DNA from: a virus
Taxonomy: Duplodnaviria; Caudoviricetes
DNA length: 38,349 nucleotides
Virus record (IMG/VR): IMGVR_UViG_3300032373_000048
Location: 1 to 38,349 of that record
Direction: 5' to 3' (one strand)
The position numbers and the translations under genes are program-made. How positions within the stretch are numbered: the first letter of the stretch is position 1; every line of letters begins with the position of its first letter. Positions 1 through 38,349 of the stretch are shown one piece after another. Under the pieces are notes generated by a model. That model did not search any database, had not been told where the DNA came from, and saw nothing but the letters and a program-made list of their open reading frames with translations.

Positions 1-1
1 C

Positions 2-109
2 CCCAATGTTCAAGACGACCTTGATTATCGCTTCAGCCTTGATCTTGTCTGCCTGCGGGACGCCCAGAACGGTGTTACAAACCCAGATTGCCCAACTGAA
101 GATCAGTGA
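2..109 (+). CDS. 3' end of Rz-like i-spanin (partial)
   Basis: Identical to the end of 35219-35629 (...PNVQDDLDYRFSLDLVCLRDAQNGVTNPDCPTEDQ). Confidence 0.8.
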   Translation, partial: PNVQDDLDYRFSLDLVCLRDAQNGVTNPDCPTEDQ

Positions 110-299
110 GGCTCTATTGATAGCCTGCCGCCGCCCTGAAGGGCTCGTCAGCGAGCGTGGGACTGAAGAAGCGATCCACAACTCGGACCAGTGGCGAACG
201 GCCTTTGATGTGTGTTCTGGCGAGCATGACGCCCTGATTGACGCGGTGCAAGCCGCACAGGATGGAGGCGAAGTCAATGGCTCAACCGATAACGATTAG
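6..299 (+). CDS. Rz1-like o-spanin lipoprotein (allele A)
   Basis: Signal peptide with lipobox LSAC, further Cys residues, overlaps the end of the i-spanin. Confidence 0.8.
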   Translation: MFKTTLIIASALILSACGTPRTVLQTQIAQLKISEALLIACRRPEGLVSERGTEEAIHNSDQWRTAFDVCSGEHDALIDAVQAAQDGGEVNGSTDND

Positions 300-522
300 T
301 CTTGACTGGAAATGGCTTGTCGGCTTGGCGGCGGGCTTTTCCACGATTGCAGGCGGGGCGACAACCGGCGTCCTGATGCTCGACCGGCATATTGAGCGGG
401 TCCATAACCGTATCGAATCGCGGCACACTTTGGAGGCGCTTTGTTCCAAGGGTGAAACCGGCGATGAAGAATTGGATGCGGCAAGAGCGCAGATGATTTC
501 CGCGCTTGGTGGGTGTCCTTAG
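277..522 (+). CDS. Single-TM lysis-region membrane protein (allele A)
   Basis: GGAGG RBS, MAQPITISLDWKWLVGLAAGF hydrophobic segment, two C-terminal Cys; conserved in the second copy. Confidence 0.7.
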   Translation: MAQPITISLDWKWLVGLAAGFSTIAGGATTGVLMLDRHIERVHNRIESRHTLEALCSKGETGDEELDAARAQMISALGGCP

Positions 523-1695
523 ATGGCTCCCGATCCGCGATTGCTGGATTTCTGCACCACGGAAAAACAGACCGAGAAGATTCAGGCGTGGATTGAGCAT
601 GGCAGTTTGCGCAAGGCGGCAACGGCTTTAGGTTTTAGCAATAAGAACGCGGTCGGCAATGTCGTCAACGCGGTGCGGGCAAAAGCCGCATTGCATGGAT
701 ATGCGCCTGATCACGATATGACGCGCCCTGCTGCACCTGGCTACACGGTCAAAGGCACGTCAACGCTATACGACAAAGACGGCCACATGGCCGCTCAGTG
801 GGTCAAAACGACCGCTGACCAGACCGCCAAGCAAGAGCGGTTTGAAGCGATGCTCGCAGAATTATGCGAAGGCGTCGAAGGCAGGTCTAACCCTGCACCC
901 CTCCCAAAATCACAATCATCTGACCTGATCAACGTTATACCTATGGGCGACCCCCATTGCGGTATGCTGGCATGGTCAAAAGAAACGGGCGAGTCGTTCG
1001 ATTTAGACGAATTTGAACGCCGGATGCGCGGGGCCGTGTCTCACCTAGTATCAAGCGCGCCTGAATGTGATGAAGCCCTGTTTATCAATTTGGGTGATTT
1101 CTTCCATTCGGACAATGAAAGCAACCGGACACCTGCCAGCGGAAACCCCCTCGACGTTGACGGGCGCTTTGCCAAGGTGGCGATGATAGCTTTCCGGTCG
1201 ATGGTTCATGCAATCGACTTGCTCAAGGCCAAGCACCGAAAGGTCACGGTCTGGAACAAACCGGGCAATCACGATCCGCACAGCTATCTGATGCTGGCAA
1301 TGAGCCTCAACGCCTATTACTCAAATGATGACCGCGTTGATGTGCCGGTTGACCCTTGCATGTTCTCTTACATGCGCTTTGGGAAATGCCTGTTTGCCTC
1401 GACACACGGCCACGGTCCAAAGATAAATGACTTACCCCTGATCATGGCGGCAGACCGTAAAGAGGATTGGGGCGCTACTGAACACCGTTTCTGGTTTATC
1501 GGTCACTTCCATCACAAGCAGAAAATACAAGACCTGACAGGCTGCACAGTGGAGATAGCGCGCACCTTAGCCAATGGCGATGCGTGGCATCATGGCAAGG
1601 GCTACCGCTCACAGTCTGACATGCAATGCGTCACGCTTCACCGGGAACATGGCGAGGTGTACCGTACAACGTGCAACGTCAGCATGATTGGCTAG
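523..1695 (+). CDS. Calcineurin-like metallophosphoesterase with N-terminal HTH (allele A)
   Basis: Motifs DPH, GDFFH, GNHD, HGH, GHFH; N-terminal GSLRKAATALG HTH-like segment. Confidence 0.85.
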   Translation: MAPDPRLLDFCTTEKQTEKIQAWIEHGSLRKAATALGFSNKNAVGNVVNAVRAKAALHGYAPDHDMTRPAAPGYTVKGTSTLYDKDGHMAAQWVKTTADQTAKQERFEAMLAELCEGVEGRSNPAPLPKSQSSDLINVIPMGDPHCGMLAWSKETGESFDLDEFERRMRGAVSHLVSSAPECDEALFINLGDFFHSDNESNRTPASGNPLDVDGRFAKVAMIAFRSMVHAIDLLKAKHRKVTVWNKPGNHDPHSYLMLAMSLNAYYSNDDRVDVPVDPCMFSYMRFGKCLFASTHGHGPKINDLPLIMAADRKEDWGATEHRFWFIGHFHHKQKIQDLTGCTVEIARTLANGDAWHHGKGYRSQSDMQCVTLHREHGEVYRTTCNVSMIG

Positions 1696-2095
1696 TCCGG
1701 GTTTTTATTGCGCGGCGCACGCGGTCAACACGCGCTGTCCTCTCGTGCCAGTATTCACCTGTATAGAGATTTGCGCCGCAATCGCGGCACTGGTCGCCAT
1801 AGGACGGCTGAAAAGATGTGTCTGGGTGCATCCCGCATGAAGGGCAGCACTCGGCATAGTGCCTTGTGCGTGCGGCGCGACCTCCTGTCGCCCAATCTTT
1901 AGCCGCCACAAATGCCAAGACCGGAACAATAACAGGCCAAACCATTGCGATGATTGGGAGCATAAGAAGTGCTGCCCCGTCCTTGGTCCCTATGCCGCCC
2001 GGTTTGAGGCAAACCCAGCCAAACATGGCAAAGGTGCAAGCGGCCCCAATCACATATATCGTTGCTAATATCATCACATCGTCTCCATTCATCAT
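1679..2095 (-). CDS. Hypothetical 2-TM membrane protein with C-terminal Zn ribbon
   Basis: Two hydrophobic helices; CPSC...CRDC. Confidence 0.65.
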   Translation of the reverse strand: MMNGDDVMILATIYVIGAACTFAMFGWVCLKPGGIGTKDGAALLMLPIIAMVWPVIVPVLAFVAAKDWATGGRAARTRHYAECCPSCGMHPDTSFQPSYGDQCRDCGANLYTGEYWHERTARVDRVRRAIKTRTSQSC

Positions 2096-2119
2096 GATTG
2101 AGTAGGGGCAAACGGAACG

Positions 2120-2338
2120 TCACTTCAGGGCGCGCTTGAATTGTTCTGCTGCCCCGTCATCGGGGAGTATGGCCTCAATCTTCCCGTCCACGGTTTCACC
2201 GGGGCTGCACTGTTCCTCCGCCTGTTCCCAATTCGAGGCGATGACATAACGGGAATAAATGCCGCCGTCTTTTGGGTAGCTGATTGAATACAGAAGGCCG
2301 TTGTAAATAGCCTCGGCGCTATCGAGTGGGTCGATCAT
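2120..2338 (-). CDS. Hypothetical phage protein (homolog of 37308-37553)
   Basis: Shares WEQAEEQC..GE.VDGK.EAILPDDGAAEQFKR with the second-copy allele; ATGA overlap with the upstream gene. Confidence 0.8.
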   Translation of the reverse strand: MIDPLDSAEAIYNGLLYSISYPKDGGIYSRYVIASNWEQAEEQCSPGETVDGKIEAILPDDGAAEQFKRALK

Positions 2339-2667
2339 GTTGCGTCCCATATGTCTAAAGTTTTGGCTGCGCTGGCGATATTATCCGCCCCTGCCTTTGC
2401 CCCGTCCTCTGAAGTGTAGCCGCGACCTGTCAGCATGATTTCGCCATTGCCCGCCTTGAGCGATAGGTAGGTTTTGCCGTTCGGGGCAGATTTATAAACA
2501 AACCGATCTGGATTGACCGCCTCGCGCCGGACAACCTCAATGCCGTGTATCGCGCTGGCCTTGGCTTTGTAGGTGTCAGACTTGCCGAGAGGCTTTCCAT
2601 TGCCCGCATACAGCGTGAAATAATATTCGCCGTTCTTGGCTTTGGTGAGCCTGAAATATGGGGTCAT
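2335..2667 (-). CDS. YegP family (tandem DUF1508) protein
   Basis: Two repeats of the type K.KNG.YYF.L.AGNG..L..S..Y.S...A..G. Confidence 0.85.
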   Translation of the reverse strand: MTPYFRLTKAKNGEYYFTLYAGNGKPLGKSDTYKAKASAIHGIEVVRREAVNPDRFVYKSAPNGKTYLSLKAGNGEIMLTGRGYTSEDGAKAGADNIASAAKTLDIWDAT

Positions 2668-3035
2668 GGCTTCACCTGTGATCTAATCCATTCCTCTAGT
2701 TTTTCTTCAGTAGATTGGTCATCCCTAACGACCCACAAATAGCCATCGGCCTCCGCCAGCTTAGCCAGCCGCTCGCGCTCTGCTGCCACCAGTTCGGCTT
2801 TCTCTTTCATCAAGGCGCAGCGTTGAGCGCATTGCGCTTCAGCTTCCTTTGCCAAGTCGTCTATCTCTGCTTCTGCTGCCTTCAGGGCGGGGAGGGCTTC
2901 GTTGGCGAGAACAATGATAAAATCAGCGTTCTGCTTCTCGCCCCAATATTCAGGGAACGCTTGCTGCCACATTCCAGCATCCCGTTTGCCGTCCAGTGCT
3001 TCAAGCCGTTCAATAAGGGGTTTAAGGTCAGTCAT
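2664..3035 (-). CDS. Hypothetical coiled-coil early protein (ead/Ea22-like)
   Basis: NADFII.LANE motif; C-terminus AAERERLAKL...WIRSQ shared with 38055-38277. Confidence 0.7.
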   Translation of the reverse strand: MTDLKPLIERLEALDGKRDAGMWQQAFPEYWGEKQNADFIIVLANEALPALKAAEAEIDDLAKEAEAQCAQRCALMKEKAELVAAERERLAKLAEADGYLWVVRDDQSTEEKLEEWIRSQVKP

Positions 3036-3265
3036 TTGTCACTCCACCCTTTATCAAAATTGCACATAGCTTCGTCGGGCGTGTCACCAAAGGCCGCAAA
3101 CCCTTCCTGCAAATTGTCGCCAAGCAGGGCGCACCATTGATCTCCGTCGAGAGACAAGCGCGGCTTGAATAATACGGATGGCCGCGTTAACTCGGCGCGT
3201 ATAATCGCAGCTTCCTCGCAAATTGTCGCCTGTATTGCGTGTGCCTCAAAACTAAAGTCAGTCAT
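3032..3265 (-). CDS. Conserved small phage protein
   Basis: RPSVLFKPRL..DGDQWCALLGDNLQEG.A.FG.TP..AM..FD motif (HicB-like fold possible); coupled overlaps. Confidence 0.7.
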   Translation of the reverse strand: MTDFSFEAHAIQATICEEAAIIRAELTRPSVLFKPRLSLDGDQWCALLGDNLQEGFAAFGDTPDEAMCNFDKGWSDK

Positions 3266-3501
3266 TGTTGTTCCTCGCTTTGCTCGGGGTGGTCGGTCAA
3301 CAAGACAAGCGTGTCCTCTAGTAGGCGCGCTAAAGCCAAGACCTCCCCAATATCGACCGTGATCACCTCATAGGTTAAACCGGCCCTGATCGGCGTGCGT
3401 TGCCCTAGCGAGACGCGCAAGTCTGTCGCCCTACGCAACAACAGGGCCGCAGGCGAAGCCGAGGACACGGACCCGGTTACGGGCTCATCTGATTTACTCA
3501 T
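3262..3501 (-). CDS. Hypothetical protein
   Basis: Tightly packed in the leftward operon with overlapping start/stop. Confidence 0.55.
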   Translation of the reverse strand: MSKSDEPVTGSVSSASPAALLLRRATDLRVSLGQRTPIRAGLTYEVITVDIGEVLALARLLEDTLVLLTDHPEQSEEQQ

Positions 3502-3673
3502 CTCTCTGCTCCTGTGGTGTGGAAATGGTTATTTCCGCTGCCTGAATGTAAGCGATGGGATCAATGGGCGGAGCGGTCCAGCCATTTGCTTTTAGCAAGG
3601 CAATCGTGGCCTGTTGCTGCTCGCAGGTCATGCTGTTATCCAGCACACGGCAACGCGTTATTAGATCAGCCAT
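3494..3673 (-). CDS. Hypothetical protein
   Basis: AGGTGA RBS, overlapping neighbours. Confidence 0.55.
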   Translation of the reverse strand: MADLITRCRVLDNSMTCEQQQATIALLKANGWTAPPIDPIAYIQAAEITISTPQEQRDE

Positions 3674-3845
3674 CACTTTTCACCTGCGGTGCAAAAGCCA
3701 ACACAACGCGACTTAGCCTGGTAGCCTCTGCTTTGGTCATGTCTTTTGGCAAAACCAAATAGGCGCTCATTGTATCACGAAGCGGAACCGGCATGACGAG
3801 GTAGCCGTTCGCCTCAAGAAAATCTTGTGTTTTCCAGTCAATCAT
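3666..3845 (-). CDS. Hypothetical 59-aa protein (absent from the ORF track)
   Basis: Translated by hand: MIDWKTQDFLEANGYLVMPVPLRDTMSAYLVLPKDMTKAEATRLSRVVLAFAPQVKSDG; fills the gap with an ATGA overlap. Confidence 0.7.
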   Translation of the reverse strand: MIDWKTQDFLEANGYLVMPVPLRDTMSAYLVLPKDMTKAEATRLSRVVLAFAPQVKSDG

Positions 3846-4831
3846 GTCTCACCTGTCGGCGCGTCGGCCTTCGCGTAATCCAAAGCCTCATCCAGACCAT
3901 TGATGATATTCTGTCCCGGTGTCTCTGTAGGGGCGGCGGAGAGCATGGCACTGTAGCCTTCCACTATGTCCCAAGCGAACAGGGCTGCGCGCTCTGTGTC
4001 GGTGTGCTTCGTCAGCGCAAAAGCGTTAGCCGCCAGTATCATCCCCGCTGTAAGGTTACGCGGAACCATCACCATGTCGTCATGTTTGCCGCTGTAACAT
4101 AGCTCGGAAGTATGTTCGGTTTTCGGCGTTTCGGTAACATGGGTAGGCTCACTTACGGCGCTATCTGATGCACAAGGCTCCAAGGCTTCACGGATTGCGG
4201 CTAGGCGGTCCTCCTGAGAAGAGATGCCTTTAGAACCGAGGGCGACATTGATTTCATCAAGCCATTGTTGGTATTGGTCTACCTGTTCTTCGCGCTCTGC
4301 CAGTCCTATACCAGTGTCCGGCTCCAAGGCTTCACGGATTGCCGCATCATAGTGGGCCTGTGCTGCGGTTTTGGCGGCTTCTAGGGTAGGGTGATATTCC
4401 GTCGCTCCGGTATGGAACGGCGTGAGCCAGAACGGGCGATCGTCTTTGCTCATGAGGTTTATCTCGTAAAAGAAGGCCGCGGTAGCGTGTACGGTGTAAC
4501 AATCGCCCGCCCCGTCCTGCACCCACTCCAACGCCTTAACCTTCACGGCTGGTTGGATAAGAGCAAGGATGGCGTCGGTGGCTTCGTTTAGGGCTTTTTC
4601 GCGAGTTCCAGCTAAAGGGGCATGGGGAGCATCCATTGCATCGCTGATGATGAATGCAACCCGATCCGCCAACCAACTGTCACGTAAAGATTCTCTATCA
4701 ACGGTCTGACGGTCCAGCATGTCGGCGTAGGCTCGAAGGGTGGCTGGTATTTCATCCTTGTGGTGTGGTAGGCTGTTCTCAATTTGATGCGCGACCATAC
4801 GCGCTTCTTCTGGTGTCATTGGTTCAGTCAT
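3842..4831 (-). CDS. Mosaic multi-module early protein
   Basis: Start MTEPMT after GGAG RBS; segments VKALEW..., TLEAAK.AAQAHY, MVMVPR.LT..M...Y.AML.AAP typical of phage early proteins; internal AAIREALEP duplication. Confidence 0.7.
   Translation of the reverse strand: MTEPMTPEEARMVAHQIENSLPHHKDEIPATLRAYADMLDRQTVDRESLRDSWLADRVAFIISDAMDAPHAPLAGTREKALNEATDAILALIQPAVKVKALEWVQDGAGDCYTVHATAAFFYEINLMSKDDRPFWLTPFHTGATEYHPTLEAAKTAAQAHYDAAIREALEPDTGIGLAEREEQVDQYQQWLDEINVALGSKGISSQEDRLAAIREALEPCASDSAVSEPTHVTETPKTEHTSELCYSGKHDDMVMVPRNLTAGMILAANAFALTKHTDTERAALFAWDIVEGYSAMLSAAPTETPGQNIINGLDEALDYAKADAPTGET
4176..4342. repeat. 23-bp exact direct repeat (4176-4198 and 4320-4342)
   Basis: ggctccaaggcttcacggattgc twice, 144 bp apart and in frame. 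Confidence 0.9.
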
Positions 4832-5015
4832 TGGGTTTACTCCTGCGAAGTGCGAGCCGTGAATTACGGAACCGCCGCTCAAGGTCGGAGTGTTGCTCAA
4901 GCAGATCACGCACAATGGCGATCAGGTCTGTGATGTTTTGCGAGTTTGTTTTCCCGCCCGCGTCAATGTGAGCCTCAATCTGGTCTATGTGCTGATGTGT
5001 TTCGTTCGGCGTCAT
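4824..5015 (-). CDS. Hypothetical protein
   Basis: GGAGG RBS before MTPNETHQ; overlaps neighbours. Confidence 0.6.
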   Translation of the reverse strand: MTPNETHQHIDQIEAHIDAGGKTNSQNITDLIAIVRDLLEQHSDLERRFRNSRLALRRSKPND

Positions 5016-5356
5016 GTCATCCTCCGTGACGCCCGTTCGTTGGCGTTCTCTGTCTGCCAAGCCCCTAAGATGGCCTCAGCTTTCACGCGCTGGTCGCGGT
5101 AGTATTCATGCCGTCCTGCGGCGCTGGCGTGCTTGTCAACGGCTTGCTGATAGTCTGGCTGGATGCGCGCCCAATCGTCCTTGTCAGCGTTTGACTTGGC
5201 GACGTTGCATTCACGCTTCAGGCGGGACAGACACGCCTTGCGCGCTTCATCTGCCCTGACTTCATCGGCCTTGGCCTTCCCGGCATATTGGGCGGTTTCA
5301 ACGGAGAGGGCAGCAAGCGCAGCCTCCACCATTTCATCTGTGACTAGCTTGTTCAT
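5012..5356 (-). CDS. Helical protein, possibly UvsY-like recombination mediator
   Basis: All-helical, ends W.TENANER; lies in the recombination cluster. Confidence 0.5.
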   Translation of the reverse strand: MNKLVTDEMVEAALAALSVETAQYAGKAKADEVRADEARKACLSRLKRECNVAKSNADKDDWARIQPDYQQAVDKHASAAGRHEYYRDQRVKAEAILGAWQTENANERASRRMT

Positions 5357-5359
5357 TGG

Positions 5360-6241
5360 CTAATCCGTCAACGCTTCAAGAACGCGCATGTAACGGGCGT
5401 CTATCTCGCCCCCGATTGCGTCAAGTTCAGTCTGTTTGCGGGCGGCTGCGATTTTCTCAATCCATACCGTCGCCAAGCCATCGGCTTCGCTGGCAGACTT
5501 CGCACGCGCATCCTTGAGCGCACCAAGAACAAGATCAGAAAACGCGCCGTTGAGAGGGTTGGGCAGGTTGGTTTGTTCAACCGGAGCGTCAAAGGCAGGA
5601 ATGGGCGCAACAGGCGCGGGGGTTTCTGCCTTGGCTTTTGGTGTAGCAGATTCTTTTGTGATGGGCCGAATCGCTGGCGTCCAATCTGCCGGAATATTCC
5701 CCGCCGCGCGCTGTTCGTAGAAGATGGAGACAACTTGTGTCTTTTTTGTCCTGACGCCCGCTGACGAAAGAGCCTTGGCGATGCTTTCTGTGGTTTTTCC
5801 TGCGAGAATTTGCTCCGTGATATATTTGCGGCGGGCTGTAAGGTAGTCACGCCCGCCCTTTTGCCAATGAATGCCAGTGACGCCGCCGTGGCGGTCCAGT
5901 TCGATACCCGCAGGCAGGATTGGAGCGCCTTCGCTAGTGGTGTAGATTTCCACAGGCGCGGGGCGAGGCTTCGCCTTCGATTGCGGCGCTGGCTTGCGAC
6001 CAATGCCGACCTCGTATAGCGCCCGCTTCAAACTGGTGACGGCGTTGCGGCCTGCGTTGCGGCTGTCGCTTGGGGTCATACTAAATGGAACTTTCACGGT
6101 CTTTCCTTTCGCGGTGACAATCAAGAAGGGGTGGCCCTTTGATCCGGGTCGCTCAACAGCAAACGAAAATCCATTTTCCCGGCAATACTTCGTCATTGCC
6201 TGTGCAGGTTCGCTTGCGCGTATGTAATCGCTGGCTTGCAT
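5360..6241 (-). CDS. Protein with HicA-like N-terminal domain, central HTH-like region and helical C-terminus
   Basis: AGGAGG RBS; SKGHPFLIV...VPFSMTPSDSRNA.RN....LKR resembles the HicA-like GH...TPSD.R family. Confidence 0.6.
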   Translation of the reverse strand: MQASDYIRASEPAQAMTKYCRENGFSFAVERPGSKGHPFLIVTAKGKTVKVPFSMTPSDSRNAGRNAVTSLKRALYEVGIGRKPAPQSKAKPRPAPVEIYTTSEGAPILPAGIELDRHGGVTGIHWQKGGRDYLTARRKYITEQILAGKTTESIAKALSSAGVRTKKTQVVSIFYEQRAAGNIPADWTPAIRPITKESATPKAKAETPAPVAPIPAFDAPVEQTNLPNPLNGAFSDLVLGALKDARAKSASEADGLATVWIEKIAAARKQTELDAIGGEIDARYMRVLEALTD

Positions 6242-6251
6242 GGTTTTCCTC

Positions 6252-6554
6252 CTAAAACGGAATCTCCGAATCCAGATCGTCATTGCTTGGCGTTGTCCCG
6301 CCTGGCACATCATCCAGCCGTGCGCGGGGTTGTTCGCCCTGATCCGGCTTCACCTTCAGACCCACATTGTAATATGGGTTTCCGTCTCGGTCGGTCTTGC
6401 GCTCGCCGCTGTCACGATCCGTGGCGATGTAAAGATTGACCCAACAGTCTGTACCGTCTGGCAGCTTGATTGATCCGCCGTAAGAGTGGGGGCGATCAGG
6501 GTCCGTATTCTTGAAAACGGTTCCCTTGCCGGGCTTGTGTTCGAATGTACTCAT
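6252..6554 (-). CDS. Small phage single-stranded DNA-binding protein
   Basis: Acidic tail DDLDSEIPF; directly downstream of the recombinase with ATGA overlap. Confidence 0.75.
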   Translation of the reverse strand: MSTFEHKPGKGTVFKNTDPDRPHSYGGSIKLPDGTDCWVNLYIATDRDSGERKTDRDGNPYYNVGLKVKPDQGEQPRARLDDVPGGTTPSNDDLDSEIPF

Positions 6555-7228
6555 GATGCTTGCTCCATTTGCGCGAGTTCTTCGCGGCGGGTTTCGTATT
6601 GGTCTTTGATTGCGTCGGTCCACGCCACCGGCAGGATGGGGAGCCAATCGGCCTCGATAACCTTCCAGCGTGAGCCCAAATCATCGCGTGTTGATGCGTC
6701 GGCAATCATCGCTTTAATGGTGTCGGCATCGCCGTCACGTTTAGCCTGCGCGCTTGATTTGCGGGCTGGCGGCGCATTGGGGTCGCTCACGGCGCGCTGC
6801 TCTTTGTCATAGAGCGCAAGGCCGAACGGGTTGCCGAAGGTCATCAGCGCCCGTTTCATGGCGTCCGTCTCTGCTTCCTTGATGGCGCTTTCGTGGGCTT
6901 GCCCTGCGTCAACGTCGATTCCGTGACCGGCTCCCGTTCCTTCACGAGTGATGCCGGAAACCGTGACACGAACGCGGGCGGTGTATGTCACCCCGAAACC
7001 GTCCCGCTGGTTAGGCGCGCGGCCTATCTTGCGTTCGCGCTCGGAGACACACCGCACGTCAAGCGTTTCGCGCTCCCATGCGTCAAAGCCGAATATTCTG
7101 TTGGCCTCTGCGATGGCGTGCCACCCCTCAATATATGAGAGATTGCGCCCGGCTTGCTGGCGGGTCTTGACGGTGTTTTTGTCAAGATCAGCGTTCAACA
7201 TGCCAATCTGTTCTGGACTGAATGTCAT
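6551..7228 (-). CDS. Rad52/Rad22 family (Sak-like) single-strand annealing protein
   Basis: LSYIEGWHAIAEANRIFGFDAW; GTGAG; HESAIKEAETDAMKRALMTFGNPFGLALYDK. Confidence 0.95.
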   Translation of the reverse strand: MTFSPEQIGMLNADLDKNTVKTRQQAGRNLSYIEGWHAIAEANRIFGFDAWERETLDVRCVSERERKIGRAPNQRDGFGVTYTARVRVTVSGITREGTGAGHGIDVDAGQAHESAIKEAETDAMKRALMTFGNPFGLALYDKEQRAVSDPNAPPARKSSAQAKRDGDADTIKAMIADASTRDDLGSRWKVIEADWLPILPVAWTDAIKDQYETRREELAQMEQAS

Positions 7229-7431
7229 TGCTGGCCCCTTTCATTGTCAAGAATTGCGGAAAGCTGGTCACGCGCCTTTTCGATAAGGTCACGCTCGACC
7301 ATTGCGATTTTGTGGTCGCGGATTTGTCGGCACATAAACTCAACGTCCATGCAGGTGCGGACAATTATGCCTTCGCCCGGCGTCGGGATTGCGCCCACAT
7401 CTTCCAAAACTGGAACTTGAATGTTGATCAT
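7225..7431 (-). CDS. Hypothetical protein
   Basis: Start MINIQ, coupled to neighbours. Confidence 0.55.
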   Translation of the reverse strand: MINIQVPVLEDVGAIPTPGEGIIVRTCMDVEFMCRQIRDHKIAMVERDLIEKARDQLSAILDNERGQQ

Positions 7432-7526
7432 GGCGTCACCGCAAAGATGAACCACACGCCACCCCAAACGATTGCAGTTAAAATGACCGCGCGGGTTAGC
7501 TGTTCGAGGAATGATTGATTGCGCAT
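7428..7526 (-). CDS. 32-aa single-TM peptide (absent from the ORF track)
   Basis: MRNQSFLEQLTRAVILTAIVWGGVWFIFAVTP; TAATG and ATGA overlaps at its two ends. Confidence 0.65.
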   Translation of the reverse strand: MRNQSFLEQLTRAVILTAIVWGGVWFIFAVTP

Positions 7527-7759
7527 TATGCAAACCCCTTTCTTTCGAGCCAACGGCGGCGCTGCCTTGTCATTTTAGATGCGTCAGGGGTGTTCGCCCA
7601 TATTTTCTTGTGCCTCGAAAGGCGTAGTTCGGCGCGGGCAACCCCGGCGCACTCGGCCTGGACCTCTCGCGGCCCATTCCAGCCGGGCTTTTTGTTTCTA
7701 AACATTTGACCTAGACCGCCCGTCGTGGCGGCGAACGATAAAAAAGACTTTGACATCAT
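7526..7759 (-). CDS. Small basic hypothetical protein
   Basis: Ends MTRQRRRWLERK, an Arg-rich motif common in phage early proteins. Confidence 0.6.
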   Translation of the reverse strand: MMSKSFLSFAATTGGLGQMFRNKKPGWNGPREVQAECAGVARAELRLSRHKKIWANTPDASKMTRQRRRWLERKGFA

Positions 7760-7941
7760 GCTATTCCTTTCGGGCCGGGATCATCCGGCATTTTGAGATT
7801 GTCAGAGCGAACGATTTTGAAGGCAGGGCGCTGGCGTGTTTCCGCCAAGCGGTTAGCCATAGCGGTCAGCATCCGGCCCGTTTCTTTGTGTTGTTCAACA
7901 ATGGCGTCAAACTCGCGTGATATGTCGTCAGGTCGGGTCAT
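7756..7941 (-). CDS. Hypothetical protein
   Basis: Start MTRPDD after a purine-rich RBS. Confidence 0.55.
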   Translation of the reverse strand: MTRPDDISREFDAIVEQHKETGRMLTAMANRLAETRQRPAFKIVRSDNLKMPDDPGPKGIA

Positions 7942-8152
7942 TTCTTCCCCCCTTTTTCCAGCGACAATGCGGGTCGATTGGCCTGCATGTCTGTTGGTCG
8001 GTGATTTCCAGCTCTCCGGCCCTGTGATGCGCAACAAGTTGGGCTGCGCTCATTTGGTCCTTGCAGTCAGCAAGGCGAGGATCAGGAAAGCCCGGCGCTT
8101 CGTCTTTGGTGAAGTCATCACGCGGCGGGGTGTATGTGTCTTGCATAGCCAT
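7928..8152 (-). CDS. Hypothetical protein
   Basis: GGAG RBS, TAATG overlap with the upstream gene. Confidence 0.55.
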   Translation of the reverse strand: MAMQDTYTPPRDDFTKDEAPGFPDPRLADCKDQMSAAQLVAHHRAGELEITDQQTCRPIDPHCRWKKGGRNDPT

Positions 8153-8427
8153 TAGGACTCTCCCTTTGCTTTAGCGATGGCGGCGACAACCTGCGGTTCT
8201 ATGTCGCCTGTCAGGCGAACCAGCGGACTTGAAAGAACCCGCTCCAAAACATCCAACAAGTCAGGAGCCGCAGCTATAAGACAAGCGTTGGCTTGGTCTA
8301 TTCGGTCGCCACCCGGCGTCCCATCGGTTTCGGAGGAAATCAAAACGCCCGGCTCTAGACACCATTCGCGCTTGTTCACTTTGTCGGACCATGACCAAGG
8401 CCCCGGTGTGTGTGTTGTGCCAGTCAT
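8152..8427 (-). CDS. Conserved lambdoid early protein (HTPGPW...NA.LIAAAPDLL family)
   Basis: Characteristic motifs HTPGPW, ANACLIAAAPDLL, AAIAKAKG. Confidence 0.8.
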   Translation of the reverse strand: MTGTTHTPGPWSWSDKVNKREWCLEPGVLISSETDGTPGGDRIDQANACLIAAAPDLLDVLERVLSSPLVRLTGDIEPQVVAAIAKAKGES

Positions 8428-8540
8428 TACGCTGCCCCCATCAAGCCAACGGCAATCATCATGGAACCGATGGTCAGGCTCGCGCCGATCACAATGCCGA
8501 TAAGCAAAATTGTGAGAGTGTCGGAGTTGTTCTGCGTCAT
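8427..8540 (-). CDS. 37-aa single-TM peptide (absent from the ORF track)
   Basis: MTQNNSDTLTILLIGIVIGASLTIGSMMIAVGLMGAA; coupled at both ends. Confidence 0.65.
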   Translation of the reverse strand: MTQNNSDTLTILLIGIVIGASLTIGSMMIAVGLMGAA

Positions 8541-8803
8541 CGCACCAGCTCCCTCTTGCTGCGCGAAGATACCAACGCGGCATCGCTGTTTACGCGGTCG
8601 ATACGGTCAAGCGCGGCGCGAAGGTCGCGGTATTGTTCTTCGGTGAACTCGACCACTTCGCCGCCCTCATCGCTGGCAATCGTAAGGCTCCAGCCACCAT
8701 CGGGGTAGCGGACCGCCTCAAGCGGCTCTGTGCTGTCCTGCGCGCGGTCCAGAAACAGAAGCGCCTGATAAACCGCGTCCCGTTGTGAGTATGTGAAAGT
8801 CAT
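8537..8803 (-). CDS. Hypothetical acidic protein
   Basis: GGGAGA RBS before MTFTYSQ; the Arg-rich extension in the ORF track comes from the repeat. Confidence 0.65.
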   Translation of the reverse strand: MTFTYSQRDAVYQALLFLDRAQDSTEPLEAVRYPDGGWSLTIASDEGGEVVEFTEEQYRDLRAALDRIDRVNSDAALVSSRSKRELVR

Positions 8804-8814
8804 GTTTGTCTCCC

Positions 8815-9099
8815 TTATCCGCTGCCGCTGCCGCTGCCGCTGCCGTAGCCGTCGCCGTAGCCGCTGCCGTCGCCGTTGCCGTAGCCGTCGCCGTTGCCGT
8901 TGCCGCTGCCGCTGCCGTAGCCGTCGCCGTAGCCGTCGCCGTTGCCGTTGCCGATGCCGTAGCCGATGCCGCTGCCGCTGCCGCTGCCGCTGCCGTTGCC
9001 GTTGCCGTAGCCGTTGCCGCTGCCGTAGCCGTAGCCGCTGCCGTCGCCGTCGCCGTCGCCGTTGCCGTAGCCGTCGCAGAGAATCCAAAGATTAGGCAT
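8815..9099 (-). CDS. 94-aa glycine-rich (X-Gly)43 repeat protein
   Basis: ATG overlaps the upstream stop (ATGCCTAA); MPNLWILC then DGYGNGDG...SGSG. Confidence 0.75.
   Translation of the reverse strand: MPNLWILCDGYGNGDGDGDGSGYGYGSGNGYGNGNGSGSGSGSGIGYGIGNGNGDGYGDGYGSGSGNGNGDGYGNGDGSGYGDGYGSGSGSGSG
8818..9075. repeat. Hexanucleotide tandem repeat, 43 units of NNC-GGC on the minus strand
   Basis: Only AAC, TAC, GAC, AGC and ATC alternate with GGC (last Gly is GGA). Confidence 0.95.
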
Positions 9100-9472
9100 T
9101 GCGTGGCTCAAATGTCTTGGCTGCGACCGTGCTAGCCGGAATGATCTCAATAGCCTGAGAAAGTTCGACCAATGGAACCCGCGCCGAGATGCGGCTCTGC
9201 TTGCCAACACCCTTTGTGGCGACCTCTGAAAGCGTGAAGGCTTCGGTCCATTTCCAGAGGCGGACCGAAGCTTCAAGAAGAACATTGGTGCCATTCTTGG
9301 CAATGACGGTCCCGATATGGACACCCGCAGAATAGGTGCGAACAACGCAAAGCTGACCAACGACGGGCGAGTCTTCGGTTTCAACGCTGACCTTGCGCGC
9401 TTCGATTTTTTGCCCCGTGGCGCGCTCTACCAGAGCAATGAGTGTTTCGTTTGAGATTTCAGTCTTGGACAT
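9092..9472 (-). CDS. DUF6948-like phage protein (probable Sm/SH3-like beta barrel)
   Basis: VGQLCVVRTYSAGVHIG...RLWKW...TLSEVATKGV...AIEIIP; AGGAG RBS. Confidence 0.75.
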   Translation of the reverse strand: MSKTEISNETLIALVERATGQKIEARKVSVETEDSPVVGQLCVVRTYSAGVHIGTVIAKNGTNVLLEASVRLWKWTEAFTLSEVATKGVGKQSRISARVPLVELSQAIEIIPASTVAAKTFEPRNA

Positions 9473-9497
9473 TGTGTTTCTCCTTTTTCGATGCCTC

Positions 9498-9525
9498 ACC
9501 ATAACGGCCCGTTTTACCATTGCAA
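9498..9525 (-). promoter_or_regulatory. Leftward early promoter (PL-like)
   Basis: TTGCAA-N16-TATGGT upstream of 9472. Confidence 0.55.
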
Positions 9526-9579
9526 GGAAAAAATAACGCGCGGCTATATAAAAAACAGCAGTTCAACAAAAATAAGGGC

Positions 9580-9609
9580 TTGCCAAGGTATCAACGTGCG
9601 TTATAGGCT
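9580..9609 (+). promoter_or_regulatory. Rightward early promoter (PR-like), probably leaderless cro mRNA
   Basis: TTGCCA then TATAGGCT just before ATG 9616; no SD sequence. Confidence 0.55.
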
Positions 9610-9615
9610 GCGCGC

Positions 9616-9816
9616 ATGATGACACTCGACACATATTTGCGGGAGACCCCTGAAACGAACAGGGCTTTTGCTGAGCGGACAGGGCTGACGCCTGTATCCG
9701 TGAGCCGCCTTCGTCACGGCCATCATTGGCCCACCGGACGGACGGCGTTTAAGATATGGAAAGCAACTGACGGCAAGGTTGGGTTTATCCCTTCTGACCC
9801 TGATGTTGCACCGTGA
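9616..9816 (+). CDS. Cro-like HTH transcriptional regulator
   Basis: MTLDTYL...RAFAERTGLT..SVSRL..G...P......I..AT.GKV; first gene of the rightward operon. Confidence 0.85.
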   Translation: MMTLDTYLRETPETNRAFAERTGLTPVSVSRLRHGHHWPTGRTAFKIWKATDGKVGFIPSDPDVAP

Positions 9817-9897
9817 TGCGTGGGCGGTTTCCCTTCCCCGCCGCGCATGGCCCGGCTTGGCGCGCTTCCCCCGCGACAGGTCGGGCCTTATTCTTTT
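9816..9897 (+). terminator. Tandem hairpins with CUUCCCC-type loops and U-rich tail (tR1-like)
   Basis: Stems 9816-9848 and 9849-9887 followed by ttattctttt. Confidence 0.5.
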
Positions 9898-9907
9898 GGA
9901 GGACACA

Positions 9908-10060
9908 ATGACTGATAGCAAAACACTCAATGAGTCCAAGCGCGCCCTTGCCCGTAAACGCTGGCAGCAAGCCCCCAAGGGCAAACGACACACCGCATGG
10001 GAGAAGTTACGCGACGCCACCACGGACGCTCTGAAGGCTGAAGCGGGGCGGTTGGTTTGA
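9908..10060 (+). CDS. Small basic hypothetical protein
   Basis: GGAGGA RBS before MTDSKTL. Confidence 0.65.
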   Translation: MTDSKTLNESKRALARKRWQQAPKGKRHTAWEKLRDATTDALKAEAGRLV

Positions 10061-10548
10061 TGGGGAGGCGTGCGCAACCTATTTTGGCGCGTCTTTGGGC
10101 GCGCATCCGAGTGCAAAACAACGGATGCTGGGAGTGGGCAGGCCAACTGGACGCTGATGGGTATGGCGTCATTACATCGCAAGTAAACGGAAAGTGGCGG
10201 CGCGTCAGGGTTCACAGGCTTGCGCACGATCTGTTTTTTAATGATGAGCGCCTGCACAGCAAATGGGTTTTGCACAAGTGCGACAACCGCAAGTGTTGTA
10301 ACCCCGACCATTTGCGCCTTGGCGACCACCAACAAAACATGGACGACATGAAGCGGCGCAATCGCTCGCCGCGAGCATGTGGTGAAAGTAACGGGCGCTC
10401 ACGCCTGAAAGAAAGCGATGTGCGCGAAATAATACGTCGCGCCCGGTCTGGAGAGCAATACAAAAAAATTGCAGCGCATTACAGCGTAGACCCATCACAC
10501 GTGAGTTTAATTGCGCGCGGGAAAATGTGGAAGCACATAGATGTCTAG
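10057..10548 (+). CDS. HNH homing-type endonuclease
   Basis: GCWEW.G....DGYG, RVHRLA, VLHKCDNRKCCNPDHL..G....N..D, C-terminal HTH. Confidence 0.92.
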   Translation: MMGRRAQPILARLWARIRVQNNGCWEWAGQLDADGYGVITSQVNGKWRRVRVHRLAHDLFFNDERLHSKWVLHKCDNRKCCNPDHLRLGDHQQNMDDMKRRNRSPRACGESNGRSRLKESDVREIIRRARSGEQYKKIAAHYSVDPSHVSLIARGKMWKHIDV

Positions 10549-10948
10549 CAGGCGTCCACCCCATATACCCGCCCGCAAGGCTTTCCCCGTATCCGTTCGG
10601 CGCACTGTATCTGAACGATCAGGCGGCGTGTGTGAACTGCCTGAGTGCGAGGCTGACGCGGAACACTACGACCACATCATTCCAATCGCCTTTGGCGGCA
10701 CATCGACGCTGAAAAACTGCCGTCATCTTTGCGGGCCGTGTAATGCCGACAAGGGCAAACTGGAGGCCAAAATGGCCCTAAAGGCTGACAAGATGGGTGG
10801 GCGCGTTGGTCAACATTCACGCCGGATGAAAGCCAAGCAGAAGGGCAAGCACAAGCCTATTCAATCGCGCGGTTTTAATAAAACGCACAAGCAAAAGCTG
10901 CCGACGAAGGCCAAGCCGTTTGGATCAGTGGAGCGGCGCGATTCATGA
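10541..10948 (+). CDS. HNH endonuclease (Zn-finger type)
   Basis: CELPEC...DHIIPIAFGG.....NCRHLCGPCN. Confidence 0.88.
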   Translation: MSSRRPPHIPARKAFPVSVRRTVSERSGGVCELPECEADAEHYDHIIPIAFGGTSTLKNCRHLCGPCNADKGKLEAKMALKADKMGGRVGQHSRRMKAKQKGKHKPIQSRGFNKTHKQKLPTKAKPFGSVERRDS

Positions 10949-11295
10949 TAATATCTCTGCCATACCCACCCACCACGCTATCACCGAATGCGCGCAAGCA
11001 TTGGGCGGTGAAGTCCAGGGCCACACGCGGCTATCGGTATGACTGCGCGATGTCTGCCAAGTCACAAGGTTTGGGTAAACTGGAAGGCGACATGCTTTAT
11101 CTGCGTGTCATCTTCTGCCCACCAAACAAACGCCGCAGAGATTATGACAACGCCATTGCCGCATTTAAGGCAGGGCAGGACGCGCTCGCAGACGTAACGG
11201 GCATAGATGATTCAAACTTCAGGGTGACGTATGCGCCTCACTTTGGAGAACCAACGAAGGGTGGCGCTGTTCTTGTTGACATAGAGGAAGGGTAA
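10945..11295 (+). CDS. rusA: RusA-like Holliday junction resolvase
   Basis: LPYPP..LSPN, PPNKRRRDYDN....K...DAL....GIDD. Confidence 0.88.
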   Translation: MIISLPYPPTTLSPNARKHWAVKSRATRGYRYDCAMSAKSQGLGKLEGDMLYLRVIFCPPNKRRRDYDNAIAAFKAGQDALADVTGIDDSNFRVTYAPHFGEPTKGGAVLVDIEEG

Positions 11296-11298
11296 ATC

Positions 11299-11697
11299 AT
11301 GGCAAGACATGACAACGAAACAAATTGGGACGAGAGCCGCATTGAAACGCTGCGCGAACTGAAGGCGTCGGGATACACACATGACGAAATTGCGAGGGTG
11401 ATGGAGTTGACGCGCGGTGCTGTCTCTGGCGGGTCGCGTAGGTTCTGCAAAGACATTCCTATCAAGCAAGGTGGGAAGCGCGGAAGCAGAAACAAGCCTG
11501 CCAATCACCTAAGCCGCTTTGGTGCTGAAAAGCTGGCACACAGCATCGAAACGTATTGGGCAGATCAGGGTTATTCGGTGCGGTGTTCTGTGGTGAAGAC
11601 GGACGCCAAGGCTGACGAGAATGATTCAACCCTGATTTATGCTGTCAAAACGGACATGGTAAACGGCCTGCCCCGTGACTATCGGGTGGCGTCATGA
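11299..11697 (+). CDS. Protein with GcrA-like N-terminal HTH
   Basis: WDESRIETLREL...G.T..EIA..M..TRGAV.G..RR. Confidence 0.7.
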   Translation: MARHDNETNWDESRIETLRELKASGYTHDEIARVMELTRGAVSGGSRRFCKDIPIKQGGKRGSRNKPANHLSRFGAEKLAHSIETYWADQGYSVRCSVVKTDAKADENDSTLIYAVKTDMVNGLPRDYRVAS

Positions 11698-12008
11698 TCA
11701 TCGCTTATCGGTTTGATTGCTCTGTGGATGCGACATATGGCGCTTTGAGCGTTTCACTTGTCCGTAAGCCGAAACTGAGCGACCTGTTGCAAGACGCCTG
11801 CGCGGATCATGGGGTGAGCATTTACGATGCCAAAAGCCCGCTTCGCCTGAAAGAATTGTCCGAAACGCGCCACGATTTCTTTCATCGCGCGCACCAGGCC
11901 GGGAATTGGTCGCTAACGCAGATTGCGCGAGCCGCAGGGCGCACAGACCACACAACCGTCATTCACGGCATTAAGGCCCACCAGAAGCGCATGGGGGCCA
12001 GCCAATGA
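11694..12008 (+). CDS. DnaA C-terminal-like HTH protein
   Basis: SP.R...L...R......SLTQIAR..GRTDHTTVIHGIK. Confidence 0.85.
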   Translation: MIIAYRFDCSVDATYGALSVSLVRKPKLSDLLQDACADHGVSIYDAKSPLRLKELSETRHDFFHRAHQAGNWSLTQIARAAGRTDHTTVIHGIKAHQKRMGASQ

Positions 12009-12550
12009 ACGGACGCAAAGCAATTAGCAAGACGACGCGGTTCGAAGTTTTCAAGCGCGACGGTTTCGCTTGCGCGTACTGCGGGGCAAGCCCGCCTGAT
12101 GTTTTGTTGGAGGTCGATCATATTCATCCGGTCGCTGAAGGCGGCACAAACGAGATGGATAACCTTGTCACGGCTTGTGTCGATTGTAACCGGGGGAAGG
12201 GCGCTCGATTGCTTAGCACGGTCCCGCAGAGCCTGGAAGACAAGGCAGCGGCAACGCAAGAGCGCGAAGACCAGCTACGGGCCTATTACGAGGTCATGGA
12301 GGCCAAGCGGGAGCGCGAGGAAGACGACCTGTGGACGGTCGCAGAGATATTCATGGACCGCTTTGCAGACGAATCCATAACGACCGCGCGCCTCACATCT
12401 ATAAAGACATTTTTGCGCAGGCTGGACGTGTTTGAGGTTCGCGAAGCGATGGATATTGCAGCGCACCGATTTTATTCAAAACCCAAGGCGTTCTCATATT
12501 TCTGCGGCATTTGCTGGAACAAGATTAAACGCGCGGAGGAAGGCGAGTGA
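12005..12550 (+). CDS. HNH endonuclease
   Basis: RFEVFKRDGFACAYCG...LEVDHIHPVAEGG.N..DNLVTAC.DCNRGK. Confidence 0.92.
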   Translation: MNGRKAISKTTRFEVFKRDGFACAYCGASPPDVLLEVDHIHPVAEGGTNEMDNLVTACVDCNRGKGARLLSTVPQSLEDKAAATQEREDQLRAYYEVMEAKREREEDDLWTVAEIFMDRFADESITTARLTSIKTFLRRLDVFEVREAMDIAAHRFYSKPKAFSYFCGICWNKIKRAEEGE

Positions 12551-13356
12551 GCCTCACCCCCATCATACGTGCGCTTGTCGGGGCAGGGGCCACGCCAGAG
12601 ATGATCTTGGCGGCGGTAGAAGCCCATGAAGCCGAGCAAAATCAAAGCGTTGAGGCGAGGCGTGAGAAAGACCGCGAGCGGAAACGTGCGGCTCGTGCGT
12701 CACGTTCTGTCCGCAATGTCCCACGGAATCCAGCGGACAACGCGGACGCTCCCCCTCCCCCTGATAAGAAAGCCCCCCACACCCCCAAAGAATTAACCCC
12801 CACCCCCTCCAAAAAGACCCCTAAAGGGGTCCAAAAAGGTTCCCCTCCCCCGTTTTGCTATCCCGACGATTTCGAGGCGTTCTGGTCGGCCTATCCCGAC
12901 AAGACCAACAATTCGAAAAAGCGGGCAGCGGAGGAATGGGCGTTGCTAGGCGAGGAGGACAGGGCGCTTGCCACGGCGGCTTGCGGGCCATACCGGGCAT
13001 TCCTCGCCAAGCCGGACGGGCCACCCTGCATCCACGCCGAACGGTTTTTGAAGCATCGCCGGTTTGATGGTTATGCCGAGCAGGCCGAAGCGAGCAAGCC
13101 CCCACCACCTGTCGAGCTGACGGATTCCGCAGAGCATAGGTTTCTGGCGCAATGCCGGGATGATGGGGCGACAGGCTGGCAGCGATGGGCGCGGGGCGGC
13201 GGGTTTGAAGTCGTCAAGGCGGGAGGCGACACGGTTTGCGTTGTGTCAGGGCCGCTCCACGAGTTTGAGGATATGGGCAAGGCGACGGCAAAGCGGCTGG
13301 GCGTCCTGATCTGGAATGATGCTTTTTACAAAAAGCGATTGGAGAAGACCGCATGA
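12547..13356 (+). CDS. Phage replication initiator (O-position)
   Basis: R..DRERKR basic segment, Pro/Lys linker, FEAFWSAYP.K....KK.A...W...H.ERFL...RF. Confidence 0.75.
   Translation: MSLTPIIRALVGAGATPEMILAAVEAHEAEQNQSVEARREKDRERKRAARASRSVRNVPRNPADNADAPPPPDKKAPHTPKELTPTPSKKTPKGVQKGSPPPFCYPDDFEAFWSAYPDKTNNSKKRAAEEWALLGEEDRALATAACGPYRAFLAKPDGPPCIHAERFLKHRRFDGYAEQAEASKPPPPVELTDSAEHRFLAQCRDDGATGWQRWARGGGFEVVKAGGDTVCVVSGPLHEFEDMGKATAKRLGVLIWNDAFYKKRLEKTA
12749..12852. other. Candidate replication origin inside the initiator gene
   Basis: Strongly C/A-skewed runs plus inverted repeat gacccctaaaggggtc, at the position of lambdoid origins. Confidence 0.4.
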
Positions 13357-13655
13357 CCGAACCCACACGAAAAGTACCAGACATGGACCCGCGCGTTGTG
13401 GCAAGCGCACACCGTGGCGCTGATGCGTTTATGGAAGTGATGGACACAAGCAAGGGTGTTGACCCGCATGTGTTCGCTGCCGCGATTGCTGCCGTTATGG
13501 GCGCGGACGGCTGGATCAGGAAACGGCAAGCGGCGGTTGAGCATGACGAGATTAACCCTGAAGCGGTCAAGGCACGATGCGGGCCTGTTGTCCAGGTCGA
13601 TGCCGCCAGCGTAACCGACAATCTGAAACCGGATCAGGAAGGGACAAGCACATGA
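13353..13655 (+). CDS. Hypothetical protein
   Basis: GGAG RBS, ATGA overlaps. Confidence 0.6.
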   Translation: MTEPTRKVPDMDPRVVASAHRGADAFMEVMDTSKGVDPHVFAAAIAAVMGADGWIRKRQAAVEHDEINPEAVKARCGPVVQVDAASVTDNLKPDQEGTST

Positions 13656-13783
13656 CCCGCGAAGAAAACATTGCCCACCTTGAGCGTTTGATTCTGGCGG
13701 CGATTGAAGACGACCGATTGCACGCGGCGAATTGGCTCCGTGAACAACTCGCCAAGGCGGAACAGGAGTCAGAAAATGGCTAG
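13652..13783 (+). CDS. Small hypothetical protein
   Basis: MTREENIAHLERL...; coupled overlaps. Confidence 0.55.
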   Translation: MTREENIAHLERLILAAIEDDRLHAANWLREQLAKAEQESENG

Positions 13784-14252
13784 AGGTCGCAAGCGTAAGA
13801 CCGGAAAGCGTGAGCCCAACGGACGCATTCAACGTGTTGCGGAAAAGGACAAAGGCACGAAGGAATTACAGGCACGGCGCAATGCCGGAATCTTTGATGA
13901 GACAATCGACACGCTGCATTACCGAAAAATCGTGACCAATGAACAAGCCGACGCCTTCCAGCGTTTCAGCAAGGCAAGGAACCTGCTGTATGGCCCGCCA
14001 GCGCCCAAGGTGAACGCCTTGGCCCCCATGATACCCGGCGAGAAAGCGGAAGTGCCTGACGCCCGTTTAGAGGCGGCGCAACGAGATTTCGATAACGGCA
14101 TGGATGCGCTTGGTAAGGCGGGCGGCGCGGCCACGGCTTCAGTGTTCCATTTGATGATGCACAACGAGGCGGTTGGCGATCTGTCTTATTTGAGCGCCGG
14201 TCTGGATGCTTTGCAGGGTGTGTTTATCGGTGGGATGGCAAAAGTTGCGTAA
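13776..14252 (+). CDS. Probable late transcription regulator (Q position)
   Basis: MARGRKRK.GKREPNGR N-terminus, L..GLDAL C-terminus; last early gene before the late promoter. Confidence 0.55.
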   Translation: MARGRKRKTGKREPNGRIQRVAEKDKGTKELQARRNAGIFDETIDTLHYRKIVTNEQADAFQRFSKARNLLYGPPAPKVNALAPMIPGEKAEVPDARLEAAQRDFDNGMDALGKAGGAATASVFHLMMHNEAVGDLSYLSAGLDALQGVFIGGMAKVA

Positions 14253-14257
14253 TGGGG

Positions 14258-14287
14258 TTGACTGATCAGCATCTTTGATGCTAGGGG
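14258..14287 (+). promoter_or_regulatory. Late promoter with palindromic spacer element
   Basis: TTGACT at 14258, GCTAG-type -10 near 14280, inverted repeat agcatc-ttt-gatgct at 14268-14282. Confidence 0.5.
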
Positions 14288-14299
14288 TTGTCGGAAATG

Positions 14300-14331
14300 C
14301 AGCGTCGGCCATTGCGTCTGGCGCTGTTTTT
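14300..14331 (+). terminator. tR'-like intrinsic terminator
   Basis: cagcgtcgg/ctggcgctg stem followed by TTTTT. Confidence 0.5.
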
Positions 14332-14340
14332 GATTCAGGG

Positions 14341-14519
14341 ATTGGCGAAGGGATTGGAGTTTTCCGGTCGCCCGTGCGGGGGATAAACCGCACCGCCAAT
14401 ACAATTCGGGTGTTGCTTACCGAAGGGTAAGACGAGGCGATATGCCCGCCCGATTAAAACGAGGCTGCTTGGGCCAGCGTAGCAAACCAAGTGACGCAGG
14501 GCATTAATCCTGCGCGGCC
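14341..14519 (+). ncRNA. Three tandem three-way-junction (tRNA-shaped) structured RNAs
   Basis: Closing stems attggcg/cgccaat, tcgggtg/cgcccga, ggctg/cggcc, each enclosing two hairpins; A-rich linkers. Confidence 0.55.
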
Positions 14520-14548
14520 CCGCTAGTTCACGCTGGCGGGGTTTTCTT
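14518..14548 (+). terminator. Intrinsic terminator
   Basis: ccccgctag-ttcacg-ctggcgggg then ttttctt. Confidence 0.7.
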
Positions 14549-14650
14549 ATTCAAGTTTCACCTCACCGCACAACACGCGACACGCGCGCTCTAGGCGTAG
14601 CATTTAACACGCAGGCGGTAACGAGGTGAATTAAACACGAGGGGCTGCAC

Positions 14651-14920
14651 ATGACAGAGCGGCCTGATGATGTGTCTGACGAAGCTGTGATTGCAGCGAT
14701 CACAAAGGCTTGCGAAGAAACGCTTGCAGATGCGAACGATTACCGCCCGCTGGCATTTCACCTAGCTGCGATGGTGTACGGGGTTGGTCCTGCTGAGCCC
14801 GGTTGCCTGTCTGATAAAGAGCGCGATGCCTTGCTGGTGTACGCTGAAAAGGTTCGGCGGTTTCTCGATGGTGAGCAAACGCCCTGCCAGATTGTTTCGA
14901 TAAGCCGAAAGGGTGAGTGA
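14651..14920 (+). CDS. Hypothetical protein
   Basis: GAGG RBS; first late ORF. Confidence 0.65.
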   Translation: MTERPDDVSDEAVIAAITKACEETLADANDYRPLAFHLAAMVYGVGPAEPGCLSDKERDALLVYAEKVRRFLDGEQTPCQIVSISRKGE

Positions 14921-14923
14921 ATC

Positions 14924-15769
14924 ATGGCCTCAGTTATTCCTTCTGATCGCTGGATCAACCCAGACGATTTTATGCTTGCCCATGCGCTTGAGCGTATCCG
15001 CAATGACTACGGCAAAATCTGCTATATCAAGCCAAAGGCGCTGCGCAAGTTCGGGCGGACAAGCAATGCTGACGATGGTGTAAGAACCACGATGGCGACA
15101 TTCCCCGGCGATGTGGTCAATGAAACCATGCGCGACACCAATGCGTACACATCTATTGTTTCATCTAATGCTGGCGACGATCAGGTAGTGACGATTGAGG
15201 GTCATACGATTGACGGCTCTGGCAATCTTACATTCGCAGTGCAGAGCGCGACACTGAACGGTCAGACGGCTGTCACGCTCGGCACGGCGCTCGCGCGGGT
15301 TAATCGCGTCTATATTGCCAATGCGTCGTTCGGTTCCAACCCTTCAGCCTTTGCGGGCAATGTGTCGGTGTATTTCGGCGCGGCGACTTCTGGCGTCCCT
15401 GATAATGACGATCAGGTTGGCGTGTATATCCCTGCCGGGAAGACGCAGACCCAGAAGGCGCAGACAGCGATTAGCCAGAGCGACTATTTCATCATCACAT
15501 CTGTCGCGGCGGGCATCTCGCGCGGGTCTGGCAATATCAACTGCGATATTGAACTGGAAATCCGGCAGCTTGGCGGTGTATGGCGTCCCGCTGGGTTGGA
15601 ATTGAAATATCGTTCGCAAGGCACAAACCAATTTGGAATGATGGCTGACCCCTGCATCATTGTCCCAAGTAATGCGGACGTGCGCATGGTCTGTACCGCG
15701 ACAGCAGCCAATTCATCGGCGTCAGGTTTTTTTGCAGGCTATCTTGCATTGGTGGATCGTGATGGCTGA
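14924..15769 (+). CDS. Beta-rich probable virion structural protein
   Basis: Thr/Ser/Gly/Ala-rich; KFG.., SSNAGD, TLNGQTAV, P..IVP..ADVR motifs. Confidence 0.6.
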   Translation: MASVIPSDRWINPDDFMLAHALERIRNDYGKICYIKPKALRKFGRTSNADDGVRTTMATFPGDVVNETMRDTNAYTSIVSSNAGDDQVVTIEGHTIDGSGNLTFAVQSATLNGQTAVTLGTALARVNRVYIANASFGSNPSAFAGNVSVYFGAATSGVPDNDDQVGVYIPAGKTQTQKAQTAISQSDYFIITSVAAGISRGSGNINCDIELEIRQLGGVWRPAGLELKYRSQGTNQFGMMADPCIIVPSNADVRMVCTATAANSSASGFFAGYLALVDRDG

Positions 15770-16118
15770 TAGAACAATCAAGGTTCTTGAGAACAACAGA
15801 TTGGTCACACGCGGCGCATCCAGTGATGGGCGCAACGCCACGATTGAAGTTGACGAGGACGAAACCTTACCAATAACGGTTGATTGGTCTGGCTGGCTGG
15901 GTAGCGACACGATAGCCAGTGTGACCAATGAAGCGACAGGCCCAAGTGTTTCAGGCGAAAGCAACACAACGACCACGGCGGCGCTTTCTGTCTCAGGTGA
16001 TCCGGGCTTGATTGAACACAGGATCACAACAGCGGCAGGCGCGGTCAAAGAATTGCGTGTGTGGGTCGCATCACCGAACGGCGTTCCAAACCGCACATAT
16101 CGACGGGATTGTATCTGA
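15762..16118 (+). CDS. Fiber-tail adaptor-like virion protein
   Basis: DETLPITVDWSGWLGSDTIAS...ITTAAG motif. Confidence 0.55.
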   Translation: MADRTIKVLENNRLVTRGASSDGRNATIEVDEDETLPITVDWSGWLGSDTIASVTNEATGPSVSGESNTTTTAALSVSGDPGLIEHRITTAAGAVKELRVWVASPNGVPNRTYRRDCI

Positions 16119-16369
16119 TGCCTCGCAAGGCTGGATACCGACACACGGAAGAATGCCGAGCCAAGATTCAAGCCACGTCGCTGATTAACCGAATGCAGCA
16201 AATCGCCCTTGGGGAGGTGGTAGCGGACGCGACACAGGTTAACGCTGCAAAGGCGTTGCTTTCCAAAGTGTTGCCCGATCTTAAAGCGGTTGAACACTCT
16301 GGCGACCCTGAACGGCCACAACAGCATGTTGCGAGGGTTGAATGGGTAGTGGTCAAACCCTCCGAATAG
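16118..16369 (+). CDS. terS: Terminase small subunit
   Basis: RAKIQ...LINR....ALG......Q..AA..LL.KVLPDLKAVEHSGD; overlaps terL. Confidence 0.75.
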   Translation: MPRKAGYRHTEECRAKIQATSLINRMQQIALGEVVADATQVNAAKALLSKVLPDLKAVEHSGDPERPQQHVARVEWVVVKPSE

Positions 16370-17661
16370 AGGTCGGCACAGAGAAGTTCTTACCCCTTCT
16401 CGAAAAGAAAACATTCAAGGCGGCTCACGGTGGTCGCGCTGGTATGAAGTCATACTTCTTCGCGGACATGCACATTGCGCGGGCTGTGTCTCAGCCGGGG
16501 TATAGGGCTTTGTGTTTGCGCGAGGTCCAGAAGTCCATCAAGGAATCGAGCAAGTTCCTGCTTGAAGAAAGAATACAGCACTACGGCGTCGGGCATATGT
16601 TCGAGGTTTTGGATACAGAGATACGCGGGCCGGGTGATGGTCAGTTTGTGTTCCAGGGGATGCGAGACCACACGGCGGAGTCAATCAAGTCGTTTGAGGG
16701 CTTTGATGTCGCGGACATAGAGGAAGCGCAGACAGTCAGACAGCGTTCGCTTGACCTGCTAGTGCCAACGATTGTTCGCCGCGCTGGTGCGGAGGTATGG
16801 GCGCGCTGGAATCCACGGTACGACGCAGACCCGATTGACAAGATGTTCAGGGGCGGAACCAAGCCGCCCAACAGTGTGACCGTTGAAGTCACATACAAAG
16901 ACAATCCCTGGCTCTCTGATGAGATCAAAGCGCAAATTGCTGCGGATTATGCCTCTGACCCTGAAAAGGCGGAACATGTCTGGGGTGGTGGCTATGAGAT
17001 CATCACTGAGGGCGCTTATTATGCCCGCTTGCTGGCTGAGGCTGACAAGGAAGATCGGATAGGCGAATTTGGCTGGGATGAAAGCCTGCCTGTCGACACG
17101 GCTTGGGACATTGGCGTTGATGATTACACGGCCATTTGGTTTATCCAGCGCAACGGCGGCAAGGCCCGCGCGATAGATTATTATGAGGTTTCAGGCGAGG
17201 GCGCGGAATACATTGTTTTCGACGCGCTCAATTCAAAGCCTTATGATTACGGCACACACTATCTGCCGCACGACGTTGAGAACAGGGAATGGGGTGCAGG
17301 CGCAAGGAAGCGCCGGGACACGCTGACATCGCTAGGCGTTCGCAATATCAGGACAGGCACAAGGCTTGGCCCTGCGGAGCGCATCAATGCTAGCCGTGTT
17401 CTTATTCCGTTGATGGAGTTTGACGCGGTGGGGTGTGCGCTAGGAATCAAACGGCTGCGCAATTACCGGCGCAAGTTCAACAATCAGATGGAAGTGTTTG
17501 GCGGTCCCTTGCACGACGACAACAGCCACGGGGCTGATGCGTTCGGGGAATACGCGCTGAATTGCTCATTGGTTCAACAGGCCAAGGCCCGCGCGGTCGA
17601 TGTCAAGCCTGCTGATTATGAGCCGCAGAGACAAGATACAGGTGACGACTCATGGCTATGA
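16342..17661 (+). CDS. terL: Terminase large subunit (PBSX/P22-like)
   Basis: GGRAGMKS Walker A, CLREVQKSI, DIEEAQ Walker B, WNP, AWDIG..DYTAIW, HDDNSHGADAF. Confidence 0.95.
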   Translation: MGSGQTLRIEVGTEKFLPLLEKKTFKAAHGGRAGMKSYFFADMHIARAVSQPGYRALCLREVQKSIKESSKFLLEERIQHYGVGHMFEVLDTEIRGPGDGQFVFQGMRDHTAESIKSFEGFDVADIEEAQTVRQRSLDLLVPTIVRRAGAEVWARWNPRYDADPIDKMFRGGTKPPNSVTVEVTYKDNPWLSDEIKAQIAADYASDPEKAEHVWGGGYEIITEGAYYARLLAEADKEDRIGEFGWDESLPVDTAWDIGVDDYTAIWFIQRNGGKARAIDYYEVSGEGAEYIVFDALNSKPYDYGTHYLPHDVENREWGAGARKRRDTLTSLGVRNIRTGTRLGPAERINASRVLIPLMEFDAVGCALGIKRLRNYRRKFNNQMEVFGGPLHDDNSHGADAFGEYALNCSLVQQAKARAVDVKPADYEPQRQDTGDDSWL

Positions 17662-19469
17662 TGGAAATGCAAGAGCCAGAGTTCGAAAGTAAGGGGCTCG
17701 ATGACCTTAAAAAGATGTTCCAGCGGTCTGTGGATGCGCAGGACACGGCGCGCATCATGGCAAGGCGTGATCGGGACTGGTACGACAATTACGACAACAC
17801 GCAATGGACGGACGAAGAAAAGAACGAATTAAAGTCACGCGGCCAGCCTGTTGTGACGGCAAATTATATCCGCCGCAAGATCAACTTCCTGTTGGGCTTT
17901 GAACAACGGTCACGTTCTGACCCGCGCGCTTACCCCCGCAATCCCAACGATGACCAGGCCGCGCAGACAGTCACAGAAGTTCTTGATTACGTCGATGACA
18001 ACAGCCTGTTTGACCAAACGGGGTCGCAATGCTTTTTCGACCTGTGCTGGTCCGGCATTGAAGCGGCTGAAGTGACGTTTGAAAATGACGAGATCGGCGC
18101 GGTACGCATCGACCCCGAAAAGTTCTTTTACGATCCGCGCTCAAGGGAAAAAGACTTCAGTGATGCGCGCTATATGGGTTATTCCGATTGGTATGACCTA
18201 GACGAAGCGATTGAGTTATTCCCCGGCAAGCGTGAGGAAATCGAGGCGTCTTGCGATGAAGGCGATGCGCCCGATGAAGGCCATGAGGACAAGCCGGAGA
18301 TTTGGTCGGACCGTGACCGCAAGCGTGTCCGCATTGTGGTGGTCTATTACAAGATAGGCGCAAGTGGGTGGGGTTATGCCTATCACACAGGCGCTGAAGT
18401 GCTTGAGGAAGGCGAAAGCCGCTATCTGAACGAAGATGGCAAGCCGTCCTGCGCTATCATTGCTCAATCGGCCTATGTGACGCGCTCCAATGAGCGTTAT
18501 GGCGTTATTCGGGATATGATCACCCCGCAAATGGAGGTCAATTACCGCCGTTCAATGTCGCTATTTCTGCTGAAAAACCGCAGACTATGGGCGCGGGGCA
18601 AAGATGTGTTCCCAAGCCCTAATATCGCCAAGCGTGAAGCGGCGAAGGCTGACGGGCTTCTGATCGCCAACGGTGCATTAGGTCAGGATTGGGGTTTCAT
18701 TGATTCAACCGCAGAGATAGCGGGCAATCTCGAATTGATGCAGGACGCGAAAAGCATTCTGGAAAGTCAGGGGCCGAATGCGGGCTTGCAGGGGCGGGGT
18801 GTTGAAGGCCAATCAGGCCGGGCGATTATCGCGCAACAGCAATCGGGCCTGACAGAAGAAAACACGCTGTTCGATGCGCACAACGCATGGAAATTGCGCA
18901 TCTACCGGGCATTCTGGGCGCGCGCCAAACAGTTCTGGACCAATGAGCGGTATGTTCGTGTGACGGATGAAGAAAACGCCGCGCAGTTCACACATGTCAA
19001 CAAACCTATCGTGCAGATGGACCCAATGACCGGGCAGCAAGTGGTTGTCGGCATGGAAAATGCGCTGGCCCAGATGGACGTTGACATTATCATTGAGGCC
19101 GGGCCGGATTCCATCACCTTGCAGCATGAGCAATTCGAACAGATTGCGGGCTTGATCCCCAATCTTGTGAATTTGCCGCCGCAGTATGCCTTGATGCTGA
19201 TTGAGGCGTCACAGCTTGGTGGTGAGACGAAACAGAAAATGCGAGAGGTCTTGCAACAGTCTGCGGAAAACCCCGCTGCACAGATGCAGGCTCAGATGGA
19301 AATGATGAAGGGCCAGTTGGAGATGGCGAAGGGGCAGGCGGAGATTGCGGAGACGGAATCGAAAACCGGGCTGAACAAGGCCAAGACCATCGAGACGGCG
19401 ACGGATGCAGCCAAGACGGCTGCTGAAGCCTCGGTCCCTCAATTCGTGTCCGGTCAGCCGGGCTTTTAG
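17652..19469 (+). CDS. Portal protein (P22-like)
   Basis: QWT.......RGQP..T.N.I.RKI..L.G.E, FYDP.S...DFSDARY, SGRAI..QQ, DIII..GP; Gln-rich C-terminal barrel. Confidence 0.93.
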   Translation: MAMMEMQEPEFESKGLDDLKKMFQRSVDAQDTARIMARRDRDWYDNYDNTQWTDEEKNELKSRGQPVVTANYIRRKINFLLGFEQRSRSDPRAYPRNPNDDQAAQTVTEVLDYVDDNSLFDQTGSQCFFDLCWSGIEAAEVTFENDEIGAVRIDPEKFFYDPRSREKDFSDARYMGYSDWYDLDEAIELFPGKREEIEASCDEGDAPDEGHEDKPEIWSDRDRKRVRIVVVYYKIGASGWGYAYHTGAEVLEEGESRYLNEDGKPSCAIIAQSAYVTRSNERYGVIRDMITPQMEVNYRRSMSLFLLKNRRLWARGKDVFPSPNIAKREAAKADGLLIANGALGQDWGFIDSTAEIAGNLELMQDAKSILESQGPNAGLQGRGVEGQSGRAIIAQQQSGLTEENTLFDAHNAWKLRIYRAFWARAKQFWTNERYVRVTDEENAAQFTHVNKPIVQMDPMTGQQVVVGMENALAQMDVDIIIEAGPDSITLQHEQFEQIAGLIPNLVNLPPQYALMLIEASQLGGETKQKMREVLQQSAENPAAQMQAQMEMMKGQLEMAKGQAEIAETESKTGLNKAKTIETATDAAKTAAEASVPQFVSGQPGF

Positions 19470-19488
19470 CCGAAAGGTCAAACAAGTT

Positions 19489-19597
19489 TCGCCCTGCGTT
19501 CTGCGCGGGGTGTTTTCCTATGCGTGAAGCATGGGAGCCGCCGCCGGGCTTCGGGCGATTCGTGCCGCCGACGATACGGGCGTGAGTGAGAGAATAA
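19489..19597 (+). promoter_or_regulatory. Structured leader of the scaffold gene with a duplicated GCCGCCG-N5/6-CGGGCG motif
   Basis: Hairpins 19489-19512 and 19516-19536; motif copies at 19540-19557 and 19564-19582. Confidence 0.5.
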
Positions 19598-20392
19598 ATG
19601 GCTACGGAAGACGACGACTTTGACGCAATGATGGCTGACGACGAGCCGGAGATGGTGGGAACACCGGACACTGGTAAAGCAGATGCCAAGGGCGAAAAAC
19701 ACGAAACCGCGAGCGCGGAACCCGATCAGGCTGACATGAAAGAGCCTGAGACGGACGATAGCGCGCAAAGCGGAGAGGACGATGCGCCGCCTGCATCGGA
19801 CGGACGGCAAGGCCATATTCCGATAGCGACACTGCTTGATGAGCGTGAGAAGCGCCAGAAAGCGGAACAACGAGCCGAAGAAATCGAGCGAAAGCTCCGT
19901 GACTTCGAAACCCAAAAACAATCGGAAGCGAACGAAAAACCCGCGCCCGATCCCATTGATGACCCGCAAGCCTACAATCAGCACATAGAACGCATTGCGA
20001 CCATGCAACGCTTTGCCACGCTAGAGGCTGTCGCAAGAGACAGTCACGGCGATGACAAGGTGGAAGCCGCGCAAAACGACTTTAAGGCACAGGCCGATAA
20101 AAACCCGTCATTGTGGCAGGAGTTTTATCAAGCCCGGTCGCCTTATGGCTATTTGCTGAAATGGCATGAGCGCCAATCTGTTCTGTCTGAAATTGGTGAA
20201 GACCCTGCCGCCTATCGTGAGCGCATCCGTCAGGAAGTGTTAGCGGAGGCACAGGCTCAAGCCGAACAGCCAGCCGGTCAGCCTGCATCACGTCCAGCCA
20301 ATCCGCCGCCGTCATTGGCGCGCGGTGGTCAGGGCGGTGCTACGCCAGAAACAATGGGTGAAGACGAGGCGTTTTCAGCCGCTTTCCGATAA
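19598..20392 (+). CDS. Capsid scaffolding protein
   Basis: Acidic, IP...LLDEREKRQ coiled coil, PDPIDDP, PPSLA; lies between portal and capsid. Confidence 0.85.
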   Translation: MATEDDDFDAMMADDEPEMVGTPDTGKADAKGEKHETASAEPDQADMKEPETDDSAQSGEDDAPPASDGRQGHIPIATLLDEREKRQKAEQRAEEIERKLRDFETQKQSEANEKPAPDPIDDPQAYNQHIERIATMQRFATLEAVARDSHGDDKVEAAQNDFKAQADKNPSLWQEFYQARSPYGYLLKWHERQSVLSEIGEDPAAYRERIRQEVLAEAQAQAEQPAGQPASRPANPPPSLARGGQGGATPETMGEDEAFSAAFR

Positions 20393-20407
20393 TCATCGGA
20401 GAATAAA

Positions 20408-21496
20408 ATGGCCACATCAACGGTCAATACCAACTCCATTCTCAAGAAGTACGAATCCAATTATTTCAAGGAATTTGTGCGCGAGAGTGGATTCAAGCCC
20501 TATATGGGCGCATCTGCCCTTTCCCCGTTTGTTGTTAAGCGTCAGCTTATCTCAGGCGGTCAGGTCATTAACATTCCCCTTGTCTCCGCCCTCAACGGCG
20601 ACGGCAAAGGCACCGGCACACTGGTCGGCAACGAGGAAGCCCTTGGCAATTACAGCTATGACGTGAAGCCATATTGGCATCGTCACGCTGTGCTTGTTGA
20701 CAAGGAACAAGCCCACATCTCGTCTTTTGACATGAAATCCGCTGCGCGGGACATGCTCAAAGTCTGGGAAATGGACGAACTGCGTGATGGTATCATCAAC
20801 GCTTTGTCATCGGTCGCGGAAGTTTCCGGTTCCTATGACGGCGCTGCTGGTCATCCCAAGCAGGTGTTCCTGTCTGAAGCCACTACGGCACAGAAGAATG
20901 CGTTTGCTGCGGCGAACCAGTTCCGCTTGCTGTTTGGTGCGGCTGAATCCAACTACAGTGCAACGTGGGCAACCGCGCTGGCGACTGTTGGTTCAGGCGA
21001 CGAGTTGGGCCTTGAAGAAATTGAACTGATGAAGCGCATGGCTCGCCGTCGCGTCAAAGGTTCGTATCCTTCAATTCGTCCGCTGCGCGTTGCAGGCAAC
21101 CGTGAGTACTATGTCGGCTTCACCGGCTCGCTGAACTTTGCGAAGCTGAAAGCTGCCATGCGTACAGCCAACCTCGATGGGCGGCCTCGTGATGTCGAAA
21201 ACAACCCTGTATTCCAGGACGGCGACCTTGAGTGGGATGGCGTGATTATTCGGGAAATCCCGGAAATTGCGACCGGCACTGCTGCGGGTCTGTCGGCTAA
21301 CCAGGAGCCGTTCTATCTTTGCGGGGCGCAAGCCCTCGGTATCGCTTGGGGTCAAACTCCACGCGCGACTGAACGCAAGGAAGACGATTATGGCTTCCAG
21401 TACGGTAAAGGCACCGAGTCCCTGTGGGCGGCTGAGAAGCTGACCTACAACGGGCTGGACCACGGCGTTCTTACCGGCTTCTTCTACACAGCTTAA
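20408..21496 (+). CDS. Major capsid protein (DUF4043/N4-gp56-like)
   Basis: L.G.G......LVGNEEAL, NPVF..G...WDGVIIRE, LCGAQAL..AWG, DYG. Confidence 0.9.
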   Translation: MATSTVNTNSILKKYESNYFKEFVRESGFKPYMGASALSPFVVKRQLISGGQVINIPLVSALNGDGKGTGTLVGNEEALGNYSYDVKPYWHRHAVLVDKEQAHISSFDMKSAARDMLKVWEMDELRDGIINALSSVAEVSGSYDGAAGHPKQVFLSEATTAQKNAFAAANQFRLLFGAAESNYSATWATALATVGSGDELGLEEIELMKRMARRRVKGSYPSIRPLRVAGNREYYVGFTGSLNFAKLKAAMRTANLDGRPRDVENNPVFQDGDLEWDGVIIREIPEIATGTAAGLSANQEPFYLCGAQALGIAWGQTPRATERKEDDYGFQYGKGTESLWAAEKLTYNGLDHGVLTGFFYTA

Positions 21497-21509
21497 GGAG
21501 GCTTAAACT

Positions 21510-21896
21510 ATGACGACTCCTGCACGTAACGATGGCTCGCAGGCCGTCCAAACGATCACCAAGGACATCGCGTTCTCGGACGTTGACACGACTGTAACGG
21601 TGGGCGTTCTGCCTGCCGGTGCGGTTGTGCTTCGCGCCGGGGCGATTGTGTCCACGGCGTTCAATTCCGGCTCTACGGACATTCTCGACATCGGCACGTC
21701 TGCCGACTCTGACGGGTTTGCAACCGACATTTCGCTGGCGACAATCGGTGTGATTGCTGCTGACGAGATGGCAACGACCAATGACGCGGGTCCGTATGCG
21801 TCGGATACCACGATTGTCTGTGTTCCGGCACAAACCGGCACGGCGGCTTCGGCTGGCGCTGCTCGCGTTTATGTCGAATTCATCGCGGACAACTAG
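21510..21896 (+). CDS. Capsid decoration/cement protein
   Basis: LPAGAVV.......TAFNSG....LDIG; directly follows the capsid gene with AAGGAGG RBS. Confidence 0.7.
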   Translation: MTTPARNDGSQAVQTITKDIAFSDVDTTVTVGVLPAGAVVLRAGAIVSTAFNSGSTDILDIGTSADSDGFATDISLATIGVIAADEMATTNDAGPYASDTTIVCVPAQTGTAASAGAARVYVEFIADN

Positions 21897-22607
21897 ATGA
21901 AGATCGCCCTGCTGACACCTTCCCGTGACGGGAGGGCGCATCTTGATCACTCAGAGGCGGTCGCGGCAACACGTATAGAAGCGTTGCGCCGTGGCCGTCC
22001 TTTGATCCGCCTGATTGGCAAAGGCTCGGCAAACCTGCCGCGCAATCGCAATCTGTTGGCGGCTGAAGCCCTTGCACAAGGGGCTGACATTCTTTTGTGG
22101 GTTGATTGTGACATTGCATTCAATCCGGCTGATGTGTTCCGGCTGGCTGATCTGGCACAGAAACACGGCGTTGTCGCGGCGCTACCCCAAGCGCGAACAC
22201 ATGATTACGGCGAACAGGCCCGCATTGCCGGGGTGCTTGTGAACGCTGACAAGAACGATGATGGGCTGATTGAGGCCAAGGCGCTGCCAACGGCATTCAT
22301 GGCGGTGCGCGCTGATGTTTTCCAGACCCTGATTGATGAAGGTAGGGCGAAAGAATTTGTCTGTCCTGCTGCCCCCCATTTGACGGTGTTTAACTGGTTT
22401 TTCTACGAATTGCGTCCTTGCGATGAGCAACCGGGCAAGCTGCAAGACGACGCTGAGGATTATTATTTTTGCCGGAAATGGAGTGAGGTTGGGGGCAAGC
22501 TGTGGGCTGTCCCTGATATGCGCCTTGCTCATTACGAGGGCTTGGTCAGGCATTCGCTTTGCCTTGAAGATGTGATTGGAGCGCAAGATGGCGGCGACGA
22601 AGGCTGA
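21897..22607 (+). CDS. GT-A fold glycosyltransferase-like protein
   Basis: KIALLTP, RNRNLLA, LLWVDCD (DxD), AFMAVRADVF, EDYYFCRKW...GG..W......L.H. Confidence 0.8.
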   Translation: MKIALLTPSRDGRAHLDHSEAVAATRIEALRRGRPLIRLIGKGSANLPRNRNLLAAEALAQGADILLWVDCDIAFNPADVFRLADLAQKHGVVAALPQARTHDYGEQARIAGVLVNADKNDDGLIEAKALPTAFMAVRADVFQTLIDEGRAKEFVCPAAPHLTVFNWFFYELRPCDEQPGKLQDDAEDYYFCRKWSEVGGKLWAVPDMRLAHYEGLVRHSLCLEDVIGAQDGGDEG

Positions 22608-22935
22608 TCTACGCAATGCTGTTTTGCGGTATTTGTCCGTTATGCCTGAAGGGCAGGCGGCAAGTGCGCACCAGGCTGATGTTGTGGACACGGCGATAGA
22701 CCGTGAGCATGAATGGCTTGAGGCTGACGGCATTGCCTACTGGGCGACAAGCGCAATCCCCGACGGGGTAGTTAATCCATTGCGTGAGTATATCGCCGGG
22801 GTGGTTGCGCCTGAATTGATGGAACCGCAACGCGCGGGGCCATATGTGATGGGCAAGAGTGAGGGCTTGCAACGCCTTCGCCGGTTTACGGCTGCGGTTG
22901 CGATGACCGGCCCTGCTGCGGCGCATTATTTCTAA
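22588..22935 (+). CDS. Head-tail adaptor (P22 gp4 position)
   Basis: DL..AVLR.L.V...GQ helical protein preceding the hub gene. Confidence 0.7.
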   Translation: MAATKADLRNAVLRYLSVMPEGQAASAHQADVVDTAIDREHEWLEADGIAYWATSAIPDGVVNPLREYIAGVVAPELMEPQRAGPYVMGKSEGLQRLRRFTAAVAMTGPAAAHYF

Positions 22936-24374
22936 TGCCCGCGCAATTCCTTCCTCTTGGCGCTGATAGCTATGAGGATAATTCATACGGCTTCCCTACA
23001 CTGAAGCTGGAAAACTGGTTTGCAGAAACAAGCCCTGACCGAAATGATCGGCCTTACCGCTTGTTGCCAACGCCGGGGCTGACCAGCTTTGCAACGGGGC
23101 TCAATGGCGCTGTGCGCGGCATGTTTCAGGCTGACGGGCTGTTATCGTCCAAGGCGGTCCTTGTGGCTGGCACAAAATCGTATTCGATGACAGATGCAGG
23201 TGTGACGGCAGAAATTGCGGTCAAGGCTGGCTCAACGGCTATTGGCTCGACTTATGCCGCGCGGTTCTCCGGTTCACAGCTTGATCTGTGCATGACGGTT
23301 GGCGGGAATGCTTACGTGATTGATGGAACCCCTGAATGGGTTGACATCACGGTTGGCGCTTCGTCGGGCGATATTGTTGACACGGCGGAAGTCGCACAGC
23401 GTCATTTGTTCCTTGAGAATGGAACGGGGCGTTTCTGGTGGTCTGATCCGGCTGATGCTGGAACGGTGCAGGCAACATCATTTGCCACGGCAGAGAGCGA
23501 GCCTGACAACCTTCTAGCCCTTCGCGTGTTTGGCGAGGCGGTGTATTTGTTCGGCACGCAATCAACAGAATTGTGGGGCTATACAGGCGATACAGAGGTT
23601 CCTTTCCGGCCTTTGGGGCTATCTATCCCTGTTGGCATTGTAGGGCGTGAGGCTATCGCTGCGGCAGATTTTGGGATTTTCGCGGTTGGTATCGACCGCA
23701 ACGCCGGATCAACGGTGGTGTATCGTGTAGAGCAGGGACGCCCTGTTCGCATATCGACGCATCCGATTGAACGGTTGATTGAGAATGTAACGGCGGCAAG
23801 CCGTCCTGACATCAAGGTTTCGGTGCATGGTTGGGGTGGTCATGTCTTTGTTGGCCTTCACCTGCCTGCGGTGGGCGATTATTTCTATGACGTGGCTGGC
23901 GGGACGTGGCATCGCCGCAAAGAGATTGGCGACGAGCGCCATGTAACAGACATTTATCTAGCGGCGTTTTCAAAGGTGTTCGCCGGGTCACGCACGGCAG
24001 GCACTATATATCGCCTTGACCGTGATGTTTATGAACATGACGGGTCTGCGGTTCGCCGCGTGGCGCAAGTGTTGGTTCCTGTCCCTGATGGACGTCCACC
24101 GCTTGACAATCTGACGGTTGACATGGCCCCCGGTGTTGGCTTGGTGTCGGGACAAGGTTCTGACCCGCAAGTGATGATGCGTCATTCGCCAAACGGGCGG
24201 ACATGGAGCAATGAGGTCACGCGGTCCTTTGGTGGGCTGGGCGAGTTTGACACGCGGGCGGTCTTTGACTCGCTTGGACGATTTGCACCGCCTGTCATGG
24301 GTGTTGAGATTGCGGTTTCTGACCCTGTGCCTGCAACGGTAACGGGGTTGGTAGCTAACCGGACGCGGCCATGA
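22935..24374 (+). CDS. Tail hub / DNA stabilization protein (P22 gp10-like)
   Basis: PTPGL, SFATAESEPD, FG..STE.W..TG, RISTHPIE, YD.....WH.R, DPQVM...S..GRTWS. Confidence 0.88.
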   Translation: MPAQFLPLGADSYEDNSYGFPTLKLENWFAETSPDRNDRPYRLLPTPGLTSFATGLNGAVRGMFQADGLLSSKAVLVAGTKSYSMTDAGVTAEIAVKAGSTAIGSTYAARFSGSQLDLCMTVGGNAYVIDGTPEWVDITVGASSGDIVDTAEVAQRHLFLENGTGRFWWSDPADAGTVQATSFATAESEPDNLLALRVFGEAVYLFGTQSTELWGYTGDTEVPFRPLGLSIPVGIVGREAIAAADFGIFAVGIDRNAGSTVVYRVEQGRPVRISTHPIERLIENVTAASRPDIKVSVHGWGGHVFVGLHLPAVGDYFYDVAGGTWHRRKEIGDERHVTDIYLAAFSKVFAGSRTAGTIYRLDRDVYEHDGSAVRRVAQVLVPVPDGRPPLDNLTVDMAPGVGLVSGQGSDPQVMMRHSPNGRTWSNEVTRSFGGLGEFDTRAVFDSLGRFAPPVMGVEIAVSDPVPATVTGLVANRTRP

Positions 24375-25441
24375 GTGACAAGCGCATTCCGATCCGCGTT
24401 CCTGAGGTTCGCATTGAACAGAAAATTGTTGATGAAGATGGAAGGCCAACGCTTGATTTCTGGCGGGCCTTTGAGGGGCTAAAGACACGGCTTGGCGGGG
24501 CGGAAGATTTGCCCTTTCAGCTTGGTGTGTTGTCGGAATCGGCCACGGCGGGTTTGCAGGCGGTAGAGGAAAGAATCGAGGCGTTAGAGGCTCGCGCTAC
24601 GGATGGTGAGCAGACAGGCGCAGAGAATGATTTACGCGCTGAACTGGAAGCCTTGCGCGCTGGTCTGGATGCTTCGCAGGCCGACATACAGGCCGCATTG
24701 GAGGAAGTCACAGCCCGCACGGCACGAGCATTTGAAGACGTAGAGGAACGCGAACTGACACGCCCGATTGGGCTTGAGGCGGTTGGTGGCGACGATGTTA
24801 TTTCTGGCTTTGCCTTGCTTGAGACGGGCAGCGGATCGCCTACACCGACCAAAACACGCTTCTATGTGGACACAGATACCGGCACACAATGGTATGACAA
24901 CGGCACAACTGTCAGGCGCACCAATTCACAAGTCCTGACAGGGGCAGCGACAGAGGACACTTACACGGCCACGGTTCCGACCGTTGTTGCCAAGGTGCAT
25001 TTTCCGTCCGTTTCACTGTCTGATGAGGTTTTGTTTCTCATTCTGGAAACGGCGTACACCGATTCATCTGCGGCGGCGACAGATGCTGCGGTGACTGCGC
25101 AATGGTCACTATATGCCTTCGTGGATGCGAGTAACACGGTTGCAGCGGGTGACAATGCCCTGACGGCAGGCACGGCACGCGCGCAAATATGGGCGGGCGC
25201 TTCTGGTGGTCTGACATTTCAGCTTAGCGGGTCTGATGTTCTGGAAGACGCAAACGATTTGCAGTCAGCACGGGCCGATTCATCGACGCGGGCGGAATAC
25301 TATTTCGGCACAAATGCCAGCACGTTTGACGGGGAAAACGTCACGATTGCCTTGTGTCTGGACATTATCAGCGCCCCAACGGGCAGCGATGGCGTGAACC
25401 TCGACACAGGCACAACCTTTACAGCACGACTTTCATCTTAG
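24371..25441 (+). CDS. Tail needle/fiber-like virion protein (gp26 position)
   Basis: IVD.DGRPT..F N-terminus, coiled coil, beta-rich C-terminal domain. Confidence 0.6.
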   Translation: MSDKRIPIRVPEVRIEQKIVDEDGRPTLDFWRAFEGLKTRLGGAEDLPFQLGVLSESATAGLQAVEERIEALEARATDGEQTGAENDLRAELEALRAGLDASQADIQAALEEVTARTARAFEDVEERELTRPIGLEAVGGDDVISGFALLETGSGSPTPTKTRFYVDTDTGTQWYDNGTTVRRTNSQVLTGAATEDTYTATVPTVVAKVHFPSVSLSDEVLFLILETAYTDSSAAATDAAVTAQWSLYAFVDASNTVAAGDNALTAGTARAQIWAGASGGLTFQLSGSDVLEDANDLQSARADSSTRAEYYFGTNASTFDGENVTIALCLDIISAPTGSDGVNLDTGTTFTARLSS

Positions 25442-25451
25442 GAGGCCATAA

Positions 25452-25787
25452 ATGGCACTTCAAAATCTCAACGTCAAAGGCCAGCTTGCCAACTCGGCAG
25501 GCGCATTGCTTACGGCGGGAACCAATCAGAGTTTCATCATTCAGAAGATCACGCTTGCCAATGCGTCGGGCGCTGATGTGGCTGATATAAAACTGTTTAT
25601 CTATGCAAGCGGCGGTTCGGCGGGCAATACCAATCAAGTGTATTATCTCGGCTCGTTGGCTGATGATGATCAGGTCACGGTGGCGCTAGGCAATCACACG
25701 CTGCGCGATGGCGACGTGTTGGCGGGTGTGGCGGGAACAAACACGGCTGTCAATTACGTGATCAGCTACGCCAAGCGCACTGACTAA
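25452..25787 (+). CDS. Small beta-sandwich virion protein
   Basis: II.KITLAN...L..GD.L...A....AV; AGGAGG RBS. Confidence 0.6.
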   Translation: MALQNLNVKGQLANSAGALLTAGTNQSFIIQKITLANASGADVADIKLFIYASGGSAGNTNQVYYLGSLADDDQVTVALGNHTLRDGDVLAGVAGTNTAVNYVISYAKRTD

Positions 25788-26206
25788 TGGTTCGATTGGC
25801 GCGGCATGAAGATTGGCGGCGTGTTCTGGAATTATTCAAGGCTTGCCATGCGGCGAGCGTTTATGATGACCCGCTGTGTGCCGATAGCTGCGCGGTTCTG
25901 TTCAACGAGGCTGTCAAGGGGCATCAATTAGCCTGTTTTGTTACCCCAGAAGTTGACGGGGCGCTGTTTTTGGCGCTGACGCCTTCCCACTTCAATCTGA
26001 ACACGCTTTACGCCAACGAACTGATGTTTTGGGGCAAGGGTGGCCGGGAATTGGTCAAAGCGGGCGCTGGATGGGCCAAGGCGCGCGGTGCAAGGCGTCT
26101 GCGCATAGCAAGTGAACATCATATCAAAGGCAAGGTCATGGACCGCTGGTATCGCCGTGAGGGGTTTTCCCCTGTCGGGCGAACCTATGCAATGGAATTG
26201 GAGTAA
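25787..26206 (+). CDS. GNAT-fold protein (P22 gp14 position)
   Basis: VRLA...D, GRELV.....WAKARGA, Y.R.GF. Confidence 0.75.
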   Translation: MVRLARHEDWRRVLELFKACHAASVYDDPLCADSCAVLFNEAVKGHQLACFVTPEVDGALFLALTPSHFNLNTLYANELMFWGKGGRELVKAGAGWAKARGARRLRIASEHHIKGKVMDRWYRREGFSPVGRTYAMELE

Positions 26207-26209
26207 CAC

Positions 26210-27307
26210 ATGGGCATTGAAACCATTATCGGCGGGGCGCTTGGTCTTGGCGGGTCTTTGCTATCAAGCCGCAACAATAGCCGCGCGACTGAACAGGCTA
26301 CCAACGCGCAGTTGCAGGGCAATCAGGCATCGCTTGACCTTATGGAGCGGCTTTACAATCAAAACCGTGATGATCTGTCGCCATTCCGTGATTTCGAGTT
26401 GCAACGCACAAACGCGCTAGGCGAGATATTCGGCTTTGATGCTGTTGGCGGCAATGACAATGGCGGGCAAACAGGCGGCGGGCAATTCCCCGGTTTTGGC
26501 GGATACGGTGGCAATACACCGGGCGGTGTTCGTCCCGGCGCACCAGGCGGCGGCAATCGCGATGTAAACCCATTGCAGGATTATACCGGCTTCACAACGG
26601 GCGGCGGCGGTCAATTCGGAAGCCTTGTTCCTGACCCCACCAATCCCGGCGTTGTGACCAATCCCGGCGTTGAAACGCGCAATATCTCCAACCAGCTTGA
26701 AGGCGGTGGGCAGGGTGTGGCCTATAATGGTCAAAACCCCGGCGAGCCTCGCATTGCGGAAGACGTAGCGTCCTACAATCCCGGCACAGGCCCACAAACG
26801 GGCGGCGGCGGGCAATTTGCCACAGGCGGCGGGCCTGCAACGGGTGGTCCCGGTCAGGTTCAACAGGTCGGCGGGTCTGATCTTGGCCCTACTGTCGGCG
26901 CGGGTGTGAACGGCGCGGATCGGTTCAACGATTCACTGTTCAACTCGGTGTTTACCAACAATTTCAACCGTGACCGTGACCGCGTTGATAACAGCCTTGC
27001 CAATTCCGGTCTGTTATTCTCCGGCGCGCGAACGAATGCGATTGAGAACAGCCGCGCGAATAACTTTGGCAACGCGCTTCAGTCCTACCTGAACACGCTG
27101 ATGGGTGCGCCGTCTAGCGGTCCAGCGACCAATGCGGGCGTGAACAACTCCAACCAGTTTGCAGCCAATGGCGCGAATATCAATTCATCGAACGGCAATA
27201 TTCTTGCGAATTCGGCCTATCAGAACGCGGCAAACAACAACAATCTTATAAGCAACTTCACCAATCTTGGCGGGTTTGCTTTGGGCGCTTTTGGCGGGGG
27301 TAAGTAA
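26210..27307 (+). CDS. DNA ejection (pilot) protein 1, gp7-like
   Basis: Hydrophobic Gly-rich N-terminus, A..AQ..., DLSPF, G.LFSGA, Asn/Gly-rich. Confidence 0.75.
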   Translation: MGIETIIGGALGLGGSLLSSRNNSRATEQATNAQLQGNQASLDLMERLYNQNRDDLSPFRDFELQRTNALGEIFGFDAVGGNDNGGQTGGGQFPGFGGYGGNTPGGVRPGAPGGGNRDVNPLQDYTGFTTGGGGQFGSLVPDPTNPGVVTNPGVETRNISNQLEGGGQGVAYNGQNPGEPRIAEDVASYNPGTGPQTGGGGQFATGGGPATGGPGQVQQVGGSDLGPTVGAGVNGADRFNDSLFNSVFTNNFNRDRDRVDNSLANSGLLFSGARTNAIENSRANNFGNALQSYLNTLMGAPSSGPATNAGVNNSNQFAANGANINSSNGNILANSAYQNAANNNNLISNFTNLGGFALGAFGGGK

Positions 27308-28548
27308 TGCCGCAAGACTTTAACGCACTCGCCACACTGCAGGCTTTTCAAGGTGGGCGGGATATGCGCAACCAGCGACAAGCCCAAGAGCAGGCACAAC
27401 AGCAAGCAATGGCCGCGCAAGGCTTGAGCAATACGCGAAACAAAATAGAAACCGCACTTTCATCTGGCGATAGAGAGGGCGCGCAACAATTAGCGCAAGG
27501 CTCTGGCGATGCTGACGTGATGGCGGGTTTTCGCTCGACGATTCAGCAAATGGACGAGCAGCAGCGCGAAACAGGCTTGCGGAACATACGGGCAACCCGC
27601 GCGACCGTTCGCGGTGTCCGCGCCATTCCTGCCGAGCAGCGCCCGCAATGGGTGATGAGCAATGCCCCGACAATCGAAGCTATGGGCCTCAACCCGCAAG
27701 AAGTCGCGCAGATGGACCTGTCAGACGCCAACTTGGCGGCGCTAGAGGAATCACTTGCGGCGCACGATGATGAATTGTACCGCTCGCTGGCTCAACCGCG
27801 CGTTCTTGGCGAGAATGACACGCTTGTAAACGGCATCAACAACAATCAAACGATTGGGGATGCGGGCATTGAAGCGCGCGGGCTTGAAAGTCGCGGGCTT
27901 GATATAGGCCAACAGAACGCCAACACGGCGCGCATTCGTGCTAACCGTCCTGACTCGCCTCTTGTGATGGTTCAAACAGGGGATGGCCCACAGCTTGACC
28001 CCTTCCAAGCGCGCCTAGCAGAAGAAGAAGGCGAGACCTTTGCGGAGTTCTTTACGATAGGCCAAGCAGGGCAGCGAAACTTTGCCACGATTGAACGGCT
28101 TGGGTCTTTGCTGGACAATGTGGAGACAGGCGGGCCAGCCGCCTTCCGTCTTGCAGCCAGCCGCTTGGGTGTCAATCTGGGTGAGGACGCGGGCGATTTG
28201 CAGGCCGCAGAGGCGCTTATAAATCAGCTTATCCCAACGCAACGCGCGCCCGGTTCCGGCCCGATGTCTGATGCGGATTTGGACCTGTTCAGAAACTCAT
28301 TGCCGCGAATTATCAACCAGCCAGGCGGCAACCAAACCATCATGGAAACGCTGCGCGGAATTGCTGAGTATGACATTCATCTTGGCAACATTGCGCGGTC
28401 AGCCGCGTCTGGGGCCATGACACAGGCAGAGGCCCGCGAAGCAGTCAACGCACTGTCCAACCCTTTAGCCGGGATGCGTCAGCAAAACGGGCAAGCGCCC
28501 CGCCTTCGCTACAACGCCAACACTGGTCGCCTTGAACCCATAGAGTAG
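27307..28548 (+). CDS. DNA ejection protein 2, gp20 position
   Basis: Gln/Ala-rich helical protein; PGSGPMSDADL..F..SLP......GN. Confidence 0.7.
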   Translation: MPQDFNALATLQAFQGGRDMRNQRQAQEQAQQQAMAAQGLSNTRNKIETALSSGDREGAQQLAQGSGDADVMAGFRSTIQQMDEQQRETGLRNIRATRATVRGVRAIPAEQRPQWVMSNAPTIEAMGLNPQEVAQMDLSDANLAALEESLAAHDDELYRSLAQPRVLGENDTLVNGINNNQTIGDAGIEARGLESRGLDIGQQNANTARIRANRPDSPLVMVQTGDGPQLDPFQARLAEEEGETFAEFFTIGQAGQRNFATIERLGSLLDNVETGGPAAFRLAASRLGVNLGEDAGDLQAAEALINQLIPTQRAPGSGPMSDADLDLFRNSLPRIINQPGGNQTIMETLRGIAEYDIHLGNIARSAASGAMTQAEAREAVNALSNPLAGMRQQNGQAPRLRYNANTGRLEPIE

Positions 28549-28558
28549 GAGTCCGCAC

Positions 28559-30739
28559 ATGGACCCGATTATTGTTGAAGGCCCAGACGGTCAGGAAATA
28601 GAGTTCCCGACTGGAACTGACGAAGCGACAATCGCGCGCGTCATGCGTCAGCAATACCCACCACAACAAGCCGACACGTCGCGTTTTCCGCCCCTGACTG
28701 TACCGATTGGCGACACGCCAGAGGAAGACGCACAGTTGAGGGCAGAGCGCGATGCGCGCTACCGTGACACGACGCAAGGCCAGTATCCACAGCTTGACGG
28801 CGTTGACCTGTCAGAACTGTCAGACACGGAGCGCCTGCGCCTTAACCGTGAGGGTGTGCCGGTCCCCATGCAGGGGCCGCGTGATCAGGCTTTCAATCAA
28901 GGCGTAACATTCGGCTTCAGTGATGAGATGGGCCGCGCGGTTGATACCGTGTTTCATGGCTCTGAAGAAGCCAATGCGCGCCGCGATTTAGCATTGCAAC
29001 AGCGGCGGCAATTCCAGAACCGCGCGCCTGTTCAATCTGGTGTAGGCGAGGCTGTCGGCGGAGCCCTGACGGGCGGCGCTGTCACTCGCGGCGGCGGTAT
29101 TGCTTTGAATGCGGTTTCCCCGCGCGCAGCAACATCTGTGGCGAACGTGGCAAGAACGCGCCCCCTTGTATCTACGGCGGCGGGCGGTTCGGCAGGCGGG
29201 TCTGTCGCTGGCGCGGGTATGGCTGACGATGGAAGCCGTGCTGAAGGCGCTGCTATTGGCGGGACGCTTGGCCTATTGCTTGGCCCTGCTGTGCGTATTG
29301 GGCTTGGCTTGGCGAGCGGGCCAGCCGGGGCAATCGCGCGGCGGTTTTCAGGCGGTGCAGGTGACGCTGTTGAGGATCAGGCGGCTAGTCCAAACGCGAT
29401 ACGATTTGCAGAGCGCACTGGTGTTGCGCGTGAATTGCGCGCCAACCGTGACGCACTGACGCCTGACGGCGAAACATTCCTGGCTGAACGCTCTGGCCCT
29501 AATGCTCGATCAACGGCGGTGGGTCTTGGCGGGTCTGGGGATGATGCGCAACGTGTCGCAGAGGAAGCTATTTCAGGGCGAAGCGGCGGACGCACTGCAC
29601 GGGTAGAGAGTGCAGCAGGCAGGGCCACACAGTTGGACGATGGCGTTCGCGCTGTTGATTCTCTCATGGATTTAGACGGCGTCCGGGACACGGCCCGCCC
29701 ACTATTCAACCGAGCTGACGAAATGTCTGTGCGCTTGACACCAAAGGCGCGCGATTTGATCCGTGCAATAAATCGGTCTGGCGTTAGCTTTCGCCGCGCT
29801 GATGAACTAGCGGGCGCTGCGGGTGACGGGCGGGTTCAACTGTCGCAGCTTGCGGACGATTCCGGCAACATTCCCGACACGGTACGATTTGGAGATTTGC
29901 GCGCATTGGCGGGGGCCGCAGAAGACGAGGCGTCAGCCGCATTCCGCAACGGTCGGGGGCAGCTTGGCAGGGAATTATCAAACAGGGCGCGCGAACTGCG
30001 GGATATAATGCGCCGTATGCCGACACCTTACAGGGAAGCCTCGCAGATATGGCGAAGCGCGGCCCGTGACGAAGGCGCTTTTACGGCTGGGCAATCTATC
30101 TTTAAACCCGGCGCGCAGGCCGAGCGAGAGTTAAACCGCGCTGTAACATCTGGAACGTCTCAAAGTGAACGCCGCATGTTCCTTGCGGGTATCGCTGACG
30201 CCATAGAGCGGCGCATGGGCGCAGTTTCCGAAAGCGGGAACGCCGCAGCGCCATTAAATCGTGCGAACGTCCGTGACCGTCTGAGGCGGTTCCTTGGCGA
30301 TGACTCAGCTGACGAATTGATGGCCCGTCTGGATTCAGAAATGGACATGAGCCGGTTTGAAAATGTCGTGAACCGCGAGGTCAATGCGGCAACGGATATT
30401 CGGATTGCTGGACGTGAACGGGTGGAGCGCGGACGATCAACCGGACTGCGTGATATTGCTGCTGAATTGATTGAAAACCCGCTTGAGTTTATCCGCCTTC
30501 GTGGCGCGCGTCGCCAGGTTGCGGAGTTCATGAAGCGCGGAGATGACGAGGCTATCGCAGAGGTCGCGCGGGTTCTTTATTCGCAAGGCGATGTAAGTGA
30601 CGAGCCGCTTGTTCGGGCTATCTTGAGAGAAGCAGATCGGCGGGGCATTCAATACGGCGGCGCGGCGTCAGGCGGCGCGGCTGTCGGTCAAGACCGCATT
30701 CAGAACAGAGGCCGGATTGCAGAGGCAACGAGCCAATAA
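28559..30739 (+). CDS. DNA ejection protein 3, gp16 position
   Basis: GPDG..IEFP.GT, QG.TFGFSDE, Gly/Ala-rich TM-like segments. Confidence 0.7.
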   Translation: MDPIIVEGPDGQEIEFPTGTDEATIARVMRQQYPPQQADTSRFPPLTVPIGDTPEEDAQLRAERDARYRDTTQGQYPQLDGVDLSELSDTERLRLNREGVPVPMQGPRDQAFNQGVTFGFSDEMGRAVDTVFHGSEEANARRDLALQQRRQFQNRAPVQSGVGEAVGGALTGGAVTRGGGIALNAVSPRAATSVANVARTRPLVSTAAGGSAGGSVAGAGMADDGSRAEGAAIGGTLGLLLGPAVRIGLGLASGPAGAIARRFSGGAGDAVEDQAASPNAIRFAERTGVARELRANRDALTPDGETFLAERSGPNARSTAVGLGGSGDDAQRVAEEAISGRSGGRTARVESAAGRATQLDDGVRAVDSLMDLDGVRDTARPLFNRADEMSVRLTPKARDLIRAINRSGVSFRRADELAGAAGDGRVQLSQLADDSGNIPDTVRFGDLRALAGAAEDEASAAFRNGRGQLGRELSNRARELRDIMRRMPTPYREASQIWRSAARDEGAFTAGQSIFKPGAQAERELNRAVTSGTSQSERRMFLAGIADAIERRMGAVSESGNAAAPLNRANVRDRLRRFLGDDSADELMARLDSEMDMSRFENVVNREVNAATDIRIAGRERVERGRSTGLRDIAAELIENPLEFIRLRGARRQVAEFMKRGDDEAIAEVARVLYSQGDVSDEPLVRAILREADRRGIQYGGAASGGAAVGQDRIQNRGRIAEATSQ

Positions 30740-30924
30740 ATGCCTTTCGCCATCCAGAATAGACCAAGCCACACAAGAAACCAGTACACCACCAGGATGA
30801 TGCGCCCGATCCAGCGTTGCCCGAAAAACCAAGCGGACAACGTGTCATAATCGCGCGGGTCAAGTGAACTGACAATGCGACCGGATTCCAGAAGCCTTTG
30901 AGGCTGTCGAGTTTGAAACTTCAT
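30700..30924 (-). CDS. Small antisense membrane protein (moron; possible superinfection exclusion)
   Basis: Trp-rich hydrophobic C-terminal half; own promoter; lies where P22 carries sieA. Confidence 0.65.
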   Translation of the reverse strand: MKFQTRQPQRLLESGRIVSSLDPRDYDTLSAWFFGQRWIGRIILVVYWFLVWLGLFWMAKGIYWLVASAIRPLF

Positions 30925-30932
30925 TGGGCGGC

Positions 30933-30960
30933 ATTCTAGCCCATCACGCCGAAAAATCAA
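30933..30960 (-). promoter_or_regulatory. Sigma70-type promoter of the moron gene (probably leaderless)
   Basis: TTGATT-N16-TAGAAT, ATG 8 nt downstream. Confidence 0.6.
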
Positions 30961-30969
30961 AATCACCAT

Positions 30970-30997
30970 GCCCTGCTGTCTCTCAGCGGGGCTTTTT
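30970..30997 (+). terminator. Intrinsic terminator
   Basis: gccctgctg-tctct-cagcggggc then ttttt. Confidence 0.7.
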
Positions 30998-31014
30998 ACG
31001 TTGGAGCAAGCTAA

Positions 31015-33648
31015 ATGGCTGCGACATTCCCATTCTTCAATCGCATCACTGACACCAACGGCGATCCGCTGTCTGGCGCGTTGCTTTATTGCTACGCTGA
31101 AGGCACGACGACACCGCTGGCGGTCTATTCAGATGAGGCGCTGACGACACCCCATGCCAACCCGGTTGTTGCTGATGGCGATGGCTTGTTTGCGCCCATT
31201 TACCTGCAAGCCTTGGCATACAAGTTTGTTGCCAAGACATCGGCAGGCGTCACGCTCTGGACACTCGATAATTACAATCCAGACGGCGGCACGGTCACGC
31301 TTGGTGATTTGACTGATAGCCTGTTGCGTATTGTCGATGATGGCGACACGAGCAAGAAAGCCGCGTTTCAGGCAAGTGGTATCACTACCGCAACCACGCG
31401 CACATTCACATTCCCGGACTATGACGGCACGTTTGCCACGCAGGCCGGGACAGAAACGCTCACCAACAAAACGATTGATAGCGCCAGTAACACAATCACG
31501 CTTGACCTGTCGGAAGGCACGCTGGCTGGCACGCTGGCTGAATTTAATACGGCGATGTCAGACGGTAGTTTCGTGTCCCTTGCGGGCTCTGAAACCCTGA
31601 CCAACAAGACCTTGACAAGCCCCACGATTGACCTGTCAACGGTTACGTCTTCGGGCGACCTTGCGGTAGCCGACGGTGGCACAGGGGCTTCAACAGCCGC
31701 CACCGCGAGAACCAATCTCAACATTGTGCAAGGCATAACCCCAGAGGATTACGGCGCTGTCGGTGATAGCAACGGCACAGCAAGCAACGGCACGGATGAT
31801 ACAACTGCTTTCCAGAATGCGCTTGCGGCGGCGGGGGCATTAGGGGAACCCCTTGTTCTCACGCCCGGTAAAATATACCGGCTGACGTCCGAGGTGGTCA
31901 TTCGCCATTCTTATTCAGGCATTGTCGCGCCCTATTATCGCGCGGCCACTTTGTTTTTTGACCACACCGGCAACGGCATCAAGGTTGGAGACAATGACGG
32001 AACCGCCGTTGTTCACGATACGGTGCTAAGTGACTTCATAGAGAGTCAATTGTCGGGTAGCGGTTTCGCAATCTACCAATATCATTCGCGCAATATCGAG
32101 TGCTTCGGTCTTACCGGGACGGTTCGCAACATCGCCAAGCTGGGAACGGCGGCTGTAGCCATAACGGGCGCAGTGGATAACGGCTCCGGCCTTATTCGGA
32201 TCACGGCGACGGGCCACGGCTTTGCGACCGGCATGACCGTTATGACGAATTATGTTGGCGGCGTCACCGGAGCGGGCGCTGAGGCGGTTGTCACCGTCAT
32301 CGACGCCAACACCTACGATATTCAGGGCTCCACCTTTGGGGGAACTTACACAAGCAGCGGCTTTGCTGCCCCCAAGGCTTACTGGTTCGTTCAGCGGGAT
32401 TGCAATCTGGTTTCAATGGACACGACCGGCATTCAAGTCAATTCTCACGCCGGGTCCATTGCTGGTTACAATAGCGCGACCGAGGGCCGGAATTCAACGG
32501 GCAGTTTGCCGACATCTGGAACCAAGGGACTGCACTTTGTCAGGGCTGCGACCGCCTACGCCCGCGTTGACTATGTTCAGGGCGTCAACTGGACGATCAG
32601 TGGTTATGACGAACAAATCGTTCAGGACAATACTCGTGTCGTGTCGATGCACTTCTCTGGCGGCATTTTCGATTGGTGTAGAAGTTGGGTTGCCAATTTT
32701 AAAAACGATAACCCCGATCAGACGGGTGGCGGCTGCGATGACATTAAGTTCCTTGGTACGCGCTGTGGTCTGAACGGTGGTTCGCAGACGGGAGGCTTCC
32801 GGTTCGATTGCTCAGCCGTGTCAATGGTCGGCGTTCAAATAGATAACTTCAACGGCACGTTCTACGAGGACGGAATTGAAATCATTGGCGGCGCGTCCAC
32901 GTATCTGGACGAATACCAGTTTACTAATATGTATTTCGACCTTCGCGCTTCGTCGGGAACCTATGACGGTATCAATGTTTCGACGCGGATAGGGTCGGGG
33001 ATTATTGATGATTTTCTCATTGTCAGCGCGGCGGGTGTCCGCGATGGCGTTCGTGTGGAGTCTGGAACGGCTATGGCTAACGGTGAGTTGGTTGTCGGAC
33101 AAGTTCTGCCAACCGGCAGCTATACCGGATCGCCCATAACAGACACACCAGGCATTGCGACCAAAAAAGGCGGCGGCGTAGCTGGGACCAAAACCCAACG
33201 CGTCCTTGTTGTCATGCACAATAATGGCGGCACTCTGCGCCACAAAATCACATCCGTCAGTGATGAAAGTGTGGCCGCCCCGGCTTCGGTAAGTGACTTA
33301 ATTAACGGGGCGAGCAGTTCTTTTACCAACACAGCTACCGGGACTAACTCGTCCACTGCGTTCACGGCTGGCCTAAAAGTCGACTCGACACGCAACGGCG
33401 CGCTGATTTTCGACACACCGGCGCAAATCAATGGGCGGCTGACTGGTCAGGCTGTTCCCACGTTCAACAACAGCACGACAGACATTAACATTCAGATCAA
33501 CGAAAAAAATAGTGATGTTAATGGCACGACGCGGCGTCGTCTTTACTTGGTGTTTGCAGATGCAACAGCCGGGACGGACATTGATTGGACCGCGTTCCCG
33601 ACCAACAAATACTTCTATTTTATTCTTGACGTTGATCTGTGTGAGTAG
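31015..33648 (+). CDS. Tailspike / receptor-binding protein with beta-helix depolymerase-like domain
   Basis: N-terminal D.NG.PL.G..LY.Y..GTTTP...NPVV.D head-binding motif; TLTNKT repeats; DYGAVGD...DDT.AFQ.A (pectate lyase 3-like start). Confidence 0.88.
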   Translation: MAATFPFFNRITDTNGDPLSGALLYCYAEGTTTPLAVYSDEALTTPHANPVVADGDGLFAPIYLQALAYKFVAKTSAGVTLWTLDNYNPDGGTVTLGDLTDSLLRIVDDGDTSKKAAFQASGITTATTRTFTFPDYDGTFATQAGTETLTNKTIDSASNTITLDLSEGTLAGTLAEFNTAMSDGSFVSLAGSETLTNKTLTSPTIDLSTVTSSGDLAVADGGTGASTAATARTNLNIVQGITPEDYGAVGDSNGTASNGTDDTTAFQNALAAAGALGEPLVLTPGKIYRLTSEVVIRHSYSGIVAPYYRAATLFFDHTGNGIKVGDNDGTAVVHDTVLSDFIESQLSGSGFAIYQYHSRNIECFGLTGTVRNIAKLGTAAVAITGAVDNGSGLIRITATGHGFATGMTVMTNYVGGVTGAGAEAVVTVIDANTYDIQGSTFGGTYTSSGFAAPKAYWFVQRDCNLVSMDTTGIQVNSHAGSIAGYNSATEGRNSTGSLPTSGTKGLHFVRAATAYARVDYVQGVNWTISGYDEQIVQDNTRVVSMHFSGGIFDWCRSWVANFKNDNPDQTGGGCDDIKFLGTRCGLNGGSQTGGFRFDCSAVSMVGVQIDNFNGTFYEDGIEIIGGASTYLDEYQFTNMYFDLRASSGTYDGINVSTRIGSGIIDDFLIVSAAGVRDGVRVESGTAMANGELVVGQVLPTGSYTGSPITDTPGIATKKGGGVAGTKTQRVLVVMHNNGGTLRHKITSVSDESVAAPASVSDLINGASSSFTNTATGTNSSTAFTAGLKVDSTRNGALIFDTPAQINGRLTGQAVPTFNNSTTDINIQINEKNSDVNGTTRRRLYLVFADATAGTDIDWTAFPTNKYFYFILDVDLCE

Positions 33649-33654
33649 GGGAAG

Positions 33655-34068
33655 ATGACCGACACCCTACGATTTCGACACTGGCGCGATGTTCGCCCTG
33701 ACCAATGGCCTCTGACATTCTTCTCACCAGAGGAAGTGTCAGACAGTCGTGACGGGTCAATCGTTCTGCACAAGTCGTTTGGGCTTCGCCTGGACGAAAT
33801 GCGCCGTGACTTCGGCTCTCCGATCCGCGTCAATTCTTGGTATCGCACGCCGGAACATGACCGTTCGATTGGCGGTAAGGGCAATCATTCGGGCGGCTGG
33901 GCGGCTGACATCGCACCGGCAAACGGTGATTGGTACGGGCTTATCGCTCTGGCCTTTGAGTTCCGCTTCCTTGGTGTTGGCGTGAATAAACCCTCTTTCA
34001 TTCACCTTGACGATAATCACGACTATGAGCGGTCGGGTAAGCGTCCAGCTTTTTGGCAGTATTCATAA
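33655..34068 (+). CDS. Endolysin, peptidase M15 family Zn peptidase
   Basis: LD.MR..FG.PI.VNS.YR...H...IGG..NH..G.AADI, FIHLD. Confidence 0.9.
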   Translation: MTDTLRFRHWRDVRPDQWPLTFFSPEEVSDSRDGSIVLHKSFGLRLDEMRRDFGSPIRVNSWYRTPEHDRSIGGKGNHSGGWAADIAPANGDWYGLIALAFEFRFLGVGVNKPSFIHLDDNHDYERSGKRPAFWQYS

Positions 34069-34586
34069 TGCGCCCCGCGACACTCGCCGCCATCAACAAT
34101 GCGTCTCTGGTCGGTTTTGCAGAGGTCGCCCGCGACGGGACATTTATTTGCGTCAATGAGACGTTTGCGGCGCTAGTGGAGTTCAGCCGCTTTGAGATGG
34201 AAGGTTTGATGACCTTCCAGAAAATCACACACCGAGCGGACTTGGATGCTGATGTCGGGCAGTCCGCACAAGTCGCGGCGGGCGAAATCCCTGGCTACAC
34301 AATCAACAAGAGATACATCACAAAGCTTGACAATATCGTGTGGGTTAAGCTGCGCGTTGTCGGCGTCTTTGATGGTGAAACCTTCTCGCACTTTGCAGTC
34401 CAAGCAAAACCCGTGATGCGGTTCCAATCGCCGGGTGTCTCGCCTGACGCCGTGCGTCCGATTTCGTTTAAACCTTTCACATGGCTCAAGGCGAACTGGC
34501 AGATATTCACGGCTGGCACACTGGCTTGCGGAATGATTATCGCTGAAGTCATCCGGCAGATTTCTCGCGGTGGCCCTCATGGATAA
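34068..34586 (+). CDS. PAS-domain protein with C-terminal transmembrane helix
   Basis: GFAEVARDGTFICVNETFAALV.FS..E...MTFQKITH.ADL..D.......GEI.GY...KRYI.K....VWV.L.V matches the PAS/PAC pattern; WQIFTAGTLACGMIIAEVI TM; TAATG overlap with the endolysin. Confidence 0.85.
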   Translation: MRPATLAAINNASLVGFAEVARDGTFICVNETFAALVEFSRFEMEGLMTFQKITHRADLDADVGQSAQVAAGEIPGYTINKRYITKLDNIVWVKLRVVGVFDGETFSHFAVQAKPVMRFQSPGVSPDAVRPISFKPFTWLKANWQIFTAGTLACGMIIAEVIRQISRGGPHG

Positions 34587-34884
34587 CAGTGACCGTTTCC
34601 CCCTTGATATTCCAGAACTGCAACCACACAAGCGAGATGTGTTCTGGCTTCGCATGATAATTATAGGCGCGGCTGCTGCGATGTTTATGATCCACACGCT
34701 TGGCCTTCTCTACCACATACAGGGGCAAGTCGCAGCGATGACCTACGCCCCCGGTAATTGGAGCCGAATAGATCACGCCAACTGGTGCGCGCGGGCGGAG
34801 CGGGACAATCCCGGCTTTGAATGCCCGACACCGTACACTGACGAGATGATGGGAGGGGTCGCCCGTGCGCCAATCGACTACTGA
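34579..34884 (+). CDS. Single-TM protein with C-terminal two-Cys domain
   Basis: TM FWLRMIIIGAAAAMFMIHTLGLL; WC..........FEC; overlaps the PAS gene. Confidence 0.65.
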   Translation: MDNSDRFPLDIPELQPHKRDVFWLRMIIIGAAAAMFMIHTLGLLYHIQGQVAAMTYAPGNWSRIDHANWCARAERDNPGFECPTPYTDEMMGGVARAPIDY

Positions 34885-35095
34885 ACAACACTGGTATTGG
34901 CGTCTGCCGCGTCCAACAATGATGTGGTCAGCGGTCGCCTTGCCGTTTCTGGCTGTCACTGTAAACGCGACATGGCCGGTTGTATTATTAGCTGTTGGCT
35001 ACCCAACTTTGCTTTATTTCATGCGTGGTGGTATTGATAAAGGCTGGATAGAGCGAGTTGTTTCAATCTGGAAAGGCCGGAGCAATGCAGCATAG
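34865..35095 (+). CDS. Putative holin (resembles GTA 3TM-holin family)
   Basis: GGAGG RBS, W...RP.MMW, two hydrophobic segments, Y..R...DK, basic C-terminus. Confidence 0.6.
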   Translation: MRQSTTEQHWYWRLPRPTMMWSAVALPFLAVTVNATWPVVLLAVGYPTLLYFMRGGIDKGWIERVVSIWKGRSNAA

Positions 35096-35099
35096 GACC

Positions 35100-35178
35100 A
35101 GAAACAAGCGAGCCTCGGCTGGGCGGCAACCCAAGGCCGAGGCTCTCACGACCATCCCCTCATCAAAAGGAAATCGCA
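35100..35178 (-). ncRNA. Predicted antisense small RNA in the holin-spanin gap
   Basis: Minus-strand TTGACT-N18-TATGTT (35213-35184) and strong hairpin 35110-35145 followed by gcttgtttct. Confidence 0.45.
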
Positions 35179-35218
35179 TGGACAACATACATCGCAAGCG
35201 GAGAGAAAGTCAAGAACG

Positions 35219-35629
35219 ATGCTGAACCTCCTATCTAGCCTGTGGGGCAAAGTCCTCATCATTGCGGCGGGGAGCGCATTTGCCCTAGCGGGCGCATTTT
35301 TTCTTCTGTTTCTTATGGCTCAGGGAGAGGCGTCAAGGGAACGCGCGGGGCGCGTCCTTGCAGAAGCCGCCAACGAGGCCAATCAAAACACAATCAAACT
35401 CATGCAGGACCATGCGGCGCGTGAGGCCATCATTCTGCGAAGACTGGACGAGCTACAAGCCGGGATCGCTCAAAATGCACAAGAACGGCGCGCTCAACTG
35501 GAACAACTAGCGAGAGACAACCCCAATGTTCAAGACGACCTTGATTATCGCTTCAGCCTTGATCTTGTCTGCCTGCGGGACGCCCAGAACGGTGTTACAA
35601 ACCCAGATTGCCCAACTGAAGATCAGTGA
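35219..35629 (+). CDS. Rz-like i-spanin
   Basis: N-terminal TM, long coiled coil, C-terminal Cys; overlapped by the lipoprotein gene. Confidence 0.8.
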   Translation: MLNLLSSLWGKVLIIAAGSAFALAGAFFLLFLMAQGEASRERAGRVLAEAANEANQNTIKLMQDHAAREAIILRRLDELQAGIAQNAQERRAQLEQLARDNPNVQDDLDYRFSLDLVCLRDAQNGVTNPDCPTEDQ

Positions 35630-35825
35630 GGCTCTATTGATAGCCTGTCGTCGCCCTGAAGGGCTCGTCAGCGAGCGCGGGACCGAAGAAGCATTCCACA
35701 ACTCTGACCAGTGGCGAACGGCCTTTGACAGCTGTTCTGCGCGACATGGCGAATTAGCGAATGCGGTGCGCTCGGCTCAAGAGACGGATCAGGGAGGCGG
35801 GAATGGCGCAGCCGATAACGATTAG
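35526..35825 (+). CDS. Rz1-like o-spanin lipoprotein (allele B)
   Basis: Lipobox LSAC; 104-nt overlap with the i-spanin. Confidence 0.8.
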   Translation: MFKTTLIIASALILSACGTPRTVLQTQIAQLKISEALLIACRRPEGLVSERGTEEAFHNSDQWRTAFDSCSARHGELANAVRSAQETDQGGGNGAADND

Positions 35826-36048
35826 CCTTGATTGGAAATGGCTTGTTGGCTTGGCGGCGGGCTTCTCGACCATAGCAGGCGGGGCCACAACCGGCGTCCT
35901 TATGCTCGACCGGCATATTGAGAGGGTCCACAATCGCATCGAATCGCGGGCCACGCTTGAGGCGCTTTGTTCCAAGGGCGAAACAGGCGATGAAGATTTG
36001 GACGCGGCACGAAGTCAGATGATTTCCGCGCTTGGGGGTTGCCCTTAA
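35803..36048 (+). CDS. Single-TM lysis-region membrane protein (allele B)
   Basis: Nearly identical protein to 277-522 despite many synonymous changes. Confidence 0.75.
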   Translation: MAQPITISLDWKWLVGLAAGFSTIAGGATTGVLMLDRHIERVHNRIESRATLEALCSKGETGDEDLDAARSQMISALGGCP

Positions 36049-37293
36049 ATGGTTACGCGCCCCTTCACGCCAGAGCAAATACAAGAAACATACGATGCTT
36101 ATGTGAAGGCGGGCGGAAGTGTCCGCGAGATGGCGAATCTCTTGGGTATGGCCCGGTCCAGCGTCCGCAATCGCCTCGACAAGATGGGGATTGACGAAGC
36201 CGATATTGAAATCCTTGAAGCCAATGTCAAACTCGCCAAAGCCAAGCAGAAGGGGCAAGACCTTAACCGCATTGAACGCAAGGCGTTTCGCGAACATGCC
36301 AGAATTGAAAACGCGGTCGCGGGATATGCGGAGCGGTTATGCGAATTACTGGAAAAACACGGCCTTCCATCGACTGACGGCCTGCCTCCGATTGACGCCA
36401 CGAGCGATGCGGTCGGCATTCTTCATCTAACAGACATTCATTTCAACGAAGTGGTCCGGCTGGCACAGAATGAATACGATTTCGAGATAGCGGGAAAGCG
36501 CCTGCGCAAATTGGTCCTAGAGGCCGCTTTAGTCTGGAAGGCCAAGAGTATCGGAAGTGTGCTTGTGGCTATCACTGGCGATCTGATGAACTCTGACAGG
36601 CGCTTGGATGAATTGCTTGCCAACCAGGATAACCGCGCACGCGCTACGATGGGCGCAGTGGACATTCTCAAGCAGCTTATTGACGATCTGAGTTGTCAAG
36701 GATTCCTTGTCACCTGTGCAGACGTGAACGGCAATGAAGGCCGGGTGGGAAAAGACATTGGCTGGGTGGCAAAGGTCGCCTCTGACAATTATGATGAGAC
36801 GATCTGCCGGATGCTCGAATATCTCTATCGGGACCACGGCGGGGTGACTTGGGTAGAGAATGACGACGCGACCGAATGCGTTGTGGAAGTCGCTGGGCAG
36901 AATATTCTTCTGATCCACGGCCACCAACTCGACAAGAACATGGAATCCGGCGTCGGCAAGCTGGTCAGTAAATACGCCAAGCGGGGCGTCATTATCCGCT
37001 ACACACTCTCAGGCCACATTCATTCGGCCTATATGAATGAGAATTTCGCCCGTTCCGGTTCGCCGGTAGGGGATAACGCATATTCAGACAAGGCCCTTAA
37101 TCTGACAGGGCGCGCATCCGGTGCATACTACACCGTAGAGCCTGACGGGTCCGTTCATGCGTCAATGGTAGACACGCAGAACGTAGACCACATCGAAGGC
37201 TATACCCCCCTCAAAGAGTATCAGGCATCTTGCCCTAAATCAGCCATCAAGGCGCAAGGCCAAGGCGTCACGATTTTCCAAGTGGTCGTCTAG
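36049..37293 (+). CDS. Calcineurin-like metallophosphoesterase with N-terminal HTH and coiled coil (allele B)
   Basis: DIH, GDLMN, GNEG, HGH, GHIH motifs. Confidence 0.85.
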   Translation: MVTRPFTPEQIQETYDAYVKAGGSVREMANLLGMARSSVRNRLDKMGIDEADIEILEANVKLAKAKQKGQDLNRIERKAFREHARIENAVAGYAERLCELLEKHGLPSTDGLPPIDATSDAVGILHLTDIHFNEVVRLAQNEYDFEIAGKRLRKLVLEAALVWKAKSIGSVLVAITGDLMNSDRRLDELLANQDNRARATMGAVDILKQLIDDLSCQGFLVTCADVNGNEGRVGKDIGWVAKVASDNYDETICRMLEYLYRDHGGVTWVENDDATECVVEVAGQNILLIHGHQLDKNMESGVGKLVSKYAKRGVIIRYTLSGHIHSAYMNENFARSGSPVGDNAYSDKALNLTGRASGAYYTVEPDGSVHASMVDTQNVDHIEGYTPLKEYQASCPKSAIKAQGQGVTIFQVVV

Positions 37294-37294
37294 C

Positions 37295-37324
37295 ACAACG
37301 TGCAATGTCAGCATGATTGGTTAG
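37295..37324 (+). pseudogene. Remnant 3' end of the allele-A metallophosphoesterase
   Basis: 28/30 nt match to 1666-1695; still reads TTCNVSMIG-stop. Confidence 0.8.
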
Positions 37325-37553
37325 GTGGCTTCAGCCCGCGCTTGAATTGTTCTGCTGCCCCGTCATCGGGGAGTATAGCCTCAACCTTTCCATCAACGTA
37401 TTCACCAGGCTCGCACTGTTCCTCTGCCTGTTCCCAGCTTTGAGCGATGACATGGCGAGAGAATATGCGCCCGCCTTTTTCGTGGATGATGGAATAAACA
37501 AGGCCAGCATATACGGCTTCAGGGTCATTGATGCGGGTGAGTGTGGCGGTCAT
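37308..37553 (-). CDS. Hypothetical protein, homolog of 2120-2338
   Basis: Shared core sequence; different termini. Confidence 0.8.
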   Translation of the reverse strand: MTATLTRINDPEAVYAGLVYSIIHEKGGRIFSRHVIAQSWEQAEEQCEPGEYVDGKVEAILPDDGAAEQFKRGLKPPNQSC

Positions 37554-38062
37554 GGCTTCACCTGTGATGGGTGAAACTCGCCTTCAGCCTCGCGGCGCGC
37601 TCGCGCTGCATCGTCTAAGTTGACGAACCGGCCCAAGTTGATTTGTTTCCCACTTTTGCGAATTTGAGCCTTCCATTTGCCCGCAAACTTATCAAAGCAC
37701 ACGCCATGAACGCCGCTCGTATTGGTTGCCAGAACCACATTGCGCTTATTTTGGCTTGCTGTGGCCTCTCGGAGATTGGCCGCGCGATTGTCTGTCTTGA
37801 CACGATTAATGTGGTCAATCTGCAATCCCGGCATAGGCCAGCGGTTATTGTGGATGGCAAAAGCGACGCGGTGCGTATAAATCTTTTGGCTCATAACCGT
37901 CATTTCTAGGTAGCCCCGGCAGGCCACGCCTATTGGCTTTGTCATGTTTCGGGCGCAAAAAAAGGTTTGACGCTTCCACCACAACAAACCGGTGTCCGGC
38001 TCGTATCTGACATCACGCAGAATGGCTTGAAGATTGGCTTTGGTTTCTTGTAGCCTAGCCAT
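37550..38062 (-). CDS. HNH-AP2 homing endonuclease
   Basis: Y.PDTG...W, HRVAF, IDHINR...DNR..NLREAT..QN..N, NTSG..GV......KW.AQI......I.LG.F.....AA.AR. Confidence 0.92.
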   Translation of the reverse strand: MARLQETKANLQAILRDVRYEPDTGLLWWKRQTFFCARNMTKPIGVACRGYLEMTVMSQKIYTHRVAFAIHNNRWPMPGLQIDHINRVKTDNRAANLREATASQNKRNVVLATNTSGVHGVCFDKFAGKWKAQIRKSGKQINLGRFVNLDDAARARREAEGEFHPSQVKP

Positions 38063-38277
38063 TGTCGGCCTCCTTAATTTGTGATCTAATCCAATCGGCT
38101 AGCATATTCGGCCCGTCGATCACGGTTGCACCGTCAATGCCTATATCCCATTCGACAGTCGCAGAACGCGACTCCACCAGTTTAGCCAGACGCTCGCGCT
38201 CTGCGGCCGCGCCAGCCTCAAATGCTTCGTTGGCTATGGCGTCGATGGTGGCTTGGTTTGTTACAATTTCAGTCATT
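38055..38277 (-). CDS. Hypothetical protein sharing its C-terminus with 2664-3035
   Basis: AAERERLAKL and WIRSQ shared; start taken as MTEIV (uncertain). Confidence 0.6.
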
Positions 38278-38349
38278 GGGCGAATATCTTCCAAGAATAT
38301 CGGGTCCGATACATCAGTGCCCATTGCCCGCAATTTTTCAGCGTCGGCT

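Follow-up and report, generated by a model that had tools for sequence, protein, structure and literature searches.

Between an endolysin gene and two spanin-like genes of an uncultured phage lies a gene of 172 codons, whose product is predicted to join a PAS domain to a single C-terminal membrane helix. The window, by which we mean the whole stretch of DNA that was analysed, is a 38,349-bp IMG/VR record that CheckV rates as 88% complete; a profile scan identified the phage as podovirus-type, with a P22-like portal and capsid. The features of the lysis region are as follows.

33655..34068, + strand: endolysin, peptidase M15_3, 137 aa (Pfam PF08291, E 2.6e-10; PHROG 894, E 2.3e-14)
34068..35218, no strand: exchangeable slot of 1151 bp, from endolysin stop to Rz start (comparison with the relative L002)
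34068..34586, + strand: PAS domain, Pro-rich linker and single C-terminal membrane helix, 172 aa (structure, profiles, family alignments)
34068..34418, + strand: PAS domain of S-box type, residues 1-117, nearest to those of E. coli DgcE/YegE (TIGR00229, NF007298)
34419..34496, + strand: flexible linker, then a short pre-membrane helix at residues 136-142 (model; block of lowest pLDDT, 57)
34497..34565, + strand: predicted membrane helix, residues 144-166, with a conserved Trp, 16 uncharged residues and AEVI (sequence, alignment, model)
34579..34884, + strand: partner, 101 aa, with one TM (26-44) and two conserved Cys in the C-terminal part (homologue in L006)
34865..35095, + strand: probable holin, 76 aa, hydrophobic at 20-52 (weak match to Pfam GTA_holin_3TM, E 0.086)
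35108..35147, + strand: stable hairpin between the probable holin and Rz (-27.4 kcal/mol; without a U-tract and not among the listed terminators)
35219..35629, + strand: Rz-like i-spanin (PHROG 89, E 3.8e-5)
35526..35825, + strand: Rz1-like o-spanin lipoprotein (PHROG 456, E 1.7e-7; Pfam LysC, E 1.5e-4)

Endolysin, PAS gene, partner and probable holin follow one another with overlaps of 1, 8 and 20 nt, and after them come the hairpin, Rz and Rz1. A sequence-only reading had described a 172-residue frame within a lysis cassette, beginning in the endolysin stop codon. Both points hold: the frame runs from 34068 to 34586, its ATG shares the letters TAATG with the endolysin stop, and the M15 endolysin and the Rz-like and Rz1-like genes flank it. 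No clear ribosome-binding site was seen upstream of the ATG at 34068, and a scan for promoters and terminators gave five sites of each kind, where 1.6 and 3.2 would be expected; none was informative. The product of 34865-35095 aligns loosely with genes from the same slot of records L003 and G001. After Rz1 there is a small gene with one TM and two Cys (35803-36048), which has no Pfam or PHROG match; by eye, a similar gene adjoins the G001 spanins on the opposite strand.

Positions 34037-34573 are present with 0 differences in a second sequencing run, and we reject an assembly artefact as a reading of the PAS locus. Four runs contain the region, all of them microbial-mat metagenomes. The two ends of the contig (1-526 and 35521-36052) carry versions of Rz1 and the small TM gene that are 86% identical, and behind each version lies a different phosphoesterase-like gene (523-1695 and 36049-37293). 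Run X1 contains both of these alleles, at depths of about 81 and 29, so that the genome is probably circular and was assembled into this record through a strain bubble. A GcrA-like gene (11299-11697; E 9.4e-4, under cut-off) suggests an alphaproteobacterial host, and is followed by a gene with a DnaA C-terminal HTH (11694-12008). A glycosyltransferase-like gene (21897-22607; Pfam Glycos_transf_2, E 0.001) lies within the head-gene block, and a low-complexity frame of Gly-Tyr-Gly-Asn/Asp/Ser repeats on the minus strand (8793-9135) adjoins a DUF6948 gene.

By profile and predicted structure, the product of 34068-34586 is a true PAS-domain protein. It scores 30.5 bits against TIGR00229 (sensory_box), for which the curated cut-off is 22.9, and its best curated match is to the DgcE PAS domains (NF007298, E 7.4e-17, residues 13-104), a profile that all 48 aligned family members also match. 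The Pfam models PAS_9, PAS and PAS_3 match weakly (E 0.011-0.019, under cut-off). The AlphaFold model has a pLDDT of 91 and contains a five-stranded sheet with flanking helices; a VIA comparison with the solved PAS domain 3lyx aligned 117 residues (Z 18.0, rmsd 1.9 A). The Foldseek PDB rows shown were all PAS/LOV-type domains, and the ESM Atlas matches were all PAS. The claim of a complete PAS domain is thus upheld, and the Pfam and structure checks proposed with it came out under cut-off in Pfam and positive with TIGR00229 and the predicted structure. Four residues are invariant in the 48 members (N30, D58, K81 and Y83) and four more occur in 47 of them (T54, D62, T85 and K86). Structural neighbours of the model are tied across ligand classes, and no ligand is indicated.

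LOV photoreceptors carry the motif GxNCRFLQ, which holds the photoactive Cys. As the sequence-only reading had remarked, the motif is missing; it is absent both from the protein and from the family consensus, and we reject a LOV photoreceptor. That reading had also seen no kinase, GGDEF or HTH output. We agree for the frame itself, in which there is no effector domain and in which neither profiles nor the model reveal an HTH, setting it apart from PAS-HTH proteins of the VqmA type; a fragment of a kinase gene was likewise rejected as a reading of 34068-34586. The broader statement that no signalling gene occurs elsewhere in the record stands for the three families searched, Response_reg, HATPase_c and GGDEF (0 matches each).

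Behind the PAS domain, the model and hydropathy both support the linker and single C-terminal hydrophobic helix that had been read from the letters, the helix, whose hydrophobic part runs from residue 144 to about 162, being short and marginal (Kyte-Doolittle 1.5). We compared it with the tails of the family in alignment A3, which consists of 48 hand-picked members, mostly single-TM. These share a conserved Trp and often AEVI; the uncharged run has a median of 16 residues, and in 41 of the 48 at most 14 further residues follow the tail segment. Because basic residues are slightly commoner before the helix than after it (2.7 against 1.6 across the family), a cytoplasmic PAS domain, predicted as N-in, is weakly favoured. 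The pre-membrane helix has a mean hydrophobic moment of 0.43 in the family, against 0.31 for shuffled sequences; in the PAS protein itself the value is 0.24, and the helix is not clearly amphipathic.

The DIT motif is thought to couple PAS domains to a downstream helix (PMC3183031, partial text). It is present in 0 of the 48 family members, compared with 228 of 278 related bacterial domains from 146 long proteins. Between the last strand and the membrane Trp lie 20 to 41 aa, which include at least two Pro in 94% of the 48 members. A rigid mechanical path from the PAS domain to the membrane helix is therefore unlikely, since DIT is absent and the linker is variable, Pro-rich and the part with the lowest internal pLDDT. 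Loss of DIT is nevertheless compatible with sensing, because RsbP-type PAS domains lack the motif and retain signalling (PMC3183031, partial text).

These properties bear on the idea of a ligand-gated lysis switch, in which the PAS pocket would bind a cytoplasmic metabolite or cofactor and thereby release or block the holin. It would fit the intact fold and the polar residues that are invariant, or nearly so, in the 48 members, and two phage systems lend it some plausibility. VqmA of vibriophage VP882 is a phage-encoded PAS receptor tied to lysis outcome through control of the lysis-lysogeny decision (PMC8284805, partial text); it is, however, a soluble PAS-HTH transcription factor with no membrane anchor, whereas the present protein is anchored and has no HTH. 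In T4, the holin T joins an amphipathic helix, one TM and a globular regulatory domain, and with the antiholins RI and RIII as partners lysis is timed around this single-TM holin (PMC12162936, partial text). In that case, though, T forms the pore and its regulatory domain lies in the periplasm; profiles of T, RI and RIII did not match the PAS protein. The absent LOV motif, the lack of an indicated ligand, the missing DIT and the variable, Pro-rich linker all speak against such a switch, as does the fact that the conserved pattern is largely the general S-box motif; we consider it quite unlikely.

The PAS-tail protein belongs to a conserved family that is encountered mainly on phage contigs. 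A first search found three full-length homologues, 90, 78 and 63% identical, a profile search found three more with the tail, and a second search round brought 90 proteins. A hydrophobic segment near the C-terminus was present in 56 of the 91 proteins examined. In a tree of 57 PAS domains (112 columns), a branch with values of 100/96 separated 18 domains of long, bacterial-type proteins from the membrane-tailed ones, although this bacterial sample is small and many forks of the tree are open. Among the best 80 of 595 matches in bacterial genomes (13 of 64 parts), the PAS domain occurred only within long multi-domain frames, with 0 under 300 aa. The matches listed from a metagenome scan (31 of 64 parts) comprised the L006 contig and nine PAS-only matches. 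BFVD contains other PAS proteins of uncultured phages. Viral contigs searched with P0001 and alignment A1 gave nothing, a family for the PAS protein was not found in PHROGs, and tblastn of GenBank phages with P0001, P0159 and P0161 had no match, so that no cultured model phage was found.

The same PAS type also carries other tails, namely a TM followed by a C-terminal coiled coil, often in large T4-like phages (L010, L013, L021-L023, L028, L029 and L033), or a two-TM hairpin (L017, L025 and L027); none of these loci has a lysis match within 3 kb. In L030, a gene for a stand-alone ethylene-receptor-like membrane domain (4441-4950; Pfam ETR1_N, E 4.7e-15) stands directly before the PAS-family gene and after a tail gene.

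Comparison with relatives shows that the PAS gene occupies an exchangeable slot. DNA similarity to L002, the relative whose endolysin is 94% identical, stops at 34070 and restarts exactly at the Rz start at 35219. The L002 slot measures 786 bp, against 1151 bp here, and holds three unrelated genes, encoding a 62-aa coil protein with one TM, a 61-aa coil and a 147-aa multi-TM protein (L002:5411-6198), which lack a convincing profile match. In L003 the slot contains a single-TM coil gene and a two-TM gene. L004 and L005 have a two-TM holin-like gene and a protein of coil plus C-terminal TM, which shares the soluble-domain-plus-tail layout of the PAS protein with a coiled coil replacing PAS. Only small membrane and coiled-coil genes thus fill the slot in relatives L002-L005, and the PAS gene is found in 0 of 4 records with related endolysins (94, 72, 59 and 55% identical), all of them incomplete. 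Since the relative with the 94%-identical endolysin fills its slot with three unrelated genes, the PAS gene is optional.

Sequencing runs provide a view of the slot within the mats. Run X2 contains the PAS gene unchanged, plus a contig that joins 34070 to 35219, on which the short side is 34 letters and the intervening letters are not known. In run X3 the end of an L002 gene lies in front of Rz. Diverged alleles in X3 and X4 (75 differences in 484 bases and 63 in 350) retain the endolysin-PAS junction, and in X4 the loose end after the PAS stop resembles, by eye, the start of the partner. Because both kinds of junction occur in runs X2, X3 and X4, slot alleles with and without the PAS gene appear to coexist in mats.

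An optional gene with weak Pfam scores could be a bacterial sensor gene that was captured and survives as a neutral remnant. Yet the full-length, intact homologues at 90, 78, 63 and 47% identity keep both PAS and tail, as does the wider family at about 26-40%, and the best 80 bacterial matches noted above all lie in long multi-domain frames. Family-wide conservation largely refutes the remnant reading, which we regard as highly improbable.

The partner gene, which overlaps the PAS gene by 8 nt, co-travels with it. In L006, a 44% identical partner homologue comes directly after the PAS gene, again with an 8-nt overlap. P0243 is the only other partner homologue found; its longest contig has a length of 6462, equal to that of the PAS homologue P0002, which is an indirect link. 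Because the partner is absent from all five lysis-linked records of the wider family, it is specific to the PAS branch of 34068-34586. It had no match in Pfam or PHROGs; its structural model was poor (pLDDT 64, pTM 0.28) and its Atlas matches fell under the bar, and neither was used.

If the protein acts in lysis, its homologues might be expected beside lysis genes, as the sequence-only reading had proposed to check. After removal of duplicates there were 24 non-redundant viral loci. Six long PAS genes that are multi-domain or lack the tail (L016, L034, L073, L074, L076 and L079) were dropped, as were L030/L055 and L058, which are cut at contig ends; L031 was kept despite having no clear TM. 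Neighbours, with ORFs to about 450 aa, were scanned with PHROGs and Pfam; three loci had short flanks. Six of the 24 loci had a lysis-category match within 3 kb, against 2.8-3.6 expected from contig sizes (p 0.06-0.13), so that enrichment over all 24 was not significant; endolysin matches alone numbered four (p 0.31-0.49). In the single-TM, short-tailed subtype, which was defined after seeing the data, the count was 6 of 12, against 1.5-1.8 expected (p 0.002-0.004, under a null that ignores insertion hot spots), and endolysins alone gave 4 of 12 (p 0.05-0.09). The other subtypes had a lysis match within 3 kb at 0 of 12 loci (Fisher p 0.014, for this post hoc split).

The six loci are varied. 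L014 has an M15 peptidase at 1.7 kb from the PAS gene, L020 an amidase that overlaps it, plus spanins, L060 a lysozyme at 0.7 kb, and L053 a CHAP endolysin at 2.9 kb (3.9 kb in a sister contig); homologues therefore adjoin four endolysin classes. L008 and L019 have weak Rz-like spanin matches (E 0.007 and E 0.02). L019 also has a DUF5675 gene, a candidate endolysin. As the available part of PMC10671443 offers no support for DUF5675 in that role, this locus was counted by its weak spanin match. L018 and L077 look lysis-like by eye; they have no lysis profile match and were excluded from the 6 of 12. Calcineurin-like phosphoesterase genes often lie a few kb from the PAS gene (36049-37293 here; L009, L014, L023, L031, L053 and, by eye, L077).

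The linkage to lysis genes is partial: it is seen at 6 of 24 loci, or 6 of 12 in the short-tailed subtype drawn post hoc, and is missing at 18 of 24, including L006/G001, the closest homologue with known context (47% identical, with terminal repeats). In G001 the PAS-partner pair lies amid methylase and recombination genes, 5.8 kb from a spanin and 6.9 kb from an endolysin, and the genome carries a separate endolysin-holin-spanin cassette. In G002 more than 30 kb separate the PAS gene, which comes after the terminase, from the endolysin, and at other loci it stands by tail tube, baseplate or metabolic genes.

This distribution supports the main rival view of the protein, as a passenger or decoy, the decoy having also been suggested in the sequence-only reading. 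The tethered PAS domain would pair with the PAS domain of a host kinase or diguanylate cyclase, and the lysis slot would merely be a convenient late site, in keeping with the 18 of 24 loci with no lysis match within 3 kb and with the G001 pair outside its cassette. PAS domains of this type are common in host kinases and cyclases (25,026 matches), and the GcrA-like gene, under cut-off as it is, suggests an alphaproteobacterial host. In Caulobacter, the lone PAS protein MopJ, which has no output domain, works by partner binding and binds the DivJ kinase (PMC4432633, partial text). MopJ is a chromosomal cell-cycle factor for which neither a membrane tail nor a tie to lysis is known, whereas the protein described here is phage-encoded, membrane-tailed and located in a lysis cassette. 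A decoy fits less well with the tight coupling inside the cassette, with recurrence beside four endolysin classes, and with the split of the phage domains from the 18 sampled bacterial ones (100/96); nor would a host-specific mimic obviously need conserved residues of its own, such as T85 and K86. We judge this explanation somewhat unlikely.

Could the PAS protein itself be the holin? It is a small membrane protein encoded with an endolysin, and the pre-membrane helix and single TM of the model, together with the family mean moment, recall a class III-like holin, which has a short helix and one TM; PAS would then serve as its regulatory domain in the cytoplasm. Its own moment is low, however, and its TM short and marginal; no holin family profile in Pfam or PHROGs matched it at E 0.1, a separate holin candidate (34865-35095) lies downstream, relatives do without the gene, and many homologues are far from endolysins. 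This reading is very unlikely.

Parallels also come from membrane proteins that assist a holin. Single-TM lysis regulators act with a two-TM holin-like protein (PMC13056207; bioRxiv 10.64898/2026.08.27.747656; partial texts), and LysF1b of Girr and NormanBulbieJr and LysA2b of D29, which like the PAS protein have one TM, are needed with a small two-TM protein for timed lysis. These proteins differ in having an N-terminal TM, an N-out, C-in topology, no PAS domain and a mycobacterial host; the TM of the PAS protein is C-terminal and its topology is predicted as N-in. XhlA of Bacillus PBSX has a soluble N-terminal domain and a C-terminal TM. This membrane protein is predicted to act together with the holin XhlB (PMC5589764, partial text) and has a coiled coil where our protein has PAS, and the PAS protein has no XhlA profile match; the coil-plus-TM slot protein of L004/L005 has a weak PHROG hemolysin match (E 0.2). 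Among the papers listed in searches of full-text literature, mostly non-subscription, none dealt with a PAS protein from the lysis cassette of a phage; the sequence-only reading, too, knew of no characterised PAS-regulated lysis system.

Weighing this evidence, we favour, with a probability of about 0.45, an accessory, non-pore lysis-timing membrane protein whose PAS domain would oligomerise and so cluster its helix with the partner and the holin. Over three readings combined, a role in lysis is somewhat more probable than not. In the accessory model, translational coupling to the endolysin would lead to late synthesis of the protein, with its PAS domain in the cytoplasm. The domain would self-associate, like the PAS region of DgcE, its closest named relative. 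Self-association would gather the membrane helix, the partner and the small holin into clusters, and clustering would shift the moment at which the holin triggers. Any input from a ligand or the host would act through the oligomer state, rather than by a piston through the linker.

By analogy, oligomerisation would be the likeliest job of the PAS domain here, because DIT is lost, the linker is flexible and the DgcE PAS region dimerises. The authors of the DgcE study took that region to pass a signal on, not to perceive one (PMC6510439, partial text). In DgcE/YegE and related kinases and cyclases, DIT and a helix lead to the GGDEF or kinase output, whereas here a flexible linker leads to a membrane tail. 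The TAATG coupling to the endolysin and the 8-nt and 20-nt overlaps leading to the partner and holin argue for the accessory role, as do the kinds of gene that fill the slot in relatives, the lysis genes near short-tailed homologues and the endolysin-PAS junction kept by diverged alleles. Against it count the lack of significant enrichment over all 24 loci, the absence of the partner from the five lysis-linked records searched, and a general tendency of late operons to take up optional genes at their ends. The closest homologue, L006/G001, argues against it by keeping the pair outside the lysis cassette, but distance is compatible with a lysis role, since the single-TM regulator of D29, LysA2b, is encoded away from the endolysin (bioRxiv 10.64898/2026.08.27.747656, partial text).

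The sequence-only reading had gone further, to a sensor-gated holin or antiholin. In its favour are the PAS fold with its membrane tail, the missing output domain, the place in the cassette and the recurrence of homologues beside different endolysin classes; the optional gene, the 18 of 24 unlinked loci and the loss of DIT tell against it. Direct sensing by the PAS protein is possible, though not the reading that we favour. In its strongest form, a widespread family would tether a cytoplasmic sensor beside the holin, and a host metabolite or redox signal would set the moment of lysis directly and post-translationally, which we hold to be unlikely.

Overall, this is a real phage PAS-membrane protein, conserved and so far unstudied, encoded in a swappable holin slot. 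Should it be a decoy for host kinases or cyclases, it would still represent an unstudied phage family. Lysis timing sets burst size, and to our knowledge the characterised inputs to it (holin sequence, membrane energy, and superinfection in lysis inhibition) include no cytoplasmic sensor domain on a membrane protein of the cassette. The question can be put to the test at this locus, where the slot spans about 1.2 kb with exact boundaries and a natural allele free of the sensor is flanked by endolysin and Rz genes that are almost identical. If the protein were a tethered sensor, lysis timing would be read from within the cell, and the holin slot would carry the sensor as a plug-in allele, coexisting with alleles that lack it in one and the same phage population of microbial mats.
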